The notes under the pieces: model-generated | The model's input: the letters and a program-made list of their open reading frames with translations, nothing else | The model's database searches: none | What the model was told of the DNA's origin: nothing | Translations under genes and position numbers: made by a program | Shown here: positions 1 to 64,000 of the stretch, piece after piece | How positions within the stretch are numbered: the first letter of the stretch is position 1 | How the letters are laid out: the number at the start of each line of letters is the position of its first letter | Source of the DNA: Auanema rhodensis | Lineage: Eukaryota > Animalia > Nematoda | Assembly (NCBI GenBank): GCA_964057225.1 | Contig: CAXKVF010000074.1 | Location: forward strand, 248,001 to 312,000 | Reading direction: 5' to 3' | Length of the DNA: 64,000 nt

Positions 1-3000
1 TGACTTTGAAATTTACGTGAACTTTAATTTATGCTAATTAAATGTACACGTGATGTGCACTTGGTATGTAACTCGCTTCACGTGAAAGATAAAGAGATGC
101 GGTTTTCAAAATTAGATTCCTCATGTCCATATTAGTCTAAAAACAAATTTTTATTGATATTGCTTCATGGTAACCATGACTTTGAAATTTACGTGAACTT
201 TAATTTATGCTAATTAAATGTACACGTGATGTGCACTTGGTGTGTAACTCGCTTCACGTGAAAGATAAAAAGATGCGGTTTTCAAAATTAGATTCCCCAT
301 GTCCATATTAGTCTAAAAACAAATTTTTATTGATATTGGTGCATGGTAACCATGACTTTGAAATTTACGTGAACTTTAATTTATGCTAATTAAATGTACA
401 CGTGATGTGCACTTGGTATGTAACTCGCTTCACGTGAAAGATGAAGAGATGCGGTTTTCAAAATTAGATTCCCCATGTCCATATTAGTCTAAAAACAAAT
501 TTTTATTGATATTGGTTCATGGTAACCATGACTTTGAAATTTACGTGAACTTTCATTTATGCTAATTAAATGTACACGTGATGTGCACTTGGTATGTAAC
601 TCGCTTCACGTGAAAGATAAAGAGATGCGGTTTTCAAAATTAGATTCCCCATGTCCATATTAGTCTAAAAACAAATTTTTATTGATATTGGTGCATGGTA
701 ACCATGACTTTGAAATTTACGTGAACTTTAATTTATGCTAATTAAATGTACACGTGATGTGCACTTGGTATGTAACTCGCTTCACGTGAAAGATGAAGAG
801 ATGCGGTTTTCAAAATTAGATTCCCCATGTCCATATTAGTCTAAAAACAAATTTTTATTGATATTGGTGCATGGTAACCATGACTTTGAAATTTACGTGA
901 ACTTTAATTTATGCTAATTAAATGTACACGTGATGTGCACTTGGTATGCAACTCGCTTCACGTGAAAGATAAAGAGATGCGGTTTTCAAAATTAGATTTC
1001 CCATGTCCATATTAGTCTAAAAACAAATTTTTATTGATATTGGTGCATGGTAACCATGACTTTGAAATTTACGTGAACTTCAATTTATGCTAATTAAATG
1101 TACACGTGATGTGCACTTGGTATGTAACTCGCTTCACGTGAAAGATAAAGAGATGCGGTTTTCAAAATTAGATTCCCCATGTCCATATTAGTCTAAAAAC
1201 AAATTTTTATTGATATTGGTTCATGGTAACCATGACTTTGAAATTTACGTGAACTTTAATTTATGCTAATTAAATGTACACGTGATGTGCACTTGGTATG
1301 TAACTCGCTTCACGTGAAAGATAAAGAGATGCGGTTTTCAAAATTAGATTCCCCATGTCCATATTAGTCTAAAAACAAATTTTTATTGATATTGGTGCAT
1401 GGTAACCATGACTTTGAAATTTACGTGAACTTTAATTTATGCTAATTAAATGTACACGTGATGTGCACTTGGTATGTAACTCGCTTCACGTGAAAGATGA
1501 AGAGATGCCGTTTTCAAAATTAGATTCCCCATGTCCATATTAGTCTAAAAACAAATTTTTATTGATATTGGTGCATGGTAACCATGACTTTGAAATTTAC
1601 GTGAACTTTAATTTATGCTAATTAAATGTACACGTGATGTGCACTTGGTATGTAACTCGCTTCACGTGAAAGATAAAGAGATGCGGTTTTCAAAATTAGA
1701 TTCCCCATGTCCATATTAGTCTAAAAACAAATTTTTATTGATATTGGTGCATGGTAACCATGACTTTGAAATTTACGTGAACTTTAATTTATGCTAATTA
1801 AATGTACACGTGATGTGCACTTGGTATGTAACTCGCTTCACGTGAAAGATAAAGAGATGCGGTTTTCAAAATTAGATTCCCCATGTCCATATTAGTCTTA
1901 AAACAAATTTTTATTGATATTGGTGCATGGTAACCATGACTTTGAAATTTACGTGAACTTTAATTTATGCTAATTAAATGTACACGTGATGTGCACTTGG
2001 TATGTAACTCGCTTCACGTGAAAGATAAAGAGATGCGGTTTTCAAAATTAGATTCCCCATGTCCATATTAGTCTAAAAACAAATTTTTATTGATATTGGT
2101 GCATGGTAACCATGACTTTGAAATTTACGTGAACTTTAATTTATGCTAATTAAATGTACACGTGATGTGCACTTGGTATGTAACTCGCTTCACGTGAAAG
2201 ATAAAGAGATGCGGTTTTCAAAATTAGATTCCCCATGTCCATATTAGTCTAAAAACAAATTTTTATTGATATTGGTTCATGGTAACCATGACTTTGAAAT
2301 TTACGTGAACTTTAATTAATGCTAATTAAATGTACACGTGATGTGCACTTGGTTTGTAACTCGCTTCACGTGAAAGATAAAGAGATCCGGTTTTCAAAAT
2401 TAGATTCCCCATGTCCATATTAGTCTAAAAACAAATTTTTATTGATATTGCTTCATGGTAACCATGACTTTGAAATTTACGTGAACTTTAATTTATGCTA
2501 ATTAAATGTACACGTGATGTGCACTTGGTATGTAACTCGCTTCACGTGAAAGATAAAGAGATGCGGTTTTCAAAATTAGATTTCCCATGTCCATATTAGT
2601 CTAAAAACAAATTTTTATTGATATTGGTTCATGGTAACCATAACTTTGAATTTTACGTGAACTTTAATTTATGCTAATTAAATGTACACGTGATGTGCAC
2701 TTGGTATGTAACTCGCTTCACGTGAAAGATAAAGAAATGCGGTTTTCAAAATTAGATTCCCCATGTCCATATTAGTCTAAAAACAAATTTTTATTGATAT
2801 TGGTTCATGGTAACCATGACTTTGAAATTTACGTGAACTTTAATTTATGCTAATTAAATGTACACGTGATGTGCACTTGGTATGTAACTCGCTTCACGTG
2901 AAAGATAAAGAGATGCGGTTTTCAAAATTAGATTCCCTATGTCCATATTAGTCTAAAAACAAATTTTTATTGATATTGCTTCATGGTAACCATGACTTTG

Positions 3001-4307
3001 AAATTTACGTGAACTTTAATTTATGCTAATTAAATGTACACGTGATGTGCACTTGGTATGTAACTCGCTTCACGTGAAAGATAAAAAGATGCGGTTTTCA
3101 AAATTAGATTCTTCATGTCCATATTAGTCTAAAAACAAATTTTTATTGATATTGGTGCATGGTAACCATGACTTTGAAATTTACGTGAACTTTAATTTAT
3201 GCTAATTAAATGTACACGTGATGTGCACTTGGTATGTAACTCGCTTCACGTGAAAGATGAAGAGATGCGGTTTTCAAAATTAGATTCCCCATGTCCATAT
3301 TAGTCTAAAAACAAATTTTTATTGATATTGGTTCATGGTAACCATGACTTTGAAATTTACGTGAACTTTCATTTATGCTAATTAAATGTACACGTGATGT
3401 GCACTTGGTATGTAACTCGCTTCACGTGAAAGATAAAGAGATGCGGTTTTCAAAATTAGATTCCCCATGTCCATATTAGTCTAAAAACAAATTTTTATTG
3501 ATATTGGTGCATGGTAACCATGACTTTAAAATTTACGTGAACTTTAATTTATGCTAATTAAATGTACACGTGATGTGCACTTGGTATGTAACTCGCTTCT
3601 CGTGAAAGATAAAGAGATGCGGTTTTCAAAATTAGATTCCCCATGTCCATATTAGTCTAAAAACAAATTTTTATTGATATTGGTTCATGGTAACCATGAC
3701 TTTGAAATTTACGTGAACTTTAATTTATGCCAATTAAATGTACACGTGATGTGCACTTGGTATGTAACTCGCTTCACGTGAAAGATAAAGAGATGCGGTT
3801 TTCAAAATTAGATTCCCCATGTCCATATTAGTCTAAAAACAAATTTTTATTGATATTGGTGCATGGTAACCATGACTTTGAAATTTACGTGAACTTTAAT
3901 TTATGCTAATTAAATGTACACGTGATGTGCACTTGGTATGTAACTCGCTTCAGGTGAAAGATAAAGAGATGCGGTTTTCAAAATTAGATTCCCCATGTCC
4001 ATATTAGTCTAAAAACAAATTTTTATTGATATTGGTTCATGGTAACCATGACTTTGAATTTTACGTGAACTTTAATTTATGCTAATTAAATGTACACGTG
4101 ATGTGCACTTGGTATGTAACTCGCTTCACGTGAAAGATAAAGAGATGCGGTTTTCAAAATTAGATTCCCCATGTCCATATTAGTCTAAAAACAAATTTTT
4201 ATTGATATTGGTTCATGGTAACCATGACTTTGAATTTTACGTGAACTTTAATTTATGCTAATTAAATGTACACGTGATGTGCACTTGGTATGTAACTCGC
4301 TTCACGT
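1..4307 (+). repeat. 176-bp tandem satellite array, forward orientation (24 monomers + 83 bp)
   Basis: Monomer TGACTTTGAAATTTACGTGAAC...CATGGTAACCA recurs at 1, 177, ... 4225 with an exact 176-bp period and only single-base variants; ends at ...TTCACGT (monomer position 83). Confidence 0.99.
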
Positions 4308-4826
4308 AAAGCTACTACCATTATCGGTTATCATACTCATTGGTGGTCCATATATGAAAACAAATCTAATTACAAACGCTTTTGTGATTTCAGTAGCCGT
4401 TTGTGCTATTAATGGGCAAGTTGTTCCCCATTTACTAAAAGCATCTTGAATACTCAAGATGTATCGATGTCCATCATTAGTGCGAGGTAAAGGACCTAGT
4501 ATATCTACATGAATACGATCAAATGGCTTTTCGGGTATAAAAAATCTTCCCATAGGTTGAATATACGATTGGTGTGGGTTAGATTTCCTACTTGCACATT
4601 TTGTACAACGATTAATAAATTCAGTTATTTGTGGAACCATATTAGTCCAAAAGAATCGTCGTCGAATCGCATCAGTAGTTTTATTTATACCTAGGTGTGC
4701 ACCAATTTTGGAATCTTCATGAAAAAACTTGATAACAACATCAGTTATTTTGTCGTTACGAGGCAAAATAATAGATGGTTTCAATAATTTTTCGCTTGTT
4801 TTGCATGTAATATGCCTTCTCGTTCT
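4302..4826 (-). pseudogene. Integrase N-terminal fragment, in -1 frame relative to the polyprotein and truncated after the second catalytic Asp
   Basis: HHCC zinc finger (FHED...AHLG...CTKC), RIHVDILGP (D1) and ITDNG (D2); catalytic E absent; the stop codon is supplied by satellite sequence at 4302-4304. Confidence 0.93.
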
Positions 4827-7800
4827 TCATACCGGTCTGATATATTAGCCGGACAGTTATCATTATTAATTTGAGAAAGTGCTTCGCGAATCCAGGGAAC
4901 TCCAGCTTGAACTTTCCGTATTTCTTCACAATTTAGTTGGTCAATAGAAGAAATAGTTGTGATATGAGCAATAAAAGCATCAACAGGTTTTACTTTGTCC
5001 TTTGGTTTAGTAGGACGACTGTCATTTGCTTCGTTTCCTATATACCTGGAGAGAGCATCACAGACACTGTTTAATTTGCCAGGACGATATTCAATCTTTA
5101 TGTTGAAATCTTGTATCATTAGTTGATACTTGGCTAATCTACCTATGAGATCTTTACGCGACATTAAACTGGTTAATGGTCGGTGATCTGTGATAACTGT
5201 GGTAGGTACTCCTAATACATAGGTACGGAATTGTTGAAGAGCAAAGACTAAACCGAGTGCTTCAACTTCAATAGGAGGATATTTCCGTTCCGCTGGAGTC
5301 AACTTTCTACTAGCGAACGCAATCGGGTGTAATGGAGAATTTTTCTCTGCTGATTGCAATAAAACTGCTCCCACAGCGATCATACTGCCATCACTTTCTA
5401 TAACAAAAGGTTGGTCTGCTTTAGGAGGTTTCAGTACAGGGGCAGTACACAGTAATGTTTTTAAAGTTTCAAATGCGTCTGCATGTTCCGATTTCCACTC
5501 AAAAGGAGTATCCTTATGTGTTAACTTATACAATGGCTCAGCTATTCCGGCATAATTTTGAATAAACCGTCGAAAATAGTTAGTCATACCTAGAAAGGAT
5601 CTGACAGCCGTAACTGTGCTTGGATTTGGAAATTCGGAAACAGCCTGTATTTTAGCAGGATCTGGTTTAACACCATTTCTACCTATTATAAAACCCAAAA
5701 ACTTTACTTCAGTGGCTGCAAAGCAACATTTAGATAACTTAATTTTTAACCCTAGTTCAGTGACCTTTTTCAGCACTTCTTGTATATCTCTTAAATGTTC
5801 TTCAGCTGAGTTCGAAATTATTAGCAAATCATCTAGATATACAAACAGTTTGCATCTAACAAGAGATTGCAAGTATCGTACTGCGGATTGAAAAGTGTGT
5901 GGCGCTCCACACAATCCCATAGGCATTCGGCAATACTGATAGGTACCTGATGGAGTGGTAAAAGCAGTTAAGTATCTATCTGAGCGTTTCAACGGTATTT
6001 GGAAGAAACCAGAAATGAGATCAAAATTCGAAAAGAACTGAGCTCCAGCCGCTAAGTCTATGATATCAGGAATGTGTGGGATGCTGTATGTTTGTTTCTT
6101 AGTAACACTATTCAATGCTCTAAAGTCAGTAACGAACCGGAAAGAATTATCTTTCTTTTTCACAAAAACAACCGGACTAGTGAAAGTAGCCGTCGAATTT
6201 TCGATTATACCTTGCGACAACATTTCTTTCACTTGCCGTTCTACTTCTTCTTGCTTACCCAATGGTACTCTGTAAGATCTACTTTTTGGAAAATCCATAT
6301 CAGATCTTATAGGAATGGCATGTTCAACTGGTCCGCAAAAGAGACCAATATTATGATCATGGTTGAAAAATGCCGTTTGGTTTTCCTTAATGATTGTGAT
6401 CAGATTTTTCTTCATTTTATGAGACAGAGTGCAAGAATTGAAGTTCAAATCATCCAAAAGATGCTGAGGAAAAGTTGGTAACTTATCTTCCCAATCAGCT
6501 TCAGGTGGAACATAATCGTTCATAATTTCTTTAGATGCTATAAGTCCTGAACCAATGTGGTCATTTTTATTAATTTTAATTGGCTTTGAAGAATTGTTTG
6601 ATACTACCATAGTAATAGGAAAAGGTCCTATGGCGGCATCTGGAATTGATATAGGACCTGTGCTAGATTTTAAAAGAGCATATTGATCAAAATCTAATTC
6701 TGGTCCTGTTTGCAAAGATATGTGGGAGGTACTGTGTGGTGGAACTGTTACTGTGGACAAACTTATGATATTTACTGTTTTAGTTGTGGTTTTATATGCA
6801 AAACAACCAGGTTTTACTAAGGGTGTTTCCATATTACCAACAATCAACTTTCCTTTACATAGTTTTAATGTAGTAAATATCTCTCTTTCTTCCAACGTAC
6901 GCATAAAATCAGTACCAAGTAACATTTGTCCTGGACAGTCATTGTCTTCAGATATTAAAAATTCGTGTTCCACTTGGTAACCTGCTATACCCACATCTAA
7001 CTTGCATTTTCCCACAAAGCGAAACTCTGATCCATTTGCAGTGGATGCAGATTTAGAATATTTTGTAAAATATTGTCTTCCAATATATGCCAATGTGGAG
7101 AACGGAATATATGAGACCGTAGCTCCAGAATCCCATAATGCTAACAGTCCTCTACCTTCAATGTCAATATGAACAAACGGTAACATGTGTCCATTTTTCT
7201 TTGTTGTTGTGTGACATACAAAAGGTATGGCTAAAGGAATGTAAGTTATGATGGTGGGAAAATAGCTCCGCATCAATTCATCACTAACTGTTTCATGAAT
7301 CTCATCTCCCTCAAGTGGTGGAGCTGTTGGGCTCAACATGATATGGTTTATTTTTAACATAGAAGTAGGGGAGAGATAACATTTTATAGTGAAATATAAT
7401 GCTATCATTAGACATAATATCAGAGTTATACAACCGATGGTAATGAGTGTTCGTTCAATTGAACCTATACAAAAGTCAATGAACAGATCCCAGTTGGAGA
7501 AAACAATTTTCCTGGCATCTCTTATAAGTTTACTTCCTTTCAAGATGAAAGAGGAAATTTGAGGCCAATCATGTGAACGAGAAATTACGCGGAGAAGATC
7601 ATGGTGAGGTGAAGTAGATAAACTATAACCATAAGTTAATCCAATAGATAGGGCTAAGGATTTTTCAGTCGAATTTTCAAACAAATTCCGCCCTGTGAAT
7701 CGAAGTTTACTCAATTCAGCATAATGATCATGTTTTTCTGAATGAATACTATCTACTTTATGTGTGTCACCTTTATAATCTCTCCATGTTCCATTTTCAT

Positions 7801-10800
7801 ACCAAATCTCTGTCTCTTTGTGTTCACAATTGATCTCATGTCCTTCAGTGCTCAAATCGTAGCTATCGATAGGAGCAAAGAATAATTGTTTATCGTGTGT
7901 TAAAACAGGGGTCTCTGCATAACATTTATCATTGTAAGAATGATTACGATAAATGAAATGTGGTTCTATTTCCTGACAAGTTGTTATTTTTAAAACATTT
8001 CTTCCAACAAATCGGGCAACGATATCATTCCGCTGAAGCATAGCTCTTACTCCTATTGTAGGATGTATACGTAATATAGCTTGCCAGCTTTTTACAGTTT
8101 CCATTTGAGATTTACAGATGGTATGAAACTGTTGATGAAATTCGTCAATTATGGAGAGACGCGCTTTCTCAAACCCATAATTCAACTTATTATCTATTAT
8201 CGTTTTAGTTTTATGCTCTGATTTGTGGAGAACATTGTCATATACTTCTGCTACATACAACTCTCGACCTCTCTCGTACGCATTAGGGGTAGGAGTTGTT
8301 AAACTACGAATTGTAGTTTTGGTGGAAGTTATTGGGGTTACAGTAGTATGCTGTACCATATTTTTATCAGTTGTGATTTGAGTTTTAACCCAACTTATGA
8401 ATTCTAAAACTTCTGTTTTATTGAATTTAGGATTTTCCTGTGGGTATTCGATGGACTGTGGAGGAAATCCATAATATGCTGTACTATTCTTTGTATAAAG
8501 GTTGTGATAGTCAGGCAGCTTGGATATAATTGCTAAATCTTGCTCTTGGTTATTTCTAACAGTAGCATCAGCTTTTTGTTGTCGACTGACTTGCATGTCA
8601 CGAGATATTTGTTCTTTTCCCGATTGTTGTTGGATCATGAATAACATGCCTTGAGCAGTTGCAATAATTTCAGATTGATTCATATTTCCACTGCGTGGTA
8701 ATATAGATGGATATAAGGCTCTTGCCAACTGTTCAATTGATGGAACTGTTTGTGTACCATCAAGAATTGTGGCTTGATATACTACTGCGTGAGCCATTCC
8801 TCGAAAGAAATCTTCTATGGATGTTGTAGATTTCATCAAAGATCTTTTTAACCGAGGAACTTCTATACGACGAGCTACTTGAGTGATAAGATCATCCAAT
8901 TTCATGCTATTAATCATCTGTCTAGTAGCCAGTTTAATTTCCTCTATACCCATACATTGTAAAATCAAAAGATTGGGATCTTTGAAATTATTAGACTTTG
9001 CCCAGTTAGTTATATGATCTTTTGTCAATCCTAAACTAACAATTGTGTCAATGAACAGTGGATTATCTATCGCGAATTGGAGCAAACTCTCATAAGATGA
9101 TGTAGCTGCATATCTCATATATTTTGCGTAAAACTTAGTGATAGATGCAGATCCAAAAATGAAAGTAGGTCTTAGAAATGGAAACGCATATGGTTGGGAT
9201 TTCGCATTAACAAAAAGATAATCATCACTGAAAGAGCGATGTTTTTGAGGTAATGCATTACGTTTATTTCTGCGTCTATCAGCATTAAGCAAAGTATTGG
9301 AAAGGTCAAGCAAATTATAAACACGGGGATATGCTGTGAATCGGATAATTGCCTCAGAAGATGATTCAAAAACAGCGAATTCGAAACAAGATTGAACGTG
9401 AGCGGATGTGGAATGATTTTGGAGAACAAAAGCGCTTTCAATAGAGTGAACTAGAAGAATATGATCACCCAACATGGCGGAGAAGGGGCCAAGTTTTTGA
9501 TAGTGACAGACAACTGATAGGATAGGTGGTTGCCAGATAACTGCACCTTCACCAGTTGCACAAAACCCTTCATTTCCTTTACAATTATCAGTATTTATAA
9601 ATAAGTCTGATACAATGTGATCTTCTTTCAATCTAGTTATTATCCCTCGCTTCAATACAAATTGTTCAATTTCTACACATTCTTCAGTGGACCAAGAGCG
9701 AGTTGGATTATGCTCGTTTAATGGTGTTTCAAAAACTGAATGCTGTTGGGCATTCATGATTTTATCATTCCACATACGATTTCTATGTGCTCGAACACAA
9801 TCTTTCTTATCTACTGTTTCAATATGAGAGAATGTGGTGTTACGATCTCTCAAAAACATGAAATCTCTCACACAGCTTTTATACTTTTTCACATAGCATT
9901 TCCATGCTTCCCATGACTCTATCTCAGCCTTTGGTAGATATATTTCTACCTCAACACTGTGAGCCTTTTCAATTTCTGCCTTATGGCAGCCTGTGACCAC
10001 AGGAGGTGTTACTAATATACCCCCTTCAGATTGAGCGCAAATCTGATATTTTGCCGACCCAAAGGGAAGGCATGAGAGTGCCAATAAAGTCAGGCACAAC
10101 GTGACCGGTGGCATGAATGGGGTCGCTACGCTGTATACCCTTGAGTTACCATTCCCATTGGCTGATGGTCTTTGTCTTCTTGGGGAACTAGGCCTAGGGT
10201 TCCAAGACGAGCTATTGGCATTTCTGCCATTGGCAAATGGGCGGTTTCCCGGGTTAGGACGCCTATTCATATTCCCGTTCTGCGAGTTATTATTATTATA
10301 ACGTACGGCAGAAGGTCGCTCTCTCTCTCGCTCATAATCATTAGAGCCATTATTGTGCTGAGTCCAGTTATTATTTTTTTTATTATTTTTATTATTTTTA
10401 TAATTTTTATTATTATTATTATTCCTACTTCTTTCTCTTTCTTCACTAAAGCTTAATTTATGTTGTAAAGCATTTATGAGCTCCTTCAAGGTGCTGGTGT
10501 CTTCATTTCTTTTCATGAAGCTATTCCGAACGCCTTCTTCAAACCTAGCTAATTTCTTAGCTTGTTCATAAGTGGCGGGGTTTTTAGTTAAAACCGCAAT
10601 ACCCAGTTCCTCTTTTAAACCATTTAAAAATGCCGTTTTCAACATTGGTTCCCGCTCGGGATCCATTGGTGACATTATGGTGCTTGCCATTCTCTCTAAT
10701 TCCATACTAAAATCGAGAACAGATTTATCTCCTTGTTGTATTCGATGAATAAGCGCTATGGTGAAATTTTTATCTGTTTTAGGCGCTAAAAGCTCAGTGA

Positions 10801-11260
10801 GCTGATCCATCAAAACAATCCATGGGCCATTAGTTCTTATGCCACTAGGAATACTATTATACAAGGAGAGAGCTGTTTCATTTGATTCCAAAAGAAGAGG
10901 CAAAATTAATAGTCTCTCAGGTAAGCTTAGATTCATAACATTAAAAAATCTATTTAAAGATTCAACAAAAGAACGAAAGCTACGAGAGCCGTCATACCTG
11001 GGACAGAGATGGCAATTCAAAATAGTTGCCATATTTCTAGAGGGTGGAGCAACATTAGAATTAGGAGATGGAGAGGTAGGAGTCATTTTTCTTTCAAAAG
11101 CTTTAGTTATAGCAGCGGGCCACCGACTTGGTGATCTATTTCGTACTGTAGTAGGTGCCCGAGGTGTTTCCTCAGTGATGGCCTTTCTGCTTTTACTTCT
11201 CGTTCTAATTGTTAGAGAAGAAGAGTGAGAAGAAGAAGAGGAATCACCTTCTTCTCTCAA
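4781..11260 (-). CDS. Gag-Env(gB-like)-Pol polyprotein, 2159 aa (ORF-track start is TTG; first ATGs are at 11086 and 11032)
   Basis: Single uninterrupted ORF: Gag motifs (YDGSRSF, QQGDKSVLDF, FLNGL), signal peptide, Cys-rich ectodomain, TM, protease DSGA, RT YLDD, RNase H ESDGS...DALSR. Confidence 0.93.
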   Translation of the reverse strand: MREEGDSSSSSHSSSLTIRTRSKSRKAITEETPRAPTTVRNRSPSRWPAAITKAFERKMTPTSPSPNSNVAPPSRNMATILNCHLCPRYDGSRSFRSFVESLNRFFNVMNLSLPERLLILPLLLESNETALSLYNSIPSGIRTNGPWIVLMDQLTELLAPKTDKNFTIALIHRIQQGDKSVLDFSMELERMASTIMSPMDPEREPMLKTAFLNGLKEELGIAVLTKNPATYEQAKKLARFEEGVRNSFMKRNEDTSTLKELINALQHKLSFSEERERSRNNNNNKNYKNNKNNKKNNNWTQHNNGSNDYERERERPSAVRYNNNNSQNGNMNRRPNPGNRPFANGRNANSSSWNPRPSSPRRQRPSANGNGNSRVYSVATPFMPPVTLCLTLLALSCLPFGSAKYQICAQSEGGILVTPPVVTGCHKAEIEKAHSVEVEIYLPKAEIESWEAWKCYVKKYKSCVRDFMFLRDRNTTFSHIETVDKKDCVRAHRNRMWNDKIMNAQQHSVFETPLNEHNPTRSWSTEECVEIEQFVLKRGIITRLKEDHIVSDLFINTDNCKGNEGFCATGEGAVIWQPPILSVVCHYQKLGPFSAMLGDHILLVHSIESAFVLQNHSTSAHVQSCFEFAVFESSSEAIIRFTAYPRVYNLLDLSNTLLNADRRRNKRNALPQKHRSFSDDYLFVNAKSQPYAFPFLRPTFIFGSASITKFYAKYMRYAATSSYESLLQFAIDNPLFIDTIVSLGLTKDHITNWAKSNNFKDPNLLILQCMGIEEIKLATRQMINSMKLDDLITQVARRIEVPRLKRSLMKSTTSIEDFFRGMAHAVVYQATILDGTQTVPSIEQLARALYPSILPRSGNMNQSEIIATAQGMLFMIQQQSGKEQISRDMQVSRQQKADATVRNNQEQDLAIISKLPDYHNLYTKNSTAYYGFPPQSIEYPQENPKFNKTEVLEFISWVKTQITTDKNMVQHTTVTPITSTKTTIRSLTTPTPNAYERGRELYVAEVYDNVLHKSEHKTKTIIDNKLNYGFEKARLSIIDEFHQQFHTICKSQMETVKSWQAILRIHPTIGVRAMLQRNDIVARFVGRNVLKITTCQEIEPHFIYRNHSYNDKCYAETPVLTHDKQLFFAPIDSYDLSTEGHEINCEHKETEIWYENGTWRDYKGDTHKVDSIHSEKHDHYAELSKLRFTGRNLFENSTEKSLALSIGLTYGYSLSTSPHHDLLRVISRSHDWPQISSFILKGSKLIRDARKIVFSNWDLFIDFCIGSIERTLITIGCITLILCLMIALYFTIKCYLSPTSMLKINHIMLSPTAPPLEGDEIHETVSDELMRSYFPTIITYIPLAIPFVCHTTTKKNGHMLPFVHIDIEGRGLLALWDSGATVSYIPFSTLAYIGRQYFTKYSKSASTANGSEFRFVGKCKLDVGIAGYQVEHEFLISEDNDCPGQMLLGTDFMRTLEEREIFTTLKLCKGKLIVGNMETPLVKPGCFAYKTTTKTVNIISLSTVTVPPHSTSHISLQTGPELDFDQYALLKSSTGPISIPDAAIGPFPITMVVSNNSSKPIKINKNDHIGSGLIASKEIMNDYVPPEADWEDKLPTFPQHLLDDLNFNSCTLSHKMKKNLITIIKENQTAFFNHDHNIGLFCGPVEHAIPIRSDMDFPKSRSYRVPLGKQEEVERQVKEMLSQGIIENSTATFTSPVVFVKKKDNSFRFVTDFRALNSVTKKQTYSIPHIPDIIDLAAGAQFFSNFDLISGFFQIPLKRSDRYLTAFTTPSGTYQYCRMPMGLCGAPHTFQSAVRYLQSLVRCKLFVYLDDLLIISNSAEEHLRDIQEVLKKVTELGLKIKLSKCCFAATEVKFLGFIIGRNGVKPDPAKIQAVSEFPNPSTVTAVRSFLGMTNYFRRFIQNYAGIAEPLYKLTHKDTPFEWKSEHADAFETLKTLLCTAPVLKPPKADQPFVIESDGSMIAVGAVLLQSAEKNSPLHPIAFASRKLTPAERKYPPIEVEALGLVFALQQFRTYVLGVPTTVITDHRPLTSLMSRKDLIGRLAKYQLMIQDFNIKIEYRPGKLNSVCDALSRYIGNEANDSRPTKPKDKVKPVDAFIAHITTISSIDQLNCEEIRKVQAGVPWIREALSQINNDNCPANISDRYEEREGILHAKQAKNY
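5045..5410 (-). other. RNase H domain
   Basis: FVIESDGS...AVL.Q...PIAFASRKL...E.LG...TDHRPL...YRPGK.N..CDALSR. Confidence 0.95.
5690..6320 (-). other. Reverse transcriptase domain (Gypsy type)
   Basis: SPVVFVKKKD, FVTDFRALN, FDLISGFFQI, MPMGLCGAP, YLDD (5828-5839), KCCF...FLG. Confidence 0.97.
6900..7190 (-). other. Retropepsin-type aspartic protease domain
   Basis: ALWDSGATVS (catalytic D at 7130-7132) and downstream MLLGTDF motif. Confidence 0.9.
7385..10114 (-). other. Env-like type I membrane glycoprotein domain, class III (herpes gB-like) fusogen candidate
   Basis: Signal peptide MPPVTLCLTLLALSCLPFGSA (10052-10114); many Cys and N-x-S/T sequons; furin sites RRRNKR (9260-9277) and RLKR (8843-8854); gB-like C-x2-Q...W...HP...AR-x2-G...C...CY...P...C motif (7826-8116); TM TLITIGCITLILCLMIALYFTI (7385-7450). 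Confidence 0.8.
10115..11032 (-). other. gag: Gag (capsid-like) domain with Asn/Arg-rich low-complexity C-terminus; no CCHC knuckle visible
   Basis: PRYDGSRSFRSFVESL...IQQGDKSVLDFSMELERMA...AFLNGL resembles the retrotransposon gag domain; followed by NNNNNKNYKNNKNNKKNNN and R/N/P-rich segment. Confidence 0.8.
10365..10422 (-). repeat. AAT/AAA-rich coding microsatellite (poly-Asn/Lys) in Gag
   Basis: TTATTATTTTT-type repeats on + strand encoding NNNNNKNYKNNKNNKKNNN. Confidence 0.8.
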
Positions 11261-12400
11261 AAATTCAAAAGGAGAGAGGTAGGTGGATGGAGTATTTAAG
11301 TTTTTAGAATTAAATTCAAAAACTTGGCGTACCTCTGGTGATCCTTGTTCCTGATCTTTGTTTTCCTCGCTGATGTCCGAGTCCGACAGGGTGGCTGGTG
11401 AATACAGTTAGATGAATATAAGAGCGCGTACTGGAAGCAACTAGACTCCAGTAAAAACGTTTGTGACAATGGCGTCTGATGAAGGAGGATCGTTGAAGCT
11501 TCAAGCTCCGCCTCCAGCCATGTGTCACGACACCAGATGTTAGCGCTTATGGTAAACAACCATTGACCGTCTGTCGTGATATTTGAATATTATAATCACT
11601 TATGTCAGCTTAGAGACAAATAAGGAATCACAGATGGTGCCTTAAGCCTGTTTGAAAACTTTTGAATTTTAACAGCTGTTATTGACTACACATATCGAAC
11701 AGCTGGTACGCGTGGGCCAACTATTTGAATGTGAGTAAGCTTAAAGTAAACAAAAATGTCTCATCTCGTATATTAAGTTCAATTTTATAAAGTTTATTAA
11801 GATTTGTAGAAAGAATTTCAAAATAAATCTTAATTAAGATAATTTTTAATTTAATTTCAAAAGATTTAGAAGGTAATTTAAGATTGATATAGGAGTTTAA
11901 ATTCAGTAATCTGTCAGTAATATAGGAAAAAGGAAACGTTGGCAGACGTAGAGTGGACTTGGGTGGGTAGGAATTTAAATATTCTTATTATCTCTGAACT
12001 AATAAGAAAAGAGTTAACAGGAGTAGAACCCTGATGAACCCTTGGATGTGAATCAAAATTAATAAATCGTAAATAAAATTATCCCAACAGCCTCCAGCTT
12101 CCAAACAACTCAGCTAAAAAGTGAGCTCTGTTGCCACACTGGACATTCACATCATAAAGTAATGAATCAAAATAGCACGCGCGTGCATAACAAAAAGGTA
12201 ACGCTCGTCAAAACTATTGTCTGATAGTTTCCCCAAACGTCTCAGACACCTCCCAGTTTTTGTTGAGCGGAGGAGAAGTGGTAGCCAAAATAATTTTTGG
12301 GGAAATCATGGTGCACGGCTCGGTTACTCCTCACTGTTGGGTAATTAAGTCCAAAAGTCTCGTAAACTTGCTGTCAATAAATTAACAGTAGAGTAAGCAA
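11261..12400 (-). other. Long 5' leader/untranslated region of the retroelement
   Basis: About 1.1 kb between PBS and polyprotein ORF with only short ORFs and an AT-rich centre. Confidence 0.6.
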
Positions 12401-12413
12401 GGTGGAACCTCCA
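12401..12413 (-). promoter_or_regulatory. Primer-binding site complementary to the 3' end of tRNA-Gln
   Basis: Minus strand TGGAGGTTCCACC is complementary to the ...GGUGGAACCUCCA-3' end of eukaryotic tRNA-Gln; directly abuts the inferred LTR end. Confidence 0.85.
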
Positions 12414-12794
12414 CGTTACATATCGTTTCTTCCCGTCTTTTCATGGTCGGAAGATATATGTACTTCTACCTTGTTCCTTAGGTAGGCAGACCCGAACGCC
12501 CCGATTTCCTTATTAAGACAAATACTCAAAGAGAAAAGGATTCATTATCAGATAACAAGAAAATACAATATAAGAATTACATTAAGAAAGAATATAAAGA
12601 GATATGATGAAGTATTAAATAGAGTATATATATAGATGATATAGAGATGAGACTCACATGACTATAAGACAACCTATCTGGGTTAGGCCAGAAGCAAGAG
12701 TGCCATGTGTGTCCCATGTTGTGGGCGGGGCTTGTTCAGGCTCCCGCTATTTGAATAGCGCGCACATGTTTACCATGCGCTTGCAGATGTGACA
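12414..12794 (-). repeat. 5' LTR (about 381 bp), the only LTR copy retained
   Basis: Starts TGTCACAT at the satellite junction and ends ATGTAACG (imperfect terminal inverted repeat) immediately before the PBS; TATATATA tract near 12625-12634; no second copy to confirm the bounds. Confidence 0.75.
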
Positions 12795-15700
12795 CACGTG
12801 ATGTGCACTTGGTATGTAACTCGCTTCACGTGAAAGATAAAGAGATGCGGTTTTCAAAATTAGATTCCCCATGTCCATATTAGTCTAAAAACAAATTTTT
12901 ATTGATATTGGTTCTTGGTAACCATGACTTTGAAATTTACGTGAACTTTAATTTATGCTAATTAAATGTACACGTGATGTGCACTTGGTATGTAACTCGC
13001 TTCACGTGAAAGATGAAGTGATGCGGTTTTCAAAATTAGATTCCCCATGTCCATATTAGTCTAAAAACAAATTTTTATTGATATTGGTTCGTGGTAACCA
13101 TGACTTTGAAATTTACGTGAACTTTAATTTATGCTAATTAAATGTACACGTGATGTGCACTTGGTATGTAACTCGCTTCACGTGAAAGATAAAGAGATGC
13201 GGTTTTCAAAATTAGATTCCCCATGTCCATATTAGTCTAAAAACAAATTTTTATTGATATTGGTGCATGGTAACCATGACTTTGAAATTTACGTGAACTT
13301 TAATTTATGCTAATTAAATGTACACGTGATGTGCACTTGGTATGTAACTCGCTTCACGTGAAAAATAAAGAGATGCGGTTTTCAAAATTAGATTCCCCAT
13401 GTCCATATTAGTCTAAAAACAAATTTTTATTGATATTGGTTCATGGTAACCATGACTTTGAAATTTACGTGAACTTTAATTTATGCTAATTAAATGTACA
13501 CGTGATGTGCACTTGGTATGTAACTCGCTTCACGTGAAAGATAAAGAGATGCGGTTTTCAAAATTAGATTCCCCATGTCCATATTAGTCTAAAAACAAAT
13601 TTTTATTGATATTGGTTCATGGTAACCATGACTTTGAAATTTACGTGAACTTTAATTTATGCTAATTAAATGTACACGTGATGTGCACTTGGTATGTAAC
13701 TCGCTTCACGTGAAAGATAAAGTGATGCGGATTTCAAAATTAGATTCCCCATGTCCATATTAGTCTAAAAACAAATTTTTATTGATATTGGTTCATGGTA
13801 ACCATGACTTTGAAATTTACGTGAACTTTAATTTATGCTAATTAAATGTACACGTGATGTGCACTTGGTATGTAACTCGCTTCACGTGAAAGATAAAGAG
13901 ATGCGGTTTTCAAAATTAGATTTCCCATTTCCATATTAGTCTAAAAACAAACTTTTATTGATATTGGTGCATGGTAACCATGACTTTGAAATTTACGTGA
14001 ACTTTAATTTATGCTAATTAAATGTACACGTGATGTGCACTTGGTATGTAACTCGCTTCACGTGAAAAATAAAGAGATGCGGTTTTCAAAATTAGATTCC
14101 CCATGTCCATATTAGTCTAAAAACAAATTTTTATTGATATTGGTTCATGGTAACCATGACTTTGAAATTTACGTGAACTTTAATTTATGCTAATTAAATG
14201 TACACGTGATGTGCACTTGGTATGTAACTCGCTTCACGTGAAAGATAAAGAGATGCGGTTTTCAAAATTAGATTCCCCATGTCCATATTAGTCTAAAAAC
14301 AAATTTTTATTGATATTGGTTCATGGTAACCATGACTTTGAATTTTACGTGAACTTTAATTTATGCTAATTAAATGTACACGTGATGTGCACTTGGTATG
14401 TAACTCGCTTCACGTGAAAGATAAAGTGATGCGGTTTTCAAAATTAGATTCCCCATGTCCATATTAGTCTAAAAACAAATTTTTATTGATATTGGTGCAT
14501 GGTAACCATGACTTTGAAATTTACGTGAACTTTAATTTATGCTAATTAAATGTACACGTGATGTGCACTTGGTATGTAACTCGCTTCACGTGAAAGATAA
14601 AGAGATGCGGTTTTCAAAATTAGATTCCCCATGTCCATATTAGTCTAAAAACAAATTTTTATTGATATTGGTGCATGGTAACCATGACTTTGAAATTTAC
14701 GTGAACTTTAATTTATGCTAATTAAATGTACACGTGATGTGCACTTGGTATGTAACTCGCTTCACGTGAAAAATAAAGAGATGCGGTTTTCAAAATTAGA
14801 TTCCCCATGTCCATATTAGTCTAAAAACAAATTTTTATTGATATTGGTGCATGGTAACCATGACTTTGAAATTTACGTGAACTTTAATTTATGCTAATTA
14901 AATGTACACGTGATGTGCACTTGGTATGTAACTCGCTTCACGTGAAAAATAAAGAGATGCGGTTTTCAAAATTAGATTCCCCATGTCCATATTAGTCTAA
15001 AAACAAATTTTTATTGATATTGGTGCATGGTAACCATGACTTTGAAATTTACGTGAACTTTAATTTATGCTAATTAAATGTACACGTGATGTGCACTTGG
15101 TATGTAACTCGCTTCACGTGAAAAATAAAGAGATGCGGTTTTCAAAATTAGATTCCCCATGTCCATATTAGTCTAAAAACAAATTTTTATTGATATTGGT
15201 TCATGGTAACCATGACTTTGAAATTTACGTGAACTTTAATTTATGCTAATTAAATGTACACGTGATGTGCACTTGGTATGTAACTCGCTTCACGTGAAAA
15301 ATAAAGAGATGCGGTTTTCAAAATTAGATTCCCCATGTCCATATTAGTCTAAAAACAAATTTTTATTGATATTGGTTCATGGTAACCATGACTTTGAAAT
15401 TTACGTGAACTTTAATTTATGCTAATTAAATGTACACGTGATGTGCACTTGGTATGTAACTCGCTTCACGTGAAAGATAAAGAGATGCGGTTTTCAAAAT
15501 TAGATTCCCCATGTCCATATTAGTCTAAAAACAAATTTTTATTGATATTGGTTCATGGTAACCATGACTTTGAATTTTACGTGAACTTTAATTTATGCTA
15601 ATTAAATGTACACGTGATGTGCACTTGGTATGTAACTCGCTTCACGTGAAAGATAAAGTGATGCGGTTTTCAAAATTAGATTCCCCATGTCCATATTAGT

Positions 15701-18700
15701 CTAAAAACAAATTTTTATTGATATTGGTGCATGGTAACCATGACTTTGAAATTTACGTGAACTTTAATTTATGCTAATTAAATGTACACGTGATGTGCAC
15801 TTGGTATGTAACTCGCTTCACGTGAAAGATAAAGAGATGCGGTTTTCAAAATTAGATTCCCCATGTCCATATTAGTCTAAAAACAAATTTTTATTGATAT
15901 TGGTGCATGGTAACCATGACTTTGAAATTTACGTGAACTTTAATTTATGCTAATTAAATGTACACGTGATGTGCACTTGGTATGTAACTCGCTTCACGTG
16001 AAAAATAAAGAGATGCGGTTTTCAAAATTAGATTCCCCATGTCCATATTAGTCTAAAAACAAATTTTTATTGATATTGGTGCATGGTAACCATGACTTTG
16101 AAATTTACGTGAACTTTAATTTATGCTAATTAAATGTACACGTGATGTGCACTTGGTATGTAACTCGCTTCACGTGAAAAATAAAGAGATGCGGTTTTCA
16201 AAATTAGATTCCCCATGTCCATATTAGTCTAAAAACAAATTTTTATTGATATTGGTGCATGGTAACCATGACTTTGAAATTTACGTGAACTTTAATTTAT
16301 GCTAATTAAATGTACACGTGATGTGCACTTGGTATGTAACTCGCTTCACGTGAAAAATAAAGAGATGCGGTTTTCAAAATTAGATTCCCCATGTCCATAT
16401 TAGTCTAAAAACAAATTTTTATTGATATTGGTTCATGGTAACCATGACTTTGAAATTTACGTGAACTTTAATTTATGCTAATTAAATGTACACGTGATGT
16501 GCACTTGGTATGTAACTCGCTTCACGTGAAAGATAAAGAGATGCGGTTTTCAAAATTAGATTCCCCATGTCCATATTAGTCTAAAAACAAATTTTTATTG
16601 ATATTGGTGCATGGTAACCATGACTTTGAAATTTACGTGAACTTTAATTTATGCTAATTAAATGTACACGTGATGTGCACTTGGTATGTAACTCGCTTCA
16701 CGTGAAAAATAAAGAGATGCGGTTTTCAAAATTAGATTCCCCATGTCCATATTAGTCTAAAAACAAATTTTTATTGATATTGGTGCATGGTAACCATGAC
16801 TTTGAAATTTACGTGAACTTTAATTTATGCTAATTAAATGTACACGTGATGTGCACTTGGTATGTAACTCGCTTCACGTGAAAAATAAAGAGATGCGGTT
16901 TTCAAAATTAGATTCCCCATGTCCATATTAGTCTAAAAACAAATTTTTATTGATATTGGTGCATGGTAACCATGACTTTGAAATTTACGTGAACTTTAAT
17001 TTATGCTAATTAAATGTACACGTGATGTGCACTTGGTATGTAACTCGCTTCACGTGAAAGATAAAGAGATGCGGTTTTCAAAATTAGATTCCCCATGTCC
17101 ATATTAGTCTAAAAACAAATTTTTATTGATATTGGTGCATGGTAACCATGACTTTGAAATTTACGTGAACTTTAATTTATGCTAATTAAATGTACACGTG
17201 ATGTGCACTTGGTATGTAACTCGCTTCACGTGAAAAATAAAGAGATGCGGTTTTCAAAATTAGATTCCCCATGTCCATATTAGTCTAAAAACAAATTTTT
17301 ATTGATATTGGTTCATGGTAACCATGACTTTGAAATTTACGTGAACTTTAATTTATGCTAATTAAATGTACACGTGATGTGCACTTGGTATGTAACTCGC
17401 TTCACGTGAAAGATAAAGAGATGCGGTTTTCAAAATTAGATTCCCCATGTCCATATTAGTCTAAAAACAAATTTTTATTGATATTGGTGCATGGTAACCA
17501 TGACTTTGAAATTTACGTGAACTTTAATTTATGCTAATTAAATGTACACGTGATGTGCACTTGGTATGTAACTCGCTTCACGTGAAAAATAAAGAGATGC
17601 GGTTTTCAAAATTAGATTCCCCATGTCCATATTAGTCTAAAAACAAATTTTTATTGATATTGGTGCATGGTAACCATGACTTTGAAATTTACGTGAACTT
17701 TAATTTATGCTAATTAAATGTACACGTGATGTGCACTTGGTATGTAACTCGCTTCACGTGAAAAATAAAGAGATGCGGTTTTCAAAATTAGATTCCCCAT
17801 GTCCATATTAGTCTAAAAACAAATTTTTATTGATATTGGTGCATGGTAACCATGACTTTGAAATTTACGTGAACTTTAATTTATGCTAATTAAATGTACA
17901 CGTGATGTGCACTTGGTATGTAACTCGCTTCACGTGAAAGATAAAGAGATGCGGTTTTCAAAATTAGATTCCCCATGTCCATATTAGTCTAAAAACAAAT
18001 TTTTATTGATATTGGTTCATGGTAACCATGACTTTGAAATTTACGTGAACTTTAATTTATGCTAATTAAATGTACACGTGATGTGCACTTGGTATGTAAC
18101 TCGCTTCACGTGAAAGATAAAGAGATGCGGTTTTCAAAATTAGATTCCCCATGTCCATATTAGTCTAAAAACAAATTTTTATTGATATTGGTTCATGGTA
18201 ACCATGACTTTGAAATTTACGTGAACTTTAATTTATGCTAATTAAATGTACACGTGATGTGCACTTGGTATGTAACTCGCTTCACGTGAAAGATAAAGAG
18301 ATGCGGTTCTCAAAATTAGATTCCCCATGTCCATATTAGTCTAAAAACAAATTTTTATTGATATTGGTTCATGGTAACCATGACTTTGAAATTTACGTGA
18401 ACTTTAATTTATGCTAATTAAATGTACACGTGATGTGCACTTGGTATGTAACTCGCTTCACGTGAAAGATAAAGAGATGCGGTTTTCAAAATTAGATTCC
18501 CCATGTCCATATTAGTCTAAAAACAAATTTTTATTGATATTGGTGCATGGTAACCATGACTTTGAAATTTACGTGAACTTTAATTTATGCTAATTAAATG
18601 TACACGTGATGTGCACTTGGTATGTAACTCGCTTCACGTGAAAAATAAAGAGATGCGGTTTTCAAAATTAGATTCCCCATGTCCATATTAGTCTAAAAAC

Positions 18701-21700
18701 AAATTTTTATTGATATTGGTGCATGGTAACCATGACTTTGAAATTTACGTGAACTTTAATTTATGCTAATTAAATGTACACGTGATGTGCACTTGGTATG
18801 TAACTCGCTTCACGTGAAAAATAAAGAGATGCGGTTTTCAAAATTAGATTCCCCATGTCCATATTAGTCTAAAAACAAATTTTTATTGATATTGGTGCAT
18901 GGTAACCATGACTTTGAAATTTACGTGAACTTTAATTTATGCTAATTAAATGTACACGTGATGTGCACTTGGTATGTAACTCGCTTCACGTGAAAGATAA
19001 AGAGATGCGGTTTTCAAAATTAGATTCCCCATGTCCATATTAGTCTAAAAACAAATTTTTATTGATATTGGTTCATGGTAACCATGACTTTGAAATTTAC
19101 GTGAACTTTAATTTATGCTAATTAAATGTACACGTGATGTGCACTTGGTATGTAACTCGCTTCACGTGAAAGATAAAGAGATGCGGTTTTCAAAATTAGA
19201 TTCCCCATGTCCATATTAGTCTAAAAACAAATTTTTATTGATATTGGTTCATGGTAACCATGACTTTGAAATTTACGTGAACTTTAATTTATGCTAATTA
19301 AATGTACACGTGATGTGCACTTGGTATGTAACTCGCTTCACGTGAAAGATAAAGAGATGCGGTTTTCAAAATTAGATTCCCCATGTCCATATTAGTCTAA
19401 AAACAAATTTTTATTGATATTGGTTCATGGTAACCATGACTTTGAAATTTACGTGAACTTTAATTTATGCTAATTAAATGTACACGTGATGTGCACTTGG
19501 TATGTAACTCGCTTCACGTGAAAGATGAAGTGATGCGGTTTTCAAAATTAGATTCCCCATGTCCATATTAGTCTAAAAACAAATTTTTATTGATATTGGT
19601 TCGTGGTAACCATGACTTTGAAATTTACGTGAACTTTAATTTATGCTAATTAAATGTACACGTGATGTGCACTTGGTATGTAACTCGCTTCACGTGAAAG
19701 ATAAAGAGATGCGGTTTTCAAAATTAGATTCCCCATGTCCATATTAGTCTAAAAACAAATTTTTATTGATATTGGTGCATGGTAACCATGACTTTGAAAT
19801 TTACGTGAACTTTAATTTATGCTAATTAAATGTACACGTGATGTGCACTTGGTATGTAACTCGCTTCACGTGAAAAATAAAGAGATGCGGTTTTCAAAAT
19901 TAGATTCCCCATGTCCATATTAGTCTAAGAACAAATTTTTATTGATATTGGTTCATGGTAACCATGACTTTGAAATTTACGTGAACTTTAATTTATGCTA
20001 ATTAAATGTACACGTGATGTGCACTTGGTATGTAACTCGCTTCACGTGAAAGATAAAGAGATGCTGTTTTCAAAATTAGATTCCCCATGTCCATATTAGT
20101 CTAAAAACAAATTTTTATTGATATTGGTTCATGGTAACCATGACTTTGAAATTTACGTGAACTTTAATTTATGCTAATTAAATGTACACGTGATGTGCAC
20201 TTGGTATGTAACTCGCTTCACGTGAAAGATAAAGAGATGCGGTTTTCAAAATTAGATTCCCCATGTTCATATTAGTCTAAAAACAAATTTTTATTGATAT
20301 TGGTTCATGGTAACCATGACTTTGAAATTTACGTGAACTTTAATTTATGCTAATTAAATGTACACGTGATGTGCACTTGGTATGTAACTCGCTTCACGTG
20401 AAAGATAAAGAGATGCGGTTTTCAAAATTAGATTCCCCATGTCCATATTAGTCTAAAAACAAATTTTTATTGATATTGGTGCATGGTAACCATGACTTTG
20501 AAATTTACGTGAACTTTAATTTATGCTAATTAAATGTACACGTGATGTGCACTTGGTATGTAACTCGCTTCACGTGAAAGATAAAGAGATGCGGTTTTCA
20601 AAATTAGATTCCCCATGTCCATATTAGTCTAAAAACAAATTTTTATTGATATTGGTGCATGGTAACCATGACTTTGAAATTTACGTGAACTTTAATTTAT
20701 GCTAATTAAATGTACACGTGATGTGCACTTGGTATGTAACTCGCTTCACGTGAAAAATAAAGAGATGCGGTTTTCAAAATTAGATTCCCCATGTCCATAT
20801 TAGTCTAAAAACAAATTTTTATTGATATTGGTGCATGGTAACCATGACTTTGAAATTTACGTGAACTTTAATTTATGCTAATTAAATGTACACGTGATGT
20901 GCACTTGGTATGTAACTCGCTTCACGTGAAAGATAAAGAGATGCGGTTTTCAAAATTAGATTCCCCATGTCCATATTAGTCTAAAAACAAATTTTTATTG
21001 ATATTGGTTCATGGTAACCATGACTTTGAAATTTACGTGAACTTTAATTTATGCTAATTAAATGTACACGTGATGTGCACTTGGTATGTAACTCGCTTCA
21101 CGTGAAAGATAAAGAGATGCGGTTTTCAAAATTAGATTCCCCATGTTCATATTAGTCTAAAAACAAATTTTTATTGATATTGGTTCATGGTAACCATGAC
21201 TTTGAAATTTACGTGAACTTTAATTTATGCTAATTAAATGTACACGTGATGTGCACTTGGTATGTAACTCGCTTCACGTGAAAGATAAAGAGATGCGGTT
21301 TTCAAAATTAGATTCCCCATGTCCATATTAGTCTAAAAACAAACTTTTATTGATATTGGTGCATGGTAACCATGACTTTGAAATTTACGTGAACTTTAAT
21401 TTATGCTAATTAAATGTACACGTGATGTGCACTTGGTATGTAACTCGCTTCACGTGAAAGATAAAGAGATGCGGTTTTCAAAATTAGATTCCCCATGTCC
21501 ATATTAGTCTAAAAACAAATTTTTATTGATATTGGTTCATGGTAACCATGACTTTGAAATTTACGTGAACTTTAATTTATGCTAATTAAATGTACACGTG
21601 ATGTGCACTTGGTATGTAACTCGCTTCACGTGAAAGATGAAGTGATGCGGTTTTCAAAATTAGATTCCCCATGTCCATATTAGTCCAAAAACAAATTTTT

Positions 21701-22298
21701 ATTGATATTGGTTCGTGGTAACCATGACTTTGAAATTTACGTGAACTTTAATTTATGCTAATTAAATGTACACGTGATGTGCACTTGGTATGTAACTCGC
21801 TTCACGTGAAAGATAAAGAGATGCGATTTTCAAAATTAGATTCCCCATGTCCATATTAGTCTAAAAACAAACTTTTATTGATATTGGTGCATGGTAACCA
21901 TGACTTTGAAATTTACGTGAACTTTAATTTATGCTAATTAAATGTACACGTGATGTGCACTTGGTATGTAACTCGCTTCACGTGAAAGATAAAGAGATGC
22001 GGTTTTCAAAATTAGATTCCCCATGTCCATATTAGTCTAAAAACAAATTTTTATTGATATTGGTTCATGGTAACCATGACTTTGAAATTTACGTGAACTT
22101 TAATTTATGCTAATTAAATGTACACGTGATGTGCACTTGGTATGTAACTCGCTTCACGTGAAAGATGAAGTGATGCGGTTTTCAAAATTAGATTCCCCAT
22201 GTCCATATTAGTCTAAAAACAAATTTTTATTGATATTGGTTCGTGGTAACCATGACTTTGAAATTTACGTGAACTTTAATTTATGCTAATTAAATGTA
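12795..22298 (+). repeat. 176-bp satellite array, forward orientation, exactly 54 monomer lengths
   Basis: Starts at monomer position 47 (CACGTG) and ends at position 46 (TGTA); 9504 bp = 54 x 176; has its own variant set (GAAAAATAAAG, GATGAAGTG, TTCGTGG). Confidence 0.99.
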
Positions 22299-25200
22299 GC
22301 GAGTTACATACCAAGTGCACATCACGTGTACATTTAATTAGCATAAATTAAAGTTCACGTAAATTTTGCGAGTTACATACCAAGTGCACATCACGTGTAC
22401 ATTTAATTAGCATAAATTAAAGTTCACGTAAATTTCAAAGTCATGGTTACCATGAACCAATATCAAGAAAAATTTGTTTTTAGACTAATATGGACATGGG
22501 GAATCTAATTTTGAAAACCGCATCTCTTTATCTTTCACGTGAAGCGAGTTACATACCAAGTGCACATCACGTGTACATTTAATTAGCATAAATTAAAGTT
22601 CACGTAAATTTCAAAGTCATGGTTACCATGCACCAATATCAATAAAAATTTGTTTTAAGACTAATATGGACATGGGGAATCTAATTTTGAAAACCGCATC
22701 TCTTTATCTTTCACGTGAAGCGAGTTACATACCAAGTGCACATCACGTGTACATTTAATTAGCATAAATTAAAGTTCACGTAAATTTCAAAGTCATGGTT
22801 ACCATGCACCAATATCAATAAAAATTTGTTTTTAGACTAATATGGACATGGGGAATCTAATTTTGAAAACCGCATCTCTTTATCTTTCACGTGAAGCGAG
22901 TTACATACCAAGTGCACATCACGTGTACATTTAATTAGCATAAATTAAAGTTCACGTAAATTTCAAAGTCATGGTTACCATGCACCAATATCAATAAAAA
23001 TTTGTTTTTAGACTAATATGGACATGGGGAATCTAATTTTGAAAACGGCATCTCTTCATCTTTCACGTGAAGCGAGTTACATACCAAGTGCACATCACGT
23101 GTACATTTAATTAGCATAAATTAAAGTTCACGTAAATTTCAAAGTCATGGTTACCATGCACCAATATCAATAAAAATTTGTTTTTAGACTAATATGGACA
23201 TGGGGAATCTAATTTTGAAAACCGCATCTCTTTATCTTTCACGTGAAGCGAGTTACATACCAAGTGCACATCACGTGTACATTTAATTAGCATAAATTAA
23301 AGTTCACGTAAATTTCAAAGTCATGGTTACCATGAACCAATATCAATAAAAATTTGTTTTTAGACTAATATGGACATGGGGAATCTAATTTTGAAAACCG
23401 CATCTCTTTATCTTTCACGTGAAGCGAGTTACATACCAAGTGCACATCACGTGTACATTTAATTAGCATAAATTGAAGTTCACGTAAATTTCAAAGTCAT
23501 GGTTACCATGCACCAATATCAATAAAAATTTGTTTTTAGACTAATATGGACATGGGGAATCTAATTTTGAAAACCGCATCTCTTCATCTTTCACGTGAAG
23601 CGAGTTACATACCAAGTGCACATCACGTGTACATTTAATTAGCATAAATTAAAGTTCACGTAAATTTCAAAGTCATGGTTACCATGCATTAATATCAATA
23701 AAAATTTGTTTTTAGACTAATATGGACATGGGGAATCTAATTTTGAAAACCGCATCTCTTTATCTTTCACGTGAAGCGAGTTACATACCAAGTGCACATC
23801 ACGTGTACATTTAATTGGCATAAATTAAAGTTCACGTAAATTTCAAAGTCATGGTTACCATGAACCAATATCAATAAAAATTTGTTTTTAGACTAATATG
23901 GACATGGGGAATCTAATTTTGAAAACCGCATCTCTTTATCTTTCACGAGAAGCGAGTTACATACCAAGTGCACATCACGTGTACATTTAATTAGCATAAA
24001 TTAAAGTTCACGTAAATTTTAAAGTCATGGTTACCATGCACCAATATCAATAAAAATTTGTTTTTAGACTAATATGGACATGGGGAATCTAATTTTGAAA
24101 ACCGCATCTCTTTATCTTTCACGTGAAGCGAGTTACATACCAAGTGCACATCACGTGTACATTTAATTAGCATAAATGAAAGTTCACGTAAATTTCAAAG
24201 TCATGGTTACCATGAACCAATATCAATAAAAATTTGTTTTTAGACTAATATGGACATGGGGAATCTAATTTTGAAAACCGCATCTCTTCATCTTTCACGT
24301 GAAGCGAGTTACATACCAAGTGCACATCACGTGTACATTTAATTAGCATAAATTAAAGTTCACGTAAATTTCAAAGTCATGGTTACCATGCACCAATATC
24401 AATAAAAATTTGTTTTTAGACTAATATGGACATGGGGAATCTAATTTTGAAAACCGCATCTTTTTATCTTTCACGTGAAGCGAGTTACATACCAAGTGCA
24501 CATCACGTGTACATTTAATTAGCATAAATTAAAGTTCACGTAAATTTCAAAGTCATGGTTACCATGAAGCAATATCAATAAAAATTTGTTTTTAGACTAA
24601 TATGGACATGGGGAATCTAATTTTGAAAACCGCATCTCTTTATCTTTCACGTGAAGCGAGTTACATACCAAGTGCACATCACGTGTACATTTAATTAGCA
24701 TAAATTAAAGTTCACGTAAATTTCAAAGTCATGGTTACCATGAACCAATATCAATAAAAATTTGTTTTTAGACTAATATGGACATGGGGAATCTAATTTT
24801 GAAAACCGCATTTCTTTATCTTTCACGTGAAGCGAGTTACATACCAAGTGCACATCACGTGTACATTTAATTAGCATAAATTAAAGTTCACGTAAAATTC
24901 AAAGTTATGGTTACCATGAACCAATATCAATAAAAATTTGTTTTTAGACTAATATGGACATGGGAAATCTAATTTTGAAAACCGCATCTCTTTATCTTTC
25001 ACGTGAAGCGAGTTACATACCAAGTGCACATCACGTGTACATTTAATTAGCATAAATTAAAGTTCACGTAAAATTCAAAGTTATGGTTACCATGAACCAA
25101 TATCAATAAAAATTTGTTTTTAGACTAATATGGACATGGGAAATCTAATTTTGAAAACCGCATCTCTTTATCTTTCACGTGAAGCGAGTTACATACCAAG

Positions 25201-28200
25201 TGCACATCACGTGTACATTTAATTAGCATAAATTAAAGTTCACGTAAATTTCAAAGTCATGGTTACCATGAACCAATATCAATAAAAATTTGTTTTTAGA
25301 CTAATATGGACATGGGGAATCTAATTTTGAAAACCGCATCTCTTTATCTTTCACGTGAAGCGAGTTACATACCAAGTGCACATCACGTGTACATTTAATT
25401 AGCATAAATTGAAGTTCACGTAAATTTCAAAGTCATGGTTACCATGCACCAATATCAATAAAAATTTGTTTTTAGACTAATATGGACATGGGGAATCTAA
25501 TTTTGAAAACCGCATCTCTTTATCTTTCACGTGAAGCGAGTTGCATACCAAGTGCACATCACGTGTACATTTAATTAGCATAAATTAAAGTTCACGTAAA
25601 TTTCAAAGTCATGGTTACCATGCACCAATATCAATAAAAATTTGTTTTTAGACTAATATGGACATGGGGAATCTAATTTTGAAAACCGCATCTCTTCATC
25701 TTTCACGTGAAGCGAGTTACATACCAAGTGCACATCACGTGTACATTTAATTAGCATAAATTAAAGTTCACGTAAATTTCAAAGTCATGGTTACCATGCA
25801 TTAATATCAATAAAAATTTGTTTTTAGACTAATATGGACATGGGGAATCTAATTTTGAAAACCGCATCTCTTTATCTTTCACGTGAAGCGAGTTACATAC
25901 CAAGTGCACATCACGTGTACATTTAATTGGCATAAATTAAAGTTCACGTAAATTTCAAAGTCATGGTTACCATGAACCAATATCAATAAAAATTTGTTTT
26001 TAGACTAATATGGACATGGGGAATCTAATTTTGAAAACCGCATCTCTTTATCTTTCACGAGAAGCGAGTTACATACCAAGTGCACATCACGTGTACATTT
26101 AATTAGCATAAATTAAAGTTCACGTAAATTTTAAAGTCATGGTTACCATGCACCAATATCAATAAAAATTTGTTTTTAGACTAATATGGACATGGGGAAT
26201 CTAATTTTGAAAACCGCATCTCTTTATCTTTCACGTGAAGCGAGTTACATACCAAGTGCACATCACGTGTACATTTAATTAGCATAAATGAAAGTTCACG
26301 TAAATTTCAAAGTCATGGTTACCATGAACCAATATCAATAAAAATTTGTTTTTAGACTAATATGGACATGGGGAATCTAATTTTGAAAACCGCATCTCTT
26401 CATCTTTCACGTGAAGCGAGTTACATACCAAGTGCACATCACGTGTACATTTAATTAGCATAAATTAAAGTTCACGTAAATTTCAAAGTCATGGTTACCA
26501 TGCACCAATATCAATAAAAATTTGTTTTTAGACTAATATGGACATGGGGAATCTAATTTTGAAAACCGCATCTTTTTATCTTTCACGTGAAGCGAGTTAC
26601 ATACCAAGTGCACATCACGTGTACATTTAATTAGCATAAATTAAAGTTCACGTAAATTTCAAAGTCATGGTTACCATGAAGCAATATCAATAAAAATTTG
26701 TTTTTAGACTAATATGGACATGGGGAATCTAATTTTGAAAACCGCATCTCTTTATCTTTCACGTGAAGCGAGTTACATACCAAGTGCACATCACGTGTAC
26801 ATTTAATTAGCATAAATTAAAGTTCACGTAAATTTCAAAGTCATGGTTACCATGAACCAATATCAATAAAAATTTGTTTTTAGACTAATATGGACATGGG
26901 GAATCTAATTTTGAAAACCGCATTTCTTTATCTTTCACGTGAAGCGAGTTACATACCAAGTGCACATCACGTGTACATTTAATTAGCATAAATTAAAGTT
27001 CACGTAAAATTCAAAGTTATGGTTACCATGAACCAATATCAATAAAAATTTGTTTTTAGACTAATATGGACATGGGAAATCTAATTTTGAAAACCGCATC
27101 TCTTTATCTTTCACGTGAAGCGAGTTACATACCAAGTGCACATCACGTGTACATTTAATTAGCATAAATTAAAGTTCACGTAAATTTCAAAGTCATGGTT
27201 ACCATGAAACAATATCAATAAAAATTTGTTTTTAGACTAATATGGACATGGGGAATCTAATTTTGAAAACCGGATCTCTTTATCTTTCACGTGAAGCGAG
27301 TTACAAACCAAGTGCACATCACGTGTACATTTAATTAGCATTAATTAAAGTTCACGTAAATTTCAAAGTCATGGTTACCATGAACCAATATCAATAAAAA
27401 TTTGTTTTTAGACTAATATGGACATGGGGAATCTAATTTTGAAAACCGCATCTCTTTATCTTTCACGTGAAGCGAGTTACATACCAAGTGCACATCACGT
27501 GTACATTTAATTAGCATAAATTAAAGTTCACGTAAATTTCAAAGTCATGGTTACCATGCACCAATATCAATAAAATTTTGTTTTTAGACTAATATGGACA
27601 TGGGGAATCTAATTTTGAAAACCGCATCTCTTTATCTTTCACGTGAAGCGAGTTACATACCAAGTGCACATCACGTGTACATTTAATTAGCATAAATTAA
27701 AGTTCACGTAAATTTCAAAGTCATGGTTACCATGCACCAATATCAATAAAAATTTGTTTTAAGACTAATATGGACATGGGGAATCTAATTTTGAAAACCG
27801 CATCTCTTTATCTTTCACGTGAAGCGAGTTACATACCAAGTGCACATCACGTGTACATTTAATTAGCATAAATTAAAGTTCACGTAAATTTCAAAGTCAT
27901 GGTTACCATGCACCAATATCAATAAAAATTTGTTTTTAGACTAATATGGACATGGGGAATCTAATTTTGAAAACCGCATCTCTTTATCTTTCACGTGAAG
28001 CGAGTTACATACCAAGTGCACATCACGTGTACATTTAATTAGCATAAATTAAAGTTCACGTAAATTTCAAAGTCATGGTTACCATGCACCAATATCAATA
28101 AAAATTTGTTTTTAGACTAATATGGACATGGGGAATCTAATTTTGAAAACCGCATCTCTTTATCTTTCACGTGAAGCGAGTTACATACCAAGTGCACATC

Positions 28201-31200
28201 ACGTGTACATTTAATTAGCATAAATTAAAGTTCACGTAAATTTCAAAGTCATGGTTACCATGCACCAATATCAATAAAAATTTGTTTTTAGACTAATATG
28301 GACATGGGGAATCTAATTTTGAAAACGGCATCTCTTCATCTTTCACGTGAAGCGAGTTACATACCAAGTGCACATCACGTGTACATTTAATTAGCATAAA
28401 TTAAAGTTCACGTAAATTTCAAAGTCATGGTTACCATGCACCAATATCAATAAAAATTTGTTTTTAGACTAATATGGACATGGGGAATCTAATTTTGAAA
28501 ACCGCATCTCTTTATCTTTCACGTGAAGCGAGTTACATACCAAGTGCACATCACGTGTACATTTAATTAGCATAAATTAAAGTTCACGTAAATTTCAAAG
28601 TCATGGTTACCATGCACCAATATCAATAAAAATTTGTTTTTAGACTAATATGGACATGGGGAATCTAATTTTGAAAACCTCATCTCTTTATCTTTCACGT
28701 GAAACGAGTTACATACCAAGTGCACATCACGTGTACATTTAATTAGCATAAATTAAAGTTCACGTAAATTTCAAAGTCATGGTTACCATGAACCAATATC
28801 AATAAAAATTTGTTTTTAGACTAATATGGACATGAGGAATCTAATTTTGAAAACCGCATCTCTTCATCTTTCACGTGAAGCGAGTTACATACCAAGTGCA
28901 CATCACGTGTACATTTAATTAGCATAAATTAAAGTTCACGTAAATTTCAAAGTCATGGTTACCATGCATCAATATCAATAAAAATTTGTTTTTAGACTAA
29001 TATGGACATGGGGAATCTAATTTTGAAAACCGCATCTCTTTATCTTTCACGTGAAGCGAGTTGCATACCAAGTGCACATCACGTGTACATTTAATTAGCA
29101 TAAATTAAAGTTCACGTAAATTTCAAAGTCATGGTTACCATGCACCAATATCAATAAAAATTTGTTTTAAGACTAATATGGACATGGGGAATCTAATTTT
29201 GAAAACCGCATCTCTTTATCTTTCACGTGAAGCGAGTTACATACCAAGTGCACATCACGTGTACATTTAATTAGCATAAATTAAAGTTCACGTAAATTTC
29301 AAAGTCATGGTTACCATGCACCAATATCAATAAAAATTTGTTTTTAGACTAATATGGACATGGGGAATCTAATTTTGAAAACCGCATCTCTTTATCTTTC
29401 ACGTGAAGCGAGTTACATACCAAGTGCACATCACGTGTACATTTAATTAGCATAAATTAAAGTTCACGTAAATTTCAAAGTCATGGTTACCATGCACCAA
29501 TATCAATAAAAATTTGTTTTTAGACTAATATGGACATGGGGAATCTAATTTTGAAAACGGCATCTCTTCATCTTTCACGTGAAGCGAGTTACATACCAAG
29601 TGCACATCACGTGTACATTTAATTAGCATAAATTAAAGTTCACGTAAATTTCAAAGTCATGGTTACCATGCACCAATATCAATAAAAATTTGTTTTTAGA
29701 CTAATATGGACATGGGGAATCTAATTTTGAAAACCGCATCTCTTTATCTTTCACGTGAAGCGAGTTACATACCAAGTGCACATCACGTGTACATTTAATT
29801 AGCATAAATTAAAGTTCACGTAAATTTCAAAGTCATGGTTACCATGCACCAATATCAATAAAAATTTGTTTTTAGACTAATATGGACATGGGGAATCTAA
29901 TTTTGAAAACCGCATCTCTTTATCTTTCACGTGAAGCGAGTTACATACCAAGTGCACATCACGTGTACATTTAATTAGCATAAATTAAAGTTCACGTAAA
30001 TTTCAAAGTCATGGTTACCATGAACCAATATCAATAAAAATTTGTTTTTAGACTAATATGGACATGGGGAATCTAATTTTGAAAACCGCATCTCTTTATC
30101 TTTCACGTGAAGCGAGTTACATACCAAGTGCACATCACGTGTGCATTTAATTAGCATAAATTAAAGTTCACGTAAATTTCAAAGTCATGGTTACCATGCA
30201 CCAATATCAATAAAAATTTGTTTTTAGACTAATATGGACATGGGGAATCTAATTTTGAAAACGGCATCTCTTCATCTTTCACGTGAAGCGAGTTACATAC
30301 CAAGTGCACATCACGTGTACATTTAATTAGCATAAATTAAAGTTCACGTAAATTTCAAAGTCATGGTTACCATGCACCAATATCAATAAAAATTTGTTTT
30401 TAGACTAATATGGACATGGGGAATCTAATTTTGAAAACCGCATCTCTTTATCTTTCACGTGAAGCGAGTTACATACCAAGTGCACATCACGTGTACATTT
30501 AATTAGCATAAATTAAAGTTCACGTAAATTTCAAAGTCATGGTTACCATGCACCAATATCAATAAAAATTTGTTTTTAGACTAATATGGACATGGGGAAT
30601 CTAATTTTGAAAACGGCATCTCTTCATCTTTCACGTGAAGCGAGTTACATACCAAGTGCACATCACGTGTACATTTAATTAGCATAAATTAAAGTTCACG
30701 TAAATTTCAAAGTCATGGTTACCATGCACCAATATCAATAAAAATTTGTTTTTAGACTAATATGGACATGGGGAATCTAATTTTGAAAACCGCATCTCTT
30801 TATCTTTCACGTGAAGCGAGTTACATACCAAGTGCACATCACGTGTACATTTAATTAGCATAAATTAAAGTTCACGTAAATTTCAAAGTCATGGTTACCA
30901 TGCACCAATATCAATAAAAATTTGTTTTTAGACTAATATGGACATGGGGAATCTAATTTTGAAAACCTCATCTCTTTATCTTTCACGTGAAACGAGTTAC
31001 ATACCAAGTGCACATCACGTGTACATTTAATTAGCATAAATTAAAGTTCACGTAAATTTCAAAGTCATGGTTACCATGAACCAATATCAATAAAAATTTG
31101 TTTTTAGACTAATATGGACATGAGGAATCTAATTTTGAAAACCGCATCTCTTCATCTTTCACGTGAAGCGAGTTACATACCAAGTGCACATCACGTGTAC

Positions 31201-34200
31201 ATTTAATTAGCATAAATTAAAGTTCACGTAAATTTCAAAGTCATGGTTACCATGCATCAATATCAATAAAAATTTGTTTTTAGACTAATATGGACATGGG
31301 GAATCTAATTTTGAAAACCGCATCTCTTTATCTTTCACGTGAAGCGAGTTGCATACCAAGTGCACATCACGTGTACATTTAATTAGCATAAATTAAAGTT
31401 CACGTAAATTTCAAAGTCATGGTTACCATGCACCAATATCAATAAAAATTTGTTTTAAGACTAATATGGACATGGGGAATCTAATTTTGAAAACCGCATC
31501 TCTTTATCTTTCACGTGAAGCGAGTTACATACCAAGTGCACATCACGTGTACATTTAATTAGCATAAATTAAAGTTCACGTAAATTTCAAAGTCATGGTT
31601 ACCATGCACCAATATCAATAAAAATTTGTTTTTAGACTAATATGGACATGGGGAATCTAATTTTGAAAACCGCATCTCTTTATCTTTCACGTGAAGCGAG
31701 TTACATACCAAGTGCACATCACGTGTACATTTAATTAGCATAAATTAAAGTTCACGTAAATTTCAAAGTCATGGTTACCATGCACCAATATCAATAAAAA
31801 TTTGTTTTTAGACTAATATGGACATGGGGAATCTAATTTTGAAAACGGCATCTCTTCATCTTTCACGTGAAGCGAGTTACATACCAAGTGCACATCACGT
31901 GTACATTTAATTAGCATAAATTAAAGTTCACGTAAATTTCAAAGTCATGGTTACCATGCACCAATATCAATAAAAATTTGTTTTTAGACTAATATGGACA
32001 TGGGGAATCTAATTTTGAAAACCGCATCTCTTTATCTTTCACGTGAAGCGAGTTACATACCAAGTGCACATCACGTGTACATTTAATTAGCATAAATTAA
32101 AGTTCACGTAAATTTCAAAGTCATGGTTACCATGCACCAATATCAATAAAAATTTGTTTTTAGACTAATATGGACATGGGGAATCTAATTTTGAAAACCG
32201 CATCTCTTTATCTTTCACGTGAAGCGAGTTACATACCAAGTGCACATCACGTGTACATTTAATTAGCATAAATTAAAGTTCACGTAAATTTCAAAGTCAT
32301 GGTTACCATGAACCAATATCAATAAAAATTTGTTTTTAGACTAATATGGACATGGGGAATCTAATTTTGAAAACCGCATCTCTTTATCTTTCACGTGAAG
32401 CGAGTTACATACCAAGTGCACATCACGTGTGCATTTAATTAGCATAAATTAAAGTTCACGTAAATTTCAAAGTCATGGTTACCATGCACCAATATCAATA
32501 AAAATTTGTTTTTAGACTAATATGGACATGGGGAATCTAATTTTGAAAACGGCATCTCTTCATCTTTCACGTGAAGCGAGTTACATACCAAGTGCACATC
32601 ACGTGTACATTTAATTAGCATAAATTAAAGTTCACGTAAATTTCAAAGTCATGGTTACCATGCACCAATATCAATAAAAATTTGTTTTTAGACTAATATG
32701 GACATGGGGAATCTAATTTTGAAAACCGCATCTCTTTATCTTTCACGTGAAGCGAGTTACATACCAAGTGCACATCACGTGTACATTTAATTAGCATAAA
32801 TTAAAGTTCACGTAAATTTCAAAGTCATGGTTACCATGCACCAATATCAATAAAAATTTGTTTTTAGACTAATATGGACATGGGGAATCTAATTTTGAAA
32901 ACCTCATCTCTTTATCTTTCACGTGAAACGAGTTACATACCAAGTGCACATCACGTGTACATTTAATTAGCATAAATTAAAGTTCACGTAAATTTCAAAG
33001 TCATGGTTACCATGCACCAATATCAATAAAAATTTGTTTTTAGACTAATATGGACATGGGGAATCTAATTTTGAAAACGGCATCTCTTCATCTTTCACGT
33101 GAAGCGAGTTACATACCAAGTGCACATCACGTGTACATTTAATTAGCATAAATTAAAGTTCACGTAAATTTCAAAGTCATGGTTACCATGCACCAATATC
33201 AATAAAAATTTGTTTTTAGACTAATATGGACATGGGGAATCTAATTTTGAAAACCGCATCTCTTTATCTTTCACGTGAAGCGAGTTACATACCAAGTGCA
33301 CATCACGTGTACATTTAATTAGCATAAATTAAAGTTCACGTAAATTTCAAAGTCATGGTTACCATGCACCAATATCAATAAAAATTTGTTTTTAGACTAA
33401 TATGGACATGGGGAATCTAATTTTGAAAACCGCATCTCTTTATCTTTCACGTGAAGCGAGTTACATACCAAGTGCACATCACGTGTACATTTAATTAGCA
33501 TAAATTAAAGTTCACGTAAATTTCAAAGTCATGGTTACCATGAACCAATATCAATAAAAATTTGTTTTTAGACTAATATGGACATGGGGAATCTAATTTT
33601 GAAAACCGCATCTCTTTATCTTTCACGTGAAGCGAGTTACATACCAAGTGCACATCACGTGTGCATTTAATTAGCATAAATTAAAGTTCACGTAAATTTC
33701 AAAGTCATGGTTACCATGCACCAATATCAATAAAAATTTGTTTTTAGACTAATATGGACATGGGGAATCTAATTTTGAAAACGGCATCTCTTCATCTTTC
33801 ACGTGAAGCGAGTTACATACCAAGTGCACATCACGTGTACATTTAATTAGCATAAATTAAAGTTCACGTAAATTTCAAAGTCATGGTTACCATGCACCAA
33901 TATCAATAAAAATTTGTTTTTAGACTAATATGGACATGGGGAATCTAATTTTGAAAACCGCATCTCTTTATCTTTCACGTGAAGCGAGTTACATACCAAG
34001 TGCACATCACGTGTACATTTAATTAGCATAAATTAAAGTTCACGTAAATTTCAAAGTCATGGTTACCATGCACCAATATCAATAAAAATTTGTTTTTAGA
34101 CTAATATGGACATGGGGAATCTAATTTTGAAAACCTCATCTCTTTATCTTTCACGTGAAACGAGTTACATACCAAGTGCACATCACGTGTACATTTAATT

Positions 34201-37200
34201 AGCATAAATTAAAGTTCACGTAAATTTCAAAGTCATGGTTACCATGCACCAATATCAATAAAAATTTGTTTTTAGACTAATATGGACATGGGGAATCTAA
34301 TTTTGAAAACCGCATCTCTTCATCTTTCACGTGAAGCGAGTTACATACCAAGTGCACATCACGTGTACATTTAATTAGCATAAATTAAAGTTCACGTAAA
34401 TTTCAAAGTCATGGTTACCATGCACCAATATCAATAAAAATTTGTTTTTAGACTAATATGGACATGGGGAATCTAATTTTGAAAACGGCATCTCTTCATC
34501 TTTCACGTGAAGCGAGTTACATACCAAGTGCACATCACGTGTACATTTAATTAGCATAAATTAAAGTTCACGTAAATTTCAAAGTCATGGTTACCATGCA
34601 CCAATATCAATAAAAATTTGTTTTTAGACTAATATGGACATGGGGAATCTAATTTTGAAAACCGCATCTCTTTATCTTTCACGTGAAGCGAGTTACATAC
34701 CAAGTGCACATCACGTGTACATTTAATTAGCATAAATTAAAGTTCACGTAAATTTCAAAGTCATGGTTACCATGAACCAATATCAATAAAAATTTGTTTT
34801 TAGACTAATATGGACATGGAGAATCTAATTTTGAAAACCGCATCTCTTTATCTTTCACGTGAAGCGAGTTACATACCAAGTGCACATCACGTGTACATTT
34901 AATTAGCATAAATTGAAGTTCACGTAAATTTCAAAGTCATGGTTACCATGCACCAATATCAATAAAAATTTGTTTTTAGACTAATATGGACATGGGGAAT
35001 CTAATTTTGAAAACCGCATCTCTTTATCTTTCACGTGAAGCGAGTTGCATACCAAGTGCACATCACGTGTACATTTAATTAGCATAAATTAAAGTTCACG
35101 TAAATTTCAAAGTCATGGTTACCATGCACCAATATCAATAAAAATTTGTTTTTAGACTAATATGGACATGGGGAATCTAATTTTGAAAACCGCATCTCTT
35201 CATCTTTCACGTGAAGCGAGTTACATACCAAGTGCACATCACGTGTACATTTAATTAGCATAAATTAAAGTTCACGTAAATTTCAAAGTCATGGTTACCA
35301 TGCACCAATATCAATAAAAATTTGTTTTTAGACTAATATGGACATGGGGAATCTAATTTTGAAAACCGCATCTCTTTATCTTTCACGTGAAGCGAGTTAC
35401 ATACCAAGTGCACATCACGTGTACATTTAATTGGCATAAATTAAAGTTCACGTAAATTTCAAAGTCATGGTTACCATGAACCAATATCAATAAAAATTTG
35501 TTTTTAGACTAATATGGACATGGGGAATCTAATTTTGAAAACCGCATCTCTTTATCTTTCACGAGAAGCGAGTTACATACCAAGTGCACATCACGTGTAC
35601 ATTTAATTAGCATAAATTAAAGTTCACGTAAATTTTAAAGTCATGGTTACCATGCACCAATATCAATAAAAATTTGTTTTTAGACTAATATGGACATGGG
35701 GAATCTAATTTTGAAAACCGCATCTCTTTATCTTTCACGTGAAGCGAGTTACAAACCAAGTGCACATCACGTGTACATTTAATTAGCATAAATGAAAGTT
35801 CACGTAAATTTCAAAGTCATGGTTACCATGAACCAATATCAATAAAAATTTGTTTTTAGACTAATATGGACATGGGGAATCTAATTTTGAAAACCGCATC
35901 TCTTCATCTTTCACGTGAAGCGAGTTACATACCAAGTGCACATCACGTGTACATTTAATTAGCATAAATTAAAGTTCACGTAAATTTCAAAGTCATGGTT
36001 ACCATGCACCAATATCAATAAAAATTTGTTTTTAGACTAATATGGACATGAAGAATCTAATTTTGAAAACCGCATCTTTTTATCTTTCACGTGAAGCGAG
36101 TTACATACCAAGTGCACATCACGTGTACATTTAATTAGCATAAATTAAAGTTCACGTAAATTTCAAAGTCATGGTTACCATGAAGCAATATCAATAAAAA
36201 TTTGTTTTTAGACTAATATGGACATAGGGAATCTAATTTTGAAAACCGCATCTCTTTATCTTTCACGTGAAGCGAGTTACATACCAAGTGCACATCACGT
36301 GTACATTTAATTAGCATAAATTAAAGTTCACGTAAATTTCAAAGTCATGGTTACCATGAACCAATATCAATAAAAATTTGTTTTTAGACTAATATGGACA
36401 TGGGGAATCTAATTTTGAAAACCGCATTTCTTTATCTTTCACGTGAAGCGAGTTACATACCAAGTGCACATCACGTGTACATTTAATTAGCATAAATTAA
36501 AGTTCACGTAAAATTCAAAGTTATGGTTACCATGAACCAATATCAATAAAAATTTGTTTTTAGACTAATATGGACATGGGAAATCTAATTTTGAAAACCG
36601 CATCTCTTTATCTTTCACGTGAAGCGAGTTACATACCAAGTGCACATCACGTGTACATTTAATTAGCATAAATTAAAGTTCACGTAAATTTCAAAGTCAT
36701 GGTTACCATGAAGCAATATCAATAAAAATTTGTTTTTAGACTAATATGGACATGGGGAATCTAATTTTGAAAACCGGATCTCTTTATCTTTCACGTGAAG
36801 CGAGTTACAAACCAAGTGCACATCACGTGTACATTTAATTAGCATTAATTAAAGTTCACGTAAATTTCAAAGTCATGGTTACCATGAACCAATATCAATA
36901 AAAATTTGTTTTTAGACTAATATGGACATGGGGAATCTAATTTTGAAAACCGCATCTCTTTATCTTTCACGTGAAGCGAGTTACATACCAAGTGCACATC
37001 ACGTGTACATTTAATTAGCATAAATTAAAGTTCACGTAAATTTCAAAGTCATGGTTACCATGCACCAATATCAATAAAAATTTGTTTTTAGACTAATATG
37101 GACATGGGGAATCTAATTTTGAAAACCGCATCTCTTTATCTTTCACGTGAAGCGAGTTACATACCAAGTGCACATCACGTGTACATTTAATTAGCATAAA

Positions 37201-40200
37201 TTAAAGTTCACGTAAATTTCAAAGTCATGGTTACCATGCACCAATATCAATAAAAATTTGTTTTAAGACTAATATGGACATGGGGAATCTAATTTTGAAA
37301 ACCGCATCTCTTTATCTTTCACGTGAAGCGAGTTACATACCAAGTGCACATCACGTGTACATTTAATTAGCATAAATTAAAGTTCACGTAAATTTCAAAG
37401 TCATGGTTACCATGCACCAATATCAATAAAAATTTGTTTTTAGACTAATATGGACATGGGGAATCTAATTTTGAAAACCGCATCTCTTTATCTTTCACGT
37501 GAAGCGAGTTACATACCAAGTGCACATCACGTGTACATTTAATTAGCATAAATTAAAGTTCACGTAAATTTCAAAGTCATGGTTACCATGCACCAATATC
37601 AATAAAAATTTGTTTTTAGACTAATATGGACATGGGGAATCTAATTTTGAAAACGGCATCTCTTCATCTTTCACGTGAAGCGAGTTACATACCAAGTGCA
37701 CATCACGTGTACATTTAATTAGCATAAATTAAAGTTCACGTAAATTTCAAAGTCATGGTTACCATGCACCAATATCAATAAAAATTTGTTTTTAGACTAA
37801 TATGGACATGGGGAATCTAATTTTGAAAACCGCATCTCTTTATCTTTCACGTGAAGCGAGTTACATACCAAGTGCACATCACGTGTACATTTAATTAGCA
37901 TAAATTAAAGTTCACGTAAATTTCAAAGTCATGGTTACCATGAACCAATATCAATAAAAATTTGTTTTTAGACTAATATGGACATGGGGAATCTAATTTT
38001 GAAAACCGCATCTCTTTATCTTTCACGTGAAGCGAGTTACATACCAAGTGCACATCACGTGTACATTTAATTAGCATAAATTGAAGTTCACGTAAATTTC
38101 AAAGTCATGGTTACCATGCACCAATATCAATAAAAATTTGTTTTTAGACTAATATGGACATGGGAAATCTAATTTTGAAAACCGCATCTCTTTATCTTTC
38201 ACGTGAAGCGAGTTGCATACCAAGTGCACATCACGTGTACATTTAATTAGCATAAATTAAAGTTCACGTAAATTTCAAAGTCATGGTTACCATGCACCAA
38301 TATCAATAAAAATTTGTTTTTAGACTAATATGGACATGGGGAATCTAATTTTGAAAACCGCATCTCTTCATCTTTCACGTGAAGCGAGTTACATACCAAG
38401 TGCACATCACGTGTACATTTAATTAGCATAAATTAAAGTTCACGTAAATTTCAAAGTCATGGTTACCATGCACCAATATCAATAAAAATTTGTTTTTAGA
38501 CTAATATGGACATGGGGAATCTAATTTTGAAAACCGCATCTCTTTATCTTTCACGTGAAGCGAGTTACATACCAAGTGCACATCACGTGTACATTTAATT
38601 AGCATAAATGAAAGTTCACGTAAATTTCAAAGTCATGGTTACCATGAACCAATATCAATAAAAATTTGTTTTTAGACTAATATGGACATGGGGAATCTAA
38701 TTTTGAAAACCGCATCTCTTCATCTTTCACGTGAAGCGAGTTACATACCAAGTGCACATCACGTGTACATTTAATTAGCATAAATTAAAGTTCACGTAAA
38801 TTTCAAAGTCATGGTTACCATGCACCAATATCAATAAAAATTTGTTTTTAGACTAATATGGACATGGGGAATCTAATTTTGAAAACCGCATCTTTTTATC
38901 TTTCACGTGAAGCGAGTTACACACCAAGTGCACATCACGTGTACATTTAATTAGCATAAATTAAAGTTCACGTAAATTTCAAAGTCATGGTTACCATGAA
39001 GCAATATCAATAAAAATTTGTTTTTAGACTAATATGGACATGAGGAATCTAATTTTGAAAACCGCATCTCTTTATCTTTCACGTGAAGCGAGTTACATAC
39101 CAAGTGCACATCACGTGTACATTTAATTAGCATAAATTAAAGTTCACGTAAATTTCAAAGTCATGGTTACCATGAACCAATATCAATAAAAATTTGTTTT
39201 TAGACTAATATGGACATGGGGAATCTAATTTTGAAAACCGCATTTCTTTATCTTTCACGTGAAGCGAGTTACATACCAAGTGCACATCACGTGTACATTT
39301 AATTAGCATAAATTAAAGTTCACGTAAAATTCAAAGTTATGGTTACCATGAACCAATATCAATAAAAATTTGTTTTTAGACTAATATGGACATGGGGAAT
39401 CTAATTTTGAAAACCGCATCTTTTTATCTTTCACGTGAAGCGAGTTACATACCAAGTGCACATCACGTGTACATTTAATTAGCATAAATTAAAGTTCACG
39501 TAAATTTCAAAGTCATGGTTACCATGAAGCAATATCAATAAAAATTTGTTTTTAGACTAATATGAACATGGGGAATCTAATTTTGAAAACCGGATCTCTT
39601 TATCTTTCACGTGAAGCGAGTTACAAACCAAGTGCACATCACGTGTACATTTAATTAGCATTAATTAAAGTTCACGTAAATTTCAAAGTCATGGTTACCA
39701 TGAACCAATATCAATAAAAATTTGTTTTTAGACTAATATGGACATGGGGAATCTAATTTTGAAAACCGCATCTCTTTATCTTTCACGTGAAGCGAGTTAC
39801 ATACCAAGTGCACATCACGTGTACATTTAATTAGCATAAATTAAAGTTCACGTAAATTTCAAAGTCATGGTTACCATGCACCAATATCAATAAAAATTTG
39901 TTTTTAGACTAATATGGACATGGGGAATCTAATTTTGAAAACCGCATCTCTTTATCTTTCACGTGATGCGAGTTACATACCAAGTGCACATCACGTGTAC
40001 ATTTAATTAGCATAAATTAAAGTTCACGTAAATTTCAAAGTCATGGTTACCATGAACCAATATCAATAAAAATTTGTTTTTAGACTAATATGGACATGGG
40101 GAATCTAATTTTGAAAACCGCATCTCTTTATCTTTCACGTGAAGCGAGTTACATACCAAGTGCACATCACGTGTACATTTAATTAGCATAAATTAAAGTT

Positions 40201-41076
40201 CACGTAAATTTCAAAGTCATGGTTACCATGCACCAATATCAATAAAAATTTGTTTTTAGACTAATATGGACATGGGGAATCTAATTTTGAAAACCGCATC
40301 TCTTTATCTTTCACGTGAAGCGAGTTACATACCAAGTGCACATCACGTGTACATTTAATTAGCATAAATTAAAGTTCACGTAAATTTCAAAGTCATGGTT
40401 ACCATGCACCAATATCAATAAAAATTTGTTTTTAGACTAATATGGACATGGGGAATCTAATTTTGAAAACCGCATCTCTTTATCTTTCACGTGAAGCGAG
40501 TTACATACCAAGTGCACATCACGTGTACATTTAATTAGCATAAATTAAAGTTCACGTAAATTTCAAAGTCATGGTTACCATGAACCAATATCAATAAAAA
40601 TCTGTTTTTAGACTAATATGGACATGGGGAATCTAATTTTGAAAACCGCATCTCTTTATCTTTCACGTGAAGCGAGTTACATACCAAGTGCACATCACGT
40701 GTACATTTAATTAGCATAAATTAAAGTTCACGTAAATTTCAAAGTCATGGTTACCATGAACCAATATCAATAAAAATTTGTTTTTAGACTAATATGGACA
40801 TGGGGAATCTAATTTTGAAAACCGCATCTCTTTATCTTTCACGTGAAGCGAGTTACATACCAAGTGCACATCACGTGTACATTTAATTAGCATAAATTAA
40901 AGTTCACGTAAATTTCAAAGTCATGGTTACCATGAACCAATATCAATAAAAATTTGTTTTTAGACTAATATGGACAGGGGGAATCTAATTTTGAAAACCG
41001 CATCTCTTTATCTTTCACGTGAAGCGAGTTACATACCAAGTGCACATCACGTGTACATTTAATTAGCATAAATTAA
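22299..41076 (-). repeat. 176-bp satellite array, inverted orientation (about 106 monomers)
   Basis: Reverse complement of the monomer (GCGAGTTACATACCAAGTGCACATCACGTGTAC...) throughout. Confidence 0.99.
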
Positions 41077-41092
41077 CTTTAATTTGCATAAA

Positions 41093-44000
41093 TGAACTTT
41101 AATTTATGCTAATTAAATGTACACGTGATGTGCACTTGGTATGTAACTCGCTTCACGTGAAAGATGAAGAGATGCGGTTTTCAAAATTAGATTCCCCATG
41201 TCCATATTAGTCTAAAAACAAATTTTTATTGATATTGGTTCATGGTAACCATGACTTTGAAATTTACGTGAACTTTAATTTATGCTAATTAAATGTACAC
41301 GTGATGTGCACTTGGTATGTAACTCGCTTCACGTGAAAGATAAAGAGATGCGGTTTTCAAAATTAGATTCCCCATGTCCATATTAGTCTAAAAACAAATT
41401 TTTATTGATATTGGTTCATGGTAACCATGACTTTGAAATTTACGTGAACTTTAATTTATGCTAATTAAATGTACACGTGATGTGCACTTGGTATGTAACT
41501 CGCTTCACGTGAAAGATAAAGAGATGCGGTTTTCAAAATTAGATTCCCCATGTCCATATTAGTCTAAAAACAAATTTTTATTGATATTAGTTCATGGTAA
41601 CCATGACTTTGAAATATACGTGAACTTTAATTTATGCTAATTAAATGTACACGTGATGTGCACTTGGTATGTAACTCGCTTCACGTGAAAGATAAAGAGA
41701 TGCGGTTTTCAAAATTAGATTCCCCCTGTCCATATTAGTCTAAAAACAAACTTTTATTGATATTGGTGCATGGTAACCATGACTTTGAAATTTACGTGAA
41801 CTTTAATTTATGCTAATTAAATGTACACGTGATGTGCACTTGGTATGTAACTCGCTTCACGTGAAAGATGAAGAGATGCGGTTTTCAAAATTAGATTCCC
41901 CATGTCCATATTAGTCTAAAAACAAACTTTTATTGATATTGGTGCATGGTAACCATGACTTTGAAATTTACGTGAACTTTAATTTATGCTAATTAAATGT
42001 ACACGTGATGTGCACTTGGTATGTAACTCGCTTCACGTGAAAGATAAAGAGATGCGGTTTTCAAAATTAGATTCCCCATGTCCATATTAGTCTAAAAACA
42101 AACTTTTATTGATATTGGTGCATGGTAACCATGACTTTGAAATTTACGTGAACTTTAATTTATGCTAATTAAATGTACACGTGATGTGCACTTGGTATGT
42201 AACTCGCTTCACGTGAAAGATAAAGAGATGCGGTTTTCAAAATTAGATTCCCCATGTCCATATTAGTCTTAAAACAAATTTTTATTGATATTGGTGCATG
42301 GTAACCATGACTTTGAAATTTACGTGAACTTTAATTTATGCTAATTAAATGTACACGTGATGTGCACTTGGTATGCAACTCGCTTCACGTGAAAGATAAA
42401 GAGATGCGGTTTTCAAAATTAGATTCCCCATGTCCATATTAGTCTAAAAACAAATTTTTATTGATATTGATGCATGGTAACCATGACTTTGAAATTTACG
42501 TGAACTTTAATTTATGCTAATTAAATGTACACGTGATGTGCACTTGGTATGTAACTCGCTTCACGTGAAAGATGAAGAGATGCGGTTTTCAAAATTAGAT
42601 TCCTCATGTCCATATTAGTCTAAAAACAAATTTTTATTGATATTGGTTCATGGTAACCATGACTTTGAAATTTACGTGAACTTTAATTTATGCTAATTAA
42701 ATGTACACGTGATGTGCACTTGGTATGTAACTCGTTTCACGTGAAAGATAAAGAGATGAGGTTTTCAAAATTAGATTCCCCATGTCCATATTAGTCTAAA
42801 AACAAATTTTTATTGATATTGGTGCATGGTAACCATGACTTTGAAATTTACGTGAACTTTAATTTATGCTAATTAAATGTACACGTGATGTGCACTTGGT
42901 ATGTAACTCGCTTCACGTGAAAGATAAAGAGATGCGGTTTTCAAAATTAGATTCCCCATGTCCATATTAGTCTAAAAACAAATTTTTATTGATATTGGTG
43001 CATGGTAACCATGACTTTGAAATTTACGTGAACTTTAATTTATGCTAATTAAATGTACACGTGATGTGCACTTGGTATGTAACTCGCTTCACGTGAAAGA
43101 TGAAGAGATGCCGTTTTCAAAATTAGATTCCCCATGTCCATATTAGTCTAAAAACAAATTTTTATTGATATTGGTGCATGGTAACCATGACTTTGAAATT
43201 TACGTGAACTTTAATTTATGCTAATTAAATGTACACGTGATGTGCACTTGGTATGTAACTCGCTTCACGTGAAAGATAAAGAGATGCGGTTTTCAAAATT
43301 AGATTCCCCATGTCCATATTAGTCTAAAAACAAATTTTTATTGATATTGGTTCATGGTAACCATGACTTTGAAATTTACGTGAACTTTAATTTATGCTAA
43401 TTAAATGTACACGTGATGTGCACTTGGTATGTAACTCGCTTCACGTGAAAGATAAAGAGATGCGGTTTTCAAAATTAGATTCCCCATGTCCATATTAGTC
43501 TAAAAACAAATTTTTATTGATATTGGTGCATGGTAACCATGACTTTGAAATTTACGTGAACTTTAATTTATGCTAATTAAATGTACACGTGATGTGCACT
43601 TGGTATGTAACTCGCTTCACGTGAAAGATAAAGAGATGCGGTTTTCAAAATTAGATTCCCCATGTCCATATTAGTCTAAAAACAAATTTTTATTGATATT
43701 GGTGCATGGTAACCATGACTTTGAAATTTACGTGAACTTTAATTTATGCTAATTAAATGTACACGTGATGTGCACTTGGTATGTAACTCGCTTCACGTGA
43801 AAGATAAAGAGATGCGGTTTTCAAAATTAGATTCCCCATGTCCATATTAGTCTTAAAACAAATTTTTATTGATATTGGTGCATGGTAACCATGACTTTGA
43901 AATTTACGTGAACTTTAATTTATGCTAATTAAATGTACACGTGATGTGCACTTGGTATGTAACTCGCTTCACGTGAAAGATAAAGAGATGCGGTTTTCAA

Positions 44001-47000
44001 AATTAGATTCCCCATGTCCATATTAGTCTAAAAACAAAATTTTATTGATATTGGTGCATGGTAACCATGACTTTGAAATTTACGTGAACTTTAATTTATG
44101 CTAATTAAATGTACACGTGATGTGCACTTGGTATGTAACTCGCTTCACGTGAAAGATAAAGAGATGCGGTTTTCAAAATTAGATTCCCCATGTCCATATT
44201 AGTCTAAAAACAAATTTTTATTGATATTGGTTCATGGTAACCATGACTTTGAAATTTACGTGAACTTTAATTAATGCTAATTAAATGTACACGTGATGTG
44301 CACTTGGTTTGTAACTCGCTTCACGTGAAAGATAAAGAGATCCGGTTTTCAAAATTAGATTCCCCATGTCCATATTAGTCTAAAAACAAATTTTTATTGA
44401 TATTGTTTCATGGTAACCATGACTTTGAAATTTACGTGAACTTTAATTTATGCTAATTAAATGTACACGTGATGTGCACTTGGTATGTAACTCGCTTCAC
44501 GTGAAAGATAAAGAGATGCGGTTTTCAAAATTAGATTTCCCATGTCCATATTAGTCTAAAAACAAATTTTTATTGATATTGGTTCATGGTAACCATAACT
44601 TTGAATTTTACGTGAACTTTAATTTATGCTAATTAAATGTACACGTGATGTGCACTTGGTATGTAACTCGCTTCACGTGAAAGATAAAGAAATGCGGTTT
44701 TCAAAATTAGATTCCCCATGTCCATATTAGTCTAAAAACAAATTTTTATTGATATTGGTTCATGGTAACCATGACTTTGAAATTTACGTGAACTTTAATT
44801 TATGCTAATTAAATGTACACGTGATGTGCACTTGGTATGTAACTCGCTTCACGTGAAAGATAAAGAGATGCGGTTTTCAAAATTAGATTCCCCATGTCCA
44901 TATTAGTCTAAAAACAAATTTTTATTGATATTGCTTCATGGTAACCATGACTTTGAAATTTACGTGAACTTTAATTTATGCTAATTAAATGTACACGTGA
45001 TGTGCACTTGGTATGTAACTCGCTTCACGTGAAAGATAAAAAGATGCGGTTTTCAAAATTAGATTCCCCATGTCCATATTAGTCTAAAAACAAATTTTTA
45101 TTGATATTGGTGCATGGTAACCATGACTTTGAAATTTACGTGAACTTTAATTTATGCTAATTAAATGTACACGTGATGTGCACTTGGTATGTAACTCGCT
45201 TCACGTGAAAGATGAAGAGATGCGGTTTTCAAAATTAGATTCCCCATGTCCATATTAGTCTAAAAACAAATTTTTATTGATATTGGTTCATGGTAACCAT
45301 GACTTTGAAATTTACGTGAACTTTCATTTATGCTAATTAAATGTACACGTGATGTGCACTTGGTATGTAACTCGCTTCACGTGAAAGATAAAGAGATGCG
45401 GTTTTCAAAATTAGATTCCCCATGTCCATATTAGTCTAAAAACAAATTTTTATTGATATTGGTGCATGGTAACCATGACTTTAAAATTTACGTGAACTTT
45501 AATTTATGCTAATTAAATGTACACGTGATGTGCACTTGGTATGTAACTCGCTTCTCGTGAAAGATAAAGAGATGCGGTTTTCAAAATTAGATTCCCCATG
45601 TCCATATTAGTCTAAAAACAAATTTTTATTGATATTGGTTCATGGTAACCATGACTTTGAAATTTACGTGAACTTTAATTTATGCCAATTAAATGTACAC
45701 GTGATGTGCACTTGGTATGTAACTCGCTTCACGTGAAAGATAAAGAGATGCGGTTTTCAAAATTAGATTCCCCATGTCCATATTAGTCTAAAAACAAATT
45801 TTTATTGATATTAATGCATGGTAACCATGACTTTGAAATTTACGTGAACTTTAATTTATGCTAATTAAATGTACACGTGATGTGCACTTGGTATGTAACT
45901 CGCTTCACGTGAAAGATGAAGAGATGCGGTTTTCAAAATTAGATTCCCCATGTCCATATTAGTCTAAAAACAAATTTTTATTGATATTGGTGCATGGTAA
46001 CCATGACTTTGAAATTTACGTGAACTTTAATTTATGCTAATTAAATGTACACGTGATGTGCACTTGGTATGCAACTCGCTTCACGTGAAAGATAAAGAGA
46101 TGCGGTTTTCAAAATTAGATTCCCCATGTCCATATTAGTCTAAAAACAAATTTTTATTGATATTGGTGCATGGTAACCATGACTTTGAAATTTACGTGAA
46201 CTTCAATTTATGCTAATTAAATGTACACGTGATGTGCACTTGGTATGTAACTCGCTTCACGTGAAAGATAAAGAGATGCGGTTTTCAAAATTAGATTCCC
46301 CATGTCCATATTAGTCTAAAAACAAATTTTTATTGATATTGGTTCATGGTAACCATGACTTTGAAATTTACGTGAACTTTAATTTATGCTAATTAAATGT
46401 ACACGTGATGTGCACTTGGTATGTAACTCGCTTCACGTGAAAGATAAAGAGATGCGGTTTTCAAAATTAGATTTCCCATGTCCATATTAGTCTAAAAACA
46501 AATTTTTATTGATATTGGTTCATGGTAACCATAACTTTGAATTTTACGTGAACTTTAATTTATGCTAATTAAATGTACACGTGATGTGCACTTGGTATGT
46601 AACTCGCTTCACGTGAAAGATAAAGAGATGCGGTTTTCAAAATTAGATTTCCCATGTCCATATTAGTCTAAAAACAAATTTTTATTGATATTGGTTCATG
46701 GTAACCATAACTTTGAATTTTACGTGAACTTTAATTTATGCTAATTAAATGTACACGTGATGTGCACTTGGTATGTAACTCGCTTCACGTGAAAGATAAA
46801 GAAATGCGGTTTTCAAAATTAGATTCCCCATGTCCATATTAGTCTAAAAACAAATTTTTATTGATATTGGTTCATGGTAACCATGACTTTGAAATTTACG
46901 TGAACTTTAATTTATGCTAATTAAATGTACACGTGATGTGCACTTGGTATGTAACTCGCTTCACGTGAAAGATAAAGAGATGCGGTTTTCAAAATTAGAT

Positions 47001-50000
47001 TCCCCATGTCCATATTAGTCTAAAAACAAATTTTTATTGATATTGCTTCATGGTAACCATGACTTTGAAATTTACGTGAACTTTAATTTATGCTAATTAA
47101 ATGTACACGTGATGTGCACTTGGTATGTAACTCGCTTCACGTGAAAGATAAAAAGATGCGGTTTTCAAAATTAGATTCCCCATGTCCATATTAGTCTAAA
47201 AACAAATTTTTATTGATATTGGTGCATGGTAACCATGACTTTGAAATTTACGTGAACTTTAATTTATGCTAATTAAATGTACACGTGATGTGCACTTGGT
47301 ATGTAACTCGCTTCACGTGAAAGATGAAGAGATGCGGTTTTCAAAATTAGATTCCCCATGTCCATATTAGTCTAAAAACAAATTTTTATTGATATTGGTT
47401 CATGGTAACCATGACTTTGAAATTTACGTGAACTTTCATTTATGCTAATTAAATGTACACGTGATGTGCACTTGGTATGTAACTCGCTTCACGTGAAAGA
47501 TAAAGAGATGCGGTTTTCAAAATTAGATTCCCCATGTCCATATTAGTCTAAAAACAAATTTTTATTGATATTGGTGCATGGTAACCATGACTTTAAAATT
47601 TACGTGAACTTTAATTTATGCTAATTAAATGTACACGTGATGTGCACTTGGTATGTAACTCGCTTCTCGTGAAAGATAAAGAGATGCGGTTTTCAAAATT
47701 AGATTCCCCATGTCCATATTAGTCTAAAAACAAATTTTTATTGATATTGGTTCATGGTAACCATGACTTTGAAATTTACGTGAACTTTAATTTATGCCAA
47801 TTAAATGTACACGTGATGTGCACTTGGTATGTAACTCGCTTCACGTGAAAGATAAAGAGATGCGGTTTTCAAAATTAGATTCCCCATGTCCATATTAGTC
47901 TAAAAACAAATTTTTATTGATATTAATGCATGGTAACCATGACTTTGAAATTTACGTGAACTTTAATTTATGCTAATTAAATGTACACGTGATGTGCACT
48001 TGGTATGTAACTCGCTTCACGTGAAAGATGAAGAGATGCGGTTTTCAAAATTAGATTCCCCATGTCCATATTAGTCTAAAAACAAATTTTTATTGATATT
48101 GGTGCATGGTAACCATGACTTTGAAATTTACGTGAACTTCAATTTATGCTAATTAAATGTACACGTGATGTGCACTTGGTATGTAACTCGCTTCACGTGA
48201 AAGATAAAGAGATGCGGTTTTCAAAATTAGATTCCCCATGTCCATATTAGTCTAAAAACAAATTTTTATTGATATTGGTTCATGGTAACCATGACTTTGA
48301 AATTTACGTGAACTTTAATTTATGCTAATTAAATGTACACGTGATGTGCACTTGGTATGTAACTCGCTTCACGTGAAAGATAAAGAGATACGGTTTTCAA
48401 AATTAGATTCCCCATGTCCATATTAGTCTAAAAACGAATTTTTATTGATATTGGTGCATGGTAACCACGACTTTGAAATTTACGTGAACTTTAATTTATG
48501 CTAATTAAATGTACACGTGATGTGCACTTGGTATGTAACTCGCTTCACGTGAAAGATAAAGAGATGCGGTTTTCAAAATTAGATTCCCCATGTCCATATT
48601 AGTCTAAAAACGAATTTTTATTGATATTGGTGCATGGTAACCACGACTTTGAAATTTACGTGAACTTTAATTTATGCTAATTAAATGTACACGTGATGTG
48701 CACTTGGTATGTAACTCGCTTCACGTGAAAGATAAAGAGATGCGGTTTTCAAAATTAGATTCCCCCTGTCCATATTAGTCTAAAAACAAATTTTTATTGA
48801 TATTGGTTCATGGTAACCATGACTTTGAAATTTACGTGAACTTTAATTTATGCTAATTAAATGTACACGTGATGTGCACTTGGTATGTAACTCGCTTCAC
48901 GTGAAAGATAAAGAGATGCGGTTTTCAAAATTAGATTCCCCATGTCCATATTAGTCTAAAAACAAATTTTTATTGATATTGCTTCATGGTAACCATGACT
49001 TTGAAATTTACGTGAACTTTAATTTATGCTAATTAAATGTACACGTGATGTGCACTTGGTATGTAACTCGCTTCACGTGAAAGATAAAGAGATGCGGTTT
49101 TCAAAATTAGATTCCCCATGTCCATATTAGTCTAAAAACAAATTTTTATTGATATTGGTGCATGGTAACCATGACTTTGAAATTTACGTGAACTTTAATT
49201 TATGCTAATTAAATGTACACGTGATGTGCACTTGGTATGTAACTCGCTTCACGTGAAAGATGAAGAGATGCGGTTTTCAAAATTAGATTCCCCAAGTCCA
49301 TATTAGTCTAAAAACAAATTTTTATTGATATTGCTTCATGGTAACCATGACTTTGAAATTTACGTGAACTTTAATTTATGCTAATTAAATGTACACGTGA
49401 TGTGCACTTGGTGTGTAACTCGCTTCACGTGAAAGATAAAAAGATGCGGTTTTCAAAATTAGATTCCCCATGTCCATATTAGTCTAAAAACAAATTTTTA
49501 TTGATATTGGTGCATGGTAACCATGACTTTGAAATTTACGTGAACTTTAATTTATGCTAATTAAATGTACACGTGATGTGCACTTGGTATGTAACTCGCT
49601 TCACGTGAAAGATAAAGAGATGCGGTTTTCAAAATTAGATTCCCCATGTCCATATTAGTCTAAAAAAAAATTTTTATTGATATTGGTTCATGGTAACCAT
49701 GACTTTGAAATTTACGTGAACTTTAATTTATGCTAATTAAATGTACACGTGATGTGCACTTGGTATGTAACTCGCTTCACGTGAAAGATAAAGAGATGCG
49801 GTTTTCAAAATTAGATTCCCCATGTCCATATTAGTCTAAAAACAAATTTTTATTGATATTGGTGCATGGTAACCATGACTTTGAAATTTACGTGAACTTT
49901 AATTTATGCTAATTAAATGTACACGTGATGTGCACTTGGTATGTAACTCGCTTCACGTGAAAGATAAAGAGATGCGGTTTTCAAAATTAGATTCCCCCTG

Positions 50001-53000
50001 TCCATATTAGTCTAAAAACAAATTTTTATTGATATTGGTTCATGGTAACCATGACTTTGAAATTTACGTGAACTTTAATTTATGCTAATTAAATGTACAC
50101 GTGATGTGCACTTGGTATGTAACTCGCTTCACGTGAAAGATAAAGAGATGCGGTTTTCAAAATTAGATTCCCCATGTCCATATTAGTCTAAAAACAAATT
50201 TTTATTGATATTGGTGCATGGTAACCATGACTTTGAAATTTACGTGAACTTTAATTTATGCTAATTAAATGTACACGTGATGTGCACTTGGTATGTAACT
50301 CGCTTCACGTGAAAGATAAAGAGATGCGGTTTTCAAAATTAGATTCCCCATGTCCATATTAGTCTAAAAACAAATTTTTATTGATATTGGTGCATGGTAA
50401 CCATGACTTTGAAATTTACGTGAACTTTAATTTATGCTAATTAAATGTACACGTGATGTGCACTTGGTATGTAACTCGCTTCACGTGAAAGATAAAGAGA
50501 TGCGGTTTTCAAAATTAGATTCCCCATGTCCATATTAGTCTAAAAACAAATTTTTATTGATATTGGTTCATGGTAACCATGACTTTGAAATTTACGTGAA
50601 CTTTAATTTATGCTAATTAAATGTACACGTGATGTGCACTTGGTATGTAACTCGCATCACGTGAAAGATAAAGAGATGCGGTTTTCAAAATTAGATTCCC
50701 CATGTCCATATTAGTCTAAAAACAAATTTTTATTGATATTGGTGCATGGTAACCATGACTTTGAAATTTACGTGAACTTTAATTTATGCTAATTAAATGT
50801 ACACGTGATGTGCACTTGGTATGTAACTCGCTTCACGTGAAAGATAAAGAGATGCGGTTTTCAAAATTAGATTCCCCATGTCCATATTAGTCTAAAAACA
50901 AATTTTTATTGATATTGGTTCATGGTAACCATGACTTTGAAATTTACGTGAACTTTAATTAATGCTAATTAAATGTACACGTGATGTGCACTTGGTTTGT
51001 AACTCGCTTCACGTGAAAGATAAAGAGATCCGGTTTTCAAAATTAGATTCCCCATGTTCATATTAGTCTAAAAACAAATTTTTATTGATATTGCTTCATG
51101 GTAACCATGACTTTGAAATTTACGTGAACTTTAATTTATGCTAATTAAATGTACACGTGATGTGCACTTGGTATGTAACTCGCTTCACGTGAAAGATAAA
51201 AAGATGCGGTTTTCAAAATTAGATTCCCCATGTCCATATTAGTCTAAAAACAAATTTTTATTGATATTGGTTCATGGTAACCATAACTTTGAATTTTACG
51301 TGAACTTTAATTTATGCTAATTAAATGTACACGTGATGTGCACTTGGTATGTAACTCGCTTCACGTGAAAGATAAAGAAATGCGGTTTTCAAAATTAGAT
51401 TCCCCATGTCCATATTAGTCTAAAAACAAATTTTTATTGATATTGGTTCATGGTAACCATGACTTTGAAATTTACGTGAACTTTAATTTATGCTAATTAA
51501 ATGTACACGTGATGTGCACTTGGTATGTAACTCGCTTCACGTGAAAGATAAAGAGATGCGGTTTTCAAAATTAGATTCCTCATGTCCATATTAGTCTAAA
51601 AACAAATTTTTATTGATATTGCTTCATGGTAACCATGACTTTGAAATTTACGTGAACTTTAATTTATGCTAATTAAATGTACACGTGATGTGCACTTGGT
51701 GTGTAACTCGCTTCACGTGAAAGATAAAAAGATGCGGTTTTCAAAATTAGATTCCCCATGTCCATATTAGTCTAAAAACAAATTTTTATTGATATTGGTG
51801 CATGGTAACCATGACTTTGAAATTTACGTGAACTTTAATTTATGCTAATTAAATGTACACGTGATGTGCACTTGGTATGTAACTCGCTTCACGTGAAAGA
51901 TGAAGAGATGCGGTTTTCAAAATTAGATTCCCCATGTCCATATTAGTCTAAAAACAAATTTTTATTGATATTGGTTCATGGTAACCATGACTTTGAAATT
52001 TACGTGAACTTTCATTTATGCTAATTAAATGTACACGTGATGTGCACTTGGTATGTAACTCGCTTCACGTGAAAGATAAAGAGATGCGGTTTTCAAAATT
52101 AGATTCCCCATGTCCATATTAGTCTAAAAACAAATTTTTATTGATATTGGTGCATGGTAACCATGACTTTGAAATTTACGTGAACTTTAATTTATGCTAA
52201 TTAAATGTACACGTGATGTGCACTTGGTATGTAACTCGCTTCACGTGAAAGATGAAGAGATGCGGTTTTCAAAATTAGATTCCCCATGTCCATATTAGTC
52301 TAAAAACAAATTTTTATTGATATTGGTGCATGGTAACCATGACTTTGAAATTTACGTGAACTTTAATTTATGCTAATTAAATGTACACGTGATGTGCACT
52401 TGGTATGCAACTCGCTTCACGTGAAAGATAAAGAGATGCGGTTTTCAAAATTAGATTTCCCATGTCCATATTAGTCTAAAAACAAATTTTTATTGATATT
52501 GGTGCATGGTAACCATGACTTTGAAATTTACGTGAACTTCAATTTATGCTAATTAAATGTACACGTGATGTGCACTTGGTATGTAACTCGCTTCACGTGA
52601 AAGATAAAGAGATGCGGTTTTCAAAATTAGATTCCCCATGTCCATATTAGTCTAAAAACAAATTTTTATTGATATTGGTTCATGGTAACCATGACTTTGA
52701 AATTTACGTGAACTTTAATTTATGCTAATTAAATGTACACGTGATGTGCACTTGGTATGTAACTCGCTTCACGTGAAAGATAAAGAGATGCGGTTTTCAA
52801 AATTAGATTCCCCATGTCCATATTAGTCTAAAAACAAATTTTTATTGATATTGGTGCATGGTAACCATGACTTTGAAATTTACGTGAACTTTAATTTATG
52901 CTAATTAAATGTACACGTGATGTGCACTTGGTATGTAACTCGCTTCACGTGAAAGATGAAGAGATGCCGTTTTCAAAATTAGATTCCCCATGTCCATATT

Positions 53001-56000
53001 AGTCTAAAAACAAATTTTTATTGATATTGGTGCATGGTAACCATGACTTTGAAATTTACGTGAACTTTAATTTATGCTAATTAAATGTACACGTGATGTG
53101 CACTTGGTATGTAACTCGCTTCACGTGAAAGATAAAGAGATGCGGTTTTCAAAATTAGATTCCCCATGTCCATATTAGTCTAAAAACAAATTTTTATTGA
53201 TATTGGTGCATGGTAACCATGACTTTGAAATTTACGTGAACTTTAATTTATGCTAATTAAATGTACACGTGATGTGCACTTGGTATGTAACTCGCTTCAC
53301 GTGAAAGATAAAGAGATGCGGTTTTCAAAATTAGATTCCCCATGTCCATATTAGTCTTAAAACAAATTTTTATTGATATTGGTGCATGGTAACCATGACT
53401 TTGAAATTTACGTGAACTTTAATTTATGCTAATTAAATGTACACGTGATGTGCACTTGGTATGTAACTCGCTTCACGTGAAAGATAAAGAGATGCGGTTT
53501 TCAAAATTAGATTCCCCATGTCCATATTAGTCTAAAAACAAATTTTTATTGATATTGGTGCATGGTAACCATGACTTTGAAATTTACGTGAACTTTAATT
53601 TATGCTAATTAAATGTACACGTGATGTGCACTTGGTATGTAACTCGCTTCACGTGAAAGATAAAGAGATGCGGTTTTCAAAATTAGATTCCCCATGTCCA
53701 TATTAGTCTAAAAACAAATTTTTATTGATATTGGTTCATGGTAACCATGACTTTGAAATTTACGTGAACTTTAATTAATGCTAATTAAATGTACACGTGA
53801 TGTGCACTTGGTTTGTAACTCGCTTCACGTGAAAGATAAAGAGATCCGGTTTTCAAAATTAGATTCCCCATGTCCATATTAGTCTAAAAACAAATTTTTA
53901 TTGATATTGCTTCATGGTAACCATGACTTTGAAATTTACGTGAACTTTAATTTATGCTAATTAAATGTACACGTGATGTGCACTTGGTATGTAACTCGCT
54001 TCACGTGAAAGATAAAGAGATGCGGTTTTCAAAATTAGATTTCCCATGTCCATATTAGTCTAAAAACAAATTTTTATTGATATTGGTTCATGGTAACCAT
54101 AACTTTGAATTTTACGTGAACTTTAATTTATGCTAATTAAATGTACACGTGATGTGCACTTGGTATGTAACTCGCTTCACGTGAAAGATAAAGAAATGCG
54201 GTTTTCAAAATTAGATTCCCCATGTCCATATTAGTCTAAAAACAAATTTTTATTGATATTGGTTCATGGTAACCATGACTTTGAAATTTACGTGAACTTT
54301 AATTTATGCTAATTAAATGTACACGTGATGTGCACTTGGTATGTAACTCGCTTCACGTGAAAGATAAAGAGATGCGGTTTTCAAAATTAGATTCCCTATG
54401 TCCATATTAGTCTAAAAACAAATTTTTATTGATATTGCTTCATGGTAACCATGACTTTGAAATTTACGTGAACTTTAATTTATGCTAATTAAATGTACAC
54501 GTGATGTGCACTTGGTATGTAACTCGCTTCACGTGAAAGATAAAAAGATGCGGTTTTCAAAATTAGATTCTTCATGTCCATATTAGTCTAAAAACAAATT
54601 TTTATTGATATTGGTGCATGGTAACCATGACTTTGAAATTTACGTGAACTTTAATTTATGCTAATTAAATGTACACGTGATGTGCACTTGGTATGTAACT
54701 CGCTTCACGTGAAAGATGAAGAGATGCGGTTTTCAAAATTAGATTCCCCATGTCCATATTAGTCTAAAAACAAATTTTTATTGATATTGGTTCATGGTAA
54801 CCATGACTTTGAAATTTACGTGAACTTTCATTTATGCTAATTAAATGTACACGTGATGTGCACTTGGTTTGTAACTCGCTTCACGTGAAAGATAAAGAGA
54901 TGCGGTTTTCAAAATTAGATTCCCCATGTCCATATTAGTCTAAAAACAAATTTTTATTGATATTGGTGCATGGTAACCATGACTTTAAAATTTACGTGAA
55001 CTTTAATTTATGCTAATTAAATGTACACGTGATGTGCACTTGGTATGTAACTCGCTTCTCGTGAAAGATAAAGAGATGCGGTTTTCAAAATTAGATTCCC
55101 CATGTCCATATTAGTCTAAAAACAAATTTTTATTGATATTGGTTCATGGTAACCATGACTTTGAAATTTACGTGAACTTTAATTTATGCCAATTAAATGT
55201 ACACGTGATGTGCACTTGGTATGTAACTCGCTTCACGTGAAAGATAAAGAGATGCGGTTTTCAAAATTAGATTCCCCATGTCCATATTAGTCTAAAAACA
55301 AATTTTTATTGATATTGGTGCATGGTAACCATGACTTTGAAATTTACGTGAACTTTAATTTATGCTAATTAAATGTACACGTGATGTGCACTTGGTATGT
55401 AACTCGCTTCACGTGAAAGATGAAGAGATGCGGTTTTCAAAATTAGATTCCCCATGTCCATATTAGTCTAAAAACAAATTTTTATTGATATTGGTGCATG
55501 GTAACCATGACTTTGAAATTTACGTGAACTTTAATTTATGCTAATTAAATGTACACGTGATGTGCACTTGGTATGCAACTCGCTTCACGTGAAAGATAAA
55601 GAGATGCGGTTTTCAAAATTAGATTCCCCATGTCCATATTAGTCTAAAAACAAATTTTTATTGATATTGGTGCATGGTAACCATGACTTTGAAATTTACG
55701 TGAACTTCAATTTATGCTAATTAAATGTACACGTGATGTGCACTTGGTATGTAACTCGCTTCACGTGAAAGATAAAGAGATGCGGTTTTCAAAATTAGAT
55801 TCTCCATGTCCATATTAGTCTAAAAACAAATTTTTATTGATATTGGTTCATGGTAACCATGACTTTGAAATTTACGTGAACTTTAATTTATGCTAATTAA
55901 ATGTACACGTGATGTGCACTTGGTATGTAACTCGCTTCACGTGAAAGATAAAGAGATGCGGTTTTCAAAATTAGATTCCCCATGTCCATATTAGTCTAAA

Positions 56001-59000
56001 AACAAATTTTTATTGATATTGGTGCATGGTAACCATGACTTTGAAATTTACGTGAACTTTAATTTATGCTAATTAAATGTACACGTGATGTGCACTTGGT
56101 ATGTAACTCGCTTCACGTGAAAGATGAAGAGATGCCGTTTTCAAAATTAGATTCCCCATGTCCATATTAGTCTAAAAACAAATTTTTATTGATATTGGTG
56201 CATGGTAACCATGACTTTGAAATTTACGTGAACTTTAATTTATGCTAATTAAATGTACACGTGATGTGCACTTGGTATGTAACTCGCTTCACGTGAAAGA
56301 TGAAGAGATGCGGTTTTCAAAATTAGATTCCCCATGTCCATATTAGTCTAAAAACAAATTTTTATTGATATTGGTGCATGGTAACCATGACTTTGAAATT
56401 TACGTGAACTTTAATTTATGCTAATTAAATGTACACGTGATGTGCACTTGGTATGTAACTCGTTTCACGTGAAAGATAAAGAGATGAGGTTTTCAAAATT
56501 AGATTCCCCATGTCCATATTAGTCTAAAAACAAATTTTTATTGATATTGGTGCATGGTAACCATGACTTTGAAATTTACGTGAACTTTAATTTATGCTAA
56601 TTAAATGTACACGTGATGTGCACTTGGTATGTAACTCGCTTCACGTGAAAGATAAAGAGATGCGGTTTTCAAAATTAGATTCCCCATGTCCATATTAGTC
56701 TAAAAACAAATTTTTATTGATATTGGTGCATGGTAACCATGACTTTGAAATTTACGTGAACTTTAATTTATGCTAATTAAATGTACACGTGATGTGCACT
56801 TGGTATGTAACTCGCTTCACGTGAAAGATGAAGAGATGCCGTTTTCAAAATTAGATTCCCCATGTCCATATTAGTCTAAAAACAAATTTTTATTGATATT
56901 GGTGCATGGTAACCATGACTTTGAAATTTACGTGAACTTTAATTTATGCTAATTAAATGCACACGTGATGTGCACTTGGTATGTAACTCGCTTCACGTGA
57001 AAGATAAAGAGATGCGGTTTTCAAAATTAGATTCCCCATGTCCATATTAGTCTAAAAACAAATTTTTATTGATATTGGTTCATGGTAACCATGACTTTGA
57101 AATTTACGTGAACTTTAATTTATGCTAATTAAATGTACACGTGATGTGCACTTGGTATGTAACTCGCTTCACGTGAAAGATAAAGAGATGCGGTTTTCAA
57201 AATTAGATTCCCCATGTCCATATTAGTCTAAAAACAAATTTTTATTGATATTGGTGCATGGTAACCATGACTTTGAAATTTACGTGAACTTTAATTTATG
57301 CTAATTAAATGTACACGTGATGTGCACTTGGTATGTAACTCGCTTCACGTGAAAGATAAAGAGATGCGGTTTTCAAAATTAGATTCCCCATGTCCATATT
57401 AGTCTAAAAACAAATTTTTATTGATATTGGTGCATGGTAACCATGACTTTGAAATTTACGTGAACTTTAATTTATGCTAATTAAATGTACACGTGATGTG
57501 CACTTGGTATGTAACTCGCTTCACGTGAAAGATGAAGAGATGCCGTTTTCAAAATTAGATTCCCCATGTCCATATTAGTCTAAAAACAAATTTTTATTGA
57601 TATTGGTGCATGGTAACCATGACTTTGAAATTTACGTGAACTTTAATTTATGCTAATTAAATGTACACGTGATGTGCACTTGGTATGTAACTCGCTTCAC
57701 GTGAAAGATAAAGAGATGCGGTTTTCAAAATTAGATTCCCCATGTCCATATTAGTCTAAAAACAAATTTTTATTGATATTGGTGCATGGTAACCATGACT
57801 TTGAAATTTACGTGAACTTTAATTTATGCTAATTAAATGTACACGTGATGTGCACTTGGTATGTAACTCGCTTCACGTGAAAGATAAAGAGATGCGGTTT
57901 TCAAAATTAGATTCCCCATGTCCATATTAGTCTTAAAACAAATTTTTATTGATATTGGTGCATGGTAACCATGACTTTGAAATTTACGTGAACTTTAATT
58001 TATGCTAATTAAATGTACACGTGATGTGCACTTGGTATGCAACTCGCTTCACGTGAAAGATAAAGAGATGCGGTTTTCAAAATTAGATTCCCCATGTCCA
58101 TATTAGTCTAAAAACAAATTTTTATTGATATTGATGCATGGTAACCATGACTTTGAAATTTACGTGAACTTTAATTTATGCTAATTAAATGTACACGTGA
58201 TGTGCACTTGGTATGTAACTCGCTTCACGTGAAAGATGAAGAGATGCGGTTTTCAAAATTAGATTCCTCATGTCCATATTAGTCTAAAAACAAATTTTTA
58301 TTGATATTGGTTCATGGTAACCATGACTTTGAAATTTACGTGAACTTTAATTTATGCTAATTAAATGTACACGTGATGTGCACTTGGTATGTAACTCGTT
58401 TCACGTGAAAGATAAAGAGATGAGGTTTTCAAAATTAGATTCCCCATGTCCATATTAGTCTAAAAACAAATTTTTATTGATATTGGTGCATGGTAACCAT
58501 GACTTTGAAATTTACGTGAACTTTAATTTATGCTAATTAAATGTACACGTGATGTGCACTTGGTATGTAACTCGCTTCACGTGAAAGATAAAGAGATGCG
58601 GTTTTCAAAATTAGATTCCCCATGTCCATATTAGTCTAAAAACAAATTTTTATTGATATTGGTGCATGGTAACCATGACTTTGAAATTTACGTGAACTTT
58701 AATTTATGCTAATTAAATGTACACGTGATGTGCACTTGGTATGTAACTCGCTTCACGTGAAAGATGAAGAGATGCCGTTTTCAAAATTAGATTCCCCATG
58801 TCCATATTAGTCTAAAAACAAATTTTTATTGATATTGGTGCATGGTAACCATGACTTTGAAATTTACGTGAACTTTAATTTATGCTAATTAAATGTACAC
58901 GTGATGTGCACTTGGTATGTAACTCGCTTCACGTGAAAGATAAAGAGATGCGGTTTTCAAAATTAGATTCCCCATGTCCATATTAGTCTAAAAACAAATT

Positions 59001-62000
59001 TTTATTGATATTGGTGCATGGTAACCATGACTTTGAAATTTACGTGAACTTTAATTTATGCTAATTAAATGTACACGTGATGTGCACTTGGTATGTAACT
59101 CGCTTCACGTGAAAGATGAAGAGATGCCGTTTTCAAAATTAGATTCCCCATGTCCATATTAGTCTAAAAACAAATTTTTATTGATATTGGTGCATGGTAA
59201 CCATGACTTTGAAATTTACGTGAACTTTAATTTATGCTAATTAAATGCACACGTGATGTGCACTTGGTATGTAACTCGCTTCACGTGAAAGATAAAGAGA
59301 TGCGGTTTTCAAAATTAGATTCCCCATGTCCATATTAGTCTAAAAACAAATTTTTATTGATATTGGTTCATGGTAACCATGACTTTGAAATTTACGTGAA
59401 CTTTAATTTATGCTAATTAAATGTACACGTGATGTGCACTTGGTATGTAACTCGCTTCACGTGAAAGATAAAGAGATGCGGTTTTCAAAATTAGATTCCC
59501 CATGTCCATATTAGTCTAAAAACAAATTTTTATTGATATTGGTGCATGGTAACCATGACTTTGAAATTTACGTGAACTTTAATTTATGCTAATTAAATGT
59601 ACACGTGATGTGCACTTGGTATGTAACTCGCTTCACGTGAAAGATAAAGAGATGCGGTTTTCAAAATTAGATTCCCCATGTCCATATTAGTCTAAAAACA
59701 AATTTTTATTGATATTGGTGCATGGTAACCATGACTTTGAAATTTACGTGAACTTTAATTTATGCTAATTAAATGTACACGTGATGTGCACTTGGTATGT
59801 AACTCGCTTCACGTGAAAGATGAAGAGATGCCGTTTTCAAAATTAGATTCCCCATGTCCATATTAGTCTAAAAACAAATTTTTATTGATATTGGTGCATG
59901 GTAACCATGACTTTGAAATTTACGTGAACTTTAATTTATGCTAATTAAATGTACACGTGATGTGCACTTGGTATGTAACTCGCTTCACGTGAAAGATAAA
60001 GAGATGCGGTTTTCAAAATTAGATTCCCCATGTCCATATTAGTCTAAAAACAAATTTTTATTGATATTGGTGCATGGTAACCATGACTTTGAAATTTACG
60101 TGAACTTTAATTTATGCTAATTAAATGTACACGTGATGTGCACTTGGTATGTAACTCGCTTCACGTGAAAGATAAAGAGATGCGGTTTTCAAAATTAGAT
60201 TCCCCATGTCCATATTAGTCTTAAAACAAATTTTTATTGATATTGGTGCATGGTAACCATGACTTTGAAATTTACGTGAACTTTAATTTATGCTAATTAA
60301 ATGTACACGTGATGTGCACTTGGTATGCAACTCGCTTCACGTGAAAGATAAAGAGATGCGGTTTTCAAAATTAGATTCCCCATGTCCATATTAGTCTAAA
60401 AACAAATTTTTATTGATATTGATGCATGGTAACCATGACTTTGAAATTTACGTGAACTTTAATTTATGCTAATTAAATGTACACGTGATGTGCACTTGGT
60501 ATGTAACTCGCTTCACGTGAAAGATGAAGAGATGCGGTTTTCAAAATTAGATTCCTCATGTCCATATTAGTCTAAAAACAAATTTTTATTGATATTGGTT
60601 CATGGTAACCATGACTTTGAAATTTACGTGAACTTTAATTTATGCTAATTAAATGTACACGTGATGTGCACTTGGTATGTAACTCGTTTCACGTGAAAGA
60701 TAAAGAGATGAGGTTTTCAAAATTAGATTCCCCATGTCCATATTAGTCTAAAAACAAATTTTTATTGATATTGGTGCATGGTAACCATGACTTTGAAATT
60801 TACGTGAACTTTAATTTATGCTAATTAAATGTACACGTGATGTGCACTTGGTATGTAACTCGCTTCACGTGAAAGATAAAGAGATGCGGTTTTCAAAATT
60901 AGATTCCCCATGTCCATATTAGTCTAAAAACAAATTTTTATTGATATTGGTGCATGGTAACCATGACTTTGAAATTTACGTGAACTTTAATTTATGCTAA
61001 TTAAATGTACACGTGATGTGCACTTGGTATGTAACTCGCTTCACGTGAAAGATGAAGAGATGCCGTTTTCAAAATTAGATTCCCCATGTCCATATTAGTC
61101 TAAAAACAAATTTTTATTGATATTGGTGCATGGTAACCATGACTTTGAAATTTACGTGAACTTTAATTTATGCTAATTAAATGTACACGTGATGTGCACT
61201 TGGTATGTAACTCGCTTCACGTGAAAGATAAAGAGATGCGGTTTTCAAAATTAGATTCCCCATGTCCATATTAGTCTAAAAACAAATTTTTATTGATATT
61301 GGTTCATGGTAACCATGACTTTGAAATTTACGTGAACTTTAATTTATGCTAATTAAATGTACACGTGATGTGCACTTGGTATGTAACTCGCTTCACGTGA
61401 AAGATAAAGAGATGCGGTTTTCAAAATTAGATTCCCCATGTCCATATTAGTCTAAAAACAAATTTTTATTGATATTGGTGCATGGTAACCATGACTTTGA
61501 AATTTACGTGAACTTTAATTTATGCTAATTAAATGTACACGTGATGTGCACTTGGTATGTAACTCGCTTCACGTGAAAGATAAAGAGATGCGGTTTTCAA
61601 AATTAGATTCCCCATGTCCATATTAGTCTAAAAACAAATTTTTATTGATATTGGTGCATGGTAACCATGACTTTGAAATTTACGTGAACTTTAATTTATG
61701 CTAATTAAATGTACACGTGATGTGCACTTGGTATGTAACTCGCTTCACGTGAAAGATAAAGAGATGCGGTTTTCAAAATTAGATTCCCCATGTCCATATT
61801 AGTCTTAAAACAAATTTTTATTGATATTGGTGCATGGTAACCATGACTTTGAAATTTACGTGAACTTTAATTTATGCTAATTAAATGTACACGTGATGTG
61901 CACTTGGTATGTAACTCGCTTCACGTGAAAGATAAAGAGATGCGGTTTTCAAAATTAGATTCCCCATGTCCATATTAGTCTAAAAACAAAATTTTATTGA

Positions 62001-64000
62001 TATTGGTGCATGGTAACCATGACTTTGAAATTTACGTGAACTTTAATTTATGCTAATTAAATGTACACGTGATGTGCACTTGGTATGTAACTCGCTTCAC
62101 GTGAAAGATAAAGAGATGCGGTTTTCAAAATTAGATTCCCCATGTCCATATTAGTCTAAAAACAAATTTTTATTGATATTGGTTCATGGTAACCATGACT
62201 TTGAAATTTACGTGAACTTTAATTAATGCTAATTAAATGTACACGTGATGTGCACTTGGTTTGTAACTCGCTTCACGTGAAAGATAAAGAGATCCGGTTT
62301 TCAAAATTAGATTCCCCATGTCCATATTAGTCTAAAAACAAATTTTTATTGATATTGTTTCATGGTAACCATGACTTTGAAATTTACGTGAACTTTAATT
62401 TATGCTAATTAAATGTACACGTGATGTGCACTTGGTATGTAACTCGCTTCACGTGAAAGATAAAGAGATGCGGTTTTCAAAATTAGATTTCCCATGTCCA
62501 TATTAGTCTAAAAACAAATTTTTATTGATATTGGTTCATGGTAACCATAACTTTGAATTTTACGTGAACTTTAATTTATGCTAATTAAATGTACACGTGA
62601 TGTGCACTTGGTATGTAACTCGCTTCACGTGAAAGATAAAGAAATGCGGTTTTCAAAATTAGATTCCCCATGTCCATATTAGTCTAAAAACAAATTTTTA
62701 TTGATATTGGTTCATGGTAACCATGACTTTGAAATTTACGTGAACTTTAATTTATGCTAATTAAATGTACACGTGATGTGCACTTGGTATGTAACTCGCT
62801 TCACGTGAAAGATAAAGAGATGCGGTTTTCAAAATTAGATTCCCCATGTCCATATTAGTCTAAAAACAAATTTTTATTGATATTGCTTCATGGTAACCAT
62901 GACTTTGAAATTTACGTGAACTTTAATTTATGCTAATTAAATGTACACGTGATGTGCACTTGGTATGTAACTCGCTTCACGTGAAAGATAAAAAGATGCG
63001 GTTTTCAAAATTAGATTCCCCATGTCCATATTAGTCTAAAAACAAATTTTTATTGATATTGGTGCATGGTAACCATGACTTTGAAATTTACGTGAACTTT
63101 AATTTATGCTAATTAAATGTACACGTGATGTGCACTTGGTATGTAACTCGCTTCACGTGAAAGATGAAGAGATGCGGTTTTCAAAATTAGATTCCCCATG
63201 TCCATATTAGTCTAAAAACAAATTTTTATTGATATTGGTTCATGGTAACCATGACTTTGAAATTTACGTGAACTTTCATTTATGCTAATTAAATGTACAC
63301 GTGATGTGCACTTGGTATGTAACTCGCTTCACGTGAAAGATAAAGAGATGCGGTTTTCAAAATTAGATTCCCCATGTCCATATTAGTCTAAAAACAAATT
63401 TTTATTGATATTGGTGCATGGTAACCATGACTTTAAAATTTACGTGAACTTTAATTTATGCTAATTAAATGTACACGTGATGTGCACTTGGTATGTAACT
63501 CGCTTCTCGTGAAAGATAAAGAGATGCGGTTTTCAAAATTAGATTCCCCATGTCCATATTAGTCTAAAAACAAATTTTTATTGATATTGGTTCATGGTAA
63601 CCATGACTTTGAAATTTACGTGAACTTTAATTTATGCCAATTAAATGTACACGTGATGTGCACTTGGTATGTAACTCGCTTCACGTGAAAGATAAAGAGA
63701 TGCGGTTTTCAAAATTAGATTCCCCATGTCCATATTAGTCTAAAAACAAATTTTTATTGATATTAATGCATGGTAACCATGACTTTGAAATTTACGTGAA
63801 CTTTAATTTATGCTAATTAAATGTACACGTGATGTGCACTTGGTATGTAACTCGCTTCACGTGAAAGATGAAGAGATGCGGTTTTCAAAATTAGATTCCC
63901 CATGTCCATATTAGTCTAAAAACAAATTTTTATTGATATTGGTGCATGGTAACCATGACTTTGAAATTTACGTGAACTTTAATTTATGCTAATTAAATGT
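41093..64000 (+). repeat. 176-bp satellite array, forward orientation (about 130 monomers, runs off the window)
   Basis: Resumes at monomer position 18; monomer starts at 41252 and every 176 bp thereafter. Confidence 0.99.

Follow-up and report, generated by a model that had tools for sequence, protein, structure and literature searches.

The Nematoda endogenous retroviruses (NERV) of Sacco et al. 2022 reportedly carry their genes as one continuous gag-env-pro-pol ORF, and their glycoprotein is said to be nyamivirus-like. The insect errantiviruses gypsy and ZAM have a Ty3/gypsy pol and an env in common with the element reported here, and their env is made from a spliced mRNA of its own. The structural polyproteins of flaviviruses and alphaviruses run from a capsid through an internal signal and a lumenal glycoprotein to a helix; this topology is similar to the one predicted here, in which cytosolic enzymes would follow the helix, but the proteins are unrelated, the present element having a class III fusogen, reverse transcription and integration. 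In the main text and supplement of Chary and Hayashi 2026 (eLife, PMC13524379), gB-type ENV proteins and a GAG-ENV-POL arrangement are reported from Nematoda, Bryozoa and Platyhelminthes, the GAG-ENV-POL elements are found not to be monophyletic, the nematode ones are credited to Sacco et al. 2022 (J Gen Virol 103:1739) and represented by 36 nematode element rows (supplement), and the env of insect errantiviruses is placed 3' of pol and described as mostly F-type. An envelope inside one polyprotein is also a property of the gB-bearing Pao elements and of Atlas (BEL/Pao), and some BEL/Pao env elements have a Monjiviricetes-type glycoprotein, the same as here; unlike the present element, however, BEL/Pao env elements have the order Gag-Pol-Env and a Pao-type pol, and passages of the Atlas preprint (bioRxiv 10.64898/2026.03.22.711591) describe a class II env and a Gag with CCHC knuckles.

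We consider it about 90% probable that the copy described here is a 3'-truncated, frame-broken Ty3/gypsy element of the order gag, gB-type env, pol, likely of the published NERV kind, the intact relatives of which are predicted to make a membrane-threaded polyprotein with PTAP-dependent budding. The window, that is the whole 64-kb stretch of Auanema rhodensis DNA that was analysed, consists almost entirely of a 176-bp satellite, the array of which contains inversions around the element, and 4311-12793 is its sole large part free of satellite. A single long frame is present in the window, on the minus strand; it runs without a stop from 11407 to 4781 (2208 codons between stops), and the plus strand contains many stops. 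A first reading made from the sequence only had proposed a single gag-env-pol ORF at 4781..11260; the frame and its gag, env, pol order are real, but they lie on the minus strand, and position 11260 is a TTG codon. In the numbering of the full frame, which is used throughout, the insert then given as aa 404-1292 becomes aa 453-1341 (offset 49). The features, in the order of the element, are:

12414-12794, minus strand: 5' LTR, 381 bp; the satellite ends at about 12794, and a contig of sequencing run X3 breaks at 12443 with a step in depth
12402-12413, minus strand: primer-binding site of tRNA-Gln type, 12/12 match to a listed tRNA-Gln end, 0.0002 expected in the element
11087-12401, minus strand: leader, 1315 nt, with 9 upstream AUGs
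4781-11407, minus strand: single frame, 2208 codons, first in-frame AUG at 11086
11331-11332, minus strand: donor-like GT (AG/GTACG), 5' end of the segment absent from the joined form discussed below
10118-11086, minus strand: Gag, with the Pfam capsid region and then an Asn/Arg-rich stretch
10052-10117, minus strand: predicted internal signal sequence, aa 431-452, from hydropathy; recurs in relatives
7448-10051, minus strand: 868-aa ectodomain of the envelope, a class III fusogen of gB type
9260-9271, minus strand: furin-type site RNKR, aa 713-716
7391-7447, minus strand: predicted transmembrane helix, aa 1321-1339, from hydropathy
7319-7330, minus strand: PTAP, candidate late domain, aa 1360-1363, in the helix-to-protease linker
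7231-7232, minus strand: acceptor-like AG preceded by a run of pyrimidines, at the 3' boundary of the segment absent from the joined form, 44 nt upstream of an in-frame AUG at 7186
6899-7171, minus strand: aspartyl protease, Pfam aa 1413-1503, DSG at 7132
5684-6163, minus strand: reverse transcriptase core, Pfam aa 1749-1908, YLDD at 5839
5105-5497, minus strand: RNase H, Pfam aa 1971-2101
4311-4826, minus strand: integrase fragment comprising the H2C2 finger and some of the core, read in the frame 4826-4302 next to the long one

A Pfam scan, one of the checks proposed with the sequence-only reading, agrees with it and returned Retrotrans_gag, Glycoprotein_B, aspartyl protease, RT and RNase H in that order along the frame. 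The Retrotrans_gag match (aa 179-266, positions 10873-10610) has an E-value of 0.002 and that to Glycoprotein_B (aa 1073-1164) one of 3e-4, both under the curated cut-off. Gag has no myristoyl glycine, and a CCHC knuckle was found neither in this Gag nor in any of the 21 relatives checked (21/21 without). Over the whole protein, a hydropathy scan gives exactly two peaks above 1.4, at aa 431-449 and aa 1321-1339, and these flank the env insert. Of the signal peptide and transmembrane segment that had been proposed as its bounds, the two hydrophobic stretches are thus present, on the basis of hydropathy, and cleavage of the signal is predicted as likely after G-S-A.

The pol domains follow the order protease-RT-RNase H-integrase and are of gypsy type, as in Ty3/gypsy elements (Metaviridae), and env stands between gag and pol, as in NERV and the nematode GAG-ENV-POL errantiviruses. 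The features of BEL/Pao, a Pao-type pol and an env after the integrase, are absent from the element, which has no Pfam match to the Pao peptidase, unlike the Pao proteins among its env relatives. The LTR, primer-binding site and polypurine tract of a Ty3/gypsy element are all represented, the 5' LTR and the primer site in this copy and the purine tract in contigs of other copies. In this copy the 5' LTR begins with TG and its inner end is CG, not the usual CA; the break of the X3 contig at 12443 is 30 letters before the primer site, and the matching tRNA-Gln end is the one that the supplement of PMC13524379 lists for elements of C. latens and C. tropicalis. A tRNA-His-like 12-mer at 11535 (1 mismatch), which would imply a 1.26-kb LTR, was dropped because the contig is unbroken there, while the tRNA-Gln match at the contig break is exact.

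The copy is damaged at its 3' side. Its continuous ORF covers gag through RNase H and stops short of the integrase, which is encoded in the neighbouring frame and interrupted at 4311 by satellite; a 3' LTR is missing here. At the break between RNase H and integrase, contigs of X2 and X3 differ from the window, and therefore the break seems to be private to this copy or its assembly; RNase H and integrase are in a single protein in 11/11 of the nearest relatives. In contigs of X2, X3 and X12 the purine tract runs into the start of the LTR, and other copies thus have 3' LTRs. Among the matches listed, sequence of the element is present in at least 15 sequencing runs (5 organism labels, 4 studies), and 11 of the runs listed contain half or more of the words of the element.

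The order of the genes is a trait of the family. An exhaustive protein search with env gave 266 matches, the best 150 of which were analysed, the named top ones among those listed being from Auanema, Caenorhabditis and Acrobeloides; a word-based protein search with env returned 1 relative within long proteins and none among env-sized ones, and a metagenome scan gave 60 pattern matches, 0 of them confirmed. In 49 of these best 150 homologues (of 266 in total), env lies ahead of pol in one protein, with gag detected in front in 27 of the 49 and the whole series from gag through integrase in 12. The reverse order, with pol (integrase) ahead of env, occurs in 5 of the best 150, and all three of those scanned (3/3) are BEL/Pao; the other 96 have no visible pol. 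The topology also recurs, as had been proposed for the single ORF: a hydrophobic stretch is found just ahead of env in 58/65 gag-env proteins, and a helix separates env from protease in 66/66 relatives. Some relatives are gene models that may conceal introns or frame changes; several take up most of a short contig (one has 1601 aa on 5037 nt) and therefore leave little space for introns.

That the gag-env-pol order arose by a one-off rearrangement, a nested insertion or a misassembly, the outcome that the sequence-only reading had named as speaking against it, might be suspected of a damaged copy embedded in satellite that contains inversions. A single contig of 4217 nt from run X3, a run that could be related to the source of the window, spans 7203-11419 and so bridges both env borders (72 low-complexity letters skipped), while the env-to-RT span is not bridged by any single contig among those listed; the relatives align through the env-protease border, and 49 of the 150 listed homologues have env before pol. 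We therefore regard an accident of this copy or its assembly as ruled out for practical purposes, its probability being close to nil.

For the placement of the reverse transcriptase, the best 120 of 733 matches to the RT-RNase H query were examined, and among the matches listed the 12 with 54-67% identity are all nematode proteins. A FastTree RT-RNase H tree was built from 115 sequences, from 268, omitting proteins in which RT is present more than once or a single RT and RNase H pair is lacking. The query is sister to an Auanema element (support 0.969) within a 13-tip group formed by the query and 12 nematode proteins (support 0.999), which is itself inside a 43-tip clade (support 0.853) whose named tips are all nematodes. 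In this clade env precedes pol in 38/43 tips and the remaining 5 start within env. The RT phylogeny, another of the checks proposed with the sequence-only reading, thus sets the RT among nematode env-before-pol elements, but does not bear out a separate new lineage. The tree tips exclude the published NERV sequences, and membership in NERV is argued indirectly, from host species and primer site: the hosts named in the clade (C. nigoni, C. remanei, C. brenneri, M. enterolobii, G. pallida, A. avenae) are all six also hosts of published elements in the supplement of PMC13524379, where Caenorhabditis elements have a tRNA-Gln primer site and an LTR of about 380 bp, as here. The element shares with NERV and the nematode GAG-ENV-POL errantiviruses a Ty3/gypsy pol, a gB-type env between gag and pol, and chromadorean relatives; compared with NERV, the present copy is broken and truncated.

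It is conceivable that the element belongs to a separate lineage, in which the gag-env-pol order evolved apart from that of the published nematode elements, as the GAG-ENV-POL elements are not monophyletic according to the main text of PMC13524379 and 10/48 env-before-pol tips of our tree fall outside the 43-tip nematode clade. The query, however, is nested among Caenorhabditis, Auanema and Heterorhabditis elements and has its primer tRNA in common with the Caenorhabditis ones, and we hold such independence to be very unlikely. The sequence-only reading had put forward a distinct lineage, counting a previously described gag-env-pol family against its being new, and as nematode GAG-ENV-POL Ty3/gypsy elements are in print (PMC13524379, main text and supplement), the claim that the order is new fails on its own terms. 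This paper is the sole description of the order found by our literature search, most subscription papers lying outside it.

The insert itself had been read as a fusogen, and this is borne out, as a class III protein, by Pfam, by the scan of relatives and by the fold matches of a structure model; the element has an envelope of the HSV/gB type (class III). The model, covering aa 453-1320, was built from a 43-sequence env alignment and has a mean pLDDT of 69.6 and a pTM of 0.49. Against the PDB, each of the 38 rows shown is a herpesvirus gB (best E 6e-10), and against a viral library the highest-ranking matches of the model are glycoproteins of rhabdo-like viruses and nyamiviruses (best E 8e-16). 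TM-scores are low, 0.15-0.25 by query length, as expected because the model is long and multi-domain; by sequence, env has 0 matches against the PDB. Of the env relatives scanned, 11/12 match the Monjiviricetes fusion family. On the evidence of the model, the insert is predicted to adopt a gB-like class III fold. The furin-type site precedes an insertion of more than 300 residues; such a site is found in 51/96 proteins with both env halves, and the spacing of the two conserved halves varies from 8 to 500 residues among these 96 relatives. An Atlas search with the insertion (ectodomain residues 255-590) gave no usable match. The nyamivirus likeness of the env model agrees with that reported for the NERV glycoprotein.

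Sequence hints of an infectious enveloped virus are the signal, the helix, the furin-type site and a PTAP motif, which is the only P[T/S]AP in the whole protein. In the linker between helix and protease, P[T/S]AP is present in 20/66 relatives, against 0.24 expected by shuffling, while the other 118,000 residues contain 8. Counted in a fixed 90-residue span, it occurs in 16/72 tails, and in 13/58 once tails more than 40% alike are removed; among comparison tails, the pol-before-env proteins (BEL/Pao-type) give 0/3 and env proteins without visible pol 1/32. As an anagram control, 9/11 patterns never occur, and the overlapping [T/S]APP occurs 6 times. The strict motif is missing from 46/66 linkers, and related proteins share it. 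Binding of P[T/S]AP to TSG101 and its service in budding are established for retroviral Gag. Its recurrence behind the envelope helix suggests that particles may bud by way of ESCRT, recruited through the tail of the envelope protein; a function in endosomal sorting is a possible alternative. Motifs of the form (V/I)-N-x-(I/V/L), which we take to be gypsy protease sites, are found in 51/66 linkers, and (V/I)-(N/Y)-x-(I/V/L) ahead of the signal in 34/65 proteins, both counts being without a shuffle control.

The element also exists in a joined form, in which a contig links 11333 to 7230 and omits 4102 nt that begin with GT and end with AG on the sense strand. Gag, env, the helix and PTAP are all missing from this form, and its junction is 44 nt upstream of the in-frame AUG at the protease. 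Its donor is one of 2 pattern-matching sites in 7.2 kb, and GT-AG ends have a chance probability of 0.27% by base make-up, or less than 1% if a 2-letter slide is allowed. The joined form was found in 4/4 DNA runs examined (X2, X3, X5 and X9; four organism labels, three studies) and in 2/2 runs guessed to be RNA (X12 and X13), and carries two linked differences that are missing in the env-bearing contigs. Because it is present in all four DNA runs and has these differences, it represents a separate genomic sub-family. An env-skipping form, as the sequence-only reading had suggested looking for, thus exists, but it skips gag as well and stands in DNA. Most likely, the joined form is a spliced and re-integrated non-autonomous derivative rather than a pol mRNA.

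The junction could alternatively reflect a regulated splice of the full element that gives a Pol-only mRNA, in the manner of foamy viruses, leaving Pol untethered and not equimolar with Gag. The splice ends are canonical, the acceptor falls within the 72-residue linker just ahead of the in-frame AUG at the protease N-terminus, the depth in X3 is 446 on the pol path vs 328 on the env-bearing path (a weak hint, depth being no copy number), and the foamy pol mRNA is a precedent (PMC7828637). The likeness to foamy viruses is confined to this possible splice, which skips gag and lands before the protease, these being Retroviridae with env 3' of pol and a Pol that is never fused to Gag (PMC7828637). 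We nevertheless find a Pol-only mRNA unlikely: the joined form is present as DNA with two linked differences, the junction contigs of X12 and X13 leave the element about 40 nt later without entering the protease, two out-of-frame AUGs, one in a strong context, lie ahead of the in-frame one, and the in-frame Met at the protease is not kept in relatives. A further reading takes the joined form as one piece of a multi-exon mRNA whose accessory protein would be encoded 3' of pol (a region lost here), similar to the spliced cerv mRNA of Cer1 (described in passages of PMC10309623), the DNA copies then being secondary. The junction contig continues for at least 255 letters beyond the examined stretch and is the deepest internal one listed in X12 and X13 (20.7 and 14.3 vs 2-6). 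The second exit point, however, is without a clear donor in the window, the continuation in X9 is unlike that in X3, X12 and X13, the RNA nature of the runs is a guess and depth is no measure of expression, so that an accessory-protein transcript seems to us improbable.

From the arrangement of signal and helix we infer a cytosolic Gag, an ER-lumenal envelope and a Pol on the envelope tail. Gag would be synthesised on the cytosolic side, the internal signal sequence keeping it attached to the ER. Cleavage by signal peptidase would free the N-terminus of the envelope in the lumen, and the helix would halt translocation, leaving the linker and all that follows it (protease, RT, RNase H and integrase) suspended from the envelope tail on the cytosolic side. 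Furin would cut the ectodomain, and Gag, having neither myristoyl glycine nor CCHC knuckle, would be brought with Pol to the budding site via these tethers, where PTAP may recruit TSG101/ESCRT-I; the protease of the element would then cut beside each anchor, at short (V/I)-N-x-(I/V/L)-like sites, and so release Gag and Pol. The shortened family without gag and env could go back to a spliced RNA that underwent packaging and reverse transcription, with amplification in trans. We propose, tentatively and as a possibility that we rate at well under even odds, that NERV-type elements are budding enveloped viruses, organised differently from retroviruses, in which Gag and Pol are appendages of Env, the late domain is in the envelope tail and not in Gag, and a foamy-like splice is able to uncouple Pol.

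The recurrence of P[T/S]AP and the GT-AG joined form are details beyond the main text of PMC13524379, in which the terms splic-, late domain, PTAP, ESCRT and budding have 0 matches; by title and start of abstract, our search found no literature on splicing or late domains in these elements, most subscription papers, including Sacco 2022, which may cover both, lying outside it. As the gene order is already published, the present locus is one more damaged copy of a known group. What may matter is the working of such a polyprotein, a subject outside the main text of PMC13524379. The repeated occurrence of a late-domain motif in one position of the envelope tail would offer a cheap and direct handle on whether nematode elements exit cells as enveloped particles, and the GT-AG form indicates that a splice from leader to protease can happen in this family and has become fixed in the genome.

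The Ty3/gypsy gag-env-pol copy is enclosed by a satellite array, which it meets at window positions 4311 and 12794. The array and the part of the envelope considered below are located as follows:

1-4310 and 12794-64000, both strands: 176-bp satellite, occupying all of the window outside the element
9259-8290, minus strand: envelope insertion of more than 300 residues, after the furin-type site

Within the window the satellite has a GC content of 32% and its copies are 98-99% alike, and its orientation flips twice, near 22299 and at 41077-41092. Word depth in the sequencing runs containing this stretch is more than 1000 times higher for the satellite than for the element, and the satellite is therefore a major repeat of the Auanema rhodensis genome. 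Where the satellite restarts at the 3' break of the element (4311), its phase is shifted by about 35 nt; this suggests that the 3' part of the element was removed after insertion, by deletion or unequal exchange.

On the minus strand, the first AUG of the long open frame is preceded by 107 stop-free codons rich in Ser, Arg and Pro (11407-11087), and the leader contains nine upstream AUGs; the real gag start might consequently require splicing, trans-splicing or non-AUG initiation. The leader also carries, directly behind ...TAACA, a tRNA-His-like 12-mer with one mismatch (11535-11524, minus strand), which either matches by chance or is left over from a different LTR end.

The envelope insertion, whose length differs greatly between relatives, includes a helical sub-domain in the structure model (moderate confidence) and is a candidate receptor-binding part.

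Among the protein relatives recovered by the env and RT-RNase H searches, the env-before-pol proteins P0024, P0013 and P0030 each have two protease-like segments in the segment search; for P0024, Pfam also gives two, with an additional H2C2 finger in between. Two gene models, P0166 with elongation-factor GTPase domains and P0178 with a phlebovirus-type G2 and a Pao domain recorded as extras, are probably fused gene models or nested elements. Finally, ten env-before-pol proteins (P0010, P0031, P0033, P0052, P0060, P0070, P0073, P0085, P0139 and P0213) fall outside the nematode clade of the RT-RNase H tree, and may represent the bryozoan or flatworm kinds described by Chary and Hayashi 2026 (PMC13524379), or more independent cases.
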